A DNA stretch of 57,926 nucleotides, taken from a virus (lineage: Duplodnaviria > Caudoviricetes). The stretch lies in the IMG/VR virus record IMGVR_UViG_3300028586_000735, positions 1-57,926 of that record, one strand, 5' to 3'. The notes beneath the pieces were generated by a model. The model was given only the letters and a program-made list of their open reading frames with translations, had not been told where the DNA came from and did not search any database. Positions 1 through 57,926 of the stretch are shown here, piece after piece (position 1 is the first letter of the stretch; every line of letters starts with the position of its first letter). The position numbers and the translations under genes were made by a program.

Positions 1-1035
1 TTACCGGGTCGGGGTGACCTTTTTCCCGATCCGCTTGCGGATGTAGTTCTCCGTCATGACTACCGTTGTGTGCCCGAGCTGATCGCGTGCTTGAAGAATG
101 TCGCCACTCGACTCGGCTTTATCGGTACCGGCTTTTGCTCGCAAGTCGCGCATTTGAAAGTCTCCTTTCTCGACACCGGCAGCCTCGCGTGCCGCATCAA
201 ATCTCCCTCGCAGCATACTGCTCGTCATAGGCTGGCCGTTATCCATCACGATCAGCCTCGAAGTCCGGATTCTGTGTCCTTCCTTCCTCGCCAAGATGCG
301 ATCAATGACCACCTTTAGCTCGCCCGTGATCTCGATTCTCCTTTTCGCTTTGGTCTTGCCCTGCTGAACCGAGAGCCTACCGTCGCGAATGTCGCGCTCG
401 TCCATTTTTAGAGTGTCGGCAATGCGCTGTCCGGTGAGGTAGAAAAGATCTAGTGCATCCCGCAATGGCTGCTCTGCGTGGCTGTATACCCGTGCGAACA
501 TTTCATCTTCGATGTAATGGTCCCGCCCAACTTCTTTGTGGCCTTTGACGCCTGCGCACGGATTGGCTAGTGCCGTGTAGCCGGCACTCCTTGCAAAGTT
601 CCAGATGGCGCTCAGCAGCGCCTTTTCGCGATTTGCTCGAACGGGAGCCGTCTTGCCTCGCTGGCGAAGATACAAAACAACATGTTGTGGCTCGATGGCC
701 TCAAGAGGTGCAGGCGGGTCGTCGAAGAATTTAAGGAGCTGCTTCAGCTCCCTGGCGTTGTCTTTCTGTGTCGCCGAGCTCTTCGTAGGGACGACTTCGA
801 GCATGTATTTATCCGCGACGTAAGCGAAGGTCAGCACCTGTTGCACGAGAGCTGAAGACGTGCGGCTTTTCTCCAGCTTGGCGTACTCGACGATCGCCAT
901 CCCATAGTCAGATCCGAGCGGTATTTCCTTTCTTGGCGAACCCCCGATGTCATAGTAGTAATAGACGATACCGCTGCGTTGCTTACGTTTTCTGAGGCGC
1001 GTGACGCTTTCCGGATTTGTTGATTTTCTGCCCAT
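1..1035 (-). CDS. int: Tyrosine recombinase phage integrase
   Basis: Catalytic motifs TGQRIAD, RDLRAKA and LGHT...TENY; N-terminal arm-binding-like YYYYD segment. Confidence 0.95.
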   Translation of the reverse strand: MGRKSTNPESVTRLRKRKQRSGIVYYYYDIGGSPRKEIPLGSDYGMAIVEYAKLEKSRTSSALVQQVLTFAYVADKYMLEVVPTKSSATQKDNARELKQLLKFFDDPPAPLEAIEPQHVVLYLRQRGKTAPVRANREKALLSAIWNFARSAGYTALANPCAGVKGHKEVGRDHYIEDEMFARVYSHAEQPLRDALDLFYLTGQRIADTLKMDERDIRDGRLSVQQGKTKAKRRIEITGELKVVIDRILARKEGHRIRTSRLIVMDNGQPMTSSMLRGRFDAAREAAGVEKGDFQMRDLRAKAGTDKAESSGDILQARDQLGHTTVVMTENYIRKRIGKKVTPTR

Positions 1036-1248
1036 TTATCCAACCAACCGTGGCTGCCATTTCGGTTTATCTGTCGGTGTGGCTGTTGCTTCGCCGGTCA
1101 GAGCTGAGGCGATTACGCAAGGCCAACCACTGCGCTTGACCGTGTGGCGGATTCCGTTGCGCTTTAAAACCAATATTTGCCCAGCTTTTGTTCTGGCACC
1201 GGTTAGAGTGCAAACCTCTTCATGTGAGAGGAAAAGAATTCCGTCCAT
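1036..1248 (-). CDS. Excisionase-like protein (DUF4224-type)
   Basis: 70 aa, FLSHEEVCTLTG...GWPCV, directly upstream of and abutting int. Confidence 0.75.
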   Translation of the reverse strand: MDGILFLSHEEVCTLTGARTKAGQILVLKRNGIRHTVKRSGWPCVIASALTGEATATPTDKPKWQPRLVG

Positions 1249-1329
1249 ATTCGACTCCCGCAGTCCGCGTAGGGCTGCTGTTTATTAGATGGTGCGATGC
1301 ATGCGGGCCGCGCTATGCGGCGGATATTG

Positions 1330-1560
1330 CTAGAGGTTTACAACCTGGCTGTTTGGGTCAAACGGTTTCCCCTCTGGGTCCGGTACCAGCTCCGGGACGT
1401 GCTGGCGGATGAACTCGTCGAAGCAGGCCGGGCAGTAGGTTCGATATCGCGTGAGCAACTGTCCGTGGCCTTTGTAATCGCACTTGGGGCACTTGATCGC
1501 GCTGGGGAGCACGCAAGCCATCGTGATTCCGGAACCGCTTTTTTCTGCTGTCATGGGCAT
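1330..1560 (-). CDS. Small zinc-finger phage protein
   Basis: CPKC...CPAC pairs; co-oriented with the early-left operon. Confidence 0.6.
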   Translation of the reverse strand: MPMTAEKSGSGITMACVLPSAIKCPKCDYKGHGQLLTRYRTYCPACFDEFIRQHVPELVPDPEGKPFDPNSQVVNL

Positions 1561-1603
1561 AGCTCCGCCCGCCGATCACCGGCAGGCTCAATAGGGAAGG
1601 GGG

Positions 1604-1834
1604 TTACGCCAGTAGATCTGGCGGAGGGCGCTTGGCCCGGCGAAGCGGGAGGTTGTGTTTCGGGAAGAAATTGCGACGGGCATCAAGCCACGCTTTGTAC
1701 GGGTGGCCGCTTCTGGAGCTGAACGGGTAGGACTCGTCCACGGCCTTACTGATCGAAGCGTCGTCCATTCCCTCGGCTTTGCACCGGAGGTATGTCACGT
1801 GCATGCGCTGCCAGCACTCCGCATACCATTTCAC
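1604..1834 (-). CDS. Hypothetical phage protein
   Basis: GTG start overlaps the upstream stop (GTGA at 1831-1834); YPF...HPYKAWL motif. Confidence 0.6.
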   Translation of the reverse strand: MKWYAECWQRMHVTYLRCKAEGMDDASISKAVDESYPFSSRSGHPYKAWLDARRNFFPKHNLPLRRAKRPPPDLLA

Positions 1835-2478
1835 GGCGTAACCCGCTTGAACTCGACGACCCAAACCCACGGGTTAGCGGTCCAGCTATCAGCGCCGTTG
1901 ATGAGCGACCAGAGCAGCTCGAACGACTTGCGCGGCTCGGCGCTGTAGGTCTCGATCCCATCGACGTGATACCAGTTTCCGAGTTCAGCATGATCGGTGT
2001 ACAACCGGACGCCCTCCGCCAGTGCTTGTACGTCGCTAATGGCATTCAGGCGCTCGACCCGTACTTCGGTGATCTTCAGCAGGATGCGGCAGGCCCAGCG
2101 CGGCATGTGGATGCTTGGCTTCCAGGTTGGCTGCTCCTGCTCGTACGGGGCCAGCCCGTCGGCGGCATAGACCAACGTCCCGGCGTTGAGCGCTTCACCT
2201 ATGTCCAGGTCATCCGGCTTGAGGTAGGGGCCGCGCATTACTTCGAGGTGATCGCAGTACCACGTCTCTCGCACCCAAAGCTGGTCGCCTACCTTGCCGT
2301 AGGGGCACAAGTCGGCATTCCCGGGCAGAGCGAGAAATGCAGGTTCGAAGCCAGCGGCCAAGCAATCTAGCGCGGCTTTCTTCTTCACTTCACGTCGGGT
2401 GACTGTCTTCTGCCCGGACAGGATGGCGCGCACCATCGGCGCGCTGAACAGGATCGGTCTTTCTTTTATCTCAGGCAT
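1831..2478 (-). CDS. Conserved phage protein, ASCH/PUA-like
   Basis: KERPILFSAPMVRAILSGQKTVTRR, CPYG..GD.LWVRE, WKPSIHMPRWA and NPWVWVVEF signatures. Confidence 0.8.
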   Translation of the reverse strand: MPEIKERPILFSAPMVRAILSGQKTVTRREVKKKAALDCLAAGFEPAFLALPGNADLCPYGKVGDQLWVRETWYCDHLEVMRGPYLKPDDLDIGEALNAGTLVYAADGLAPYEQEQPTWKPSIHMPRWACRILLKITEVRVERLNAISDVQALAEGVRLYTDHAELGNWYHVDGIETYSAEPRKSFELLWSLINGADSWTANPWVWVVEFKRVTP

Positions 2479-2666
2479 GACTTCGTCCGTGCCGCGCACG
2501 CGCAGCGTTCAAAGGGGAGCAGGGGAGGTTCCAGCCGCAATAGTAAATTCCGACCAACTGTCCGCCGCTTGGCGGTTCGTTGGCGCTCGGTGCGCTGGCG
2601 CTGTGCTACAAATATTCGTGTAATAGCTCTAGAACGGAGCTGTTGTACCGACGAGGCAAGTGGACA

Positions 2667-2882
2667 ATGGAAGTCACAAGCACTTATGAGGTCTATGGGC
2701 AGAATCGCCTACGCCTCGGAGAGATGGACGAGCATGGTGTAATCAGGAGGTCGGGCAGGGTGGTACTCCGCGTGGAGCGCGGCTCGATCTTTTCCGTGCA
2801 CGGTAGTTACATGGGTAAATGCAAGAACGGTGTCGGTAAGTCAGACCATGGTCAGCTGATCTTCACGCTGAAGCCGGTTTGA
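2667..2882 (+). CDS. Hypothetical beta-rich protein, counter-oriented
   Basis: ATG after a purine-rich region; repeated G-x-I/V beta motifs; fills an intergenic gap. Confidence 0.5.
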   Translation: MEVTSTYEVYGQNRLRLGEMDEHGVIRRSGRVVLRVERGSIFSVHGSYMGKCKNGVGKSDHGQLIFTLKPV

Positions 2883-2906
2883 TCTGACCCTTCGCCCAGG
2901 CCAGCC

Positions 2907-3227
2907 TTACGAGCCTGGGCGACCAAGCCTCTGAATAGCCGATTCATACTCTTCTTTGACGTTACTGCGCCAATTCGCAGGATCCTTCATGTAATGCACA
3001 AGCATCCAGTGAAGTGTTGCCGCCTGCTCATCTGCCGCGCTTTCGGCAATCTGATAGCCAAGCATGCGAAGCACTGTTGCCTGGCTTGCGCATGTGTAGC
3101 TCTGCCTGCCGAGGATGTAGCGCAGGTCCTCGGTAAGCGGTAGGTCTATCGAAGGTTCGGTTTTGAAGCTCGAATTCTGGTTGTTCACAGCCACCTCGGG
3201 TAGAGCTATGTAATTCGTATCATCCAT
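2907..3227 (-). CDS. Hypothetical phage protein
   Basis: 106-aa ORF, LRYILGR...EQAATLHWM...W. Confidence 0.6.
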   Translation of the reverse strand: MDDTNYIALPEVAVNNQNSSFKTEPSIDLPLTEDLRYILGRQSYTCASQATVLRMLGYQIAESAADEQAATLHWMLVHYMKDPANWRSNVKEEYESAIQRLGRPGS

Positions 3228-3343
3228 CTGAGCCGTCGAGACTGTCCTTGTGACGTCATACGGTTTAGTTCAAGTTTGGACAGAAGGGTACATGATCGTT
3301 CAAAAAAACCGGTCTGAATCTGACTGAGTGGTCTGAGCTGGGT

Positions 3344-4129
3344 TTAAAGGCTGTGCGCGGCAAGCGCTGGCGCGTGTTCCGCACCGCTGGCGAGCCCTGC
3401 ATGAACGTCAACCTTCCGGCCGGCAAGCATTCCGGCGATTTGAGCATTCAGATCGAGCTCGCTTTCACGTGCCTTCCTGGCTTTCCCGACTCGCTTGTCT
3501 GCCAGATATGCCTTGATCAGTGCCTGGTGCTGGGCTTCGACCGCGACCAAACCTTGCCCGACGCTATGCTGCGGGAGGGCGTCGGCTTCCTCTCCGCTTG
3601 GGATCAGCTCCTGCAACTTGCTGCGCACCTGACCTACCCATGCAATCGCAAAATGGTCTCCGGCGGTGGGCGCGGAATAGCAACTGCGGTAGCGCCCAGA
3701 TCGCACTCCCGCGACATATTCGTTGCGCGCATGGGTGAGCTTGGCCAGCAACGTTTCGTATGCGTAAAGCGCGATATGCTGCGTCGGACTCACGCCTACG
3801 AACTTTGCACGCTCCACCCGCCGATTCTTGATGCTGCACCAGTGCTGATAGCGCAACGCTGTGCAGTTGAAAACGCTGGCCACCACTGCGCTCAGGTGCT
3901 GATCCCACAGCGGACGGCGCTCAGCGCGCGACATGGACGATTCCACCTCGCCGACATCGCTCAGCTTCACGTCTGTCTCGGTGAGCTGGTACTCGCGCAT
4001 CAGCGCCTGCGCCTGGCGCATCGCCGTGGCGGCTTCGTTTTCATTAGAGCTTTGCGACAAGGCCAGGCAATGCTTGATCTTGCGGATGGCCCGCTCGAGC
4101 TTTTTCGGATCGATCTGATTTTCGGACAT
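3344..4129 (-). CDS. DUF2786-domain protein
   Basis: KIKHCLALSQSSNENEAATAMRQAQALMREY is the typical DUF2786 N-terminus. Confidence 0.85.
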   Translation of the reverse strand: MSENQIDPKKLERAIRKIKHCLALSQSSNENEAATAMRQAQALMREYQLTETDVKLSDVGEVESSMSRAERRPLWDQHLSAVVASVFNCTALRYQHWCSIKNRRVERAKFVGVSPTQHIALYAYETLLAKLTHARNEYVAGVRSGRYRSCYSAPTAGDHFAIAWVGQVRSKLQELIPSGEEADALPQHSVGQGLVAVEAQHQALIKAYLADKRVGKARKARESELDLNAQIAGMLAGRKVDVHAGLASGAEHAPALAAHSL

Positions 4130-4136
4130 GGTTCAT

Positions 4137-4154
4137 CCTCGCCGGGGTGGCGTG
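4137..4154. repeat. 18-bp direct repeat copy 1 (CCTCGCCGGGGTGGCGTG)
   Basis: Identical to 5650-5667. Confidence 0.85.
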
Positions 4155-4208
4155 AGTCGTTGAAGTGGGGTATTTGTATTTCGAATTTCAGGCTGGAGTA
4201 GGCGCTAA

Positions 4209-4508
4209 ATGAACGGCATCCATGAGAAGCACTACATGTTGCAGAATGCTATCGAAGCCCTGGTCACTCATACCGGAGATGACCGCCAGCGTGCCATTAG
4301 TGCTGTGAACGAAATAACGTCTCTAAAAGCTGTTGATTTTCCTGAGCACCTTGAGAGCTCTTATTTCGCTCAGCTATCTGGGTTCACAAAAGATCTGCGG
4401 GCCGGCCGGATATCAGATGAGAGCCTCAGACGATTGAAAGGTAATATGTGGGCGCTCTATAAATCTGTATCGGTGTCCCGAGACAGCCTGTTCCGGAAAA
4501 TGGGATAA
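4209..4508 (+). CDS. Hypothetical protein, counter-oriented moron
   Basis: GGAG RBS then ATG; 99 aa; exactly fills the gap between two minus-strand genes. Confidence 0.65.
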   Translation: MNGIHEKHYMLQNAIEALVTHTGDDRQRAISAVNEITSLKAVDFPEHLESSYFAQLSGFTKDLRAGRISDESLRRLKGNMWALYKSVSVSRDSLFRKMG

Positions 4509-4510
4509 GG

Positions 4511-5630
4511 TCACGCTGCTGGTGTTGCATCGTGAAAAACATCCATCTGCGCCGCGCCGTCCAGCCAGGCAGCATCAATGCGAGCTCGGGCGATGGCCGC
4601 GTAGTCTGGGTTTAGTTCGCAGATGATCGACTTGCGACCTTCCTGCATCGAGACCAGCGACGTCGTACCGGCACCGCCGAATGGGTCCAGCACCACGCCG
4701 CCGCGCGGTGCACCGGCCAAGATGCAGGGCCTGATCAGGTCGGGCGGGAAGGTGGCGAAGTGGGCGCCCTTGAAGCTGTGTGTGGCCACAGTCCAAACGC
4801 TGCGCTTGTTCCGCTCGGTTGGCATGATCGCCAAGGCTGAGTTCATTGACTCGTTGTCTTTGACCCTACCGCGCTGGCGCGTCGTCGGCGTCTGTGCCGT
4901 GACCCCAGCCCACACCGTTTGACTTCCGCGTAGTCGCCTTCATGTTGCCGTTGCTCTTGGCTCCGCCGTTGGCGCGCTCGCTGCCGATCTGCGCTTGAAC
5001 GTCCTGAGACAGACGGGCATGGGTGTTCGGGGAGCAAGGTTCGAGAATGGCCGTCTGGTCGAAGTAGTATTTCTTCGATTTGCTCAGCAGGAAGATATAT
5101 TCATGCGACTTGGTGCACCGGTCCCGCACGCTCTCAGGCATCGGGTTCGGTTTGTTCCAGATGATGTCCTGCCGCAGATACCAGCCGTCGTCCTGCAGGG
5201 CGAATGCCAAGCGCCAGGGCATGCCCATTAAATCCTTGGGCTTCATGCCCATCTCGCGGCCGCGTACACCGGTACCGGATTTGAAGCTGGGGTGCTCATT
5301 GATCTGCCGGGCAGACGTAACGCTACGCCCGGACATCTGGCCATCGCCTTGGGGCCTGCCTTGGGAACCCCAGCTGCCGGCGTAGCTGTCTCCCATGTTC
5401 ACCCAGATCGTGCCGTCAGCGCGTAGCACCCGGCGCACTTCGCGGAACACGTCGACCAACCGAGCGATGAACTCGGCAGGGGTTTCCTCCAGGCCGATCT
5501 GGCCTTCTACGCCATAGTCACGCAGACCGTAGTAGGGCGGACTGGTCACGCACGTATGCACGCTTTCATCTGGCAGTGTGCGCATCATGTCGATGCAGTC
5601 GCCTACCAGTATCTGGTGGAGCTGGCTCAT
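4511..5630 (-). pseudogene. Site-specific DNA methyltransferase (N4-C/N6-A, beta class) with a single frameshift near 4880
   Basis: TSPPY motif IV in the upstream frame; HFATFP and VLDPFGGAGTT (SAM motif I) in another frame; removing one base joins DADE-RQRGRVKD. Confidence 0.85.
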
Positions 5631-5649
5631 ATCGAATTCCAGGTAGGTG

Positions 5650-5667
5650 CCTCGCCGGGGTGGCGTG
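5650..5667. repeat. 18-bp direct repeat copy 2
   Basis: Identical to 4137-4154. Confidence 0.85.
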
Positions 5668-5744
5668 CTTGGAAAAATGTGAATTGACAAATCAAGCCGA
5701 CATGAGATGTTGGTTCTTCAATCAATCGGCGTGAGGTCTTGGCA

Positions 5745-6032
5745 ATGGGGCAGGCGAAGCGGGAAATGGAACGGGAAGAGGAAAAGCACGGAATCGCACT
5801 ATCAATCCTACTTAAAACTAAGGCTTTGAAAGAGTGCCGAGCCCATCCCGGAACGTATCTAGATCAAGAAACAGGGCTCAACGAGGCCTTCAAACACGTG
5901 GCGTTTCACTATAAGCGCGGCGAGTATCAGATATTTGATGATCAGAAGGATGCAACCGATTCGATCACCAGCGCTTTTGAGAGTTTTGCCGCTGACGAGT
6001 GCTACAGCTGCGAAAAGCATCGCAATGATTGA
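5745..6032 (+). CDS. Hypothetical protein, counter-oriented moron
   Basis: GAGG RBS; TTGACA about 60 nt upstream; C..H and C..C residues. Confidence 0.65.
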   Translation: MGQAKREMEREEEKHGIALSILLKTKALKECRAHPGTYLDQETGLNEAFKHVAFHYKRGEYQIFDDQKDATDSITSAFESFAADECYSCEKHRND

Positions 6033-6110
6033 TTCCGTGGCCTTTTCGGCAGCCGCCCGCCTGCCGAGGCGTTCAGCGCAATAGGTGAGGGTGGGGTTAG
6101 GCGTAGAGAG

Positions 6111-6491
6111 CTACTCTCTTTGGCGCTCTATATCGATCTGCTCGTACAGTGCGTCGACTCGTTTCAGCTTTCGGTTGATGGCTTGCGATCGCTTGATATG
6201 GGCATGCAGGGCTGCGTCGTACGGCTCGATTAATTCAAGGATGCGAAGCTTTTCAGCCGAGTCAATCGACTCGTTGAATCTGACGGCCAAACGGTCTCGC
6301 TCTTTCAAATCGACGCCGGGGCCTTTCAGATTTTCAAGGCGCATTTCCTCGAGCGCTTCAGCTGACTGCCTTTCCCAGCGGGCATACAGAATTTCGCTGC
6401 GCTTCGGAAGCCTGGAAAAAAACTGAGTGCGCACCCAGGCCAGTAATTCTTCCTTGCTAAGCTCGTCGAGAATGTCTTTTCTTTTGCCCAT
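6111..6491 (-). CDS. Hypothetical helical protein
   Basis: GGAG RBS, 126-aa ORF. Confidence 0.6.
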   Translation of the reverse strand: MGKRKDILDELSKEELLAWVRTQFFSRLPKRSEILYARWERQSAEALEEMRLENLKGPGVDLKERDRLAVRFNESIDSAEKLRILELIEPYDAALHAHIKRSQAINRKLKRVDALYEQIDIERQRE

Positions 6492-6596
6492 GACGTTTCT
6501 CCATGCGTGCGCCGCCCTCCGATACCGGATGGTGGCAAATTGGTTTGGGATGGGGTATTACGGGTGACCGGCATGGAGCCGGATCAAGGAGCTGTA

Positions 6597-7097
6597 ATGA
6601 AAATCCGAACGGAACATCAAAATCTTGGTGCTGCACTCATGCAGATAGCTGAGCACGACAGCTTTACAGCGATAAATCCGTTGAGGATCGGGAACGCTAA
6701 AATTAACAACGCTTTCTTAATCAATACCGATACCTGCTTGTTCCTCAAGTATGGGCAAGAGCCTAAGCGAAGCACCAATGAGTACCAATTCACATTTAGA
6801 GCTGACCACGTGGCATCTATACGCAGTGCCGGTGAGGTAAATCCAAAGGTTTTCATCGGTATGATGTGCATCGAAGATCAGGAAATCTGCTGTATTGACC
6901 TTCAGCAGTTCAATGAGCTTATAGCTGCCCGCACACTGTCTCACGGCTCAACCGAGGACAGTTATCAGTTGCTAATCACTATGCCAGAGGGTAGGAGTTT
7001 GCGGGTCTACACAAACGCATCCGGAAGAAGAGGGGTTGTTGCTGGTCAGGAAATGATCGTATCGCGCAGTCGCTTCCCTGTTTGTTTATTCGAGTAA
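6597..7097 (+). CDS. Hypothetical protein, counter-oriented moron
   Basis: AAGGAG RBS, 166 aa, visibly more AT-rich than its flanks. Confidence 0.7.
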   Translation: MKIRTEHQNLGAALMQIAEHDSFTAINPLRIGNAKINNAFLINTDTCLFLKYGQEPKRSTNEYQFTFRADHVASIRSAGEVNPKVFIGMMCIEDQEICCIDLQQFNELIAARTLSHGSTEDSYQLLITMPEGRSLRVYTNASGRRGVVAGQEMIVSRSRFPVCLFE

Positions 7098-7418
7098 CGG
7101 TGCACTAACCTCATCCCCCGGGTCTTTCTGAATAATCAGCATGCTCTTGCGGTGAAACTCCAGCGCCACGATTTTCGACACTATGATTTCGTGGCGCGGA
7201 GCTTCAAGCATCGGCAGCGCGCCGCCCGGCCCGAGCGCATGAAGGCGGTGAATCATCAGGGTCAGCGCCTCGCCCTGTTCCTCGATGTCAGCCCACTCCA
7301 TAAGCTCAATCAGCGCCTGCTTCGTGCCGGGGCGCACCCTGAGCCGCAATTCTTCTTCCCCGGCCTTCTGCCGTTTGAGCGCTGTACGCTCGTCCCGCTG
7401 TTTCTGGGTCAGTGCCAT
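7086..7418 (-). CDS. Conserved phage hypothetical protein
   Basis: TGATG coupling to the upstream gene; EEELRLRVRPGTKQAL.ELMEW. Confidence 0.7.
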   Translation of the reverse strand: MALTQKQRDERTALKRQKAGEEELRLRVRPGTKQALIELMEWADIEEQGEALTLMIHRLHALGPGGALPMLEAPRHEIIVSKIVALEFHRKSMLIIQKDPGDEVSAPLLE

Positions 7419-7840
7419 CACGCAGCCCTCAAGGCTTCTTCAAACGTTGCCGCGTCGTACTCCTGAATCGCGGTGCGCACTATCTGATGTGGGGCCTTGG
7501 ACACTGCGCACATTGCGACAATCTTTCGCATGCCGGCATGCTTGGCTCTGCTCCCCACGTCGACCAGCACTTCCTTCAGCTTGGCGGGAGAGGGGTGTAT
7601 TTCGGCGGCCAAGGCCATGATCACCAGCACGTCCAAGCCGTCCAGCGGACGCTTCTCGGTGCGCCACCAGACGTTAGGCTTGCCGACGGCGCCGCGCTGA
7701 CGCGACACCTTTCCCTGCGTTTCAAGCTCGACCAGATCCTGCCGGACCGTCTGGATGCTCAGCCCGGCTGCATCGGCCAGCATTTGTGCAGTCATTCCCC
7801 CTGCATTGGTGAGGTATCGCCAGATTGGTGTCATGTTCAT
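7418..7840 (-). CDS. Winged-helix HTH protein
   Basis: TAQMLADAAGLSIQTVRQDLVELETQGKV is a DeoR-like HTH. Confidence 0.7.
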   Translation of the reverse strand: MNMTPIWRYLTNAGGMTAQMLADAAGLSIQTVRQDLVELETQGKVSRQRGAVGKPNVWWRTEKRPLDGLDVLVIMALAAEIHPSPAKLKEVLVDVGSRAKHAGMRKIVAMCAVSKAPHQIVRTAIQEYDAATFEEALRAA

Positions 7841-7906
7841 AACCGCTCGGAGGGAGGTGGAATTGTTCGGCCCGGCGTCGAGTGCGGACCCTTGTACTGA
7901 TGCGCT

Positions 7907-8368
7907 TCATGCAGCGCTTGCCCGTTGCCAAACACCCATCGCCGTGAATACCGCGTTGGCCTGGGCTTCGGTAAGGGTCATCTGATCGGGTATGGCGATC
8001 CAGCCCGAGCCAATTACGTGCTTCTGATTGGCCGAGACGCAGAGTTCGGCGTGCTTCTCGATCATCAACTGCTCCAGGCTTGCCACCAGGTGCATGCCGG
8101 CCGTGGTGAACTCCGTCGCCTTGCTGTACTGGGCGCCGCTGGGCTCTTGGCAGAACACGGCGATGTACACGGTCCAGCGGTGCGGAATGTCACACAGCGC
8201 ATTCGCGACCGGCCTGCTGCGTATCTGCCGACAGTGCAGCCAGTCGATCATGATCTGGCGGTCAGGCGGGGATACATTGGCAACGGCGGCGTGATTGGTC
8301 TTGAGCAGTGCACGGCATGAGCGCTGAAGCCGGAGCTGCATGTTGTTGCGCTTTCGGACCTGGCTCAT
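7907..8368 (-). CDS. Hypothetical phage protein
   Basis: 153-aa ORF with start/stop overlap to its neighbour. Confidence 0.7.
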   Translation of the reverse strand: MSQVRKRNNMQLRLQRSCRALLKTNHAAVANVSPPDRQIMIDWLHCRQIRSRPVANALCDIPHRWTVYIAVFCQEPSGAQYSKATEFTTAGMHLVASLEQLMIEKHAELCVSANQKHVIGSGWIAIPDQMTLTEAQANAVFTAMGVWQRASAA

Positions 8369-8604
8369 AGCGATTCCGCCATCATGCGCAGTGCATTACG
8401 GTCCCGCCTGCTTATCACCGGCTCTTTCCGCTTCAGGACCGTGTCAGGTTCGATCCAGTCCCGGCGTTTGGGTGGCGGTTCAAGCTTGAACACGCCAACC
8501 TGCTCGATCTTTCCGTTTCCGAGCTCGAAGTCGGCAGTGGCCGCAGCGATGCGCGCCGATTCAATGCTGTTGCGCTGGATGGCGCTCAGTTCGGTAGTGA
8601 CCAT
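8365..8604 (-). CDS. Hypothetical phage protein
   Basis: GAGG RBS; PPPKRRDWIEPDTVLKR. Confidence 0.65.
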   Translation of the reverse strand: MVTTELSAIQRNSIESARIAAATADFELGNGKIEQVGVFKLEPPPKRRDWIEPDTVLKRKEPVISRRDRNALRMMAESL

Positions 8605-8611
8605 GATTACC

Positions 8612-9175
8612 TCACTTGATACGGATTGAGCTTTCGCCGCGCTCAAGATGAGCCCAGGCAGGTTCGGGGAGTAGTTCGGCCTCGGCGTCTTCTCCTGCAT
8701 CCATGCGCTTGCGGACGGCGGCGTTGTGCTCGCGCAGCTCCTTGAGCTGGGCGGCGATGGCCTTTTTGTCCGGCTCGATTGAGGTCGATACCGACATGAA
8801 GTCATCCGGTATTTCGTCCTTGTTGTTGATGATCACTTTCTCCGGCGCCATGGCCAGGGTGATGGTGAACAGTGGTCGCTTGATCGACTTCAGGTTGGCC
8901 GCCTCCATGTTCCGGCGCAGGTAGTCACTGATTTGTCCGACGCTGTTCTTCTTGATGCGCTTCAACTCGTTCAGACGCTCGACCTCTTTGTCGATTGCGC
9001 TGATGTCGCCTTCGATATTCCGGCGCAGCATCACAATGTTCTCGGCCTTTACCTCGAACTCACCCTGGATGGCGTCCATCGTGTCTTGCAGGGCCAGCTT
9101 CAGGCCCTCGTCGTCGCAGTCAGCCATGGCCTCAAGCTCTGCCATCTGGCCGGTCAGTTTGTAAAGTTGGGTCAT
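8612..9175 (-). CDS. Siphovirus Gp157 family protein
   Basis: Coiled-coil N-terminus, PDKKAI..., C-terminal AHLERGESSIRIK; next to the recombinase. Confidence 0.85.
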   Translation of the reverse strand: MTQLYKLTGQMAELEAMADCDDEGLKLALQDTMDAIQGEFEVKAENIVMLRRNIEGDISAIDKEVERLNELKRIKKNSVGQISDYLRRNMEAANLKSIKRPLFTITLAMAPEKVIINNKDEIPDDFMSVSTSIEPDKKAIAAQLKELREHNAAVRKRMDAGEDAEAELLPEPAWAHLERGESSIRIK

Positions 9176-9912
9176 GCTGATTTCTCCACTTCGACGCCCG
9201 CGATTCGGTTGCGCTGCTTGTCCATTTCAAGCGCGATGCGATCCGCGCCTTTCTTGTCGTTTCGGAGAGTCAGCTTGCGCACCGCCGAGTCGTGAATCTT
9301 CTTGAGTTCGCCGACCGACAGGGCTTTGCTCATTGTCTCGATTGTCGATCTGATGAACTCAAGGCGCTCGTTCTGCTGGCGCTCTTTCTCAGCTTCCTGA
9401 TCCTCCGCCTGCTCGATCATCACTTCATCCCGGCGCTGCTCGACGTAGTTGGCGTCATCAAACATGCCCAGGAACACGTCAGCGCTGAAGCCGAGCATGG
9501 ACAGGGACTTCTTGATGGCGTCTGTCAGAGACTTCTTTGGCGCCTCACCGTCGGTAGTGGTGCCGAACTTCGATTTGTAGAGGTACGGCGTGCACCCGTA
9601 CTGCTCCAACTCGCCGCGCTGCCCATCCTGCTTGAACCAGAACTGAATTTTTACGGTGTGGTTCAGCTCGAAGCCCAGGCTGACGCGCTTGTCACCTTCG
9701 CCGCTGAACATTTCGGCGCCTTTGTCGAAGCGCTCTTCCAGCACAGACCAGCCGAAGCCAATGCCGGCCGGGCCGAAAACTTCGGTGGCCTTCATGATCA
9801 TCGCCGTACCGCTCAGGCTGGTGATCTGCTGGCCGCCGACTTTTGCGGCCTTGGTGTAGCGGGTGTCGGTTTTCTCCACCTGGCTCCAGATGGCTAGGTT
9901 CTTCTCAGACAT
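9172..9912 (-). CDS. Rad52/Sak-like ssDNA-annealing recombinase
   Basis: ATEVFGPAGIGFGW and EAPKKSLTDAIKKSLSMLGFSADVF motifs. Confidence 0.7.
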   Translation of the reverse strand: MSEKNLAIWSQVEKTDTRYTKAAKVGGQQITSLSGTAMIMKATEVFGPAGIGFGWSVLEERFDKGAEMFSGEGDKRVSLGFELNHTVKIQFWFKQDGQRGELEQYGCTPYLYKSKFGTTTDGEAPKKSLTDAIKKSLSMLGFSADVFLGMFDDANYVEQRRDEVMIEQAEDQEAEKERQQNERLEFIRSTIETMSKALSVGELKKIHDSAVRKLTLRNDKKGADRIALEMDKQRNRIAGVEVEKSA

Positions 9913-9967
9913 GAGTTTGTCCTTGCGCCATACCGTCACCGGGGCGCTGCGATTGAATAGGGAAGGG

Positions 9968-10084
9968 TTACTGCGTGATGTGGTCGGCCAGGGACAGCGC
10001 GAGCATCAGGAAGGTGAAGGCGGCGATAACCGGGAAACTGCCAGGCCAGAAGATCAGGCGCCGACGGCGCTGGCCGGCGGTCAT
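9968..10084 (-). CDS. Small membrane peptide (38 aa)
   Basis: Read by hand: MTAGQRRRRLIFWPGSFPVIAAFTFLMLALSLADHITQ; ATGA-coupled to the upstream gene. Confidence 0.55.
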   Translation of the reverse strand: MTAGQRRRRLIFWPGSFPVIAAFTFLMLALSLADHITQ

Positions 10085-10251
10085 TGTCTCGGCCTGACAG
10101 CGAGCCGGCCAGTCTTCACTGCCTCAACCAGCTTCTGAGGAAGCATTCGCACCGGAATATCTCGCGGCAGGCCCGCGGTTACGATACTCAGGCTGCGTTC
10201 GATATCGGCAAGCTGCTCGTCGATCAGGGATTTCACGATTGGCTGGCTCAT
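10081..10251 (-). CDS. Hypothetical phage protein
   Basis: MSQPIVKSLIDEQL; coupled at both ends. Confidence 0.6.
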   Translation of the reverse strand: MSQPIVKSLIDEQLADIERSLSIVTAGLPRDIPVRMLPQKLVEAVKTGRLAVRPRQ

Positions 10252-10766
10252 TGCGACACCTGCTTTCGGTAGCCAGCATCCCATAGCGATGCGGATGAAC
10301 TGGAGCCACTGGCAAAACCAGCTTCAACGATGCGCTGTATTTCAGCGATGCCAGCCAGGCGCTCATCTTCCGCGATCTGCTCAGCAGTGCGGATGGGGCG
10401 CATGCGGCCATGGTCCATTGTATACATGGCTATCTTCTTGCCGAACCGCACAACGCAGAACTCTTCACGCCCTTCAGGGCATTCGCCAACGGCTATGCAC
10501 ACGCCCTTGTGCCACTTCTTGAAGTCTTCACACGCGAAGCCTGCCTCAAGATCTGTACCTTCAGGCGGCAGGCCTTCGCCATTCCAGGCGCCTGGCTGGG
10601 CGACGTAGAACGGATGCTCCGAAACAGGAATCAGGTCCCCCATTTTCCAATCAACATGGCGCCAATATCCCTCAAAAAACCACCAGCAACCCTTTTCATA
10701 TTTCCGGAAGCCCTTTTCACCGCATCCCGACTCAATGTATTGAGTGCCTTCAGGAATCTTGTTCAT
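10248..10766 (-). CDS. Hypothetical phage protein
   Basis: WNGEGLPP.G and RPIRTAEQIAEDER motifs. Confidence 0.7.
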   Translation of the reverse strand: MNKIPEGTQYIESGCGEKGFRKYEKGCWWFFEGYWRHVDWKMGDLIPVSEHPFYVAQPGAWNGEGLPPEGTDLEAGFACEDFKKWHKGVCIAVGECPEGREEFCVVRFGKKIAMYTMDHGRMRPIRTAEQIAEDERLAGIAEIQRIVEAGFASGSSSSASLWDAGYRKQVSQ

Positions 10767-10957
10767 GCCGATCTCCTTGGCGCACACAGAACAGCCTTTC
10801 GCTGACGGGCGCAGTAATGGTCAAATTCTTCGAGGGTGATAGATTCGTTGAGCCAGAACTCAGTGATCCGGCGAAGCGCCTCGATTCCGAGAGGATCGGG
10901 ACCGTCGTAATCACTGATAACCTCAATGAACTTGTCGATGAGGATGTGCGGGCTCAA
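10763..10957 (-). CDS. Hypothetical phage protein
   Basis: Overlapping starts and stops with neighbours. Confidence 0.6.
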   Translation of the reverse strand: MSPHILIDKFIEVISDYDGPDPLGIEALRRITEFWLNESITLEEFDHYCARQRKAVLCAPRRSA

Positions 10958-11355
10958 AGTTCGTCGTCCTCGCGCTGGGCGATAACGCCGTCTGCCGCCA
11001 AGGGCCGAAGTAGGCCCTCTGCAATCTCAAACAGCTTGTCGCGCGGCCTGGCTGTTCCGATGAGGTAGCCAGCCACCGAAGCGCTTGGCTGTCCGTGGAA
11101 GCTGCTCAGGACGATCTGGGCGAAGAAGTCTTCCCGGTCCTCACCATCGATCTGGCGCTGATTCAAATGGTCCTGCAGGGCCGTCAGAAACTCCGCATGA
11201 GTGACCGACCGCTCAGCCTTGCCGCGCCGCTTGAACTTCACGTCCGCACCGTGGATCAGCAAGTCGGCATGCGACTCGACCCACATCCGCTCGGCGGGTG
11301 TGCTGGGGTATACCGGTCTGCCTGTCAGAGGCAACACATTTGCTGCTGCGTTCAT
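10954..11355 (-). CDS. Hypothetical phage protein
   Basis: GGAGG RBS, 133 aa. Confidence 0.7.
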   Translation of the reverse strand: MNAAANVLPLTGRPVYPSTPAERMWVESHADLLIHGADVKFKRRGKAERSVTHAEFLTALQDHLNQRQIDGEDREDFFAQIVLSSFHGQPSASVAGYLIGTARPRDKLFEIAEGLLRPLAADGVIAQREDDEL

Positions 11356-11370
11356 GGTCGCCTCCTAGAC

Positions 11371-11637
11371 TTACCTGATTGACTCGTAACCGCCGCCATC
11401 GCTTGCACCAAAATCCATGTCCGACATTCCGCTCAAAACGTCATCATCATCGAACGGTCCGTTATCTCTATCTGCGCACCGGTCTTTGAATGCTGCGTTT
11501 TGTCCGGTGCTTTTTTCTTGCTTGCTGGCCTTGCACGATTTTGAGCAGAACCTCGCCCATCCTCTTTTTCTGTCAGCAACTCGAGCTGTGAAGGTCGCAT
11601 TGCACCACTTGCAGGCGACATCTACTGTTGAAGCCAT
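11371..11637 (-). CDS. Small zinc-finger protein
   Basis: GGAGG RBS; CKWC...FCSKSC. Confidence 0.7.
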   Translation of the reverse strand: MASTVDVACKWCNATFTARVADRKRGWARFCSKSCKASKQEKSTGQNAAFKDRCADRDNGPFDDDDVLSGMSDMDFGASDGGGYESIR

Positions 11638-11657
11638 GGTCGCCTCCAGGGGCTGGG

Positions 11658-11915
11658 TTATGCGGTGGGCGGGGCGGGCATCGGCTGCCAATGGGTAACG
11701 CCACGACTCAGGTACATTTTCGTGTAAAGCTGCGTTCCGGCCGGATCGACACCGCAAGTCACGTCGCCGAAGTAATCCTGGATGTGGACCATGTCCATTC
11801 CGCCTTTTGGCCATGCATGACGCTCGGCGTGTACGGACGTGCCGTCTGAATAGGCAAGCACTGAGTCATCTTTCAGCTCAGGCAGCCGGTCTTTTACTGA
11901 AATCCATTCGCTCAT
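11658..11915 (-). CDS. DUF551-domain protein
   Basis: MSEWISVKDRLPE...VTHWQPMP. Confidence 0.85.
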   Translation of the reverse strand: MSEWISVKDRLPELKDDSVLAYSDGTSVHAERHAWPKGGMDMVHIQDYFGDVTCGVDPAGTQLYTKMYLSRGVTHWQPMPAPPTA

Positions 11916-12018
11916 TACTCAATCCTCAGTAACTGAACTCCTTCGACTGAACTCTCAAGAACGGGTATCAGCCATACAGGCGCCGGGGTGTGTTCAGTCG
12001 GGGGAGTTCGGGGTGTAG

Positions 12019-12042
12019 AAAAGCCCGAACGTGTCGGGCTTT
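12019..12042. terminator. Intrinsic terminator (AAAGCCCGA..TCGGGCTTT)
   Basis: GC stem with A and T tracts on both sides. Confidence 0.6.
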
Positions 12043-12082
12043 GTGGGTGCATCTGATTTGAAGGTTTTGGGCGGGACGTTGA

Positions 12083-12223
12083 TCACCAGAATGACCTTGC
12101 CCCGCTGGTACATCGCCAGCGCATCACGGGGATGCGCAGTGGATCGGTGGGCAGGCCGTCATCAGGTGGCGGTTCTGGCCGCGCATGACTGAGCGCTGCG
12201 CCGATCAGGAACAGTAGGAGCAT
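12083..12223 (-). CDS. Small protein with hydrophobic N-terminus
   Basis: GGAG RBS; MLLLFLIGAALSHARPEPP. Confidence 0.45.
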   Translation of the reverse strand: MLLLFLIGAALSHARPEPPPDDGLPTDPLRIPVMRWRCTSGARSFW

Positions 12224-12243
12224 GTGATTCTCCGTTTTGGGGT

Positions 12244-12479
12244 AATGCAGAAGGCCGGACGCTACCCCGGCTATGGAACGTTCATGCTCTGTGTAATGGC
12301 CGCAGCGCGTTCGGTATCGCCCGATTGCTCGGCAAGGCTGCAGTACGTCCGAATCCAAGGGCCTGTTTCCGGCTAAAAGGGAGCCGTTACCTACCCACCT
12401 TGGTTCCAACCTCCAAGGAGCGATCCCCATCGAGTCATGTCGTTGATAGCGTGTCTGCTTTCCACGCCGCTTCTGCATT
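12244..12479 (-). ncRNA. tRNA-shaped structured RNA element in the PL transcript
   Basis: 10-bp closing stem AATGCAGAAG/CTTCTGCATT; D-like arm GCGTG-GAAAGCAGA-CACGC; T-like arm GCCGG-GGTAGCGT-CCGGC abutting the closing stem; long central insert. Confidence 0.5.
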
Positions 12480-12524
12480 TGTTGCGGTGATGCAGGGGGC
12501 CGCTTTCGCGGTGTGTACTCATCC

Positions 12525-12645
12525 GCATCGGGGTGTGATCTGCGCTTGTCATCGCAAGGACGCCCATTCAGTACCGGCTCAAGGCCTCAGCGCGCTGACA
12601 ACGCGCCCGGTATGGAGTCGCCTTTCCAGATCACACCCCGATGCG
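12525..12645. repeat. 19-bp perfect inverted repeat closing a branched hairpin
   Basis: CGCATCGGGGTGTGATCTG ... CAGATCACACCCCGATGCG. Confidence 0.85.
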
Positions 12646-12707
12646 CTCTCATAGAGAGGATCGGGCAGTTTTCGTCAGGCTGACGCTGGCGCTGGTTGTT
12701 CTTGCGG

Positions 12708-12986
12708 TCACCGCCAGGGGTAGCCTTGGTATGGTTCGCCAGATAGCCGATGTTCAGCTTGTCCGGCCAGCTTTTCCCACAACGCTTTAAGTCTTTTCCG
12801 TCCGGCCTTTGTGTCTTGGTCTGGAATGACCGTCTTCGCCAATGCAAATCCGCATTCGTCACTGCAGCAACTGAAGCTGTGGCCCCACGCCGAACTGCTC
12901 ATGCGTGCGCCGCCCCATTCGTTTGGCGCATCTTTCGCGCCGCAATGCGGACAATCGTGTGTCAGCAAATACCGTTTTGTTTGCAC
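12708..12986 (-). CDS. Cys-rich hypothetical protein
   Basis: GGAGG RBS, GTG start, CPHC...CCSDEC. Confidence 0.6.
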   Translation of the reverse strand: MQTKRYLLTHDCPHCGAKDAPNEWGGARMSSSAWGHSFSCCSDECGFALAKTVIPDQDTKAGRKRLKALWEKLAGQAEHRLSGEPYQGYPWR

Positions 12987-13557
12987 GTTCGTGCCCTCCG
13001 GTTGATTTCCTGTCTGGCCCTGTCGCCAAGGCCAGCCAGTGAAATCTGGTGCTGCACCGCGACACGCTACTGGCGTCGGTCGCGGCTTTCTGCGTCATCG
13101 GTGGTGGCCCGTTGCCCGCTGCTGATTGCAGGGCTGGCCGGTCGTGGTCGTTGGTTGGCGGTGAGCTTCCTCCCCAGGGCGGCAATCAGCATCTATTCGC
13201 CTTGGATCACGGGTCCCTACAACATGCACGCTGCAGCTCGTTTGCCCGGTAGGTGGGCAGGGTGCATGAGGCCCGGCGTTCCCAGCCGAGGCTATCGGGA
13301 TCGCTAATTCAATTCGGTCTTGCTGGGTTCCGTTATCTGCCACGGTTTCCTGGGCTGCCTTGCGGCTATCTCCACCACGCCAGGTGCGAGTCATCTCTCA
13401 CCAGCGCCGCACATTTCGTGTTCGGTGCATTGCCAGTTTGTCTGCGTGGTTTCGCGTGCTTGCATGTGGAAGCACGGCAGCTGCCAGAGGCTGCATGGAC
13501 GACGGTTTAGCTTTCTCGCCACCGGGTTGGCCGGTACGTCGTTGGTTCACGTCAAAT

Positions 13558-13570
13558 TGTGTAAAGAGCG
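13558..13570 (-). promoter_or_regulatory. boxA antitermination element (nutL-like)
   Basis: Minus strand reads CGCTCTTTACACA about 45 nt downstream of PL. Confidence 0.7.
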
Positions 13571-13619
13571 GTTCGATCCGCTGGGCCTGTTGAGGGGCTG
13601 TTGCGTCTCGATGGAGTGA

Positions 13620-13663
13620 AAATTAGCACTGCTGATAATTGGCTGTCAACAGCACTGCTAATA
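13620..13663 (-). promoter_or_regulatory. PL promoter with two OL operators
   Basis: TTGACA (13644-13649 on the minus strand) and TAATTT; AGCACTGCT palindromes at 13625-13633 and 13651-13659. Confidence 0.8.
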
Positions 13664-13679
13664 TATTTTCACGCGCCCA

Positions 13680-13705
13680 CAAAAAAGCCCGCTCGGCGGC
13701 GGGCT
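13680..13705 (-). terminator. Intrinsic terminator
   Basis: AGCCCGC..GCGGGCT followed by a T tract on the minus strand. Confidence 0.7.
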
Positions 13706-13724
13706 CAATCTATAAAATTTTCGA

Positions 13725-14276
13725 TCAGGCTGGCTCGTGCCTCAGTCTCGCTTCCAGGCGGTAGCGGGATGCAAGGTTCCGGGTTGCCACCTGGGCATCA
13801 TCCTTATCCTCAAAATAACCGCAACGGGCAGTCAGGTTTTCCGGGGGAAGAGATCTCAGCCCCAGCTCTATAAATCTGGAGTTTGCGTTTTCCAAAGCTT
13901 CCACAGATGAGCATTCAACACGGACGGTCCAGCCGCTTGATGGACCAGCAGGATGCGGGGCAGGCGAACTCGATAAGTCAGCACCGCAAAACCTGCATCT
14001 TACAGCGGCAGCCTTGACCGTCTCAGCGCAGAACGGGCATGAACGGGTGTCGACAGCTTCTTGCGGTTCGGGCTGAGAGGCTTTTCGCCCGAAGATCACC
14101 ATCAACAATCCAGCGATCGTGATGATTCCGCCCGTGAGCGTAAGGTTTGATCGGTCAGACATCAGGCCCAGATTGTTGACTCGCCCCAAGCCGGTGGGCA
14201 CCGATATATCCATGCCGATGGCATAGATCAAGCACGCAATACCCGCGATCAAAACAAAAATGCCAAAACTACGCAT
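13725..14276 (-). CDS. Membrane protein with zinc ribbon (immunity-region accessory)
   Basis: Two hydrophobic segments, CPFCAETVKAAAVRCRFCG, small C-terminal domain. Confidence 0.75.
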   Translation of the reverse strand: MRSFGIFVLIAGIACLIYAIGMDISVPTGLGRVNNLGLMSDRSNLTLTGGIITIAGLLMVIFGRKASQPEPQEAVDTRSCPFCAETVKAAAVRCRFCGADLSSSPAPHPAGPSSGWTVRVECSSVEALENANSRFIELGLRSLPPENLTARCGYFEDKDDAQVATRNLASRYRLEARLRHEPA

Positions 14277-14479
14277 CGCCAGTTCTCCCTGAATGATTGG
14301 AGATTTTACCACGCAGGTGAACGACGTCCGATGATCCGCACCCACAAAAAACCACTCACTGGCGGCAAGTCAGATCGGAGGTGTGCAGGTCAGCTGCAGA
14401 TCAGCAAGTCGATGCGGGATGTGCAGGTTGATGCCTGCGCGGGGTGGGGTGATCGGAGGGATTGCCTGGCGCTAGAACG

Positions 14480-14504
14480 AAAAAGCCCGGCGCCGGGCCG
14501 GGCT
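14480..14504 (-). terminator. Intrinsic terminator after the kinase operon
   Basis: AGCCCGGC..GCCGGGCT followed by TTTT on the minus strand. Confidence 0.7.
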
Positions 14505-14518
14505 ACGAGATAGCCTGC

Positions 14519-15394
14519 TTAGGCAACCCTTGGAGTCCACCAGTCGATAGTCTTTAAGGCCAACTCATCTGTAGATGGTGCTTTTATGACTGCAAGGCCG
14601 GATCGCTCAACGCGCTCGAGCTGCTTATCAATGACGTCAGAGACGCGCTTGAATTCTAGATGGTCCATTCCACTTCTTTCATTCGGCACCAGTATCGATA
14701 AAGCCCCAACCCGGTCACTGTTGTTCGACACAAGCGTAAGATCGGAAAAGGCCTGAAGAATGTTTTTCTCAGCGACTACCGGGCTTTTGTACCAAACGGA
14801 CACCACCGACCCAACCGCAGTTGAGCTCAGTAGCGGGACATCTACATCGATCGTGCCATTTTTGAGATGAAGGCGGTAGCGCTCATCTTTAATGATCGCG
14901 GAAGCGCTCAATGCCATTTTTTGCCGCATAATTTGGAATAGTCCATCGCGGAGCTTTGGCGTTGAGGTATATCGGAAAGCCTCACTGCGCGATGTGTCCT
15001 TTGGCCTACCCAGCGTCACGACATCAGAAAAAAACTCCTCAACCACAGCTTCCGGCGAATCACCAGAAGCATAAAGACTGGGTCCAAGCCTGACATTGCT
15101 ACTAATGGTATCAGGCAGCTTATCCTTGCTGGAGAAGATGAACTCCTCGATATCATGCAGATAATGGGTCAGGCTCTTGATATTTACTCGGCCGCCGTAA
15201 AGGCACTTGACACGGTCAAATGTATCAAGCATCCGAACGTCAACCTTTCCTGCATGGCAAAACATTATGCCTACGTTTAAATATTCGTCCGCGTCCTGAT
15301 CTAAACACATCTGAATAGGGCGCCATTGACCATTCACGCGCACCGGCACAGGCGATGACGCAACCTTTTGCTTAAGCCTAGCGAGAATAGTCAT
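14519..15394 (-). CDS. DUF3037-like protein, partner of the HipA-like kinase
   Basis: WRPIQMCLDQDADEYLNVGI resembles the DUF3037 motif; ATGA overlap with the kinase gene. Confidence 0.6.
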   Translation of the reverse strand: MTILARLKQKVASSPVPVRVNGQWRPIQMCLDQDADEYLNVGIMFCHAGKVDVRMLDTFDRVKCLYGGRVNIKSLTHYLHDIEEFIFSSKDKLPDTISSNVRLGPSLYASGDSPEAVVEEFFSDVVTLGRPKDTSRSEAFRYTSTPKLRDGLFQIMRQKMALSASAIIKDERYRLHLKNGTIDVDVPLLSSTAVGSVVSVWYKSPVVAEKNILQAFSDLTLVSNNSDRVGALSILVPNERSGMDHLEFKRVSDVIDKQLERVERSGLAVIKAPSTDELALKTIDWWTPRVA

Positions 15395-16266
15395 ATCATT
15401 AGCCCTACTTTGGCGCTGTATTGCCCAGGATCCAGCCGAGAAGCTAGGAATTCTAGCACCAGTTCGACCTCGGGGGGATCCATGAATTCAGATAAAACAG
15501 AGCTGGCCTGGCTCCTTCCGTTCGTCTGCCAAGCAACTGAAAAAGACTTGTAGGCTAAATTCCGCGCAGATCGGATAGGGCTTCTTTCACTCCATGATGG
15601 CACGAAGCTTTCGATCAGGTCGATTAAGGCATTACGGACCGGGAGCGGGCTGGACTCGAGCCTATCCGGAGACCATGTAGGCGTTCTGAAAATTCTTCCG
15701 TGGTCTATCAGCAGCAAATTAGCCGCAGCAGATCCAAGCAGGTTCCCGAGGTGGCGATCACTATTCTCCACCCACTCGTCGAACGAAGCTATTTTCGGCG
15801 AAACCTTGTTCGACGAAAGATCAATGGCGATTCTCGCTCTATTTCTCTGCTGCACCAGATCTGGAGCATCAGACGGACATTCCACCATGAGGGCGTCTAG
15901 CCTCATATCTTCAGAAAACCAAGCTAGGTATTCGTCTTGAGATGTTCCGGTGGCGTCCTGAGATGCTAGCTTCGCAAGCACTGATTCGGGTAGTTGGTCA
16001 GCAGTTAGGACGATTGCTCCGGCGCGACTGGCGACATCGAACCCGCAGGACTGTGCAAGTGAATACCCTAGGGCTTCACTGATAACTGATCGGTTTTCGG
16101 CGCTGCTTCCATTAGGCAAGCCTATAAGAGTGGCGAACGGCTTTATGTAGCACCTGGCGGCCGTTTCGCCGACTTGTATTCTTCCCCTGAACAGTACGCT
16201 TTCGCCGGCCTGAGCGGCATCCCTCAGCGTGCCTAGAAACGAGTCGCTTCCTAAAATCTCTAGCAT
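15391..16266 (-). CDS. HipA-like (PI3/4K-fold) Ser/Thr kinase
   Basis: YIK (ATP-binding Lys), SEALGYSLA, FDEWVENSDRHLGNLL catalytic loop, LIDHG Mg-binding motif. Confidence 0.85.
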   Translation of the reverse strand: MLEILGSDSFLGTLRDAAQAGESVLFRGRIQVGETAARCYIKPFATLIGLPNGSSAENRSVISEALGYSLAQSCGFDVASRAGAIVLTADQLPESVLAKLASQDATGTSQDEYLAWFSEDMRLDALMVECPSDAPDLVQQRNRARIAIDLSSNKVSPKIASFDEWVENSDRHLGNLLGSAAANLLLIDHGRIFRTPTWSPDRLESSPLPVRNALIDLIESFVPSWSERSPIRSARNLAYKSFSVAWQTNGRSQASSVLSEFMDPPEVELVLEFLASRLDPGQYSAKVGLMI

Positions 16267-16337
16267 GGTCTTTCCCTGAAAATTGATCCATAAAGGGGCG
16301 CCTCATAAGCCCGCACCGGTTCCGGCCTTAGCTTCGA

Positions 16338-16565
16338 CTACTCAGCCCGTTCCCGCAAAATCCGCCCATCCTTCACCTCATCCGCACAAGCCCTGAGTGC
16401 ATCAATCTGTGCGTGTAGCGCGGCGATTCTCTCCATGGCTGCGATCAGCGCGGCATCACCATGGCCCTGCGCCTCACGGAATAGATCGTGCGCCATATCA
16501 TCCAGTGCGGCAGCAGCAGCCTTCAGGTCGTGCCTTAGCTGCTGATTCGGTTTGTTGAGTGCCAT
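16338..16565 (-). CDS. Small helical protein downstream of cI
   Basis: GGAGG RBS overlapping the cI stop; 75 aa. Confidence 0.7.
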   Translation of the reverse strand: MALNKPNQQLRHDLKAAAAALDDMAHDLFREAQGHGDAALIAAMERIAALHAQIDALRACADEVKDGRILRERAE

Positions 16566-16573
16566 GTGACCTC

Positions 16574-17389
16574 CTACAAATCCCCGCCGCGCCAGATCAC
16601 CCGGCCGACGATCTGGTGTTCGTTCTGCTCACTACGCCTGAAGGTTCGATCATCGAATAAGGCCTTGTCCGCGTTGTCGCTACGGAGAAGCCACATATCG
16701 AAAGCAGCCTTGACCAGGCGCTTCACCATCGTGCCGTCTGTAACGCTCTCGATCACGAACACACCGTTGTCGATGGGTTCGACCTGCGAGCTGTCCACCA
16801 GTAGAACGTCCTGATGACTGATCGTTGGCCACATGCTTTCTCCGCTCGCGTAGATCACACGCAGGTTCTTGGGCTGAACGCCTTTAGCCTTCAGCCATTC
16901 CTTTTTGAATGCCAGGGTGCTGCGAATCTCGACGTGTGGGTTGTCGTGGCCAGTACCGGCGGCGGCCATTGCCGTGTACTGGGGGATGAAGGAATAGCTG
17001 CTATCCAGATCAATCTCTTTCTCGCCGCCTGCGGGGATGGGCGTGCTCGCCACGACGGCATCGGCGGTGCGAGGATTTGACTGCGTTTCATCCACAGCTC
17101 GGACGATACCGTTGGCGAGGGTCGGACTAACCTCCTCAAGCCTGAAGTCAAGCGCAGCCGCGAGCTTAACCAGCGCATCGAGATTCAAAGCTACCTTGCC
17201 GTTCGCGTACTGGCTGAACGCGCTCTGGGGTGAATTCCACCCGCAGCGCTCACCGACCTCGGCCTGATTTAGGGTAGGCACATCGCCGCGAGCCTTGGAT
17301 TCTTGGACGCGCCGCTTGTAAAGGGCGCGCAACCGCTCGGCGTCGGCTTCCTGCCAATCTTCCAGCGGTGTTCTGGTTGGTTTCTTCAT
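16574..17389 (-). CDS. cI: CI repressor (HTH plus S24 peptidase)
   Basis: HTH QAEVGERCGWNSPQSAFSQYANG; AAAG cleavage site; GESM serine; VKRL lysine. Confidence 0.95.
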   Translation of the reverse strand: MKKPTRTPLEDWQEADAERLRALYKRRVQESKARGDVPTLNQAEVGERCGWNSPQSAFSQYANGKVALNLDALVKLAAALDFRLEEVSPTLANGIVRAVDETQSNPRTADAVVASTPIPAGGEKEIDLDSSYSFIPQYTAMAAAGTGHDNPHVEIRSTLAFKKEWLKAKGVQPKNLRVIYASGESMWPTISHQDVLLVDSSQVEPIDNGVFVIESVTDGTMVKRLVKAAFDMWLLRSDNADKALFDDRTFRRSEQNEHQIVGRVIWRGGDL

Positions 17390-17396
17390 GTGCGCG

Positions 17397-17476
17397 ATTA
17401 AGTAGCAGCGCTGATAGTTAATCAAACAGCACTGCTAATCCTTTCCTTGTTTTTTATAAAACAGCAGTGCTAATAT
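17397..17476. promoter_or_regulatory. OR region: three operators, PRM and PR
   Basis: AGCAGCGCT 17404-17412, AGCACTGCT 17428-17436, AGCAGTGCT 17463-17471; PR TTGTTT..TAATAT; PRM TTGATT-17-CTTAAT on the minus strand. Confidence 0.8.
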
Positions 17477-17503
17477 CCAGACAAACCCATCAGAGATACG
17501 CCA

Positions 17504-17701
17504 ATGAAGACAGTAACCCTTGGGGAGTACCTGGCAACTCATGGCACCCAGAGCGACCTCGCCAAGGCACTGGGCATTCAGCAGAGCGCCGTCTCCCAGA
17601 TGCACCGATCAGGTCGCACCATCACCATCACTTTGATGGATGACGGCTCGCTATTGGCCAACGAAGTAAGGCCAATTCCCGCAAGAAAATCAGCCGCTTA
17701 A
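17504..17701 (+). CDS. cro: Cro repressor
   Basis: Divergent from cI; TQSDLAKALGIQQSAVSQM HTH. Confidence 0.9.
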   Translation: MKTVTLGEYLATHGTQSDLAKALGIQQSAVSQMHRSGRTITITLMDDGSLLANEVRPIPARKSAA

Positions 17702-17729
17702 ACCCATTCATTAGCCGCAGGAGCAAAAA

Positions 17730-17930
17730 ATGTACGCCGATCAATCCCACAAACGAGACATGCCTCGGAAGGTTCGATTTAACAAAACCCTTGACCGAAT
17801 TCTCCGTCGGGCCGCTGAGCGCGCGGAGATGCAACACGCGACCTATCTGTACGAAATGATCGAGTGGGCGGTTGAAAACGGAGCAATCGAAGCGCTGACC
17901 AAGGACGAGAAGAAGTCTAGCGCCGCATAG
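17730..17930 (+). CDS. Small DNA-binding protein in the CII position (RHH-like)
   Basis: KVRFN strand followed by helices; GGAG RBS. Confidence 0.6.
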   Translation: MYADQSHKRDMPRKVRFNKTLDRILRRAAERAEMQHATYLYEMIEWAVENGAIEALTKDEKKSSAA

Positions 17931-17950
17931 AGGGACTTAGGAGGTGACTG

Positions 17951-18154
17951 GTGACTGAAATTGATTACGAGCACCTGAGCGATGGTGCTAAGCGGCGGGT
18001 TGCGGCCTTTGCACTGAGCAAGGGCCTGAGCACTGCCGAGGCGCTTGAGGCTATAGCCATCGAGTTCCTGGCAATGGGAGGTCCCTCACAGATGAGGCGA
18101 CCGAAAGCCAAGTTGTACCAATTAGCCCCTAAAGAGGGCCTCAAACGTGACTAA
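17951..18154 (+). CDS. Hypothetical phage protein
   Basis: GGAGG RBS, GTG start. Confidence 0.65.
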   Translation: MTEIDYEHLSDGAKRRVAAFALSKGLSTAEALEAIAIEFLAMGGPSQMRRPKAKLYQLAPKEGLKRD

Positions 18155-18177
18155 CACCAACCCTAAATCGCAGGCAC

Positions 18178-18207
18178 AAAAAAGCCCGGTTCACGGCCGG
18201 GCTTTTT
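18178..18207. terminator. tR1-like intrinsic terminator
   Basis: AAAAAGCCCGG..CCGGGCTTTTT. Confidence 0.75.
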
Positions 18208-18241
18208 CTACAGCGCTTGCAAATTCGTTCTGGAGCGAATA

Positions 18242-19042
18242 ATGCCTATTCCCCAACACATAGTCAACTCTGTGCTCTCGCGCCACGAAATTGCACATTC
18301 GCAAAACGTGGCGCGCACGATGTCATCGCGTGAAATTGCCGATCTGACCGGCAAGCAACATTTTCACGTGAAGCGCGACATCGAAAAGATGCTCGCGGAC
18401 CTTCAGGAAGATCCATCCATTTATGGATGCACCTATCTCGACGGACAAAACCGCAATCAGACTGAGTATCTGCTCGACCGTGAGCACACCGACTGCCTGC
18501 TCACCGGCTACAGCGCTGCAATGCGCATGGCCGTGATCAAGCGTTGGCGCGAACTAGAATCAGCGGTCGCCAAACCAGCGTTCGATGTTGCAAGTCTGAA
18601 CGATCCCAAGGTGCTACTCGCTCTGCTGACCGACAACGTCCGTAAGGTCGTTCATCTGGAGGCTGACAACACCGAACTTACGCAGGAGAACCAGCTGCTG
18701 GAGCAGAAGCTGGTTGCCGATGCTCCGAAGGTTGAGTTCTTCAGCGCTGTTATCACCTCGACCAGCATCCACTCTGTGCGGGAGGTGGCCCAATCCATTG
18801 GCACCGGCCAGAACCGTCTGTTCGCGTTCATGCGCCAGCAGCGCTGGGTGGACCGTAACAACACGCCATATCAAGGCCGGGTTGAGTCAGGGTATCTGGT
18901 GGCTGAGCCGCATTCCTACAACTGTCCTGAAACCGGTGAGCGCAAGACGAAGTTCACCTGCAAGGTCACCGGCAAGGGCTTTACCAAGCTGCAGGCGTTG
19001 TGGGCCGGTCGAGACAAAGCGATCTTGGGCGGTGCCGCATGA
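18242..19042 (+). CDS. Rha-family / KilA-C antirepressor
   Basis: MSSREIADLTGKQHFHVKRDI (Rha) plus DAPKVEF...GQNRLFAFMR...KVTGKG (KilA-C). Confidence 0.85.
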   Translation: MPIPQHIVNSVLSRHEIAHSQNVARTMSSREIADLTGKQHFHVKRDIEKMLADLQEDPSIYGCTYLDGQNRNQTEYLLDREHTDCLLTGYSAAMRMAVIKRWRELESAVAKPAFDVASLNDPKVLLALLTDNVRKVVHLEADNTELTQENQLLEQKLVADAPKVEFFSAVITSTSIHSVREVAQSIGTGQNRLFAFMRQQRWVDRNNTPYQGRVESGYLVAEPHSYNCPETGERKTKFTCKVTGKGFTKLQALWAGRDKAILGGAA

Positions 19043-19269
19043 GCCGGATCACAGTCGTTCTCGAAAACCCTACGGAACCAATTCATTTGGGCATGACCTT
19101 GGCTGGCGGCCGTCTGACCAGCGCCTGTCTCGGTGACCAGTCTGAGCTGCTCGAAACAGCCAAGAAACTCCAGCGAGCTTTGTTCTATTACAACCAGATG
19201 CCGGAAGCAGAGCGACTCGTCATTGAGCGAGAAGCAGCGCACCTCATCTCCAAATTGGAGGCCGCGTAA
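19039..19269 (+). CDS. Hypothetical phage protein
   Basis: ATGA and TAATG coupling on both sides. Confidence 0.6.
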   Translation: MSRITVVLENPTEPIHLGMTLAGGRLTSACLGDQSELLETAKKLQRALFYYNQMPEAERLVIEREAAHLISKLEAA

Positions 19270-20030
19270 TGGCCGGAGACTGGATCAAAATGCGAATCGA
19301 CCTTCAGACGCATCCGAAAGTTTTCCGCATGGTGTCCGCATTGAAAGCGGACAGATTGCGGATCATCGGCGGACTACATGTTGCCTGGAGCATCTTCGAC
19401 ACCCATTCCGATGATGGTGTGCTGCATGGCTACACCATTGAAGCCATGGACGCTGTTGTCGGCTGGCCGGGCTTCACCCAGGCAATGATCGACGTCGAGT
19501 GGGCATCCGTGCAGGACGACGGAAGCCTTGTAATGCCTCGTTTTGACGAACACAACGGGGCCAGTGCCAAGCGTCGCGCGAACGACAATGAGCGCAAGCG
19601 TAACGACAGAAAAACCAATCGTGTCCGCAAAACGTCCGCAAGCGATGCGGACAGTTTGCGGACCAGAGAAGAGAAGAGAAGAGAAGATATAAACCCTCTC
19701 TCTGCGCGTGAAGCTGTCGATCCTCGCATGCCCAGCGAAATGACCCTCGACTGGCATGCAGACCAGAAGCTGCTGAAGACCTACTCGGTACACTACGGCG
19801 TGGCACTGGACCTGTTCACCGAAGAGGCGCGGCGCGCATTCACTGCCCACTACGAACCGCGCGGCCAGATGAATACTCAGGCTGAATGGGTGCAGATGCT
19901 GGTCAAGTGGGTGCTGAACGATCGCAATCGCGCCGCCGCATCGAACGTGAAACAGTTCCCGGCGCGCCAAAGCACCGAGCCAGACTTCGACAGCACAGAC
20001 TGGGCTCGCGAGCTTGTGGTGAGCCCATGA
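19269..20030 (+). CDS. Phage replication initiator with DnaT-like C-terminus
   Basis: MAGDWIKMR..L..HPKV, REEKRRED; position before P. Confidence 0.8.
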   Translation: MAGDWIKMRIDLQTHPKVFRMVSALKADRLRIIGGLHVAWSIFDTHSDDGVLHGYTIEAMDAVVGWPGFTQAMIDVEWASVQDDGSLVMPRFDEHNGASAKRRANDNERKRNDRKTNRVRKTSASDADSLRTREEKRREDINPLSAREAVDPRMPSEMTLDWHADQKLLKTYSVHYGVALDLFTEEARRAFTAHYEPRGQMNTQAEWVQMLVKWVLNDRNRAAASNVKQFPARQSTEPDFDSTDWARELVVSP

Positions 20031-20731
20031 AGCCCGCAGCCCAGCTCATGGCGACCATGTCCAACCAGCCTGCCGAGCTTCGCCGCGCACCCGTTGTCGT
20101 CTCGCTGGAGACCGCTGAGGTGGTCAATGACCTGTTCCGTCGCCTACGGGGCATCTTTCCCGCATGGCGTCAGGCGTGGCCTTCCACAGAGGCTCTGGCA
20201 GCCGCCAAGGAAGAGTGGATCAAGGAATTCGCCGACGAGGGTATCCGCACTCTGGAGCAGATTGAGTTCGGTATCCAGAAGTGCCGCAAGCTCAAGAAGC
20301 CGTTCGCTCCCAGCGTTGGCGAGTTCATCGCCATGTGCGTGCCAGGCCCGGAAGACTTTGGCCTGCCAGCGAGCGCTGACGCATGGATGGAGGCATTGAT
20401 GGGCGTCTACAGCCACGAAGGCGTGAAGGTCGCGGCCATTGCCACCGGCCTGTTCGACCTGCGTTCAGCCAAGCAGGAAGACAAGGGCCTGCGCCAGCGA
20501 TTCGACCACAACTACACGATCGTGATCCGCCGCGCCCAGGCCGGGCAGCCGCTGGACGGCAAGATCCTCACCGGCATCGGGCACGACAGCCAGAAGACCG
20601 AGCTGGAACTTGCCGAAGAGCAGGCCGAGCAGGCGATACAGGCACGAATCATTCAACAAGGAATCCCGGTAGACGCAGCCTCAGCGCGCGCTCTGCTGTT
20701 GGCGAGAATTGGCAGGAGGGCGGGGCGATGA
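20027..20731 (+). CDS. Replication protein P (helicase loader)
   Basis: IFPAWRQA, KEEWIKEF, PFAPSVGEFIAMC. Confidence 0.85.
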   Translation: MKPAAQLMATMSNQPAELRRAPVVVSLETAEVVNDLFRRLRGIFPAWRQAWPSTEALAAAKEEWIKEFADEGIRTLEQIEFGIQKCRKLKKPFAPSVGEFIAMCVPGPEDFGLPASADAWMEALMGVYSHEGVKVAAIATGLFDLRSAKQEDKGLRQRFDHNYTIVIRRAQAGQPLDGKILTGIGHDSQKTELELAEEQAEQAIQARIIQQGIPVDAASARALLLARIGRRAGR

Positions 20732-21009
20732 GCAATCAGAAAATACGTGAAGAGTTTGAGGGCTGGATTGGGGGTCAGGAAGACTACTTCGGTTGCGCCT
20801 CGGAAAGCCTAACCCGCTGTGATGAAGAGCCGGATGAATACCTTTGTGGGGCAGTTCATGGCGCATGGATGGGCTGGCAGGCCTCCCGCGAGGCGCTGGT
20901 GATTAAGCTGCCTACAGAAAAGGATTTCTCCGCTTCTGACGATTCCTTTTTCATTCTTGGCCGCTGTCATGAAGCTATCGAAGCCGCTGGAGTGAGGGTG
21001 AAGTCATGA
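20728..21009 (+). CDS. Hypothetical nin-region protein
   Basis: REEFE.W...AWMGWQASREAL. Confidence 0.7.
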   Translation: MSNQKIREEFEGWIGGQEDYFGCASESLTRCDEEPDEYLCGAVHGAWMGWQASREALVIKLPTEKDFSASDDSFFILGRCHEAIEAAGVRVKS

Positions 21010-21275
21010 GCGTGACCAGAATTCGATTCAGCACCACGCCAACCAGACCAAAGCCGCAGGCCGGTGACGAGCGATTCCTGAAGGGACGAGGTGTAACGCA
21101 GATCCGGCAACAGCAACGATGCTGGGTGCATGGCGCGTATGGCGCTTATGTGGTCAGCAATGGTCGCCCGGTATGGGAGTGGGTGGACAAAGGTAGTGAG
21201 CGTGATCGCACCTCCGAAGCTTGGCGGAATGCGCGCATGGCATTGATCGCGGAATCAGCGGAGAGACTGGCATGA
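21006..21275 (+). CDS. Hypothetical nin-region protein
   Basis: ATGA-coupled ORF. Confidence 0.6.
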   Translation: MSVTRIRFSTTPTRPKPQAGDERFLKGRGVTQIRQQQRCWVHGAYGAYVVSNGRPVWEWVDKGSERDRTSEAWRNARMALIAESAERLA

Positions 21276-21496
21276 GTGAATTCAACGTGAGCCGCCCATC
21301 AATGTTGCCCGCAGTGATCGAAGGTGGTTTCTACGGCCTGCTGATCGGCGCTTTCTTCGGCCTCTGCGTGTTCATCGGCTTGAATCTCGGCGAGCCCAAT
21401 CAGGCCCCCGATCATCTGTGCGCCCAAACCAATCAGCGCGGATCTTCCGCATGGGTTGCGTGTGTCGACCGCAAAGTACAGGAGCGTGCGCAATGA
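21272..21496 (+). CDS. Small membrane protein
   Basis: One transmembrane segment; ATGA-coupled. Confidence 0.55.
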   Translation: MSEFNVSRPSMLPAVIEGGFYGLLIGAFFGLCVFIGLNLGEPNQAPDHLCAQTNQRGSSAWVACVDRKVQERAQ

Positions 21497-21897
21497 CTGA
21501 TTTCATCGAAGTGAAGACGGCCGATCTGGTCGGGGTTGCGCTGGATTGGGCTGTGGCTCAAGCCGAGAAAGTCGAAGGCTTGGTCATTCGTCGCGGCAAG
21601 CCAGCATTCGAGATGGAGTTCGACCCAGAAGCTTCGGCCCACGAGTTCTGCCTCAAGGAATACAAGTGCTGGCTGAACTACTCGCCATCCACCGACTGGA
21701 GCCAGGGCGGGCCGTTGATCGAAAAGCATCAAGTGTGCACGGGCTGGGCAGGTGACAAGCCATTAGCGTTCACTCGCAACACTAAATATTCGGACGGCGT
21801 GACGGTAGCGCCGACTCTGCTAGTCGCCGCCTGCCGCGCCATTGTCGCCTCAGTCCTTGGCGAAACCGTAAGCGTGCCGAAGGAGCTGCTGTCATGA
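21493..21897 (+). CDS. DUF2591 / NinX-like protein
   Basis: LDWAVA..., YSPSTDWSQGGPLIEK, LVAACRAIV. Confidence 0.8.
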   Translation: MTDFIEVKTADLVGVALDWAVAQAEKVEGLVIRRGKPAFEMEFDPEASAHEFCLKEYKCWLNYSPSTDWSQGGPLIEKHQVCTGWAGDKPLAFTRNTKYSDGVTVAPTLLVAACRAIVASVLGETVSVPKELLS

Positions 21898-22526
21898 CCG
21901 TCGATATCGAAAAGCTGGAAGAGCTGGCGAAGGCGTGCGGCAATCTGAACTGGCGCGCCATCCAGGAAAACTGGTGTGAGTGGGCTATTCGCGACGATCA
22001 CGCTTACATCGCCATTATGCGTACCAAGAGCGCCAAGCAGGCCGGGCCATGCAGTGACCGAGAGGCCAAGGCCAAGTTTCTGTGTGCGGTAACGCCTTCC
22101 GTCGTGCTAGAGCTGATCGCTGACAGCAAGCAAGAGGCCGAACAATTCAAGGAGTGGCAGGCAAGACATCACGCGAACTACGTCGCTGTTGCCGATGAGC
22201 GTGACGATCTTCGCGCCGAACTCGCCGGCCTCAAGACCGGCTACGAAGCGTATGAGCGGGTGAATGCTGAGTTGCGGGCTGAGAACGAGGTGCTGCGCAA
22301 AGACGCCGAGCGTTATCGCCTGCTGAGCTTCTGTCACGGGCAGGGGACGCTGGAGATGGTCAGGTCTCACCATGAGCTGTGCGATGAAGTCCGTCGCCTG
22401 AAAGTTCTTGCTGGCGAGCCTGTGCCGTCGACTTACGCGGAATTCGTTGGGCCAAGACCAGAAGGCCCAACTGCGCGCCTTCGCCGTAAGCTGGCCGCCA
22501 TGGACAAGGATGCGAGCCATGACTGA
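21894..22526 (+). CDS. Ead/Ea22-like protein
   Basis: IEKLEELAKA, P.VVLELIA, LRKDAERYR. Confidence 0.65.
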   Translation: MTVDIEKLEELAKACGNLNWRAIQENWCEWAIRDDHAYIAIMRTKSAKQAGPCSDREAKAKFLCAVTPSVVLELIADSKQEAEQFKEWQARHHANYVAVADERDDLRAELAGLKTGYEAYERVNAELRAENEVLRKDAERYRLLSFCHGQGTLEMVRSHHELCDEVRRLKVLAGEPVPSTYAEFVGPRPEGPTARLRRKLAAMDKDASHD

Positions 22527-22986
22527 TCTCATCGCAAAGCCTCGTCATTTCTGGTCGTCCGGCCCAAGCCGCGTACGTGAGGTGTGCCGCTTGGCCTACC
22601 TCTTCGCCACTGATCTGGCCGTTGCTGGAGCAATCGAGATCATCGTGCGCCCGGTGAAGTCCCGTCGCACCCTGGAACAGAACGCCAAGCTCTGGGCAAT
22701 GCTGGGCGACATTTCCCGCCAAGTCGAATGGCCCGTCAACGGCGTTATGCAGAAGCTCGACAGCGAGGACTGGAAGGCCCTCATGACCGGCGCTGCCCGC
22801 CAAGAGGTGCGCATGGCCTCCGGCATCAACGGTGGTGTGGTGATGCTCGGGGAGAGCACCAAGCGCATGACCGTGGCCGAGCTGGGCGACGTGATCGAGT
22901 GCATGTATGTGTTCGGAGCGGAGAAGGGCGTTCGCTGGACTGAACCGAAAGGGCAGATGCCCGGGCAGTGGGAGGCGGCGGCATGA
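22519..22986 (+). CDS. ninB: NinB recombination protein
   Basis: RTLEQNAKLWAMLGDISRQV, EDWK, STKRMTV.E. Confidence 0.9.
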   Translation: MTDLIAKPRHFWSSGPSRVREVCRLAYLFATDLAVAGAIEIIVRPVKSRRTLEQNAKLWAMLGDISRQVEWPVNGVMQKLDSEDWKALMTGAARQEVRMASGINGGVVMLGESTKRMTVAELGDVIECMYVFGAEKGVRWTEPKGQMPGQWEAAA

Positions 22987-23297
22987 ACAATCAATTCAAG
23001 CCGGGCGACCTGGCGTTGATCGTCGGGGCACACACGACACCGGAAAACGTCGGCAAGGTCTGCGAGCTGGTCGAGCTATTGGCTCCTGATCAAATCAGCA
23101 CGTGGCGCGACCCTGTCGACGGGCAGCGGGTTCAGAACGGTGACGTCGGTGCCGCATGGATTGTTGTCGGTGATGGGCTCACATCGTGGTGCGGCTCGAA
23201 TGGCTGGGTGATGGCTGACCCGATTCATTTGATGCTACTGCGCGGCGACTTCGCCCCAGAGCAGCAGAAGGCCAAGGAGGTTGAGCCATGCGCATAG
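22983..23297 (+). CDS. Hypothetical phage protein
   Basis: FKPGDLALIV...LRGDFAPEQQKAKE. Confidence 0.7.
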   Translation: MNNQFKPGDLALIVGAHTTPENVGKVCELVELLAPDQISTWRDPVDGQRVQNGDVGAAWIVVGDGLTSWCGSNGWVMADPIHLMLLRGDFAPEQQKAKEVEPCA

Positions 23298-23893
23298 CCC
23301 CCAAGCCCGCTAAAGCCCCTAAGACGAAGAAATGCCGTGTACCGGAGTGCGGGGCCTCATTCTTCCCGCAGCGTCTCGGGCAGGCGGTATGCAGCCCGGC
23401 GTGCGCGATCATTGATGCCCCAAGGAATCAGCCCAAAGCCCGCAAAGCGCTGGCGCAGGTCGAGCGCACCGCGATCAAGGTCCGGAAGGAGAAGCTGAAG
23501 TCACGCAGTGATTTCGTCCGTGAATGCCAGCAGGCGTTTAACGAGTTCATACGGTGGCGTGATCGTGCTGCGAGGCATCCGTGCATATCCAGCGGTCGCC
23601 CTTTGGACTGGTCCGGCAACCAGACAGATGCTGGCCACTATCGCAGCGTTGGCTCGGCACCACACCTCAGGTTCGACGAGCGCAACTGTCACGCGCAAAG
23701 CAAGGCTGATAACCGATTCCTCTCCGGCAATGCCGTGGACTACCGGATCGGGCTCATCGCTCGAATCGGTCTGGCTGCGGTCGAGGCGCTGGAATCGGAT
23801 CAGGCACCACGCAAGCACACCATCGAAGAGCTGAAAGCCCTGACGGCCAAGTACCGGGCAATGACGAGAGAACTGAAGAGGGCGACAGCATGA
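23288..23893 (+). CDS. ninG: NinG/Rap endonuclease
   Basis: FNEFIRWRD, PCISSG, DAGHYRSVG..PHLRFDERNCHAQ. Confidence 0.9.
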   Translation: MRIAPKPAKAPKTKKCRVPECGASFFPQRLGQAVCSPACAIIDAPRNQPKARKALAQVERTAIKVRKEKLKSRSDFVRECQQAFNEFIRWRDRAARHPCISSGRPLDWSGNQTDAGHYRSVGSAPHLRFDERNCHAQSKADNRFLSGNAVDYRIGLIARIGLAAVEALESDQAPRKHTIEELKALTAKYRAMTRELKRATA

Positions 23894-24471
23894 AAATTCT
23901 TTCAGCACGTCAGGCGTGGCATGACTGCACTTACATCCCGGCGCCGGGCCAGTCCTCTGACGTCGTTCAGCTCGGGGTGGTGGTGCAGGGCACCGAGCGT
24001 GGTCCAACAGCGAACCATGCAATGCACAGCGCGTTGGCCGGGCACATCCAGTCGGCAATCGCGAGGCTTCACCCGCAGGTCCGCGCGTTCGGGGAGTACA
24101 TGTACGCGGCCAACCGGGACGACGACATCAACGAGGCGGCAGAAGACGTGGTGTTCGGCATGGTGATGTCGAAGTCCAAGCGTATGACGGCCGGCAAGCG
24201 GGAAAAACTGGAGTACGTGGTGAAGGGCGTCATGCGCCGGTATCGCTACATGCACCAGGGCGGGCAGTCGGCGAATGACGACCCGCTGATCAAGCCGGAA
24301 GGGTTCCGCAGCTGGTTGATGGCCGAGTACGGTTGCCGTCTGGAATCTTGCAATTGGGAGCGGGATTGGGAGGGCATGGTTCGTCTTACTTTCGACTGCT
24401 GCGAGGACCTCGATCGAATGGCGTTGAGCCCTGTAGGAGCGGTGATTTACCAGATGAATCAAGCCGCTTGA
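23890..24471 (+). CDS. Q-like late antiterminator (putative)
   Basis: Position after ninG and before a promoter-terminator unit; no strong sequence motif recognised. Confidence 0.6.
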   Translation: MKILSARQAWHDCTYIPAPGQSSDVVQLGVVVQGTERGPTANHAMHSALAGHIQSAIARLHPQVRAFGEYMYAANRDDDINEAAEDVVFGMVMSKSKRMTAGKREKLEYVVKGVMRRYRYMHQGGQSANDDPLIKPEGFRSWLMAEYGCRLESCNWERDWEGMVRLTFDCCEDLDRMALSPVGAVIYQMNQAA

Positions 24472-24565
24472 CTTCCCGTGCGGCTGAGGGCATCATTTTG
24501 CCACATTGAGTAATTTGCCTACGGCAACTTGCTCCGAAGCCTGGCCTTACCGCTGGGCTTTTTTG
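24468..24565 (+). promoter_or_regulatory. PR'-like late promoter and tR' terminator
   Basis: TTGACT-17-CATCAT followed by AGCCTGGC..GCTGGGCTTTTTT. Confidence 0.6.
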
Positions 24566-24701
24566 TGTCCGGTTTTCTATTTTGTTTAGTGCTTGGAGCA
24601 GTAGCAGTTATGCAGTGCCCGCTTAGCTCAAGCATTCTGCCTACTGCGATACGCGCCGATCACTGTTAGGGCGCTGATACAGGCAGATTGCATCGGAAGG
24701 T

Positions 24702-24944
24702 CTATTTTCTGAGGCTGTAATTCCTAAAGTACTGCCAGCGCGCACGGGCTTCCGCGAACTTTGCATCCGCGATTTGTTTCATCGAAGAGAACCGTCGAAT
24801 AGTTTCTGGATCGTGAGGTACAGTGCTTAGCTCCTCGAAAGCTGCCGCATATAGTCGATCAGCCTCTAGAAAACATTTGTTTATTTGATCTACATCATCA
24901 AGCGGGGGCGCGTCCTTCGGCTTGGCCTGTTTGAGTGGGTCCAT
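24702..24944 (-). CDS. Hypothetical moron protein
   Basis: AAGGAG RBS, 80 aa, AT-rich upstream region, opposite to late transcription. Confidence 0.6.
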   Translation of the reverse strand: MDPLKQAKPKDAPPLDDVDQINKCFLEADRLYAAAFEELSTVPHDPETIRRFSSMKQIADAKFAEARARWQYFRNYSLRK

Positions 24945-25310
24945 CTTCTGCTCCTTTAAATTAACTAAGCGATTTCCATTCGTAACGGTAGACAAATTTA
25001 ACTCAGGTTGCTGCTACGTTTTCTATCTGAATGAGTGGTTCTATGGGGGTTGTTAAATCCAAATAAATGACTTTCCCGGTTTTTAGACCGGCGGCAGTGA
25101 TAGTTACCAGTAACACCGTTTCGCTTGCTGCATGTCATTCATATGTAGTGGGGCCGTAGCTAGGCACCTGTTTTTTAAGATGCTCCGCTGCTGCTTGCTA
25201 TGAACCGGCTACTTACGATTAGTCTGTGCAGACTTAATTTCTTGCGTCCAACGCATCCTTCACCGAGCGTCCGCAGTCCCGTGCAGACACAATAAATATC
25301 TGGAGTGACG

Positions 25311-25682
25311 ATGGACCCAACCGACCTCGGCCCAGGCACAGCTACCTGGCTGGGCGGTACGGGCACGATCCTACTTGGTGGCTTCCTGTGGTTGAGGAAA
25401 TTCCTCTCCAAGGATGCTGCCGACCGCGCGATGGACAATGCCGACATTGGCACCGTGCGCCGACTGAACGAACTGCTCGACTCCGAGCGCCTGGCCCGCA
25501 AAGAGGCCGAGGCCCGATCCGATCAGTTCGCGAAAGAGCGCAACGAGCTCGCTGCTGCTGTAGGTCGGATGGAGGGCAAGATCGAAGCCCTTACCAGCCA
25601 GATCACTCAACTCACCGACAAGGTCACATCGCAGAGCGCAGAGATTGCTCGTCTGCGCACCAAACTGGGGGGGATGAACTGA
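25311..25682 (+). CDS. Holin-like protein (TM plus coiled coil)
   Basis: N-terminal TM GGTGTILLGGFLWL; first late gene. Confidence 0.6.
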   Translation: MDPTDLGPGTATWLGGTGTILLGGFLWLRKFLSKDAADRAMDNADIGTVRRLNELLDSERLARKEAEARSDQFAKERNELAAAVGRMEGKIEALTSQITQLTDKVTSQSAEIARLRTKLGGMN

Positions 25683-26020
25683 TGGACAGATGCGCAATCA
25701 ATTTCGTCGCCCGCCACTGGTGGAGACGAGTCGAGGTTTGGTTGATGGCGATCATGCTGACTGCAGGCGGTGCGATGCTCGGCTTTCAGGTTGCCCAGTG
25801 GCAGCTCGCAAGCTGGTACAGCGTGCAACTTGCCGAGGCCCGCCGTGGTTACGACGAGGCGACCATTCAGCGCGACATGCGCCTGAACAAGCTGGCCAAG
25901 TCTGCCACCGAGGCAGCCGTGAAGGTTGAGGGTGCGGCAGGGAAGGCGACCGAGGCAGCAGATACTGCCAGCAAGGCCGCTGACAAGGTCAACGAGGTGC
26001 TGGAGCGGCAGACGCCGTAG
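25682..26020 (+). CDS. Membrane-anchored lysis-region protein
   Basis: TGATG coupling; one TM then an Ala-rich helix. Confidence 0.65.
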   Translation: MDRCAINFVARHWWRRVEVWLMAIMLTAGGAMLGFQVAQWQLASWYSVQLAEARRGYDEATIQRDMRLNKLAKSATEAAVKVEGAAGKATEAADTASKAADKVNEVLERQTP

Positions 26021-26057
26021 CGCTGTAGACCGATCTCGCCATACGAATTCCGAATAC

Positions 26058-26087
26058 AAAAAAGCCCCGACATTGATCGGGGCTTTT
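26058..26087. terminator. Bidirectional terminator
   Basis: AAAAAAGCCCCGA..TCGGGGCTTTT. Confidence 0.7.
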
Positions 26088-26239
26088 GCGTTGCAGCGAA
26101 AAAAGAGAGGGCGACCCCAGAAGGTGCTGTAACACCCAAGGGAGCCGCCAGATCGCAGAACCAGCCTGCAAGCCAGCCAAGGCCCTCACTGCTCGCGCGA
26201 GCGGGGCGGAGCCTAGCAGAAAACCAAAAGGCTTTGCAG

Positions 26240-26413
26240 ATGTTGAAAGATTTCAGATGTGGACAGTGCAAAAGACTTCTTGCCCGTGTGGGTGAGATGA
26301 CCGAGCTCCAGATCAAATGTTCCCGATGCGGGACGTTGAATCATGTGAAGGCCCCGAGCCTCGAGCTATCGCCTTTGAGCGAAAAAAGCAGTGCATCTGT
26401 GCGTGCCGCATAG
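26240..26413 (+). CDS. Com-family zinc-ribbon regulator (57 aa, absent from the ORF track)
   Basis: MLKDFRCGQCKRLLARVGEMTELQIKCSRCGTLNHV: CxxC..LLA..IKCxRCxxxN. Confidence 0.8.
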   Translation: MLKDFRCGQCKRLLARVGEMTELQIKCSRCGTLNHVKAPSLELSPLSEKSSASVRAA

Positions 26414-26444
26414 TGCCTCAACTTTATCCTCTTAGGAGATACAC

Positions 26445-27026
26445 ATGACTCGTAAAACAACTCTGGCCAAAGCGCTGATCCTCGGCGCAATGGCATTTGG
26501 TGGCGCTCAATCGGCCACAGCCGCAAACCTGCTGATCAACGGCAGCTTCGAACAGCCGGGCTGCGCCCAAAGCTGCGTACTTAGCACCACTGCCCAGGCG
26601 GATTTCCTGCCTGGCTGGACTACGTTCCTGTCCGGTGCTGAGTATTTCAAAGTTGTCAGCTTTTTTACTACCTCTGCAGCGGCAGATGGCAGCGCAATAG
26701 TAGATCTGGCGAACTTCACCTACAAAAATGGCGGTGGCATTCAGCAGAACTTCAACACCACGATCGGTGCCAAGTACAGGCTGACCTTTTACGCTGGCAA
26801 CAGCTTGTCCACTGGCCGCACTGGCGATGGGGTGATCGACGTCAAGGTCGCAGGTCAAACAGTCACCTTCAATACGCCAGTGGCCAGATCTGCCCAAATC
26901 GTTTGGGCTCCATTGACGTATGACTTCACCGCCACGACGACACAAACCACGCTTAGCTTTTCGAACGAGCAAGATCCCTACTTGCACTACGCGTTCATCG
27001 ACAAGGTGAGTGTCGATCCGCTGTAA
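26445..27026 (+). CDS. Secreted DUF642-like carbohydrate-binding-fold protein
   Basis: Signal peptide; NLLINGSFEQP, GIQQ.F.T..G.KY.LTF, IDKVSV. Confidence 0.75.
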   Translation: MTRKTTLAKALILGAMAFGGAQSATAANLLINGSFEQPGCAQSCVLSTTAQADFLPGWTTFLSGAEYFKVVSFFTTSAAADGSAIVDLANFTYKNGGGIQQNFNTTIGAKYRLTFYAGNSLSTGRTGDGVIDVKVAGQTVTFNTPVARSAQIVWAPLTYDFTATTTQTTLSFSNEQDPYLHYAFIDKVSVDPL

Positions 27027-27214
27027 CTGAGAGGAGGGCGGTAGACCCCGCCCTCGCTTTCTCGAATTCCATTAACCAGCAATCGAAGAAACCAGCTGGT
27101 TACCGGGTTGGCCACAAACCCTTCCCGATGATCCTTCTTGAGTGCGCCCTCGATCACCAAGGCGCGCTTGCCTTTGCCCGGTCGATCTGGCCGCGCTGCA
27201 CAGTGGAGTAATGC

Positions 27215-27664
27215 ATGACGACCATTGCTTACAAAGACGGCGTGATCGCCTATGACTCCCGCCAGACGAGAGGTGGATCGATCGTTTCGGACAACTGCTC
27301 GAAGTGCGAGCAGGTCAACGGCGTTCTGTTCTTCCTGTCCGGTGCCGTATGCGACGAGCAGGCCTTGATCGCTGCCTACTTCGGCACGCCTTCGAAAGAA
27401 CCGGTGGAGTGCTCAGGCTTCGTCGTGGATAACGGCAAGCTGATGATGGTCGGGCATGACGACAAGACGGGGGTATGGAGACAGCCACTTGATCTGGCAA
27501 ACCATGACGCCATTGGAAGCGGCTCGGCCTATGCCCTAGCAGCGATGGATATGGGCGCAAGTGCAGAAGATGCAGTGCGCGCCGCCATGAAGCGAGATAT
27601 CTACACGGGCGGGCAGGTGAGGCTTATTAAGATTGGAGTTGCACCGGACGCTCACCCAACCTAA
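27215..27664 (+). CDS. Proteasome-beta-like Ntn hydrolase
   Basis: MTTIAY (N-terminal Thr), DSR, AIGSG..YA.AAM, D.YTGG. Confidence 0.8.
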   Translation: MTTIAYKDGVIAYDSRQTRGGSIVSDNCSKCEQVNGVLFFLSGAVCDEQALIAAYFGTPSKEPVECSGFVVDNGKLMMVGHDDKTGVWRQPLDLANHDAIGSGSAYALAAMDMGASAEDAVRAAMKRDIYTGGQVRLIKIGVAPDAHPT

Positions 27665-27692
27665 GCCGGATGAGCGGGATCTGACGGAGTCC

Positions 27693-27914
27693 TTAGTTTT
27701 GATCAATTACATCAATTGCAGCCAAAATTTGCTCTTTGATTGGGCTCGGCTTTCCCTGGAAGTTAACCGTACCGGTTTCAAACACGTTACAGATGAATTT
27801 ATCAGCAAAGGTGAACATTGCGGTTCCATGAGCGTCCGGGAATTCTTTTGTTGCCGTCGGGTAAGACACCTCGATGTGTGCAACAAGGCGAGCGGGGTAT
27901 CGGGTCTTTGCCAT
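27693..27914 (-). CDS. Small counter-oriented protein, TBP-like fold suspected
   Basis: GGAG RBS; CNVFETGTVNFQGK. Confidence 0.55.
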   Translation of the reverse strand: MAKTRYPARLVAHIEVSYPTATKEFPDAHGTAMFTFADKFICNVFETGTVNFQGKPSPIKEQILAAIDVIDQN

Positions 27915-28037
27915 TTTGTAGCTCCATGCTTGTGAGTGTTGTCTGTATGTGGTGGCGAGATGCCTCATTTTCAAGGAAGACGACTTAATTTAGGTGATAC
28001 AAAACATGACAACCAAGCAGCCCGAATGGGAGGCGGC

Positions 28038-28670
28038 ATGAATAGGCCAATGCCACCAGCCGAATTGCTGAGGGAGTCAGAAGAATCAGACGTGTTCATG
28101 CGGCTTGCTCCAGCGAAAGGCGTGTGGGATTGGGTACAGAGCGAGATCCTTGCTGACACCGGCAGCATCCACAATGAAGACCACGCCCATCTGGTTGATG
28201 CTGACATCTGCATCATGTGGGCGTCCTCTGCATTCACTAAGCAAGGTCGCACAGTGTTGGGCCAGGCCGAACAGGTTGCGTTCCGTGCCGGTGGTTGGCA
28301 GAAGGCCCGCATGGAACAGCAGATGCGTGACTGGTTCGGCTACGTACCCAGCTACATCATCACCCTGGCTGCCGATTACTGCTCACAGTGCAGTGACGCG
28401 GACTTCTGCGCACTGGTTGAGCATGAGCTGTACCACATCGCCCAGGCGACCGATCAGTACGGCGCGCCCAAGTTCACCCAGAACGGATTGCCGAAGCTTG
28501 AGATGCGCGGCCATGACGTAAGTGAGTTTGTTGCGGTCGTCGAGCGCTACGGTGTTGGCGCTCCGGATAGTGATGTTGCCCGCATGGTAGAGGCAGCCAA
28601 AAACCCTCCATCCATAAATCGCGCCTCCATTGCGAGTGCGTGCGGTACTTGCTTGCTGAGGATTGCGTAG
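28038..28670 (+). CDS. Putative phage metallopeptidase
   Basis: ALVEHELYHI (HExxH) and GHDV.EF..VV.RYG. Confidence 0.85.
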   Translation: MNRPMPPAELLRESEESDVFMRLAPAKGVWDWVQSEILADTGSIHNEDHAHLVDADICIMWASSAFTKQGRTVLGQAEQVAFRAGGWQKARMEQQMRDWFGYVPSYIITLAADYCSQCSDADFCALVEHELYHIAQATDQYGAPKFTQNGLPKLEMRGHDVSEFVAVVERYGVGAPDSDVARMVEAAKNPPSINRASIASACGTCLLRIA

Positions 28671-29191
28671 TGGAAGAGCAGTGGGAAACGATCAAGGCCT
28701 ATCCCGACTATGCGGTAAGCGATCAAGGTCGAATCAAGAGACTTACCAGTCGGACTTGTGCCAAAGCAGGGACGATCCTGAAAACTCCAGGGCGCAGTAA
28801 GTCCCGACCATATCTCAGCGTTGACCTCTGCTATCCAGGAGGAAGGCGAACTGAGCTGGTTCACCGCCTGGTCGCGATTGCGTTCCTGGGTCGGCCTCCA
28901 TTCCTTGGTGCCGAGGTCAATCATATTGATGCCGACAAGGGTAATGCGGCCGCTTCCAACCTGGAATGGGTGACCTCTTCAGCCAATCAGCAGCACGCCT
29001 ATGACTCCGGCTTGCAAACGGCGAAGGGCGAGTCAAATGGACAAGCAAGGCTGAAGGAGTTTGAAGTGCTGGAAATGCGAGCGCTTCACTCCGCCGATGG
29101 CGTCGACATTGAGACGCTGGCAGAGCGCTATGGCGTTCATAAGCGGACCGCTCAAGACGTAGTGTGCCGAAAGTCATGGGCGCACATCTGA
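28670..29191 (+). CDS. NUMOD4-HNH homing endonuclease
   Basis: EQW..I..YPDYAVSDQGRIK (NUMOD4); VHRLVA..F, VNHIDADKGN...NLEWVT...N..HA. Confidence 0.9.
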   Translation: MEEQWETIKAYPDYAVSDQGRIKRLTSRTCAKAGTILKTPGRSKSRPYLSVDLCYPGGRRTELVHRLVAIAFLGRPPFLGAEVNHIDADKGNAAASNLEWVTSSANQQHAYDSGLQTAKGESNGQARLKEFEVLEMRALHSADGVDIETLAERYGVHKRTAQDVVCRKSWAHI

Positions 29192-29270
29192 CGCTGCAAA
29201 CAAGCCCGCTGAGGTGGGCAAACTCAACATATCGAGGGCCTGCGGAACCTGTCTGCTTAAGTCGGCCTGA
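29190..29270 (+). pseudogene. Orphaned former 3' end of the metallopeptidase gene
   Basis: Encodes DAANKPAEVGKLNISRACGTCLLKSA*, paralogous to EAAKNPPSINRASIASACGTCLLRIA* of 28038-28670. Confidence 0.8.
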
Positions 29271-29302
29271 CTCCATGACAGGTTATGACGGATGGAAATC
29301 AT

Positions 29303-29779
29303 ATGGCGGTACTACGAAGCGAGGTTAAAGCCTTCATCGTTCAGGCTCTCGCCTGCTTTGATACGCCATCCCAGGTAGTTGCAGCGGTCAAGACAGAGTT
29401 CGGGATCGAGATTACCCGGCAGCAGTGCGAATCGCACGACCCTACGAAGTTCGCAGGGCAGCGCCTTGGCAAGAACTGGGCTGAGCTGTTCCACGCTGCG
29501 CGCAAGCGTTTCCGGGAAGAGACAACTGACATACCGATCGCCAACCGCGCTTACCGACTTCGTGGACTTGGTCGAATGGCCGAGAAGGCCGAGAACATGC
29601 GCAACCTGGCGCTGACGGCTCAGCTTTACGAGCAGGCCGCCAAAGAGTGTGGCGGTGTTTACGTGAATCGCCGTATCGAACCCGAAAAACCTCTGGGCTC
29701 CCATGCAGACCAGCAGCACGCGATTGCTGAGTACACGCTGGAGCCAGACGAGAATGTCCCGACTACCCCGTACCTTTGA
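29303..29779 (+). CDS. DUF2280 protein, terminase small subunit
   Basis: KAFIVQALACFDTPSQV, IPIANRAYRLR; directly before TerL. Confidence 0.8.
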   Translation: MAVLRSEVKAFIVQALACFDTPSQVVAAVKTEFGIEITRQQCESHDPTKFAGQRLGKNWAELFHAARKRFREETTDIPIANRAYRLRGLGRMAEKAENMRNLALTAQLYEQAAKECGGVYVNRRIEPEKPLGSHADQQHAIAEYTLEPDENVPTTPYL

Positions 29780-31076
29780 CCCGCCGGTCAAGCTGACTCC
29801 GAAGCAGGCCAATATCTACGTCTGGGGCTTCCAGCCTGAGGCGCGCTTTCGTGACGCGGTGTGTGGCCGGCGTTTTGGCAAAACCTTTCTCGGCAAAGCT
29901 GAGATGCGCCGCGCTGCTCGATTGGCTGCCGACTGGGGGGTCAGTGTCGAGGACGAAATATGGTATGGCGCGCCGACGTTCAAGCAGGCCAAGCGCGTGT
30001 TCTGGCGAAGGCTCAAGCAAGCCATCCCGGAGGCATGGCGCGCACACCGGCCGAACGAGACTGAATGTTCGATTACGCTGAAGTCCGGCCACGTCATGCG
30101 CGTAGTCGGCCTCGACAATTACGACAACCTGCGCGGATCAGGCCTGTTCTTCGTACTGGTGGACGAATGGGCTGACTGTCCGTGGGCTGCGTGGGAAGAG
30201 GTCTTGCGGCCAATGCTCTCAACGTGTCAGTACACGCTGCCCGGTGGGGAGACCCGAAAGGGTGGGCATGCACTGCGGATCGGCACGCCCAAGGGTTTCA
30301 ATCACTGCTACGACACGTATCTCGATGGTCAACCTGGCGCAGAGCCGGACCACAAGAGTTGGCAATACACGTCCTTGCAAGGTGGCAACGTACCTGCTGA
30401 AGAGCTGGAAGCGGCACGTCGCAAGATGGACCCTAGAACTTTTCGGCAAGAATACGAAGCGGGTTTCGAGAGTTATTCCGGCGTTGTCTATTACACGTTC
30501 AGCAGGACAGAGTGCGCGACTACTGAGCGCATCAAACCGGGCGAGGCGCTGCACATCGGCATGGACTTCAACGTCATGAAGATGGCGGCCGTGGTCTATG
30601 TGGTTCGCGAAGGGCTGCCACTTGCCCTCGACGAGTTTCATTCGGTCCGCGATACGCCAGAAATGATCGAGAAGATCCAGGTGCGATTCCCTGGCCACGT
30701 TATTGCTGTTTATCCAGACGCCTCTGGTCAGAACACCAGCAGCAAGAATGCCAGTGAATCGGACTTGTCGTTGCTCAAGAAGGCTGGCTTCACCGTGGTG
30801 GTAGATTCGACCAACCCCGAGGTGAAGGACCGCGTAAATGCTTTAAACGCCATGCTTTTGAACAGTTACGGGGAGCGTCGGCTTAAGGTCAACATTGACC
30901 AGTGCCCACAGCTCACCCTGTGCCTTGAGCGCCAGACCTACACCGACAAGGGCGAGCCGGACAAAGATCCGAAGAAGGGTCACGACCACATGAACGACGC
31001 CGCCGGCTACTTCATTGCCAAGCGCTACCCAATCAAGACATCTGTCACCTCACTCAAACTTGGATACGCCCGATGA
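29754..31076 (+). CDS. terL: Terminase large subunit
   Basis: Walker A GRRFGKT, Walker B LVDE, GTPKG, nuclease GMDFN and DH..DA..Y. Confidence 0.95.
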   Translation: MSRLPRTFDPPVKLTPKQANIYVWGFQPEARFRDAVCGRRFGKTFLGKAEMRRAARLAADWGVSVEDEIWYGAPTFKQAKRVFWRRLKQAIPEAWRAHRPNETECSITLKSGHVMRVVGLDNYDNLRGSGLFFVLVDEWADCPWAAWEEVLRPMLSTCQYTLPGGETRKGGHALRIGTPKGFNHCYDTYLDGQPGAEPDHKSWQYTSLQGGNVPAEELEAARRKMDPRTFRQEYEAGFESYSGVVYYTFSRTECATTERIKPGEALHIGMDFNVMKMAAVVYVVREGLPLALDEFHSVRDTPEMIEKIQVRFPGHVIAVYPDASGQNTSSKNASESDLSLLKKAGFTVVVDSTNPEVKDRVNALNAMLLNSYGERRLKVNIDQCPQLTLCLERQTYTDKGEPDKDPKKGHDHMNDAAGYFIAKRYPIKTSVTSLKLGYAR

Positions 31077-32494
31077 ACAACGACGTTTCCTTCAAGCGGC
31101 CCGAATACATCGAGGCGCTGGATCGCTGGCTGACTGTGCGCGACGTCTGTGCTGGCCAGCACCGTGTTGTTGACCGGCTGCCTTACATCAACCGGCACGA
31201 CAAGTCAGAAGAGAACGTCGAGCGCAACAACGCTTACCGCGAGCGCGCGGTGTTCAAGAACGCCACCGGTCACACCCGAAACGGGATGATTGGCTTGGCG
31301 TTCCACAAAGACCCCACGCTGACGGTCCCCAAGAACCTTGAATACCTGCAGGACAATGCCAACGGCGCAGGCGTGAGCATTTATCAGCAGTCGCAAGGCT
31401 CGCTTGAGAAGGTCTTGGAAGCCGGTCGGCATGGTCTTTTCGTGGACTTCCACGAAGACAGCGGCATCGGCGGACATTCGGTCATCCTCACGTACACGGC
31501 CGAAGACGTCATCAACTGGCGCACCGGCATGGTGGACGGCCACAACGTCCTTATCATGGTTGTGCTGCGTGAGATGAACGAAGAGGCGGATGGGTTTGGG
31601 CTGAAGCGCACGGAGCAGTTTCGCGAGCTGGCCCTGGACGAGGCTGGACTGTACGTCTGTCGCGTCTGGCGCCGCAAAGGCCCGCGTGGCGGTGGCCCGC
31701 TTGAGGTGGTTGAGGAGTACATGCCAAAAGGGAAGGGCGGACGTCTAAAGGAGATTCCGTTCACGTTCATCGGCGCTCAGAACAACGACCCAAGCATTGA
31801 CGAATCGCCGCTTTACGACATCGCCATGATCAATCTCGGGCATTACCGAAACAGCGCCGACTACGAGGACAGCGTGTTCTGGTGTGGCCAGGCTCAACCG
31901 TGGATCAGCGGCGTAGACGAGCAATGGCTTGCCATGGCGCGCAAGGAAGGCGTGTACGTTGGCTCCCGCGCCCCGATCCCGGTGCCTGCTGGTGAAACCT
32001 TCGCCTTTGCCCAGCCCCAGCCCAACACGCTGGTGAAAGAGGCGATGGCCGACAAGAACCAGATGATGATCGAGTTGGGCGCGCGGATGGTTGTGTCGTC
32101 GATGACGGCCAAGACGGCTACAGAATCGAGAGGCGACCAGTCAGCGTCCACTTCGGTACTCGCGATCTGCGTATCCAACGTGAACGAGGCCTATACCCGG
32201 GCGCTGGGTTGGTGCGCTCAGTTCCTCGGCGTTACCGGGAAGACGGCTTATCTTGTGAATCAAGAGTTCGTCGAGCTCAGTGCTGATCCGCAGATGATCA
32301 CCGCGCTTGTGCAGCTGTGGCAGAGCGGCGGCTTCGCCAAGGCCGATCTGCGTGGATATCTGCGCAAGTTGGGACTGATCGCACCGGAGCGAACCGACAA
32401 GCAGATAGACGAAGAGCTTCAGGAACAGACCGATAACCTCGGTCTGGATGACGACGAGGACTTGAGCGATGGCGGTCAACCAAGCGGTACTTGA
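31073..32494 (+). CDS. Portal protein (DUF4055)
   Basis: Y..RAVF.N.T..T, PL.DIA..NL.HYRNSADYE; position after TerL. Confidence 0.85.
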   Translation: MNNDVSFKRPEYIEALDRWLTVRDVCAGQHRVVDRLPYINRHDKSEENVERNNAYRERAVFKNATGHTRNGMIGLAFHKDPTLTVPKNLEYLQDNANGAGVSIYQQSQGSLEKVLEAGRHGLFVDFHEDSGIGGHSVILTYTAEDVINWRTGMVDGHNVLIMVVLREMNEEADGFGLKRTEQFRELALDEAGLYVCRVWRRKGPRGGGPLEVVEEYMPKGKGGRLKEIPFTFIGAQNNDPSIDESPLYDIAMINLGHYRNSADYEDSVFWCGQAQPWISGVDEQWLAMARKEGVYVGSRAPIPVPAGETFAFAQPQPNTLVKEAMADKNQMMIELGARMVVSSMTAKTATESRGDQSASTSVLAICVSNVNEAYTRALGWCAQFLGVTGKTAYLVNQEFVELSADPQMITALVQLWQSGGFAKADLRGYLRKLGLIAPERTDKQIDEELQEQTDNLGLDDDEDLSDGGQPSGT

Positions 32495-33554
32495 TGCCAC
32501 GATCCGGCACTCGGTCTTTCTGGAGCAGCTCAAGGCCGGTGAGGTCGAGAAATTCGCCCCCTTCCTCAAAGAGATCGACCGAGCGGTCCGCGAGCAGCTC
32601 AACAATGCCGACCTGAGCGAGTACAACATCAAGCGGCTGAACCAGCTGCTGGACGAAGTCGACAGCCTGCTGCTCGGCATCTTCGACCGCTATACCACGG
32701 CGCTGAACCTGGATCTGATCGATCTGGCCAACTATGAGGCCCAGTTCGAGGCGACGTCGTTGGCTCGATCTGCGCCTGTGGGTGTCACCTTTGATGCCGT
32801 GGTCCCGCCAGCACGCGCTATCCGGTCCGCAGTTCTCAATAACCCGCTCAGCGTGCGTGACAACGGCGGCGGCAAGCTGCTGGAGCCGTTCATCAAGGAC
32901 TGGGCAACTACCGAGCGCGAGCGCGTCAGTGGTGCCATCAGGCAGGGATTTTTCGAAGGGCAAACGAACTTTCAGGTTATCCGCAGGATTCGCGGTACCA
33001 GGGCGGCTGGGTACAGCGACGGCATATTGGCGACGACCAAGCGCAATGCCAGTGCAGTCGTACACACGGCTGTGCAGCACGTCGCCTCTCAGGCTCGGAT
33101 GGAGACGATCAAGGCCAACCCGGACGTTGTCGCCGAGATTGAGATCGTTGCCACGCTCGATAGCAAGACCACTCAGATCTGCCGGTCTTTGGATAAGCGT
33201 CGCTTTCCGGTCGATTCTGGACCGCGACCACCGTTTCATATCAGGTGCCGGACGACCTTCGTACCCGTGACCAAATGGACCAAGTTCCTCAGCAAGGATG
33301 CTACCCGCGCCTCGGTGGGACCGAATGGCGGCGGCCAGGTCGGGGCCGATCTGAGCTATTACGATTGGCTCAAGCTCCAACCTACGACGTTTCAGGATCA
33401 GGCGCTCGGCCCGACCCGCGCCAAGCTGTTTCGCGACGGCGGGCTGACGCTTGAGCGCTTTTCTGAACTGCAGCTCGACCGCAACTTCAAGCCTCTGACG
33501 CTGGATCAGATGAAAAAGCTTGAGCCGTTGGCGTTCGAGCGAGCGGGAATTTAA
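32469..33554 (+). CDS. Minor head morphogenesis protein (SPP1 gp7 / Mu F)
   Basis: ATLDSKTT.IC..LD, PPFH..CR. Confidence 0.9.
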   Translation: MAVNQAVLDATIRHSVFLEQLKAGEVEKFAPFLKEIDRAVREQLNNADLSEYNIKRLNQLLDEVDSLLLGIFDRYTTALNLDLIDLANYEAQFEATSLARSAPVGVTFDAVVPPARAIRSAVLNNPLSVRDNGGGKLLEPFIKDWATTERERVSGAIRQGFFEGQTNFQVIRRIRGTRAAGYSDGILATTKRNASAVVHTAVQHVASQARMETIKANPDVVAEIEIVATLDSKTTQICRSLDKRRFPVDSGPRPPFHIRCRTTFVPVTKWTKFLSKDATRASVGPNGGGQVGADLSYYDWLKLQPTTFQDQALGPTRAKLFRDGGLTLERFSELQLDRNFKPLTLDQMKKLEPLAFERAGI

Positions 33555-33636
33555 CCCAGCATTACCAATCAGCCGCCATCGGGCGGTTTTTTATTGCCTG
33601 CAAAGCGGGTAACTCAAACCCAAGGGGTGCATCACC

Positions 33637-34365
33637 GTGGCAGAAGAAAACGAAATCGACCTGGAAAACCCGGCAATCAAGGCCGCTATCGCGACTGCCG
33701 TTGAAGCATCCGTATCTGGGCTGAAGACCAAAAATACCGAGCTGCTGGGGAAGTTGAAAGATACCTCCACCAAGCTGACTCAGTTTGAAACCCAGTTTGA
33801 GGGCATCGACATTGACGCCGTCAAAGGGCTTCTGAGCCGCGCCGGTCAGGACGAGGAAACCAAGCTGCTTACAGAGGGCAAGGTGGACGAGGTGTTCAAC
33901 AAACGAACCGAGCGTCTGCGCGGCGACTTCGATAAGCAACTCAAGGCAGTCACCGAGCGCGCATCGAAGGCTGAAGCTTTCGCCACCAAGTTCCAAGGCA
34001 AGGTTCTGGGCGATTCTGTACGCGGCGCAGCACTCAAGGCCGGCGCGCTGCCTGAAGCAACTGACGACATCATCCTGCGCGCCAAAGGCGTGTTCTCACT
34101 GAATGAAGAGGGCGAAGCGGTCGCCGTCGATGAGTCTGGTCAGACCATTCTCGGCAAAGACGGCAAGACCCCTCTGACCCCGCTCGAATGGGCGGAATCC
34201 TTGCGCGAAAGCGCTCCTCACCTGTGGCCAAGGGCCTCGGGTACGAATGCCCCGGGCGGGGGTGGCGGCCAGGCTGCACTGAAGCGCTCCGAAATGACAG
34301 CCACGCAAAAGCGCGACTACCAGCGCAAGCACGGCCAAACCGCATACCTCAATTTGCCCAAGTAA
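33637..34365 (+). CDS. Capsid scaffolding protein
   Basis: Coiled-coil, GLK.KN.ELL; precedes the major capsid gene. Confidence 0.75.
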   Translation: MAEENEIDLENPAIKAAIATAVEASVSGLKTKNTELLGKLKDTSTKLTQFETQFEGIDIDAVKGLLSRAGQDEETKLLTEGKVDEVFNKRTERLRGDFDKQLKAVTERASKAEAFATKFQGKVLGDSVRGAALKAGALPEATDDIILRAKGVFSLNEEGEAVAVDESGQTILGKDGKTPLTPLEWAESLRESAPHLWPRASGTNAPGGGGGQAALKRSEMTATQKRDYQRKHGQTAYLNLPK

Positions 34366-34377
34366 GGGGATTCACCC

Positions 34378-35331
34378 ATGGCAACAACTGTGAACAGCGA
34401 TCTGATCATTTACAACGATGAGGCTCAGACCGCATATCTGGAGCGTGTTCAGGACAACCTGGACATCTTCAACGCGTCCTCGAACGGCGCAATTATCCTC
34501 GACAACGAGTTGATCGAAGGTGATTTCCGCAAGCGCGCCTTCTACAAGCTGGCGGGCTCTCTGGATCATCGCGACGTCAACTCTGAAGCAAAGGTCGTCG
34601 CCAAGAAGATCGGTGCTGGCGAAGCTGTCGGCGTCAAGGCTCCGTGGAAGTACGGTCCGTACCAGACGACCGAAGAGGCGTTCAAGCGTCGCGGTCGCCC
34701 GGTAGACGAGTTCTCCCAGATCATCGGCCAGGACGTTGCCGATGCCACGCTGGAAGGCTTCGTCCAGTACGCCACAGCCGCGCTGCGTGCATCCATCGGC
34801 TCAAACCCTGCAATGGTCGTTGAGGCCAGCATCGAGACCGACGGCAAGAAGACGCTGACTCGCGGCATGCGCAAGTTCGGTGACAAATTCGGCCGTATCG
34901 CGCTGTGGGTCATGCACTCTTCGGCTTACTTCGACATCGTCGACGAAGCCATCACCAACAAGCTGTACGAAGAGGCGGGTGTGGTGATCTACGGCGGGCT
35001 GCCAGGCACTCTGGGCAAGCCGGTACTGGTTACCGATACCGCCCCGGTTGACGTGATCTTCGGCCTGCTGCCAAGCGCAGTGACCATCACCGAATCCCAG
35101 GCGCCTGGCTTCCGCTCCTATGAAGTCAACGACGAAGAAAACCTCGGCATCGGCTACCGCGCCGAAGGCGTCGTGAACATCGATGTTCTGGGTTACAGCT
35201 GGAAGGAAACTGCCGGCGGTGCGAACCCATCGCTCGCTGCTGTCGGCTCGTCCGCCAACTGGGTCAAGCACTCTGCCAGCGACAAGGTCACTGCTGGCGT
35301 GATGATCGAACTTACTCCGGCCACCCCGTAA
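34378..35331 (+). CDS. Major capsid protein
   Basis: 317 aa, WVMHS, TLGKPVLVTD; synteny. Confidence 0.85.
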   Translation: MATTVNSDLIIYNDEAQTAYLERVQDNLDIFNASSNGAIILDNELIEGDFRKRAFYKLAGSLDHRDVNSEAKVVAKKIGAGEAVGVKAPWKYGPYQTTEEAFKRRGRPVDEFSQIIGQDVADATLEGFVQYATAALRASIGSNPAMVVEASIETDGKKTLTRGMRKFGDKFGRIALWVMHSSAYFDIVDEAITNKLYEEAGVVIYGGLPGTLGKPVLVTDTAPVDVIFGLLPSAVTITESQAPGFRSYEVNDEENLGIGYRAEGVVNIDVLGYSWKETAGGANPSLAAVGSSANWVKHSASDKVTAGVMIELTPATP

Positions 35332-35376
35332 ATCATCCGAACGGTGCGGCCAGCGATGGCCGCCAGGGAGAAGATC

Positions 35377-35796
35377 ATGGAACTCGTTTACAGCAACCAG
35401 CGCGGCGACTTCGATCCCAACAAACGCTATCGCAACCCGGATCTGTTCCGGAACGTCGAGCGCGGAGTGACCAAGGTCACAGTGGTTGGCGATTACCCGG
35501 AAATCGTCGATGCCTACAAGGCGGTAGAGATTGACGTGGAGATCGAGACACGCAAGACGCCGGTCAAAGGCAAGGCCAAGGCCGCAGAAAAGCCTACTGG
35601 CAAAGGCACGACCAAACATCAGTCGAATGGCACCCAGAAGGACGGCACCAAGGAAGAGCCGGTTTATATCCCCAAGCTGGAAGCGGATAACCAGTGGATC
35701 ATCATCACCCGCGACGGTGTACGATTCAGCGAATTTGCTGGTGATGAAGCTCAGGCCAAGGCCGAAGCAGATCGCCTGAACGAAACCAAGGAATAA
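35377..35796 (+). CDS. Head-associated hypothetical protein
   Basis: GGAG RBS; follows the capsid gene. Confidence 0.65.
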   Translation: MELVYSNQRGDFDPNKRYRNPDLFRNVERGVTKVTVVGDYPEIVDAYKAVEIDVEIETRKTPVKGKAKAAEKPTGKGTTKHQSNGTQKDGTKEEPVYIPKLEADNQWIIITRDGVRFSEFAGDEAQAKAEADRLNETKE

Positions 35797-35799
35797 GTC

Positions 35800-36300
35800 A
35801 TGCTCATCATCGAGGACGGCACCGGCGTGCCGGATGCTGAAAGCTACGCCACTGCCGCTGAACTGGTCATCTACGCCGGGAAATTTGGTGTGGCCATCCC
35901 GGCTGAAGAGGCTGCGCAAGAGGCTGTTTTGCGCCGAGCCGCCTTGGTGATGGACGGTATGACTTGGAAGGGACGCAAATCGTCCGGCGATCAGGCGCTG
36001 TCCTGGCCTCGCCGGGAGATTCGCCTGGATGGCGAGAACAAGCCGGAGCGCTACCTTCCGGCACGCATTCAGTACGGTCAGATGGCTCTGGCCGCAGAAA
36101 TTCATGCCGACGACATTGATCCTATCGATAAGCGCAAGGGTGCTGTCACGAAGGAGAAAGTTGACGGAGCGGTGGAGCGTGAATACGCAACCATCAGCAA
36201 CACGAGCAAGCGATTGCTGCCTGCTGCGCCGGATCGGCCTAGTGCAACCCAGTTCGCTGATTATCTCCAGAGGCGTGGGTTGTTCGCTGTGCGGGCATAA
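35800..36300 (+). CDS. Head-tail adaptor-type protein
   Basis: LIIEDGTG..DAESY, Q.L.WPR; synteny. Confidence 0.75.
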   Translation: MLIIEDGTGVPDAESYATAAELVIYAGKFGVAIPAEEAAQEAVLRRAALVMDGMTWKGRKSSGDQALSWPRREIRLDGENKPERYLPARIQYGQMALAAEIHADDIDPIDKRKGAVTKEKVDGAVEREYATISNTSKRLLPAAPDRPSATQFADYLQRRGLFAVRA

Positions 36301-36420
36301 CGCTAATAGCCGTTGACCTGTCGCCAGCCTCGGGTGATTCTGTAGGTGCTTTCTGAAACAAGTAGGGCAGCACAGTTTGCTGCCGAAATTCGGAAGCTTT
36401 CTCAGATAACTAAAGGTGTT

Positions 36421-36675
36421 ATGTCAATGCTCGAAAGCACTTCAAAGTTTAAGCTCAAGGATATTATTTTCAATGACGGTAGCTTTGCTATCGCCTCTGG
36501 AAAGTGGGATGGCATCGACGGTGTAAGTGTTGCTTGCCGGTGGCACGACGAGGGGATTGGCTATCCGCAGACTTTTGGTAAGCCACAGTGGATGCTTATG
36601 CCTAGCGGCACTAAGGTTGATATCCTTGATGCATTCAACTCCGGGAGCAAAAAAGTCAAATTATCGTTCGGATAA
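36421..36675 (+). CDS. AT-rich moron in the head-tail region
   Basis: TTGACC upstream, terminator 36695-36719; CRW..EGIGYP..FGKPQW. Confidence 0.65.
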   Translation: MSMLESTSKFKLKDIIFNDGSFAIASGKWDGIDGVSVACRWHDEGIGYPQTFGKPQWMLMPSGTKVDILDAFNSGSKKVKLSFG

Positions 36676-36735
36676 AACGCCTGCACATACATAGAGCCCA
36701 GCCATAGCGCTGGGCTTTTGCATTTGGAGATATAA

Positions 36736-37107
36736 ATGTCCGCCTTCTACGACGAAATGGCCGTCATGGCTCTCGATCTGATCACCGAGTTTGGGCAGCC
36801 GGTCACCATCCGAGATATTGAAAAGGGTGCTTATGACCCAAGTAAGGGTGGCACGGTACCGGACATTGTCACCGAGCGAACCGCCCAAGGCATCCTGCTC
36901 GACTTTACGGGTCAAGAGTTCCAGACCAACACCCTGATCAAGGTGGGCGACAAGAAGCTGAAGATTGCCGCGAAGGGCCTTGAGCAGCCACCGACGTTGC
37001 TCAGCAAGGTGGTGGTCCAGGGGCGCACCTGGTCGATCATTCCTCCGCTGAAAGAGATCAACCCGGCAGGCACACCACTGCTCTACGAGCTGCAGGTGCG
37101 CTCATGA
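36736..37107 (+). CDS. Head closure protein
   Basis: EFGQ.VTI, Y.LQVR; synteny. Confidence 0.7.
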   Translation: MSAFYDEMAVMALDLITEFGQPVTIRDIEKGAYDPSKGGTVPDIVTERTAQGILLDFTGQEFQTNTLIKVGDKKLKIAAKGLEQPPTLLSKVVVQGRTWSIIPPLKEINPAGTPLLYELQVRS

Positions 37108-37760
37108 GCCGCGCAGGTGCTGGTCAGTCCGGCAGCTTCGCCCTCGACCTCGCCAAATTTGCCGAGCAGGCCAAGGAAGCGGTCGATGTGAGTCTTCGCG
37201 AGATCATCATCAAGATAGGCAGCAGCGTCATCCGGATGTCTCCGGTGGGCAATCCTGAGATATGGGCGGCCAACCTGGCATTTCGCGATGCCAACACCCG
37301 CGTAGCCGACGACTACGACTTCAAGGTTTCCCTGCGGAATACCGCCATCAACCTGACAGAGTCGAACTTCACGAAGTCCGGCAAGCTGAAGCGAGGCGTG
37401 AAATACGCCAAGCCGTTGACCAAGACCGAGCGTGTCCAGAACTTCAACGTCAACGGGCTCGTAGCTGGCCAGGATTACGTCGGCGGCCGATTCCGTGGAA
37501 ACTGGATGTTCGGGATTGGCGCGCCAGACGGAGCCACGACGGAAGAGGTCGACCCGAGTGGCAGCAGATCCACCGCGCGCATCGTCAACGGTGTGCTGGA
37601 ATTCCACGCCGGTGACGTCGCCTACATTACCAACAGCCTGCCATACGCCATCCCGCTGGAATTTGGGCATTCGACCCAGGCGCCGGGCGGCATGGTCCGA
37701 ATCACCGTGGCGCGTTTCCAGCAGATCGTTGAGGCGGCCATCAGGAATCATCAGGTATGA
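37104..37760 (+). CDS. HK97 gp10-like tail completion protein
   Basis: SPV, GRFRGNW, N.LPYA..LEFGHS.QAP.GMV. Confidence 0.8.
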   Translation: MSRAGAGQSGSFALDLAKFAEQAKEAVDVSLREIIIKIGSSVIRMSPVGNPEIWAANLAFRDANTRVADDYDFKVSLRNTAINLTESNFTKSGKLKRGVKYAKPLTKTERVQNFNVNGLVAGQDYVGGRFRGNWMFGIGAPDGATTEEVDPSGSRSTARIVNGVLEFHAGDVAYITNSLPYAIPLEFGHSTQAPGGMVRITVARFQQIVEAAIRNHQV

Positions 37761-38167
37761 GCCATAAAATAATCCGCTCACTGTTCGAGCAGAGACTCAC
37801 GGTGTGGGCGGGCGGGCGCAACCTGAGGATCGCCTATCAGGGCGTCAGCTTCACGCCAGAGGCGGACGAGACATATCTGGCAGCGTTCATGCTTCCGGCC
37901 GGGACCGGTACCGACACCTTGTCGGGCGATCATCGCGTCTATACAGGTCTGTTCCAGATCAACGTTGTGACCCCGGCTGGCAATGGGACTGGCGAAGCTG
38001 AGGGTCTTGTCGACGAAATTGCCGCTCTGTTCCCGGCTTACCTCAGGCTCAAGCAGGACGCGTTCTTGGTGCTTGTACTCACGCCGGTTGAGCCCGGGCC
38101 GCCGATCACCGGTGACAGCACGCTGACAGTCTCTGCCTCATTCCAGTACCGCTCCGACACCAACTAA
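37757..38167 (+). CDS. Tail terminator (DUF4128-like)
   Basis: G.FQINV..P.G.G; precedes the tail tube gene. Confidence 0.75.
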   Translation: MSHKIIRSLFEQRLTVWAGGRNLRIAYQGVSFTPEADETYLAAFMLPAGTGTDTLSGDHRVYTGLFQINVVTPAGNGTGEAEGLVDEIAALFPAYLRLKQDAFLVLVLTPVEPGPPITGDSTLTVSASFQYRSDTN

Positions 38168-38238
38168 CTCGCCCATTGGGCAAACCCAGAACCCGCCATT
38201 GAGCGGGTTTTGTCATTTCTGCACAGAGGAAAACCAAC

Positions 38239-38895
38239 ATGGGCTTCAGACTCCCCAACGGCGCAACCCTTCAGATCGCTTCCGCCTACGGCGCGGCAAT
38301 CCCGGTAACTGCGCTGAGCAATGCAAACCCTGCGGTGGCCACAGCCGCTGCGCACGGCCTGAGCGACGGTGACATCATCGCTGTGACATCGGGCTGGACT
38401 CGCCTGAATGATCGCGCCACTCGCGTTTCCAAAAGCCTGAGCGGTACGTTTGCGCTGGAAAACATCAACACCACCAATCTGCAGCCATATCCGGCTGGTT
38501 CAGGCACCGGCTCAGTGCGCAAGGTAACCAGCTTTGTCGAGGTGCCCCAGATCACCGAAGTAAACACCAGTGGTGGTGACCAGCAGTTTCTGACCTTTGG
38601 CTTCCTCGCCGACGACGATGATCGTCAGATGCCAACCACCAAGAACCCGATCAGCATGTCGTTTACCGTGGCAGATGACCCGGACCTTCCCTACGTCGCT
38701 ATCGTAGAGGCTGCAGACGACGACAAGCAGACGCGTGTGCTTCGTTTGAACCTGCCGGGCGGTAGCAGCATCGTTTACAACGCTTACGTGTCCATCACCA
38801 CGACGCCGGCGCTGGGTCGAAACAACCTGATGACCCGCGTGATGACCCTGTCACTGGCAGGCCGTCCAACCCGTTACTCGGCAGTGGTGGCGTAA
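38239..38895 (+). CDS. Major tail tube protein
   Basis: LPNGAT, SNANPAVAT, SGGDQQF. Confidence 0.85.
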   Translation: MGFRLPNGATLQIASAYGAAIPVTALSNANPAVATAAAHGLSDGDIIAVTSGWTRLNDRATRVSKSLSGTFALENINTTNLQPYPAGSGTGSVRKVTSFVEVPQITEVNTSGGDQQFLTFGFLADDDDRQMPTTKNPISMSFTVADDPDLPYVAIVEAADDDKQTRVLRLNLPGGSSIVYNAYVSITTTPALGRNNLMTRVMTLSLAGRPTRYSAVVA

Positions 38896-38898
38896 CCC

Positions 38899-39282
38899 AT
38901 GGCCAAGATCAAGATCGCCCAGAACCCGACATTCAAAGCTCCGGTGATGATCCCTCGCATCGGCGAAGCGCCGGTGAAAGTGGAGTTTGAATTCAAGTAC
39001 ATGGACCGCAAGGCGCTTGCCGAAATGTTCGAGCGCTGGAACACGGCACGCGCCGATCTGAACGCGAAGCGCATTGATGACGGCATCACCTGGCAGGAAG
39101 TGACCGCGTCTGAGATCGCGCTGCAGGTCGAGCAGATCAAAGACGTCGTGACCAGCTGGACCTTCGACGACAAGTTCACTGAGGAGGCCGTTGCCGCACT
39201 GGTGACCACTTGCGTTGGCGCGCCTCAGGCTGTGATCGACGCATACCAGTCGGCCTACGACCCTGCACGCCTGGGAAACTGA
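38899..39282 (+). CDS. Tail assembly chaperone (gpG-like)
   Basis: Between tube and tape measure; ends RLGN with a slippery site. Confidence 0.85.
   Translation: MAKIKIAQNPTFKAPVMIPRIGEAPVKVEFEFKYMDRKALAEMFERWNTARADLNAKRIDDGITWQEVTASEIALQVEQIKDVVTSWTFDDKFTEEAVAALVTTCVGAPQAVIDAYQSAYDPARLGN
39273..39279 (+). other. -1 programmed frameshift site G GGA AAC
   Basis: XXXYYYZ heptamer right before the stop; the -1 frame is open to 39593. Confidence 0.85.
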
Positions 39283-39593
39283 AGGCGGCGGCCCGGGCGC
39301 TGTACGAGCCTGGGCCGTCGGAGCAGGAGCTTGCAGCCTTCGGTATGACCTTGGCTGACATCCCCGTCGAAGAAGTTGAGGTCTGGCCCGACTCATGGAA
39401 GGCATTCCGGCTGTTCGAATCGCTTTCCACTCAGTGGCGGACCGGGCCGGGCGGCGCTTCCGGCCTTGATTACTCCGCCATCCCCGCCACGGCACACATG
39501 GCCGGCATCAAGCGCAACGAACTACCTGGCATCTTTTCCGACCTCCGCACGATGGAAGTCGAAGCATTGCTCGTGATGAGCGAATCGAAATAA
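39279..39593 (+). CDS. gpT-like frameshift extension (DUF1799-like)
   Basis: VWP..W.AF.LF..L.TQWR.G..G..GLDY. Confidence 0.8.
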   Translation: MKAAARALYEPGPSEQELAAFGMTLADIPVEEVEVWPDSWKAFRLFESLSTQWRTGPGGASGLDYSAIPATAHMAGIKRNELPGIFSDLRTMEVEALLVMSESK

Positions 39594-39603
39594 CGGAGCG
39601 CTC

Positions 39604-42600
39604 ATGACGACCATTGCAGAACTCGGAATCAAGGTTGATTCCGGCGATGCCGCGCAGGCCGCTACCGATCTGGACAAGCTGGCTGCTGCTGGCAGTCGTG
39701 CAGAGAAGGCAGCCGAGGGCGTCTCGTCAGGTTTTGACAAGGCCTCTACATCGGCCACAGGGCTGACTACGGCGGAAACAAAGCTCAACGAAACAACCGA
39801 GCAGGCGATGACGCGACTCACAGCGATGGCCAAGGCCTCGCTGGATTCGAGTGAGTATTACCAGCGCCTGACGACCAGCGTTACCAGCAATACTTCGGCT
39901 GTGGACGCCTCAAGCTCTTCTGTCAGCAGCCTGGCAGCGCTCCGGCGTCGATTGCAGGCTGATTCTGATGCGCTGGTGGGGTCGACCGACCAGCTCGCTG
40001 AGTCGACGAAGAGGGCAGCGGCCGCTACCGGCGTTGAGGCCGAAGGTTTGCAGGCCCTTCTGGGCAAGATCAACCCCACTCTGGTAGCCCTCAGTAAGCT
40101 TGATGAGCAGCAGGCACAGCTGCAGAAATACAAGAACTCCGGGCTCATCGATGCCGATACGTTCAAGGAGTACTCCAGCCGTATTGACGCGTCCCGTCAG
40201 AAGCTTGGCGATTTCAGCGAGACGCTCAAGAAGACCAGTTCATCGTCGGCTCAGACTGAGCAGGCGCTGAAACAGCTGCCCGAGCAATTCACGGATATCT
40301 TCACCAGCATCATTGCAGGACAAAGCCCCCTGCTGGTTTTGCTTCAGCAGGGTGGGCAGATCAAGGACTCGTTCGGTGGCATCGGGCCGACACTCGACGT
40401 GCTGGGCAGCAAAATCAAATCCATTCTCGGCATAGGCGGGAGCATAAGCGCGGTAGGCGAAGCCTTCGAAAGTGTCGGGACCGGCGCTAAGGCGGCCGCC
40501 GACGGGGCAGAAGCTGCCGGGGCCGGTCTTGGCGCAATGGCTGAGGGCGCAAATACTGCCGCTGATGCGGCGAAGAACGCCAAGGAGGCTGCCGGAGCCC
40601 TTAACGCTGCGACCCCGCCACTCACCATCGGCTTTGGTCTTGTCGTGGCGGGCGCTGTTGCTGCTGCCGCAGCTATTGGGGCGCTGATCTACGGGTACAG
40701 CCAGGGCAGCAAGGAAACTGACAACTTTAACAAAGCCCTGATCCTGACCGGGAACGTCGCTGGTACAACGTCTGGCAGCCTCGCTGTGATGGCTCGGCAG
40801 GTAGCCGCAGTCAATGGGACCATCGGAGAGGCCGCCGCATCACTGGCGCAAATTGCAAACAGTGGCAGCATCGCATCGGGAAGCTTCAAGACGGTAGCTG
40901 ATGCAGCTGCAGCGATGGAGGACGCTACCGGAAAGGCAGTTGAGAAAACCGTTTCCGAGTTCGTCAAAATCGGGAAAGACCCCGTGGGCGCCGCAAAGGA
41001 GTTGAACGATCAGTACAACTTCCTAACTGCATCCGTTTACAGTCAAATCGTGGCGCTCAAAGAGCAAGGCGACACGATAGGCGCGGCCAAGCTTCTCACC
41101 GATGCCTACGCTGACGCTATCAATGATCGCTCAGGCGACATCACAAAGAACCTCGGTCTTTGGGAGCGCGGATGGAAGGCTGTAGGCGACTCGGCAAAGG
41201 CGACGCTCGACTCGGTCAAGAACATTGGCCGAGAGCAGGACGACGCACAAAAAATAGTCGAGCTGCAGCAACAGGCCGCCTATGCGCAAAGCCAGGTCAA
41301 TTACGACCCGACAGATACCGATGCGGCCCAGCGTCTCAACGCTATTAAGCAGGAGCTGGCTTTCCTCGATCAGCAGCGCGAAACACAATCGGCGATCGCA
41401 GCCGCCAAAGGTAACGAGGCCCAGCGCCAGAAAGAGGGTATCGCCGCCGAGCAACGCCTCAAGCTGATCAGTGATTCCAACCTCACCAATGCCGAGAAAC
41501 GCGACAAGCTTACGAAGGCCTACCTGCGCGATGTAGAGGTTCTGAAAAAAGCGAACCCCGACGATCCGAAAGTGCAGGCCGACTATGTCGCAAAGACCCT
41601 GCAAAACATCAAGGACAAGAACAAGGATCCTGCAAAGCCGGCCGGATCTGTTGACCTGACTGCCTTCAATGCTGCGCAAAACCAGCTGAAGTCGATAACC
41701 GGCTATTACGACGGCATCCAGAAGGAACTGGACGCATCGCAGAAAGCTGGACTGGTGTCTGCTGAGTCCTATGCGAGCCAGCGCGCGGCGATCATCGAGC
41801 AGCAGAAGGGCGACGTGACATCGGCCTATGAGACGGAGATAGCGGCACTTGAGGCTGCTCGCGGAAAGGCGTCTACCAGCGCCGAGCAGCGCGTTCAGCT
41901 TGATCAGAAGATCGCCGATGCCCGCACCTCTATAGTGGAGGCGCAGAAAAAGGCCGAGAGCGAACTTTCTGTGCTCGCTACCAGTGAGATTGGCAGGCTG
42001 AAGAAGCAGGAGCTGGCGGTTTCTACGTACACCAGCGCCCTAGAGCAGCAGGTCAAAACGCTGCGCCAGCAAGGACAGCGCTCTGCGGCCACGCTTGGCA
42101 TGGGTGATCGCCAGCGCGGACTGACGGACCAGCAGAACTCCGTAGATGACCGGATCAACCAGCAGAAGGTCGAGCTGGCCAACCAGTACGGTGATGGCTC
42201 GCGGGGCATGAGCCTCGACGAGTACAACCTGAAGCTGGCAGCGCTCAACAAGAACCAGAAGGATCTGCGCGATGCTGTCCAGGCCAACTATGACGACATG
42301 ACCGTTGCCCAAGGCAGCTGGAGTGCTGGGGCATCGTCGGCCTTTCAAAACTACCTGGATTCGGCAAGGGATGTTGCAGGACAGACCAAAAGCCTGTTCA
42401 CGAACGCATTCAGCAGCATGGAAGACTCTGTCGCCAACTTCGCTTTGACGGGTAAGTTCTCGTTCAGCGACTTCACGAAATCAATTTTGTCCGACATGGC
42501 CAAGATTGCGTCTCGTCAGGCCAGCTCTGCATTGCTTGGAACGCTGGTGGGCGCGGCAACGAGCTACTTCACTGGCGGCACAGGCAACGGACTTGCATCA

Positions 42601-43092
42601 GGCTCAGCAGGCGCTATCTCATCCAGCGCTGGCGCGAGCGCGGCAGGCTACAGCGACTCCGCATTGAGCGGCTGGTCTGGGGTTGCCCAGGCCAAAGGCG
42701 GTGCATGGTCCAACGGTGTGCAGATGTTCGCCAATGGCGCTGCTTTCACCAACAGCATCGTCAGCAAGCCGACGGCGTTCGGTATGGCTGGCGGCGGTGT
42801 CGGGGTTATGGGTGAGGCGGGCGATGAGGCAATCATGCCGCTGACTCGCACGGCTGGCGGACAGCTCGGCGTGCGCGCGCTTGGCGGTGGTGGCAGCGGG
42901 AGCAATACTTACAACTTCCCCGTCTCGGTATCGGTCCAGACGTCGGGCGACTCAGGCGGTGCGAGCACCCAGGAGGCATCAACGCAGCTCGGCAAAGGCA
43001 TTCAGCAGGCCGCAAAAACCGAGGCCGAGACTGCAATCGCTCGCGCGCTGCAACCTGGTGGTTCGATCTGGAGGCTCACAAATGGCAGGTAG
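39604..43092 (+). CDS. Tail tape measure protein
   Basis: 1162 aa Ala-rich helical; LLQQGGQIKD; C-terminal GEAG.EAIMPL. Confidence 0.95.
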   Translation: MTTIAELGIKVDSGDAAQAATDLDKLAAAGSRAEKAAEGVSSGFDKASTSATGLTTAETKLNETTEQAMTRLTAMAKASLDSSEYYQRLTTSVTSNTSAVDASSSSVSSLAALRRRLQADSDALVGSTDQLAESTKRAAAATGVEAEGLQALLGKINPTLVALSKLDEQQAQLQKYKNSGLIDADTFKEYSSRIDASRQKLGDFSETLKKTSSSSAQTEQALKQLPEQFTDIFTSIIAGQSPLLVLLQQGGQIKDSFGGIGPTLDVLGSKIKSILGIGGSISAVGEAFESVGTGAKAAADGAEAAGAGLGAMAEGANTAADAAKNAKEAAGALNAATPPLTIGFGLVVAGAVAAAAAIGALIYGYSQGSKETDNFNKALILTGNVAGTTSGSLAVMARQVAAVNGTIGEAAASLAQIANSGSIASGSFKTVADAAAAMEDATGKAVEKTVSEFVKIGKDPVGAAKELNDQYNFLTASVYSQIVALKEQGDTIGAAKLLTDAYADAINDRSGDITKNLGLWERGWKAVGDSAKATLDSVKNIGREQDDAQKIVELQQQAAYAQSQVNYDPTDTDAAQRLNAIKQELAFLDQQRETQSAIAAAKGNEAQRQKEGIAAEQRLKLISDSNLTNAEKRDKLTKAYLRDVEVLKKANPDDPKVQADYVAKTLQNIKDKNKDPAKPAGSVDLTAFNAAQNQLKSITGYYDGIQKELDASQKAGLVSAESYASQRAAIIEQQKGDVTSAYETEIAALEAARGKASTSAEQRVQLDQKIADARTSIVEAQKKAESELSVLATSEIGRLKKQELAVSTYTSALEQQVKTLRQQGQRSAATLGMGDRQRGLTDQQNSVDDRINQQKVELANQYGDGSRGMSLDEYNLKLAALNKNQKDLRDAVQANYDDMTVAQGSWSAGASSAFQNYLDSARDVAGQTKSLFTNAFSSMEDSVANFALTGKFSFSDFTKSILSDMAKIASRQASSALLGTLVGAATSYFTGGTGNGLASGSAGAISSSAGASAAGYSDSALSGWSGVAQAKGGAWSNGVQMFANGAAFTNSIVSKPTAFGMAGGGVGVMGEAGDEAIMPLTRTAGGQLGVRALGGGGSGSNTYNFPVSVSVQTSGDSGGASTQEASTQLGKGIQQAAKTEAETAIARALQPGGSIWRLTNGR

Positions 43093-43094
43093 TC

Positions 43095-43433
43095 ATGGCG
43101 ATTGAAACGTTTACCTGGCCTACCCAGCACGGAGACGCGCCCGATATCAGTTATCGGGTGCGCACCTCCAAGTTCGGCAATGGCTATAAGCAGGAAGTTG
43201 GCGACGGGCCGAACAACAAGGAGGACTCATATCCAATCACCTTCACGGGCACGAAGGAGAGAGTCTTGCAGATCATGGAGTTTCTTGATCGGCACGCCGG
43301 AGCGAAAGCATTTCTCTGGACCACGCCCCTCGGCCAACTCGGCCTGTTCACCTGCAAAAATCCAGTGCCTACCCCGATGGGGGGTATCGCATTCAAATTG
43401 ACGGCCACGTTCGAACGGGCCTTCCACCCTTAA
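43095..43433 (+). CDS. Minor tail protein M
   Basis: FG.GY.Q...DG.N, FL.RH.G.KAF.WT.P. Confidence 0.9.
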   Translation: MAIETFTWPTQHGDAPDISYRVRTSKFGNGYKQEVGDGPNNKEDSYPITFTGTKERVLQIMEFLDRHAGAKAFLWTTPLGQLGLFTCKNPVPTPMGGIAFKLTATFERAFHP

Positions 43434-43442
43434 GGACATCTC

Positions 43443-44192
43443 ATGCCGTTGATTGCTGACATTCAGGCGCTTGAGCCGGGCAGCGAAGCACTGCTGTTTG
43501 AGCTTGATGGTTCTGACTATGGCGCGGATATCCTGCGCTTTCATGGTCACGCCATTCCGCACACTGCAGCCGAACTGATCGCCGTCGGCCTTGAGGCTGA
43601 TCAGTTGCCGGCCAAGTCGATCTGGTGGCAAGGCAACGAGTACGGTGCCTGGCCAATGCAGATTGACGGCATTGAAGCGAATGGTGACGGCACGGCGGTC
43701 CGGCCCACGCTTTCAGTTGGTAACGTCAACGGACGTATCACGGCGCTCTGCCTGGCATTCGAGGATCTGCTCGAGTTCAAGCTTACGATGCGTCATACGC
43801 TCGGCAGGTATCTGGACGCCGAGAACTTCCCTGGCGGCAACCCTGAGGCTGATCCGACTCAGGAATCTATCGAGGTCTGGTATCTCGATCAGAAAACCAA
43901 TGAGGACGGTGAAACGGTCAGTTGGGAGCTGGCCAGCCCGGGCGACGTCGGCGGCGAGTCGATTGGCCGGCAGATGACCACGCTTTGTCATTGGTGCCTC
44001 ACTGGTGGATATCGAGGGCCGAACTGCGGCTACACCGGACCATACGTCGACAAAGACGGGCAGCCCACCGATAACCCTGAACTAGATGTCTGCGATGCCA
44101 CGTTGACGCGCGGCTGCACGCCGCGCTTCGGTGCTGGTAACGAAGTACCCTTTGGCGGTTTCCCCGCCGTATCGCTGATCGCGCGGAGCTGA
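43443..44192 (+). CDS. Minor tail protein L
   Basis: C.W...YRG..CGY.G, C..RFG, FGGFP. Confidence 0.9.
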   Translation: MPLIADIQALEPGSEALLFELDGSDYGADILRFHGHAIPHTAAELIAVGLEADQLPAKSIWWQGNEYGAWPMQIDGIEANGDGTAVRPTLSVGNVNGRITALCLAFEDLLEFKLTMRHTLGRYLDAENFPGGNPEADPTQESIEVWYLDQKTNEDGETVSWELASPGDVGGESIGRQMTTLCHWCLTGGYRGPNCGYTGPYVDKDGQPTDNPELDVCDATLTRGCTPRFGAGNEVPFGGFPAVSLIARS

Positions 44193-44194
44193 CC

Positions 44195-44959
44195 ATGCTG
44201 AAATACATTCTGGCTGCCATCCAGGTGCACGCGGCAGCGGAATACCCGCGCGAGTGCTGCGGGCTGCTTCTGAGCGTGGGGCGAAAGCAGCAGTACTTTC
44301 CCTGCTCCAACACGGCGACCGATCCAAACGAAGAGTTCCGCATCAGCCCCGAGGATTACGCAGCGGCGGAAGACCTCGGCACAGTGATAGGCGTTGTCCA
44401 TTCGCACCCCGATGCGACCAGTCGGCCATCACCACGCGATCTGGCGATGTGCGAAGCAACGGAACTACCTTGGCATATCCTCAGCTGGCCCGAGGGCGAC
44501 CTGCGCACCATCGTGCCCACCGGCAATACGCCGCTACTGAAGCGCCCGTTCGTGCATGGCGCATGGGACTGCTGGCAGGTCTGTGCCGACTGGTACAAGC
44601 GCGAGTTCGGCCTGGAGTTCGAAGCATTCAAGCGCAAGGACGGATGGTGGGAGAGCGCAGATGCCGAAAGCCTCTACGAATCCAACTATGAGGCGGCCGG
44701 GTTCGTCAGGGTTGATCAGCCGCAGCGCGGCGACATGATCGTGATGGAAGTCGGGCGCACCAAGCACCCGAATCACGCTGGCATTTATCTCGGCGCCGAC
44801 GCATCGCTGACTGGCGAGGAGGGAGGGGTGTTCGGCCCCGGCCCGTTCCTGCTGCACCACCTGTACGGCAGGCCGTCCGAGATCATCGTTTTCGGTGGTC
44901 CGTGGCTGGACAGAACCCGCCTGATCCTCAGGCACAAAAATGCACAACAAAACAAATAA
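44195..44959 (+). CDS. Tail assembly protein K (JAB plus NlpC/P60)
   Basis: YP.ECCG, HSHP...PS..D, DCW, NHAGIY. Confidence 0.9.
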   Translation: MLKYILAAIQVHAAAEYPRECCGLLLSVGRKQQYFPCSNTATDPNEEFRISPEDYAAAEDLGTVIGVVHSHPDATSRPSPRDLAMCEATELPWHILSWPEGDLRTIVPTGNTPLLKRPFVHGAWDCWQVCADWYKREFGLEFEAFKRKDGWWESADAESLYESNYEAAGFVRVDQPQRGDMIVMEVGRTKHPNHAGIYLGADASLTGEEGGVFGPGPFLLHHLYGRPSEIIVFGGPWLDRTRLILRHKNAQQNK

Positions 44960-45156
44960 CGCGGCAGGGCCGCAGGAGAAGTTTATGAACCGAGCACAGC
45001 CTAGCGACGAGCTGGATGAGCAATTGAAATCTGCAAGGCTGGACCTTCTGACGCTCAATTGCCGACTCGACGCCCTACTTGCTCAGCAAATGAACAGCTC
45101 GGCAACTATAGCCAGCCTCCAGCAAGCTGTGGCGGCCCTGCAGGAGGGCGCTCAAA

Positions 45157-45354
45157 TCAAGCGGTAGCCTTTTCCCATTCCTCAAGCGCATAAGCTTTCA
45201 TTTGCTCAAGCGTCATCTGTTCGTAATTTGGCGGAGCTACAGGATAGAAAGTGCTTGAGGCTCCTAGCGGCCCTCTTACGGTGATTATCAGGTTCCACAT
45301 CGGCTGATCCATATTTGCATAGCTAACGCCGCTTACCGTCCATTTGCTGCTCAC
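45157..45354 (-). CDS. Small counter-oriented hypothetical protein
   Basis: GGAGG RBS, GTG start, 65 aa. Confidence 0.5.
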   Translation of the reverse strand: MSSKWTVSGVSYANMDQPMWNLIITVRGPLGASSTFYPVAPPNYEQMTLEQMKAYALEEWEKATA

Positions 45355-45532
45355 TATGACCTCCTAGGTCTTATTGCCCCTGTCCGTGGGTTTGAAGGTA
45401 ACGGACCGAGGCGGTTCGTTAGAGGCGCAACGCTACTATGATGATGGCGAGCCGCGTTACTGGTCATTCAGCCACGCTGGATAGGCGACCAGCTCGGTGT
45501 TAGGCTTCAGCTCTACTCACTGAGGGATCACT

Positions 45533-45955
45533 ATGCGAATTTTGATAGGGACACTGGCTGTTGCGCTGCTGGCGGGGTGCTCCACCTCACCAATATCAGT
45601 CGGCCAGGCCGAGCCTGTGCCATCTGATGAGCTCTACGCCTATCAATCGAAACCTGCTGGCGAGAGTGGCAAGGTTACTGTCATTCGAGATTCGGGTTTT
45701 GTCGGGTCTGGCTGCGATATCGTGGTTTATGTGGATGGCCGCAAAGCTGCCAAGATTGGAACTGGTCAGCGCGCGAGCTTTTACCTGAAGCCTGGCAGTC
45801 CAAGTATTGGAGCTGGCCTTGCGGGCTCTGGATTATGTGCAGGCGCGGCGGTCAGGACGATATCTGCGAACGTGCAAAACGGGCATGAGAGTATTTACAG
45901 GATAACTGGCGACATGGGTGGTTTTTATATAGGCCCCTACGTCGAATACCAGTAA
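45533..45955 (+). CDS. Lipoprotein moron
   Basis: Lipobox LLAGC; V.RDSGF.G.GC...VYVDG; own terminator 45973-45994. Confidence 0.8.
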   Translation: MRILIGTLAVALLAGCSTSPISVGQAEPVPSDELYAYQSKPAGESGKVTVIRDSGFVGSGCDIVVYVDGRKAAKIGTGQRASFYLKPGSPSIGAGLAGSGLCAGAAVRTISANVQNGHESIYRITGDMGGFYIGPYVEYQ

Positions 45956-46009
45956 GTCAATATTTTGAAAAGGCCGCCTCCGGGCGGTTTTTTTGTGGCC
46001 GAGGATTTT

Positions 46010-46594
46010 ATGGCAGCAATCCACTATTCACCGATGACGACCATCAAGCTATCTGGATCATTGGCGCAAAGATTCGGGCGGGTACATCGTAGGCAGATTG
46101 ACTCAGGTCAGTCGCAGGAAGTCTTTCGAGCGCTCAACGTGACCATTCAAGGTTTCTCCGAAGAGATCAGCCGTCTGGATAAGCTTGGTATGCGCTTCGC
46201 AATCTTCAGAAATGGAAAGAACGTTGGAGTGGACGCCCTGTCGCTCGGCGGAACTCGTGAGATCCGAATCGTACCGGTGATTGGTGGCAGTAAGCGAGGC
46301 GGAATACTGCAGACAGTAATTGGAGCGGTGATGATCGCTGTTGGTGTCTACACAGGGCAGGCATGGCTGGTGCAGACCGGCGCGGCCTTGGCAATTGGCG
46401 GCGTAATCCAGAGGCTCAGCCCCCAAGCCTCGGGTCTAAAACAGAGCGCATCACCGGAAAACTCCCCGTCTTACGCCTTCGGCAGCGCCAAGAACACCAC
46501 GGCCAGCGGCAACCCGGTCCCGATCTGCATTGGCGAGCGGCGCTGGGGCGGGGCGATCATCTCTGCATCGATCTACGCCGAAGACAAGACGTAA
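46010..46594 (+). CDS. Tail assembly protein I
   Basis: L.G.L...FG, IRIVPVI.GSK, G.PVPI..G....G..IISA. Confidence 0.9.
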   Translation: MAAIHYSPMTTIKLSGSLAQRFGRVHRRQIDSGQSQEVFRALNVTIQGFSEEISRLDKLGMRFAIFRNGKNVGVDALSLGGTREIRIVPVIGGSKRGGILQTVIGAVMIAVGVYTGQAWLVQTGAALAIGGVIQRLSPQASGLKQSASPENSPSYAFGSAKNTTASGNPVPICIGERRWGGAIISASIYAEDKT

Positions 46595-46651
46595 CCACCA
46601 CGAATCCAACAGGCCGCCCGAGAGGCGGTTTTTTTATGCCTGGAGAAAAGC

Positions 46652-49600
46652 ATGGGCGCAGCACGCAAGATCGATATCCACGGTGAGAAAGGCGGCAGTA
46701 CCAGTCCGAAGTCGCCGACCGAGGCCTCCGATAGCCTGCGCTCGACCAACCTGGCCAAGCTGCTCATCGCTGTAGGAGAGGGCGAGTTTGAAGGCACGCC
46801 GACGGCTGCCGACATCTACCTCGACAACACGCCGATCAACGATGCCAGCGGCAACGTCAATTTCCAGAACGTGAAATGGGAGTGGCGCACCGGCTCGGTT
46901 GATCAGTCGTACATCCCCGGCATCCCGTCGATCGACAACGAGACGACCGTCAACGTCGAGCTGCGCAATGACTCGCCATGGGTTCGCTCGATCACCAACA
47001 CTCAGCTTTCGGCTGTGCGCGTCCGCTTGGCCTGGCCTGCTCTACAGCAGCAGGACGACGAAGGTAATGTCGGCGGCTACCGCATTGAATACGCCATCGA
47101 CGTGGCCACTGACGGCGGCAGCTACAAGGAGGCGCTGCTCGAGGCTGTGGACGGCAAGACCACCACCCGATACGAGCGATCGCGCCGCATCGATCTGCCG
47201 ACGGCAACATCTGGCTGGAAAATCCGCGTCCGCCGCCTGACCGCGAACCAGAACACCAACAAGATTGCCGACACGATGCTGGTGGCCGGGCTCACAGAGG
47301 TCATCGACGCAAAGCTGCGCTATCCGAACACGGCGCTGCTCTACATCGAGTTTGATGCCGAACAGTTCACCAATATCCCGGCCGTGACGGTCAAGTGCAA
47401 GGCGCGTAGATGGCCGGTGCCGAGCAATTACGACCCGTTCACCCGCACCTATTCGGGCGTGTGGGACGGCTCGATGAAAGAGGCCTGGACCAATAACCCT
47501 GCCTGGGTGACATATGGGGTCTGCATCCAAGACCGGTTTGGTCTGGGCAAGCGGATTAAGCCGTGGATGGTCGACAAGTGGGAGCTGTACCGCATTGCGC
47601 AGTACTGCGACCAAGACGTCCCGAATGGAGTCGGCGGCGTAGAGCCTCGCTTCCTGTGCGACATGAACCTGCAGGGCAAGGCTGATACCTGGTCGCTGCT
47701 GCGCGATATCGCCGGTATTTATCGCGGCACGACCTACTGGGCTCAGGGCCAGCTGGTGGCGCAGGCCGATATGCCGCGCGCGCAAGACTTTGATTATGTA
47801 TTCACTCGCACCAACGTCATCGACGGCAAGTTCAAATACGGCAGCGCCTCGGCGAAGACGCGCTACACCCGGGCAATCGTCGGCTACGACAACCCGGACA
47901 ACAACTACGACACAGACGTCATTCCATTTGCAGACCCTCTGCTGCAACGCCGCTTCGGCGACAAGCCCACTGAACTCACTGCCATTGGCTGTACGCGCGC
48001 TTCCGAGGCGCAGCGCCGTGGGAAGTGGGTCGTGATGAGCAACAACCAAGACCGTACTGTCAGCTTCAGCACTGGTATGGAAGGCGCGATTCCGCTGCCT
48101 GGCTACATCATCCCGGTTGCTGACTCGCTTCTGGCCGGCCGGGAGATCGGCGGACGTATTGCTGGTGCTGCTGGAAAAGTAGTAACGCTCGATCGCGACA
48201 CCTTGGCAAAAGCCGGTGACCGTTTGATCGTCAACCTGCCCAGCGGCCAAGCTGAAGGCCGGACCGTGCAGTCGGTGGTAGGCAGGGCAATTACCGTCAC
48301 CGTCGCTTACAGCGAGACGCCTACCGCCCAGCTGCAGTGGGCGCTGGATGCCGATGACTTGGCGATCCCTCTGTACAGGGTGCTAAGCGTAAAGCGCAGC
48401 GTGGAAGGCGAGTACGCAATTACCGCTCTCCAATACGAGCCGAGCAAATTCGGCTACATCGACACCGGGGCGCGGCTGGAAGAGCGCCCTATCAGCGTAA
48501 TTCCGATCACCGTTGTTCCGGCGCCTGCCAGTGTATCGCTGACCTCCACGAGTGCGATCGCGCAAGGATTGGCTGTAACCACCATGACTATCAGTTGGCC
48601 CGCCGTAGTTGGCGCGGTTTCTTATGACGTGGAGTGGCGCAGGGATAACGGCAACTGGATCAAGGTACAGCGTACCGGCTCTACCAGCGTCGACATCACT
48701 GGCATCTATGCCGGTGCCTATCTCGCCCGTGTGCGTGCCGTCAGCGCCTATGACATCTCGTCGAGCTGGCGGAATTCGATCCTGACTCAGCTCAAGGGCA
48801 AGGAGGGATTGCCGCCTGCCGTGACATCGCTGACAGCAGCCTCGCTGATTTTCGGCATCGGCCTGAAGTGGACTTTCCCACCTGGTGCGGAAGATACGCA
48901 GCGAACTGAAATCTGGTACGGGCCGACGACTGATCTGGCCAAGGCCACAAAACTGAGCGACCTTGCATACCCGCAATCAGAGCACGTGATGCAAGGTTTG
49001 CTGGCTGGCGTGACCTTCTTTTTTTGGGCGCGCCTGGTGGATCGGACCGGCAACATCGGCCCGTGGTATCCAGTCGGCAGCGGCGTAATGGGGCAGGCCA
49101 GCAGCGATGCTGGGCCTATCCTGCAACTCATAGCTGATCAGATCAGCGAGACGGAGCTGGCGAAAAACCTGCTGGACCGCATCGACCTGATCGACGGAAA
49201 CGGCCCCGGCTCGGTCAACGAGCGTCTGGACGAGCTCAAGACCGAGATCGGCGAGATCACTGATGCGCTGGTCTACGTGCCGACCGATGCCTACGTGCGG
49301 GACAATACGGTACGCGTGGGGGACAACCTGTGGACGGCAATCGACCCGGTTCCAGCGAAGGCGGACGGGTCTAACGGCCCGCCTAATCCGCTGTACTGGG
49401 TCAACACCGGCCAGACCGTGCGCACAGCGAATGGATTTGCAGCGCAGATCACGAAGAACACGACAGACATCTCGGTAGTCGATGGCAAGACAACTGCAAC
49501 AGCGTCGCAGCTCGGCGCTGTTCAGGCCCAGTACCGTGACGACAATGGTGAGGGAGACCTGCAGGACGCGCTAAAGGGCTGGGATACCACGGCAAGCTAC

Positions 49601-50371
49601 GCACAGGAAGTTCGGGTCAGGGCAGAAGAGGATTTCGCCCAGGTCCAGCGCATCACCTCGCTTGATTCCCGCGTCGGGACGAATGAATCGAAGATCACTG
49701 TTGTTGAAACGACCATTGCCACGGACAAGCAGGCGACGTCCCAGCAGCTGTCGACGCTCACTGCGACAGTGAATAACAATCAGAGCGCGAATCAGGCTGC
49801 TATCCAGTCCGAGGCCACAGCCAGGGCGAGCGCTGATGGCGCACTGTCGACAAGAGTAGACACCGCGCAGGCAAAGGCAAACGACGCATCGTCTGCAGTA
49901 CAAACGGTCAGTACAGCCCAGGCTTCCACCAACGGCAAGCTCAACGCCATGTGGTCCGTGAAGATGCAGGTTGCAGCGAATGGGCAGTACATCGCTGCAG
50001 GCATTGGTCTCGGGATCGAAAACACCGGAGCAGGCCTGCAAAGCCAGTTCCTGGTCAGCGCTGATCGGTTTGCCGTGGTGAACTCAATGGCTGGCGGGTC
50101 TATCTCGGTTCCGTTCGCCGTGCAGAACGGGCAAGTGTTCATTAACTCGGCATTCATTCAAGACGGCACGATCACCAACGCGAAAGTCGGCGACCTCAGA
50201 TCCAGCAACTACGTCCCAGGGCAGCAGGGCTGGGTTCTGAACAAAGACGGCACGTTCGAAATCAACTCTCAATTGGGTGGCGGGGCACGCCAGGTCATCA
50301 ATGGCGCAGGGGGCAAGGTCTTCGACCAGAACGGCGTGAAACGCTACCAGTGGGGGAATCTTGACGCATGA
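46652..50371 (+). CDS. Tail tip / host-specificity protein J
   Basis: EGE..G, YPNTAL, WTNNPAW, FN3-like segments, C-terminal FLV.ADRFAV..FI.DGTITNAK. Confidence 0.95.
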   Translation: MGAARKIDIHGEKGGSTSPKSPTEASDSLRSTNLAKLLIAVGEGEFEGTPTAADIYLDNTPINDASGNVNFQNVKWEWRTGSVDQSYIPGIPSIDNETTVNVELRNDSPWVRSITNTQLSAVRVRLAWPALQQQDDEGNVGGYRIEYAIDVATDGGSYKEALLEAVDGKTTTRYERSRRIDLPTATSGWKIRVRRLTANQNTNKIADTMLVAGLTEVIDAKLRYPNTALLYIEFDAEQFTNIPAVTVKCKARRWPVPSNYDPFTRTYSGVWDGSMKEAWTNNPAWVTYGVCIQDRFGLGKRIKPWMVDKWELYRIAQYCDQDVPNGVGGVEPRFLCDMNLQGKADTWSLLRDIAGIYRGTTYWAQGQLVAQADMPRAQDFDYVFTRTNVIDGKFKYGSASAKTRYTRAIVGYDNPDNNYDTDVIPFADPLLQRRFGDKPTELTAIGCTRASEAQRRGKWVVMSNNQDRTVSFSTGMEGAIPLPGYIIPVADSLLAGREIGGRIAGAAGKVVTLDRDTLAKAGDRLIVNLPSGQAEGRTVQSVVGRAITVTVAYSETPTAQLQWALDADDLAIPLYRVLSVKRSVEGEYAITALQYEPSKFGYIDTGARLEERPISVIPITVVPAPASVSLTSTSAIAQGLAVTTMTISWPAVVGAVSYDVEWRRDNGNWIKVQRTGSTSVDITGIYAGAYLARVRAVSAYDISSSWRNSILTQLKGKEGLPPAVTSLTAASLIFGIGLKWTFPPGAEDTQRTEIWYGPTTDLAKATKLSDLAYPQSEHVMQGLLAGVTFFFWARLVDRTGNIGPWYPVGSGVMGQASSDAGPILQLIADQISETELAKNLLDRIDLIDGNGPGSVNERLDELKTEIGEITDALVYVPTDAYVRDNTVRVGDNLWTAIDPVPAKADGSNGPPNPLYWVNTGQTVRTANGFAAQITKNTTDISVVDGKTTATASQLGAVQAQYRDDNGEGDLQDALKGWDTTASYAQEVRVRAEEDFAQVQRITSLDSRVGTNESKITVVETTIATDKQATSQQLSTLTATVNNNQSANQAAIQSEATARASADGALSTRVDTAQAKANDASSAVQTVSTAQASTNGKLNAMWSVKMQVAANGQYIAAGIGLGIENTGAGLQSQFLVSADRFAVVNSMAGGSISVPFAVQNGQVFINSAFIQDGTITNAKVGDLRSSNYVPGQQGWVLNKDGTFEINSQLGGGARQVINGAGGKVFDQNGVKRYQWGNLDA

Positions 50372-50688
50372 GCTACGGAATCAGGGTATGGGGCGCCGAT
50401 GGAGCGCTGAAGCTCGACGAGAACTCATTCACTATACGAGTTGCACTTTCGACACTTGTTAGCTTTTCTGGCAACACCAAAACAAGTCAGGACTTCTCTG
50501 TTCCAGGTGTTGGACCAAGTAATGGCGTGGCTATCGTAATTCCAAACGGCACCTATGACCAAAATCAAAAGCAGTTCGAAACTGAGCTGCTTGATGGTGT
50601 TGCAAGAATTTACAACCATACAAGAACATTTGCCGCCAGCACTGTGGCATCGGGAACGATGAGGTTGATAGTCATGAGGTTTAGCTAA
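50368..50688 (+). CDS. Tail tip accessory protein
   Basis: MSYGIRVW..DG; ATGA-coupled to J. Confidence 0.7.
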   Translation: MSYGIRVWGADGALKLDENSFTIRVALSTLVSFSGNTKTSQDFSVPGVGPSNGVAIVIPNGTYDQNQKQFETELLDGVARIYNHTRTFAASTVASGTMRLIVMRFS

Positions 50689-51368
50689 TGGCCTACGGTG
50701 TTCAGTTCACCAACAATAACAACGTTGTCACGCTTGATTCTGAGTTTGCGAGACTTTCGGTTATTGCATCCGGAAGGTTTCAGCCGACCGAAGAGAGCGG
50801 CCTTGGTTCGACAACGTACTTTCCTGTCGCCGTTACATCGCAGGAACCGCCGCTAGTGTTCGTGAGGCCGGACTCAGTCAATGCTGTGGCGGGCCTGTGT
50901 CGAATGCGACTGATAGGATCTGCTGGAAACTGGACGGGTTTCTATGTCCGAGCCTACAACGTGAACACAGCCCAGCCCAACGGCAGGTATTTTGTAGCGG
51001 CGTTCGGTGCTCAGCCTGTATCAGGCTTTGGCATGAGGATATGGGACGGGGCAAGCAAATTGCTGTTCGACACAGGAACAGTCAGCGCGAACTTCACCAG
51101 ATCGTTCCAAAACTGGAGTTTCGTAAAGTCTGATTTGGAGTCCCAAGGACTCACGCGAATTTACTACACGGTAAATTTCAACTTCCCTGAAAATGAATAT
51201 CTTTTGATAAATTCATTCGGCATGCCGCTTAACGCAGGTAGCGCAATTGCAAGAGAGATTGCATGCTGGTGGGATTTCCCCGGTTCAACTCTATATTCAA
51301 TTACCGTTGCGGCATCCAATCCGATTGCATTCTTTTTGCCCGCAGTTTTCGCAAAGATGAATGTCTGA
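50688..51368 (+). CDS. Tail tip accessory protein
   Basis: YG..F.N, GMRIWD....LLFD; TAATG-coupled. Confidence 0.7.
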   Translation: MAYGVQFTNNNNVVTLDSEFARLSVIASGRFQPTEESGLGSTTYFPVAVTSQEPPLVFVRPDSVNAVAGLCRMRLIGSAGNWTGFYVRAYNVNTAQPNGRYFVAAFGAQPVSGFGMRIWDGASKLLFDTGTVSANFTRSFQNWSFVKSDLESQGLTRIYYTVNFNFPENEYLLINSFGMPLNAGSAIAREIACWWDFPGSTLYSITVAASNPIAFFLPAVFAKMNV

Positions 51369-51393
51369 TTAAAAACATTACTGAGTATAAAAC

Positions 51394-52164
51394 ATGCCCT
51401 GGTACAGACCCGGTACGGTTTCCGTCACCCAAAATTCAAATGCCGTTATTGGCACGGGTACGGCGTTCATCGCCAACAGCCGAGTAGGTGACGCTTTCAT
51501 AGGCCCCGATGGGCGAGTTTATGAAGTAACGAACGCCGCAAGTAACACTGCCATATCCATCTCGCCAAACTATGTAGGAGCCACCACCGGGGCTGGCACA
51601 TATGCCATCGCACCAATGCAGGGTTACGTAAAGGATTCTGCGGACGCACTTCGAGCATTCGTAAACCAGTTCGGCGCAAAATTGGCGGCGCTGGGAACCA
51701 CCGGAAACTATGACGTATTGCCGCTGAGTAAAGGTGGTACAGGCGGAACCGATCAGCCTACGGCAAGAGCGGGATTGGGGCTTGGTACGACATCAACGTC
51801 CAATCTCGGTGTAGCGGCGGGGAATGTTATGCCGATTCAGTCGGGCGCATGGTACGGACCCGCAGCATCGAGCCTTCCCGTTGTCACTGATCTTTACAAC
51901 ATGAATGGCAGGTCTCTCGAGGCTGCGCAGTACCAGCTCGTCAACGGCTCACCTGCAGCGGGCGCGGCTTCTTCCTACGGCGTTGCGCTGGGAATCAAGG
52001 GCAGCGCAAACGAATGGCGCAACGTGGTGCAGTTCACTACTGACGGCGACGTTTACCTGCTGTCCATCGCAAACCCATCACAGGGTGCCCAGTGGCGCAC
52101 CAGCAAATTCTATACAACTCAAAACACATCCAAGCAATCAGACGGCACACTTAAGGCGATATAA
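51394..52164 (+). CDS. Tail fibre protein
   Basis: MPWYR.GTVSVT.NS..V.GTGT.F, LP.SKGGTG......AR..LGL. Confidence 0.8.
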   Translation: MPWYRPGTVSVTQNSNAVIGTGTAFIANSRVGDAFIGPDGRVYEVTNAASNTAISISPNYVGATTGAGTYAIAPMQGYVKDSADALRAFVNQFGAKLAALGTTGNYDVLPLSKGGTGGTDQPTARAGLGLGTTSTSNLGVAAGNVMPIQSGAWYGPAASSLPVVTDLYNMNGRSLEAAQYQLVNGSPAAGAASSYGVALGIKGSANEWRNVVQFTTDGDVYLLSIANPSQGAQWRTSKFYTTQNTSKQSDGTLKAI

Positions 52165-52166
52165 AA

Positions 52167-52589
52167 ATGGCAAGAGCTGCGATCAACATCCTCGGCGCAA
52201 CCGGCGAAACGTATGACTTCGTTACGCAGGGTGATACTCCGGTAGAATCCGCGAGACTTTCCACAGGCGTCTATACCGTAAAAGGCTCGCTCGGAATGGT
52301 GCCATTTCCGCCAGTTGACGTTGGATGGGGATATACAATAAACAACGTCGACAGAAAAGCTGACGTTGAGATTGAGTTCTCGGACGGCATCATCACAGTA
52401 ACTGTCACCAAGAATGAAAAGCCCTACGATCTCATTCACATGATAACTCTGCACATCCTGGTGCCAGATCCCGCACCGATCTTCATGCCGGAATTTCCAC
52501 CAGCACCAGCACCTTCTGCTGTCGAGGAAGACGCGTCCATGTCTGTCGTAGCGCTGGACAAGGGCGCTGATCAACTGCCCGCCGAGTAA
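52167..52589 (+). CDS. Tail fibre-associated protein
   Basis: R..TGVY.V.G.LG...GWG, PYDL...ITLH. Confidence 0.7.
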   Translation: MARAAINILGATGETYDFVTQGDTPVESARLSTGVYTVKGSLGMVPFPPVDVGWGYTINNVDRKADVEIEFSDGIITVTVTKNEKPYDLIHMITLHILVPDPAPIFMPEFPPAPAPSAVEEDASMSVVALDKGADQLPAE

Positions 52590-52651
52590 CATCGCCCCGA
52601 ACTTCCGATGCCCGCCACTGAGCGGGCTTTTTTTCGTCTGGAGAAAACCCA

Positions 52652-53197
52652 ATGCCCATCACAGCGCAGCAGTTGCTGAAGATCCTCCCGAACGCCGGCC
52701 CGAAAGTCGGCGTTTTTGTTCCAGCCCTGAACACCGCCATGGGCAAATACCAGATCATCACCCGGGAGCGCATCGCTGCGTTCATCGCTCAGATCGGCCA
52801 TGAGTCGGGCCAGCTGCGTTACGTGCGCGAGCTGGGCGGCAGCGAGTACCTGTCGAAGTACGACACCGGCAAGCTTGCCGAGCGCCTTGGCAACACGCCA
52901 GAGGCCGACGGCGACGGTCAGTTCTACCGTGGGCGCGGGCTGATTCAGGTCACTGGCCGGGCCAACTATGCCGAATGCGGCGAGGCTCTGGGCCTGGACC
53001 TGATCCATCACCCGGAACTGCTCGAGCAACCGGAGCATGCCGCGATGTCGGCGGCGTGGTACTGGGGCAGCCGTGGCCTGAACTCGCTGGCCGACAAGGG
53101 CGACTTTCTCGCTATCACGAAGCGAATCAACGGCGGCACCAACGGCTTGGCCGATCGGCAGGCGCTTTACGACCGGGCGCTGAAGGTGCTGGCGTGA
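52652..53197 (+). CDS. Endolysin, glycoside hydrolase family 19
   Basis: AAFIAQIGHES, YRGRGLIQVTGRANY, INGG.NGL.DR. Confidence 0.95.
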   Translation: MPITAQQLLKILPNAGPKVGVFVPALNTAMGKYQIITRERIAAFIAQIGHESGQLRYVRELGGSEYLSKYDTGKLAERLGNTPEADGDGQFYRGRGLIQVTGRANYAECGEALGLDLIHHPELLEQPEHAAMSAAWYWGSRGLNSLADKGDFLAITKRINGGTNGLADRQALYDRALKVLA

Positions 53198-53280
53198 CCG
53201 GCCTTTACGCCCGGGTCGGTGGCGCGCTGCTGATCCTGCTGGCCGTGGCCGGTGCGTTAGCGCCGAACTACTGGAATTGA
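53194..53280 (+). pseudogene. Truncated Rz-like spanin (TM anchor only)
   Basis: GTGA-coupled to the lysin; LLILLAVAGAL matches LLILLALAGAL of 54321-54866, then stops. Confidence 0.7.
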
Positions 53281-53306
53281 GAGCGCGCGACCTATGAGGC
53301 CTGGCC

Positions 53307-53990
53307 TCATATTTCTTTGCTGAGATCATTAAAGATGCTTTTTACCCCATCAATTGATCGTTTTACGAAGTCTAAAACTTCTTCGTTGTTTTCACTGAAA
53401 CGAAAACCTACATAGATGGTGACCTGTGCTGTTACCAAGCTATTAGGTATGGGCATCTGTGTTGTGGAATCAATCGGGACGCCGAGTATTGAAACTCCTG
53501 ATGAAAAAGTTACTCCGCTTGACCAAGAGACAGCGCCGTGTGGACTTTTCACTTCAGTTCTCTTTATTTCAGTACGTGTTTGCTCAACGAGTTCTTGATG
53601 TTTGTTATGGTTATTCAGCTCGTTGAATAGTCCTAGCCATGGTTTATGATAAGGCTGCACTTGCTCAAGAATTTCCCAGATCCTCGGCGCGCGCGCCTTT
53701 AAGAACGGAAATTCTTTTTCCATCGTGGCGCTAAAGTCTGCTATTCCGCCCCCCCTTACGGGGAAATACAGATTAGGCTTTTGTTTTGCAGGAGCACATA
53801 AGCTCAGAAATAAGTCGCGGGCAATATAGTCAAGGCAAGATTTTAGATTCTCAAAAACATTTTTTATCGATATCTTTAGGTCCTCTCTAACTGTTTTTTC
53901 ATGTAAGGATTCTCGATATTCCTCAGAAAGTATATCGAAATCTTTTTCGGCTCTCGTCAGAAGAGCGGTAATACTGCTGGATTTCTTCAT
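53307..53990 (-). CDS. AT-rich hypothetical protein, HEPN-like
   Basis: L.SCLDY.A, YFP, QPY, LNNHNKH pattern; counter-oriented. Confidence 0.65.
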   Translation of the reverse strand: MKKSSSITALLTRAEKDFDILSEEYRESLHEKTVREDLKISIKNVFENLKSCLDYIARDLFLSLCAPAKQKPNLYFPVRGGGIADFSATMEKEFPFLKARAPRIWEILEQVQPYHKPWLGLFNELNNHNKHQELVEQTRTEIKRTEVKSPHGAVSWSSGVTFSSGVSILGVPIDSTTQMPIPNSLVTAQVTIYVGFRFSENNEEVLDFVKRSIDGVKSIFNDLSKEI

Positions 53991-54129
53991 TAGGTACCTT
54001 GCGTGGGTATTCCTGGAGGCTCACTTGCTCAAGCATACCTCGAGTTCTGAAATCTGCAGAAAAAGGCTAAAAACATCGAATCAACACGCCCGCCATAGAA
54101 CGGGTATTTTTTGTCCTGGAGAAGCCCAA

Positions 54130-54324
54130 ATGCCGTATACAACGCAGCAACTGCTGCAGATCCCCCCCAACGCCGGCCAGAGAACCGGCGTTTATGCACC
54201 CGTCCTCAATGCAGCGATGAGCAAGTACCAGATCGTGACCATCACCCGCCGCATCAACGGCGGTACGAACTGCTTGGCCGATCGTCAGGCGCTCTCCGCC
54301 CGAGCGCTTGAGGTTCTGGCGTGA
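54130..54324 (+). pseudogene. Internally deleted second endolysin copy
   Basis: The first ~37 aa and last ~27 aa match the GH19 lysin, joined in frame; the catalytic core is missing. Confidence 0.85.
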
Positions 54325-54866
54325 AGGCCCTGCCGTGGAAGGCAGTCGGCTTGTTGCTGATCCTGCTGGCATTGGCCGGTGCGCTGTATGGCGCCTACCG
54401 GCACGGCGTGACTGTCACCGATCTGGCGTGGCAGGCGAAGTGGTCAAAGCAGATCGGCGACCAATCGCAGGCCTTGGCCACCACCACGACCGAATACCGA
54501 ACCGAAGAGCAGCGCCGCCAGAAGGCGGCCAACCAGGTGGCAAATGATGCGAGACAAGAACAGACCGCTGCGCTGGCTGATGCCGCTGGCGCTGACGCTG
54601 CTGGCGACCGGCTGCGCAGTGAAGCAGGAAAGCTGGCTGCCTCCGCTAGTTGCGTGCCCAGCGATCCCGGAATTGCCGATCGAGGCAAGAATGCCACCCG
54701 CGCCGCCATGGTGCTCTCCGACCTGCTCAGCCGGGCTGACGCGCGAGCGGGAGAGCTGGCGCGCTACGCTGATCAGCTCAGAGTAGCTGGCCAAGCCTGC
54801 GAAGCGGCGAGCAACTCCTTAAAAATCAACATTCCAGGAGCATACCGACGGGAGGTCGGGCATTGA
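54321..54866 (+). CDS. Rz-like i-spanin (DUF2514)
   Basis: N-terminal TM, R.EEQRRQ, DLL.RAD.RAGELA..AD.....G.ACE. Confidence 0.85.
   Translation: MKALPWKAVGLLLILLALAGALYGAYRHGVTVTDLAWQAKWSKQIGDQSQALATTTTEYRTEEQRRQKAANQVANDARQEQTAALADAAGADAAGDRLRSEAGKLAASASCVPSDPGIADRGKNATRAAMVLSDLLSRADARAGELARYADQLRVAGQACEAASNSLKINIPGAYRREVGH
54544..54786 (+). CDS. Rz1-like o-spanin lipoprotein embedded in Rz
   Basis: +1 frame inside Rz; lipobox LATGC; Pro-rich mature part; exact start uncertain. Confidence 0.65.
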   Translation: MMRDKNRPLRWLMPLALTLLATGCAVKQESWLPPLVACPAIPELPIEARMPPAPPWCSPTCSAGLTRERESWRATLISSE

Positions 54867-54978
54867 TCGCCAAAAACTTGATGCCAGATAACCGTGGGCC
54901 TTGAATGGAAAGACTGATTGTCATCAGTGGGGCAGCCGCAAGGTGGGGCTGTTCCTGAATAACGACTCGGGAGCGATC

Positions 54979-55317
54979 ATGGGCATGACTGCAGATGGAG
55001 TGTATTGCAACACGCTCGTCGCCGTGTTTCATGCGGCATTCCGGCTTGGCTTTGATCCGTACGCTTTGGCGGTACAGGCCAAGCTTGATGTGGCGAGCTA
55101 TCTTGAAATGCCACCGATGCTTTTGTTTGAAAGCGCAGAACGGGTGATTGATGAATCACTGCTAGTCGCAAAGCTGATCAACGAACGGTGGCCGAACAGC
55201 GGTTCCAACCACCAAGATGATGAGCAGCAACATGGCAGAGGCTTACACACTGGCGATGATAGGAGTAATCGCGACAACGACGCTGATTGGATTGGCGGTC
55301 GCCCTGTTTCGGGGTGA
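54979..55317 (+). CDS. Hypothetical protein
   Basis: GGAG RBS before ATG 54979. Confidence 0.4.
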   Translation: MGMTADGVYCNTLVAVFHAAFRLGFDPYALAVQAKLDVASYLEMPPMLLFESAERVIDESLLVAKLINERWPNSGSNHQDDEQQHGRGLHTGDDRSNRDNDADWIGGRPVSG

Positions 55318-55375
55318 TGACTGAGCTGTACGCGGGTGTCCGCATTCTCCCGCGTTGCTCTGGCTACGTTCCCAC

Positions 55376-56071
55376 TCAGGGCCTGGCAACTGGCTCAATT
55401 AGCTCCGCACCTTGGTTGCGCACATTTCCCACCTCTTTGCCCACCGGAAACCATTCGAAGTCTTCAACCGGCCGGCAGCATTTCTTCGCGATTTCTTCTG
55501 CTCTGATCGCATCCGTGGACGGATCCATCCACTCTCTGGCCAGCTCCGGCGACAACACCAATGGCCGGCGGTCGTGAATGTCCACCATGCCCTGGTCGCT
55601 CGCTGCGGTGATGATCACGAAGCCGTCGTCGTCGTGCTGCTCAAGACCAGGTGTGACGTGGGCGAGGGCGCCGTAAAACATCGGCGCCTGGCTTTTCAGT
55701 CGGATGAAGTAGGGCTGTTTCTTTTTCGGATCGTGTTCGTCCTTGACCCACTCGAACCACCCATCACTGGGAACAAGCACTCTGCCGTTCGGCCAGAGTT
55801 GTTTGAAAAACTTCCCCGTAGCAACCGTCTCGACCCTGGCATTGATCGGGTCGGGCCGCTTCCCCTTCGCCCAGAACGGCGCCCATCCCCATTTGACCGG
55901 GTCCACATAGACCGCGTCGTCTGCCACACGCAGGATGTTGACCTTTGTCGTCGGCGCCACGTTGTACCGGCCGATGGGTTGGCCATCGTAGCCGCTCAGT
56001 ATCCGAAAGCGCGGGGCTAGCTCGCTGAAGTACTCCGGCATTCCTGCCTTCTGAACAATCCTTCCACACAT
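55376..56071 (-). CDS. SOS response-associated peptidase (SRAP/YedK/HMCES)
   Basis: MCGR N-terminus, YNVAPT, INAR.ET, FEW, IHDRRP. Confidence 0.92.
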   Translation of the reverse strand: MCGRIVQKAGMPEYFSELAPRFRILSGYDGQPIGRYNVAPTTKVNILRVADDAVYVDPVKWGWAPFWAKGKRPDPINARVETVATGKFFKQLWPNGRVLVPSDGWFEWVKDEHDPKKKQPYFIRLKSQAPMFYGALAHVTPGLEQHDDDGFVIITAASDQGMVDIHDRRPLVLSPELAREWMDPSTDAIRAEEIAKKCCRPVEDFEWFPVGKEVGNVRNQGAELIEPVARP

Positions 56072-56082
56072 GACTTGACCTG

Positions 56083-56823
56083 CTATGCGGCGTTTGTCTT
56101 CTGTTGACAGCCCCATCTGCGCGGAAGTTTGCTCGGGCATTGCGGGTCCTCAACAAACCCGCGCCCAGAACAGTCGGTGCAGTCATCGCGCAGCTCGAAG
56201 CGATCACAGCACCGTGAGCACTGGCGGTAGACGGAGAAGTTTTCGCGCTCCCACAACTTGATGTACTGGGCCAGGTCTCCGGACTCAAGCGCAAGCGTTG
56301 CCGCTTCGATGATGGTCCGGTACTGATCAGGATCGTCTATTCGCGTGCGGATCACACCTGAAAACTGCCGGTTCAGCTCGACCAGCACCACCCTCTGACC
56401 GGTCTCGGTTTTGATATACCGGTCGTCCAGGCGTCCGTAAAGCTGATGCGTGTGAGTCAGCAGCGTGTTGTCGTCCCGCAGGATGGCCAAATAGGCTTTG
56501 TGGTCCGGTTCGACCTCGGGACCGTGCAGGATATATCTACTGCCCAGCAGCGTTCCGACCCGAATACGTGCCTCGTTGAAGATCGCGTAGTTCGAAGCAG
56601 GGCTGCGCCACTCTTCAGGGTTCGCCTCGACGTGGTAACAAAATGCCGCGCTTGCCAGTTCCATCATTTCGAAACGCTCCATCGTGTCGATTGCTGCCAA
56701 GGCTTGAAGCCGATCAGCGATCGACATGAGGTATCGGTAGCAGGAGGCTGGCGACTGCCACGTGCTCTCTGAATCTAACAACTTGTGCCAGTCCTCCAAG
56801 AGCTGGCTCACTTTCTGGTCCAT
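56083..56823 (-). CDS. Hypothetical protein with C-terminal Cys cluster
   Basis: 246 aa; C..C...C..C.GRG; upstream of SRAP. Confidence 0.7.
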   Translation of the reverse strand: MDQKVSQLLEDWHKLLDSESTWQSPASCYRYLMSIADRLQALAAIDTMERFEMMELASAAFCYHVEANPEEWRSPASNYAIFNEARIRVGTLLGSRYILHGPEVEPDHKAYLAILRDDNTLLTHTHQLYGRLDDRYIKTETGQRVVLVELNRQFSGVIRTRIDDPDQYRTIIEAATLALESGDLAQYIKLWERENFSVYRQCSRCCDRFELRDDCTDCSGRGFVEDPQCPSKLPRRWGCQQKTNAA

Positions 56824-56842
56824 GGTAGGTACTTCTTGAGTG

Positions 56843-56858
56843 CTGTATGTGCATACAG
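56843..56858. promoter_or_regulatory. LexA (SOS) box
   Basis: CTGTATGTGCATACAG matches CTGT-N8-ACAG, 20 nt upstream of the 56823 start. Confidence 0.85.
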
Positions 56859-56929
56859 TAGTCGAGCGTTCGGGATTTGGGGAGTGGTGTTCGTCGGCAG
56901 GACGCCTGGGGGGGGGGAGAAAAAGGTGG

Positions 56930-57004
56930 ATTGCGGAGCGCTAAATAAAATTGCGGAGCAAAAACAAAAAAGGGTCAGGCAGAAAACTGCCTAACCCTTT
57001 GATT
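56930..57004. other. att arm: ATTGCGGAGC direct repeats and IHF site
   Basis: ATTGCGGAGC at 56930 and 56950; TAACCCTTTGATT (56992-57004) fits YAA-N4-TTGATW. Confidence 0.65.
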
Positions 57005-57009
57005 TTAAA

Positions 57010-57095
57010 TGGTGCCCCGAGCCGGGGTCGAACCGGCACGTTCAAAGAACGAGGGATTTTAAGTCCCTTGCGTCTACCAATTTCGCCATCGGGGC
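57010..57095 (-). tRNA. tRNA-Leu (TAA), prophage attachment site
   Basis: GCCCCGA/TCGGGGC acceptor stem, CCA end, anticodon loop CTTAAAA, long variable arm, GGTTCGA T-loop. Confidence 0.95.
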
Positions 57096-57530
57096 GGTAG
57101 CGCCAAGAGCGGGGAATATATACATCTCGCCATCCCTAAGCAAGCTCGCACACGCTTCTACGCGTACAAGATGTGACACAGGCGTCGAAAAAATCCTTCG
57201 AGAAATCATGGGGCTACGACGTCCTTTCTGCGTGGCGGGCGGCTGAGTGGCGAGGGCAGCCGCCGTCCAGGCACTACCGGACGTCAATTGATCGGTCCGA
57301 ACTGACACATCTCTCGACACTTTTGCCTGTTCGCCAGGGTCGATCCGATAAGCGCCAGTTGAAATCCTCCAGGCGTTATAGGAGAAAAGTCTGTGCGTGA
57401 TGAGAAGTGAGGCGGGCGCTTGAAGGCCCTGACGAGCGGTGGTGAGTGAGTCCGCTCGGGCAGGCTCGGGCGATCCATGGACGATTCGATTTGAGAATTG
57501 ATTTTCACAGTGGGGATGGACGGCAGGGAC

Positions 57531-57926
57531 ATGAGCGATATAGGCACAAGATTGAAGCAGGAGCGCAAGCGTCTGGGGCTTTCACAGCGTGAACTGGGAC
57601 ACTTCGGAGGCGTCGCTGCGAATGCACAGGGAAGGTATGAAAGTGGCGAGCGAGTTCCAAAGGCCGATTATCTGGCAGCGGTTGCCAATGTAGGCGTGGA
57701 TGTTCTGTATGTGCTGACCGGCAGGCGCATGGGCGGTGCCGAACTGGAGAGCATTGTTCAGCGGATCACCTGCGCAGGCGTCGCGTCGGATGACATCTTT
57801 GTGGAGGTTCAGCATGCGGTGCGTCACCTTGTGACGACCATCGAAGAGCTCTCTCACGTTTACGACACAGTGGACAGGCAGCCCCAGAGCGAGCCTTTGG
57901 GGCTGCCGGTTGCAGCGGAGCAGTGA
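57531..57926 (+). CDS. XRE-family HTH transcriptional regulator (host side)
   Basis: IGTRLKQERKRLGLSQ.E......V....Q.RYESGER.P. Confidence 0.85.
   Translation: MSDIGTRLKQERKRLGLSQRELGHFGGVAANAQGRYESGERVPKADYLAAVANVGVDVLYVLTGRRMGGAELESIVQRITCAGVASDDIFVEVQHAVRHLVTTIEELSHVYDTVDRQPQSEPLGLPVAAEQ

Follow-up and report, generated by a model that had tools for sequence, protein, structure and literature searches.

The window analyzed here, a stretch of 57,926 nucleotides (positions 1 to 57,926 of IMG/VR virus record IMGVR_UViG_3300028586_000735), carries behind its cI-type repressor gene two coupled genes that probably represent a divergent, Pseudomonas-type member of the HipAD/DS-6/PDC-M66 group, carried by the prophage as a moron and serving as an abortive-infection module. 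On sequence grounds the pair adds a new branch to a kind of two-gene defense that is already known; it is not a new system. The combination of a HipA-like kinase with a DUF3037 protein has been validated as the defense system DS-6/HipAD (PMC13092281 and PMC12548924) and is also the PADLOC candidate PDC-M66, in which A is the kinase and B the DUF3037 protein; the statement of an earlier note on this DNA, that the pairing lacked a characterized function, is thus outdated. DS-6 comes from DefensePredictor (PMC13092281), a paper that cites Brenes & Laub (2025, Cell Host Microbe) for HipAD in E. coli prophages. The note had further held that an exact match to a named system would remove the novelty: most of the novelty has indeed gone, although the match is remote and falls below the curated thresholds. 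For comparison we used Escherichia phage PhiR5_1 (PV340545.1), annotated with cro, cI (HTH plus S24), a HipA toxin, a HipD antitoxin, and kil/gam/bet/exo; its HipA and HipD serve as a stand-in for DS-6 and for the pair of Retron-Sda1, both of which were compared by description only.

The pair lies on the minus strand. The kinase gene (15391..16266; HipA_2-like Ser/Thr kinase, 291 aa, presumed toxin) comes first and the partner gene (14519..15394; DUF3037-like, 291 aa, presumed antitoxin) second, the TGA of the former and the ATG of the latter sharing an ATGA at 15391..15394. Two 291-aa genes joined in this way had been described before, and the ORF list bears this out, as does the tcat that the plus strand reads at 15391-15394. 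The description of the pair as downstream of cI and co-oriented with it also stands: the protein encoded at 16574..17425, again on the minus strand, matches the Pfam families HTH_3 (E 3.5e-4) and Peptidase_S24 (E 6.8e-14), and its gene, from which a cro-like gene (17504-17701; phrog_35) diverges, is presumed to be the first of the immunity transcript. That either member of the pair is a chance ORF can be dismissed: the databases hold 47 and 93 relatives, at E down to 1e-170 and 1e-188, respectively. Their G+C content is 0.48-0.53 against 0.56-0.63 in the flanks, as expected of a moron, and they are carried on a mobile element (a provirus record).

Fifteen nucleotides past the stop codon of the partner gene begins an intrinsic-terminator-like hairpin (14484..14504, minus strand) of eight pairs, seven of them G-C, with a loop of five and a T-rich tail; the terminator previously placed at 14480-14504 corresponds to this strong hairpin. 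This site and another at 13706-13685 are the strongest terminator-like sites listed in the region, where the total of six is not above chance (4.7 +/- 1.7 in shuffles). The minus strand between cI and the pair has no terminator-like site of comparable strength, and a promoter scan was uninformative (3 sites, with 2.9 expected). Between cI and the kinase gene also lies a 75-aa ORF (16338..16565, minus strand; match to phrog_6388), which was absent from the earlier description of the locus. Homologues occupy the same place in only one of 10 genome loci (L005) and two of 31 viral loci (L028 and L029), and the ORF does not count among the conserved components of the system.

The kinase is remotely homologous to the canonical HipA_2 kinases, as judged by profile comparison. 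It matches Pfam HipA_2 (PF20613) over residues 154-194 only, at E 1.7e-5 and 24.6 bits (cut-off 27), and PHROG family phrog_11186 at E 1.1e-14; at E <= 1 it matches neither HipA_C nor HipA_N of Pfam, nor the PADLOC profile PDC-M66A. The NCBIfam search gave only a weak match, to TIGR03843 (E 0.0088). The kinases of two relatives, L002 and L012, gave E 0.0025 and 0.0095 in a test of HipA_2/PDC-M66A membership. Aligned by hhalign, the kinase relatives (alignment A1) and the kinases encoded beside canonical PDC-M66B genes (A5) correspond over 124 columns (97.4%, E 1.1e-11), and the relatives also align with the annotated HipA of PhiR5_1 (90.9%, E 1.1e-6). In the motifs recognized earlier, K, E, DRH.GN, and DHG, an alignment of 32 relatives with identities as low as 26% shows no variation at K42, E64, D170, R171, G174, N175, D188, H189, and G190; only H172 varies.

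The predicted fold of the kinase is of the HipA/HipT/CtkA type. With this model (pLDDT 91, pTM 0.89), Foldseek returned 171 chains at E <= 0.001, the best being HipA 3tpv (E 1.2e-5), followed by HipT, CtkA, and PI4KII, at TM-scores of 0.41-0.55. Searched by sequence against solved structures, the kinase had no significant match; the closest were catalytic loops of PI4-kinases at E 0.17-0.4.

Similar relations probably hold for the N-terminal part of the partner, although the evidence for a DUF3037 domain there is mixed. The protein scores 16.3 bits on Pfam DUF3037 (PF11236; E 0.011, cut-off 22.6), matches PDC-M66B of PADLOC at model positions 9-77 only (E 0.027), and matches phrog_14695 at E 1.1e-22. 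Of the 115 family members found with a partner profile, 24 match PDC-M66B (best E 1.2e-7) and 22 match DUF3037 (best E 7e-9) at E <= 0.001, a level at which the profile reaches 292 representative clusters. When the wider family alignment (A3) was set against the canonical DUF3037 partners by hhalign, it aligned over window residues 22-127 (91.3%, E 9.7e-7), and it aligned with the annotated HipD of PhiR5_1 at 62% (E 7.6e-5). The narrow alignment (A2) failed against the canonical partners (24.5% over 32 columns), and its HMM matched none of them at E <= 10; the C-terminal half of the partner is thus without a sequence link to HipD-type proteins. Both proteins of the window lie below the curated cut-offs and are remote relatives of HipAD only.

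A predicted complex of kinase and partner scored 0.57, with 0.02 for the best control, which rates as weak support for binding. Of 80 solved complexes 58 reach the same mark, as do 2 of 110 mismatched pairs, but the range up to 0.60 holds only 7 of those 80, together with both passing mismatches. At least 96% of the contacts agree between runs, with a partner pLDDT of at least 86. For the published system, PMC13092281 describes AlphaFold3 as setting DS-6A against DS-6B. Traces of expression are suggested by one metatranscriptome library, in which five contigs of at least 99% identity cover parts of cI and of the partner gene and span the ATGA junction, at a depth of 2-5 that makes carried-over DNA possible; the absence of contigs over 15484-16739 and on the cro/ant side is uninformative at that depth.

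The way in which such a module would work can be sketched as follows. In the lysogen, a single message would run from the cI promoter through cI, the 75-aa ORF, and the genes of kinase and partner to the hairpin, and the ATGA overlap would couple the translation of the last two. The kinase would be bound by its DUF3037-like partner and kept inactive until infection by another phage released or activated it, whereupon the kinase would phosphorylate an essential target of the host or a target of the phage, growth would stop, and the infection would be aborted. A lysogen-expressed, phosphorylation-based abortive-infection or toxin module in the rexAB slot is what the earlier note had proposed, and by analogy this agrees with the published HipA-like/DUF3037 pairs and with the layout of PhiR5_1. 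The defense phenotype, the dependence on the kinase, and the toxicity without the partner that we would attribute to the clade are taken from papers on homologues. In the Retron-Sda1 pair, deletion of the HipA kinase abolished defense and deletion of the DUF3037 gene was toxic (PMC12548924), phenotypes which mark the kinase as the toxin; a catalytic mutant of DS-6A lost defense (PMC13092281).

Toxicity upon loss of the DUF3037 protein in a homologue (PMC12548924) would equally be expected of a plain addiction module, one that stabilizes the prophage by post-segregational killing and has no anti-phage role. The toxin-antitoxin-like architecture, with a kinase toxin and a coupled downstream partner, and the location of the pair in a mobile element would fit such a module too. 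We nevertheless consider this improbable, because homologous pairs cloned off their element gave kinase-dependent defense (PMC12548924 and PMC13092281) and because the pair has a constant place in the immunity operon, where exclusion genes classically reside. Addiction and defense are mutually compatible.

That constancy is apparent throughout the relatives of the preferred defense module. The kinase gene is directly upstream of the partner gene in all 10 genome loci and all 31 viral-contig loci, two sets that overlap in that at least four of the genome loci are apparently the same elements as viral loci, and in 8 of the 10 genome loci the kinase match ends on the first base of the partner. 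A repressor-like gene precedes the pair in 31 of 31 viral loci and nearly always across all loci; in Pseudomonas phage vB_PaeS-D14P the pair comes directly after an annotated cI. The same gene order is found in the canonical pairs (L014 and L019-L021), which score 268-299 bits on HipA_2 and 79-95 bits on DUF3037. One Stutzerimonas genome carries a pair of the window type together with a canonical pair, which indicates that the two are distinct lineages. Temperate phages of E. coli, Pseudomonas, and Moraxella that are unrelated to one another have such pairs in the slot behind the repressor.

In most relatives the link to the repressor goes further, the stop of its gene overlapping the start of the kinase gene. 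The absence of a HipB-type HTH partner, asserted earlier, holds for the window, among whose ORFs no small HTH gene adjoins the kinase, but not for most of the clade, in which an HTH gene runs into the start of the kinase gene. Although their DNA-binding heads are unrelated, the repressors of most relatives have in common a conserved C-terminal module, about 90 amino acids long, with the motifs [ST]-P-R-[ST] and G-R-L-[ST]-[ED]. This module diverges in step with kinase and partner: its median identity is 43%, against 45% for the kinase, with a Spearman coefficient of 0.54, whereas the DNA-binding part stands at 17% and 0.08. The 75-aa ORF of the window was considered as kin of the module and was ruled out (hhalign, 0.3%). 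It is unlikely, but worth stating, that the Pseudomonas/Halomonas-type clade is functionally wired to the prophage repressor and is more than a passenger of the immunity operon; the C-terminal module could then add a third player to the pair, serving as a HipB-like tether or as a target of phosphorylation. If so, the kinase would couple the sensing of superinfection to the lysis-lysogeny switch, and the window, with its S24 repressor, would hold an uncoupled two-gene form. A non-exhaustive search of the literature found nothing in print on a HipA-like pair linked to a repressor module.

That the kinase module belongs to the prophage's own lysis-lysogeny circuit, working on the repressor or together with it, for instance in phosphorylation-controlled induction, and not against foreign phages, would account for the fixed position behind a repressor-like gene, for the overlap of repressor stop and kinase start, and for the fact that the module and not the DNA-binding part diverges in step with the kinase. 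We rate it as more improbable than addiction: the repressor of the window is of the S24 type (self-cleaving, SOS-type) without the C-terminal module of the relatives, physical linkage alone could yield the same correlation, and the homologues described in PMC12548924 and PMC13092281 defend without a phage repressor.

We return to the reading of the pair as a kinase toxin held by its partner, and to the C-terminal half of that partner. The partner model (pLDDT 79.7) has two domains, a DUF3037-like one at about residues 1-130 and one predicted to have a restriction-endonuclease-like fold at about 144-291. In model comparison the latter aligns with PD-(D/E)xK and ERCC4-type domains, namely CdiA-CT 4zqu (Z 9.2), VC1899 (9.2), FAAP24 (9.2), BsoBI (8.8), and Can2 (8.5), values of about 9 that barely exceed the stated background of 7-8. 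Foldseek returned no chain at E <= 0.001 for the partner model, the N-terminal domain being barely covered by the structure comparison, and its sequence had no significant match among solved structures (best E 0.0027, a helicase segment). The only position of the C-terminal domain that is at least 90% conserved in the wide family is S199, so that an acid-acid-lysine catalytic set is not kept. That the partner is a nuclease effector acting through this domain, with the kinase as its sensor or regulator, is suggested by the fold and is the least probable reading of all, given those Z values, the lack of a kept catalytic set, and a homologue in which deletion of the partner is toxic and deletion of the kinase ends defense (PMC12548924).

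With the pair read as a divergent defense module, the validated HipAD/PDC-M66 family of kinase defenses would extend to a further clade. At the thresholds used, this clade escapes the models of Pfam and PADLOC, and inventories of prophages in Pseudomonas, Azotobacter, Halomonas, and related organisms may therefore under-count it. A second, distant branch would also offer comparative leverage on the conserved residues, on a common interface, and on the recurrent link to repressors.

Among known systems, lambda rexAB and the Stk kinase of 933W are exclusion genes expressed in the lysogen from the immunity transcript, downstream of cI. They share with the window pair its genomic position only, and neither Rex nor Pkinase families are among the Pfam, PADLOC, NCBIfam, and PHROG matches of the pair. 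The window kinase shares its fold with HipBA and HipBST (at E about 1e-5, Foldseek matched it to HipA, HipT, and Legionella HipT) and likewise has the D..N loop of the catalytic site and the magnesium motif D-x-G, but its TM-scores there are only 0.41-0.46, it lacks both a HipB/HipS partner and the N-terminal domains of HipA, and its presumed neutralizing partner is an unrelated, DUF3037-type protein. The Retron-Sda1 pair, as PMC12548924 presents it, is similar in the need for the kinase, the toxicity of partner loss, and an HTH gene in the operon; it differs in being tied to a retron RT and ncRNA instead of a prophage immunity operon, and the C-terminus of its partner is described as similar to a DNA-binding protein of a retron. 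PDC-M66 has the same two-protein architecture and gene order, whereas the PDC-M66 profile matches of the window proteins given above are nil for A and marginal for B; judged from these E-values, a PADLOC call of the window locus looks unlikely.

HipAD/DS-6 is the closest of the known systems, and the differences from it are those of a distant branch. The PhiR5_1 kinase has 249 aa against 291 in the window, and on HipA_2 and DUF3037 the HipA and HipD of that phage reach 258 and 85 bits, where the window proteins reach 24.6 and 16.3. BLASTP between the two pairs is marginal, at E 6e-4 for the kinase (catalytic loop only, 31% over 64 residues) and E 0.031 for the partner, the C-terminal half of which is not alignable by sequence. 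The window also has the extra 75-aa ORF separating cI from the kinase. In PMC13092281, DS-6B is described with DUF1829 as its second domain; no such domain was detected in the window partner (E <= 1), in any of the 115 family members (E <= 0.001), or in the four canonical partners and the HipD of PhiR5_1 (E <= 0.01), and DUF1829 may not hold as a family-defining feature. What is shared is the plan of the system: two genes with a 4-nt overlap, kinase first and partner (about 280 aa) second, no HipB, a kinase core that is homologous by profile comparison, a partner N-terminal domain that probably is so too, and, in PhiR5_1 as in the window, a place directly after a cI of the HTH plus S24 type and before the early-left genes.

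The pair lies on the minus strand and consists of a kinase gene (15391..16266) and a partner gene (14519..15394), each encoding a 291-aa protein; the stop of the first and the start of the second overlap in a shared coding-strand ATGA. They are preceded in the same orientation by a 75-aa ORF (orf75; 16338..16565) and a repressor gene with Pfam HTH_3 and Peptidase_S24 domains (16574..17425), which is faced by a divergent cro-like gene (17504..17701, plus strand), followed by anti-repressor and replication-initiator genes, also on the plus strand. A minus-strand hairpin of 8 pairs (7 of them G-C) with a T-rich tail is found at 14504-14484, 15 bases past the partner's stop, and a scan of that strand revealed no terminator-like site of like strength between cI and the pair. 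This anatomy bears out the earlier note, which had described two coupled 291-aa genes, downstream of and co-oriented with cI, closed by a terminator at 14480-14504. A promoter scan was uninformative (3 sites versus 2.9 expected). The G+C content of the pair (0.48-0.53) is lower than that of its flanks (0.56-0.63). The position of the pair is the slot that rexAB occupies in lambda. The whole window is a single provirus record; an integrase gene marks its left end, and a gene for tRNA-Leu lies close to the right one.

Several neighbouring features were also recorded. At the place of orf75, the nearest viral relative (L025; kinase 91% and partner 93% identical) carries a 155-aa ORF (L025:2576-3043) whose N-terminus, judged by eye, is a candidate lipoprotein signal peptide. 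Just 3' of the pair is a separate small unit, a gene (13725-14345, minus strand) whose 206-aa product combines predicted membrane segments with a zinc ribbon (phrog_8032, 2.5e-42; UPF0547, 7e-6). The unit has its own terminator-like site (13706-13685) and may be a second moron; at viral locus L026 a gene whose product is 42% identical comes after the pair. The boundary 3' of the pair is polymorphic among samples: one contig of DNA run X2 has 769 other letters for 61 bases just past the terminator (14351-14413), and one contig of run X1 (depth 6.7) departs from the window sequence at 14351. In the early-right operon, an Ant-type anti-repressor gene (18242-19042, plus strand; phrog_63, 4.2e-52) coexists with a repressor bearing the S24 self-cleavage domain.

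The earlier note knew of no characterised function for such a pairing; the kind has in fact been named and tested. In PMC12548924, a HipA-like/DUF3037 pair adjoining Retron-Sda1 is the PADLOC candidate PDC-M66; defence against phage Bas51 was lost when the kinase was deleted, deletion of the DUF3037 gene was toxic, and the reverse transcriptase, ncRNA, and HTH gene were all dispensable. PMC13092281 describes DS-6, a HipA-related kinase with a protein containing DUF3037 and DUF1829, in which a catalytic mutant gave no defence and AlphaFold3 placed both proteins together; it adds that the system was independently found in E. coli prophages and renamed HipAD (Brenes & Laub 2025). With a canonical partner as query, tblastn retrieved Escherichia phage PhiR5_1, annotated as cro | cI, "HipA toxin" (249 aa), "HipD antitoxin" (275 aa, 4-nt overlap), kil, gam, bet, and exo. 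Its HipA scores 257.9 bits on HipA_2 and 53 on PDC-M66A, and its HipD 84.6 bits on DUF3037 and 57 on PDC-M66B; thus HipAD, PDC-M66, and HipA_2 with DUF3037 are one kind, in the same slot as the window's pair.

In Pfam the kinase matches HipA_2 below threshold (E 1.7e-5, 24.6 bits against a cut-off of 27; residues 154-194 only) and PI3_PI4_kinase more weakly; it has no PADLOC match at E <= 1, and it matches two PHROGs families of unknown function. Its AlphaFold model, built from 32 relatives, is confident (pLDDT 91.0, pTM 0.89), and Foldseek returned 171 solved chains at E <= 0.001 with TM-scores of 0.41-0.55, HipA first (3tpv, 1.2e-5), then Legionella and E. coli HipT, Helicobacter CtkA, and type II PI4-kinases. 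The catalytic motifs that the earlier note considered intact are so: K42, E64, D170, R171, G174, N175, D188, H189, and G190 are invariant in the 32 sequences, at identities down to 26%. From these fold matches and invariant residues, we regard it as a likely active kinase of the HipA/PI4K-like branch, shorter than HipA and without its N-terminal domains.

On the partner, the only matches were to DUF3037 in Pfam (E 0.011, 16.3 bits against a cut-off of 22.6) and PDC-M66B in PADLOC (E 0.027), both at residues about 27-94. In its model (pLDDT 79.7, pTM 0.57) a disordered linker (133-140) connects two domains, and Foldseek found no solved chain at E <= 0.001. An exhaustive VIA structure search aligned residues 144-291 to restriction-endonuclease-like domains, with Z-scores that barely exceed the tool's stated background (CdiA-CT 4zqu, VC1899, and FAAP24, 9.2 each; BsoBI, 8.8; Can2, 8.5; ERCC1, Hef, and XPF, about 8). 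Because these scores lie so close to background and S199 is the sole position at least 90% conserved in this domain across the wide family, we read the fold as endonuclease-like and probably not catalytic.

Complex prediction from the kinase and partner alignments gave "weak support" (0.57 versus 0.02 for the best control), with contact agreement between runs of at least 96% and partner pLDDT of at least 86. Of 80 solved complexes 58 attain that mark, as do 2 of 110 mismatches, but scores of 0.60 or below account for only 7 of the 80 and for both passing mismatches. In one metatranscriptome library, five contigs at least 99% identical to the window cover 14336-14485, 14502-14652, 14848-15102, 15245-15428 (spanning the ATGA junction), and 16840-17063 (cI). 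They hint faintly at lysogen-type expression, because depths of 2-5 are also compatible with carried-over DNA.

The best-supported reading, which we consider somewhat probable, is a lysogen-expressed, partner-neutralised kinase that aborts superinfection. The cI promoter would drive cI, orf75, kinase, and partner in lysogens; the partner would bind and neutralise the kinase; and a superinfecting phage would free it to phosphorylate an essential target, aborting infection. Anatomy, fold, catalytic residues, homology, and synteny come from the present analysis; the homologues supply the defence phenotype, the requirement for the kinase, and the toxicity seen when the partner is missing; transcript, trigger, and substrate are inferred. 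Three rivals are much less probable. A pure addiction module would share that toxicity and leave aside the kinase-dependent defence. Participation in the lysis-lysogeny switch of the phage itself would suit the place of the pair beside cI and likewise leave the defence aside. A partner acting as nuclease effector would accord with its endonuclease-like fold, a domain that is probably not catalytic. The functional guess of the earlier note, a defence or toxin module, agrees with the homologues' kinase-dependent defence and toxicity without the partner.

The kinase gene is directly 5' of the partner gene at 10 of 10 loci in species-representative genomes (Pseudomonas, 5; Azotobacter, 2; Stutzerimonas, Halomonas, and Marinobacterium) and at 31 of 31 viral-contig loci. 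The two sets overlap: the upstream proteins of at least 4 genome loci have 100% identical counterparts at viral loci. A same-strand repressor-like gene is upstream at all 31 viral loci and at 9 of the 10 genome loci, with none found at the tenth, L013. In Pseudomonas phage vB_PaeS-D14P the pair immediately follows the annotated cI, and in Moraxella phages Mcat18 and Mcat22 a remote version follows a Phage_CI_repr gene. The very remote Mcat22 version (KR093646.1, 2683-4861) comprises three genes, all annotated hypothetical: Phage_CI_repr, a 282-aa kinase-like, and a 290-aa DUF3037-like gene (PDC-M66B, 2.8e-7).

Two layouts recur. The window's, an S24-type cI, a gap, and then the pair, is found at L004, L005, L007/L043, and L025-L029, whose kinases are nearest the window's (56-91% identity) except at L007/L043 (40%); the spacer from cI to the pair is itself a variable slot. 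The other layout, at 23 non-redundant loci, has upstream of the pair a gene for an HTH protein (160-250 aa) that terminates 8-23 nt into the kinase gene (L002:3469-4023, L006:4579-5157, L008:4570-5145, L010:4627-5151, and loci among L030-L055). Across loci, the DNA-binding N-terminal portion of this protein is essentially without relationship (median identity 17%), and its C-terminal ~90 aa form a conserved module (43%; kinase, 45%) with the motifs [ST]-P-R-[ST] and G-R-L-[ST]-[ED]. Divergence of the module parallels that of the kinase (Spearman 0.54, versus 0.08 for the N-terminal part) and also tracks the partner. An HMM of the module matched 34 frames, all directly 5' of a window-type kinase, and none in the window, the S24-layout loci, the canonical PDC-M66 loci, or the Moraxella phage. 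Linkage alone could explain this co-divergence, since related sequences share history; a bolder alternative is that the module is a functional third component.

By curated thresholds the window's pair is not a member of the named kind, as HipA_2 and DUF3037 lie under the Pfam cut-offs and PADLOC gives no more than the PDC-M66B match at E 0.027; current family models miss it at the thresholds tested here. BLASTP links the kinase to PhiR5_1 HipA through the catalytic loop only (31% over 64 residues, E 6e-4) and the partner to HipD through a short E-x-x-N-[VI]-G motif only (E 0.031). Profile-profile comparison of the kinase alignment gave 97.4% (E 1.1e-11) with seven kinases 5' of PDC-M66B-type genes and 90.9% with PhiR5_1 HipA. 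For the partner, comparison of a narrow alignment with canonical partners failed, and its HMM matched none of them. An exhaustive profile search retrieved 292 representative clusters at E <= 0.001, nearly all about 285-305 aa long and matched over their whole length; among 115 of these that were aligned, 24 matched PDC-M66B and 22 DUF3037 (E <= 0.001), and the 115-member alignment gave 91.3% with four canonical partners (E 9.7e-7; window residues 22-127) and 62% with HipD.

Canonical PDC-M66B is present in 6 of 401 sampled genomes of the same class as the genome carrying locus L005. One Stutzerimonas xanthomarina genome (G003) holds both a canonical HipA_2/DUF3037 pair (L014; PDC-M66B, 2.8e-16) and a window-type pair (L009/L018), so the lineages coexist and are not simply orthologues. 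We conclude that the finding is real, a divergent new member of an already named and tested kind, and that the window's pair appears from these comparisons to branch distantly within the superfamily that holds the canonical pairs. It shares with HipAD/PDC-M66 the order and coupling of the genes, the sizes of the proteins, and the place in the genome, but differs in the C-terminal half of its partner, which is without a sequence link to the canonical proteins.
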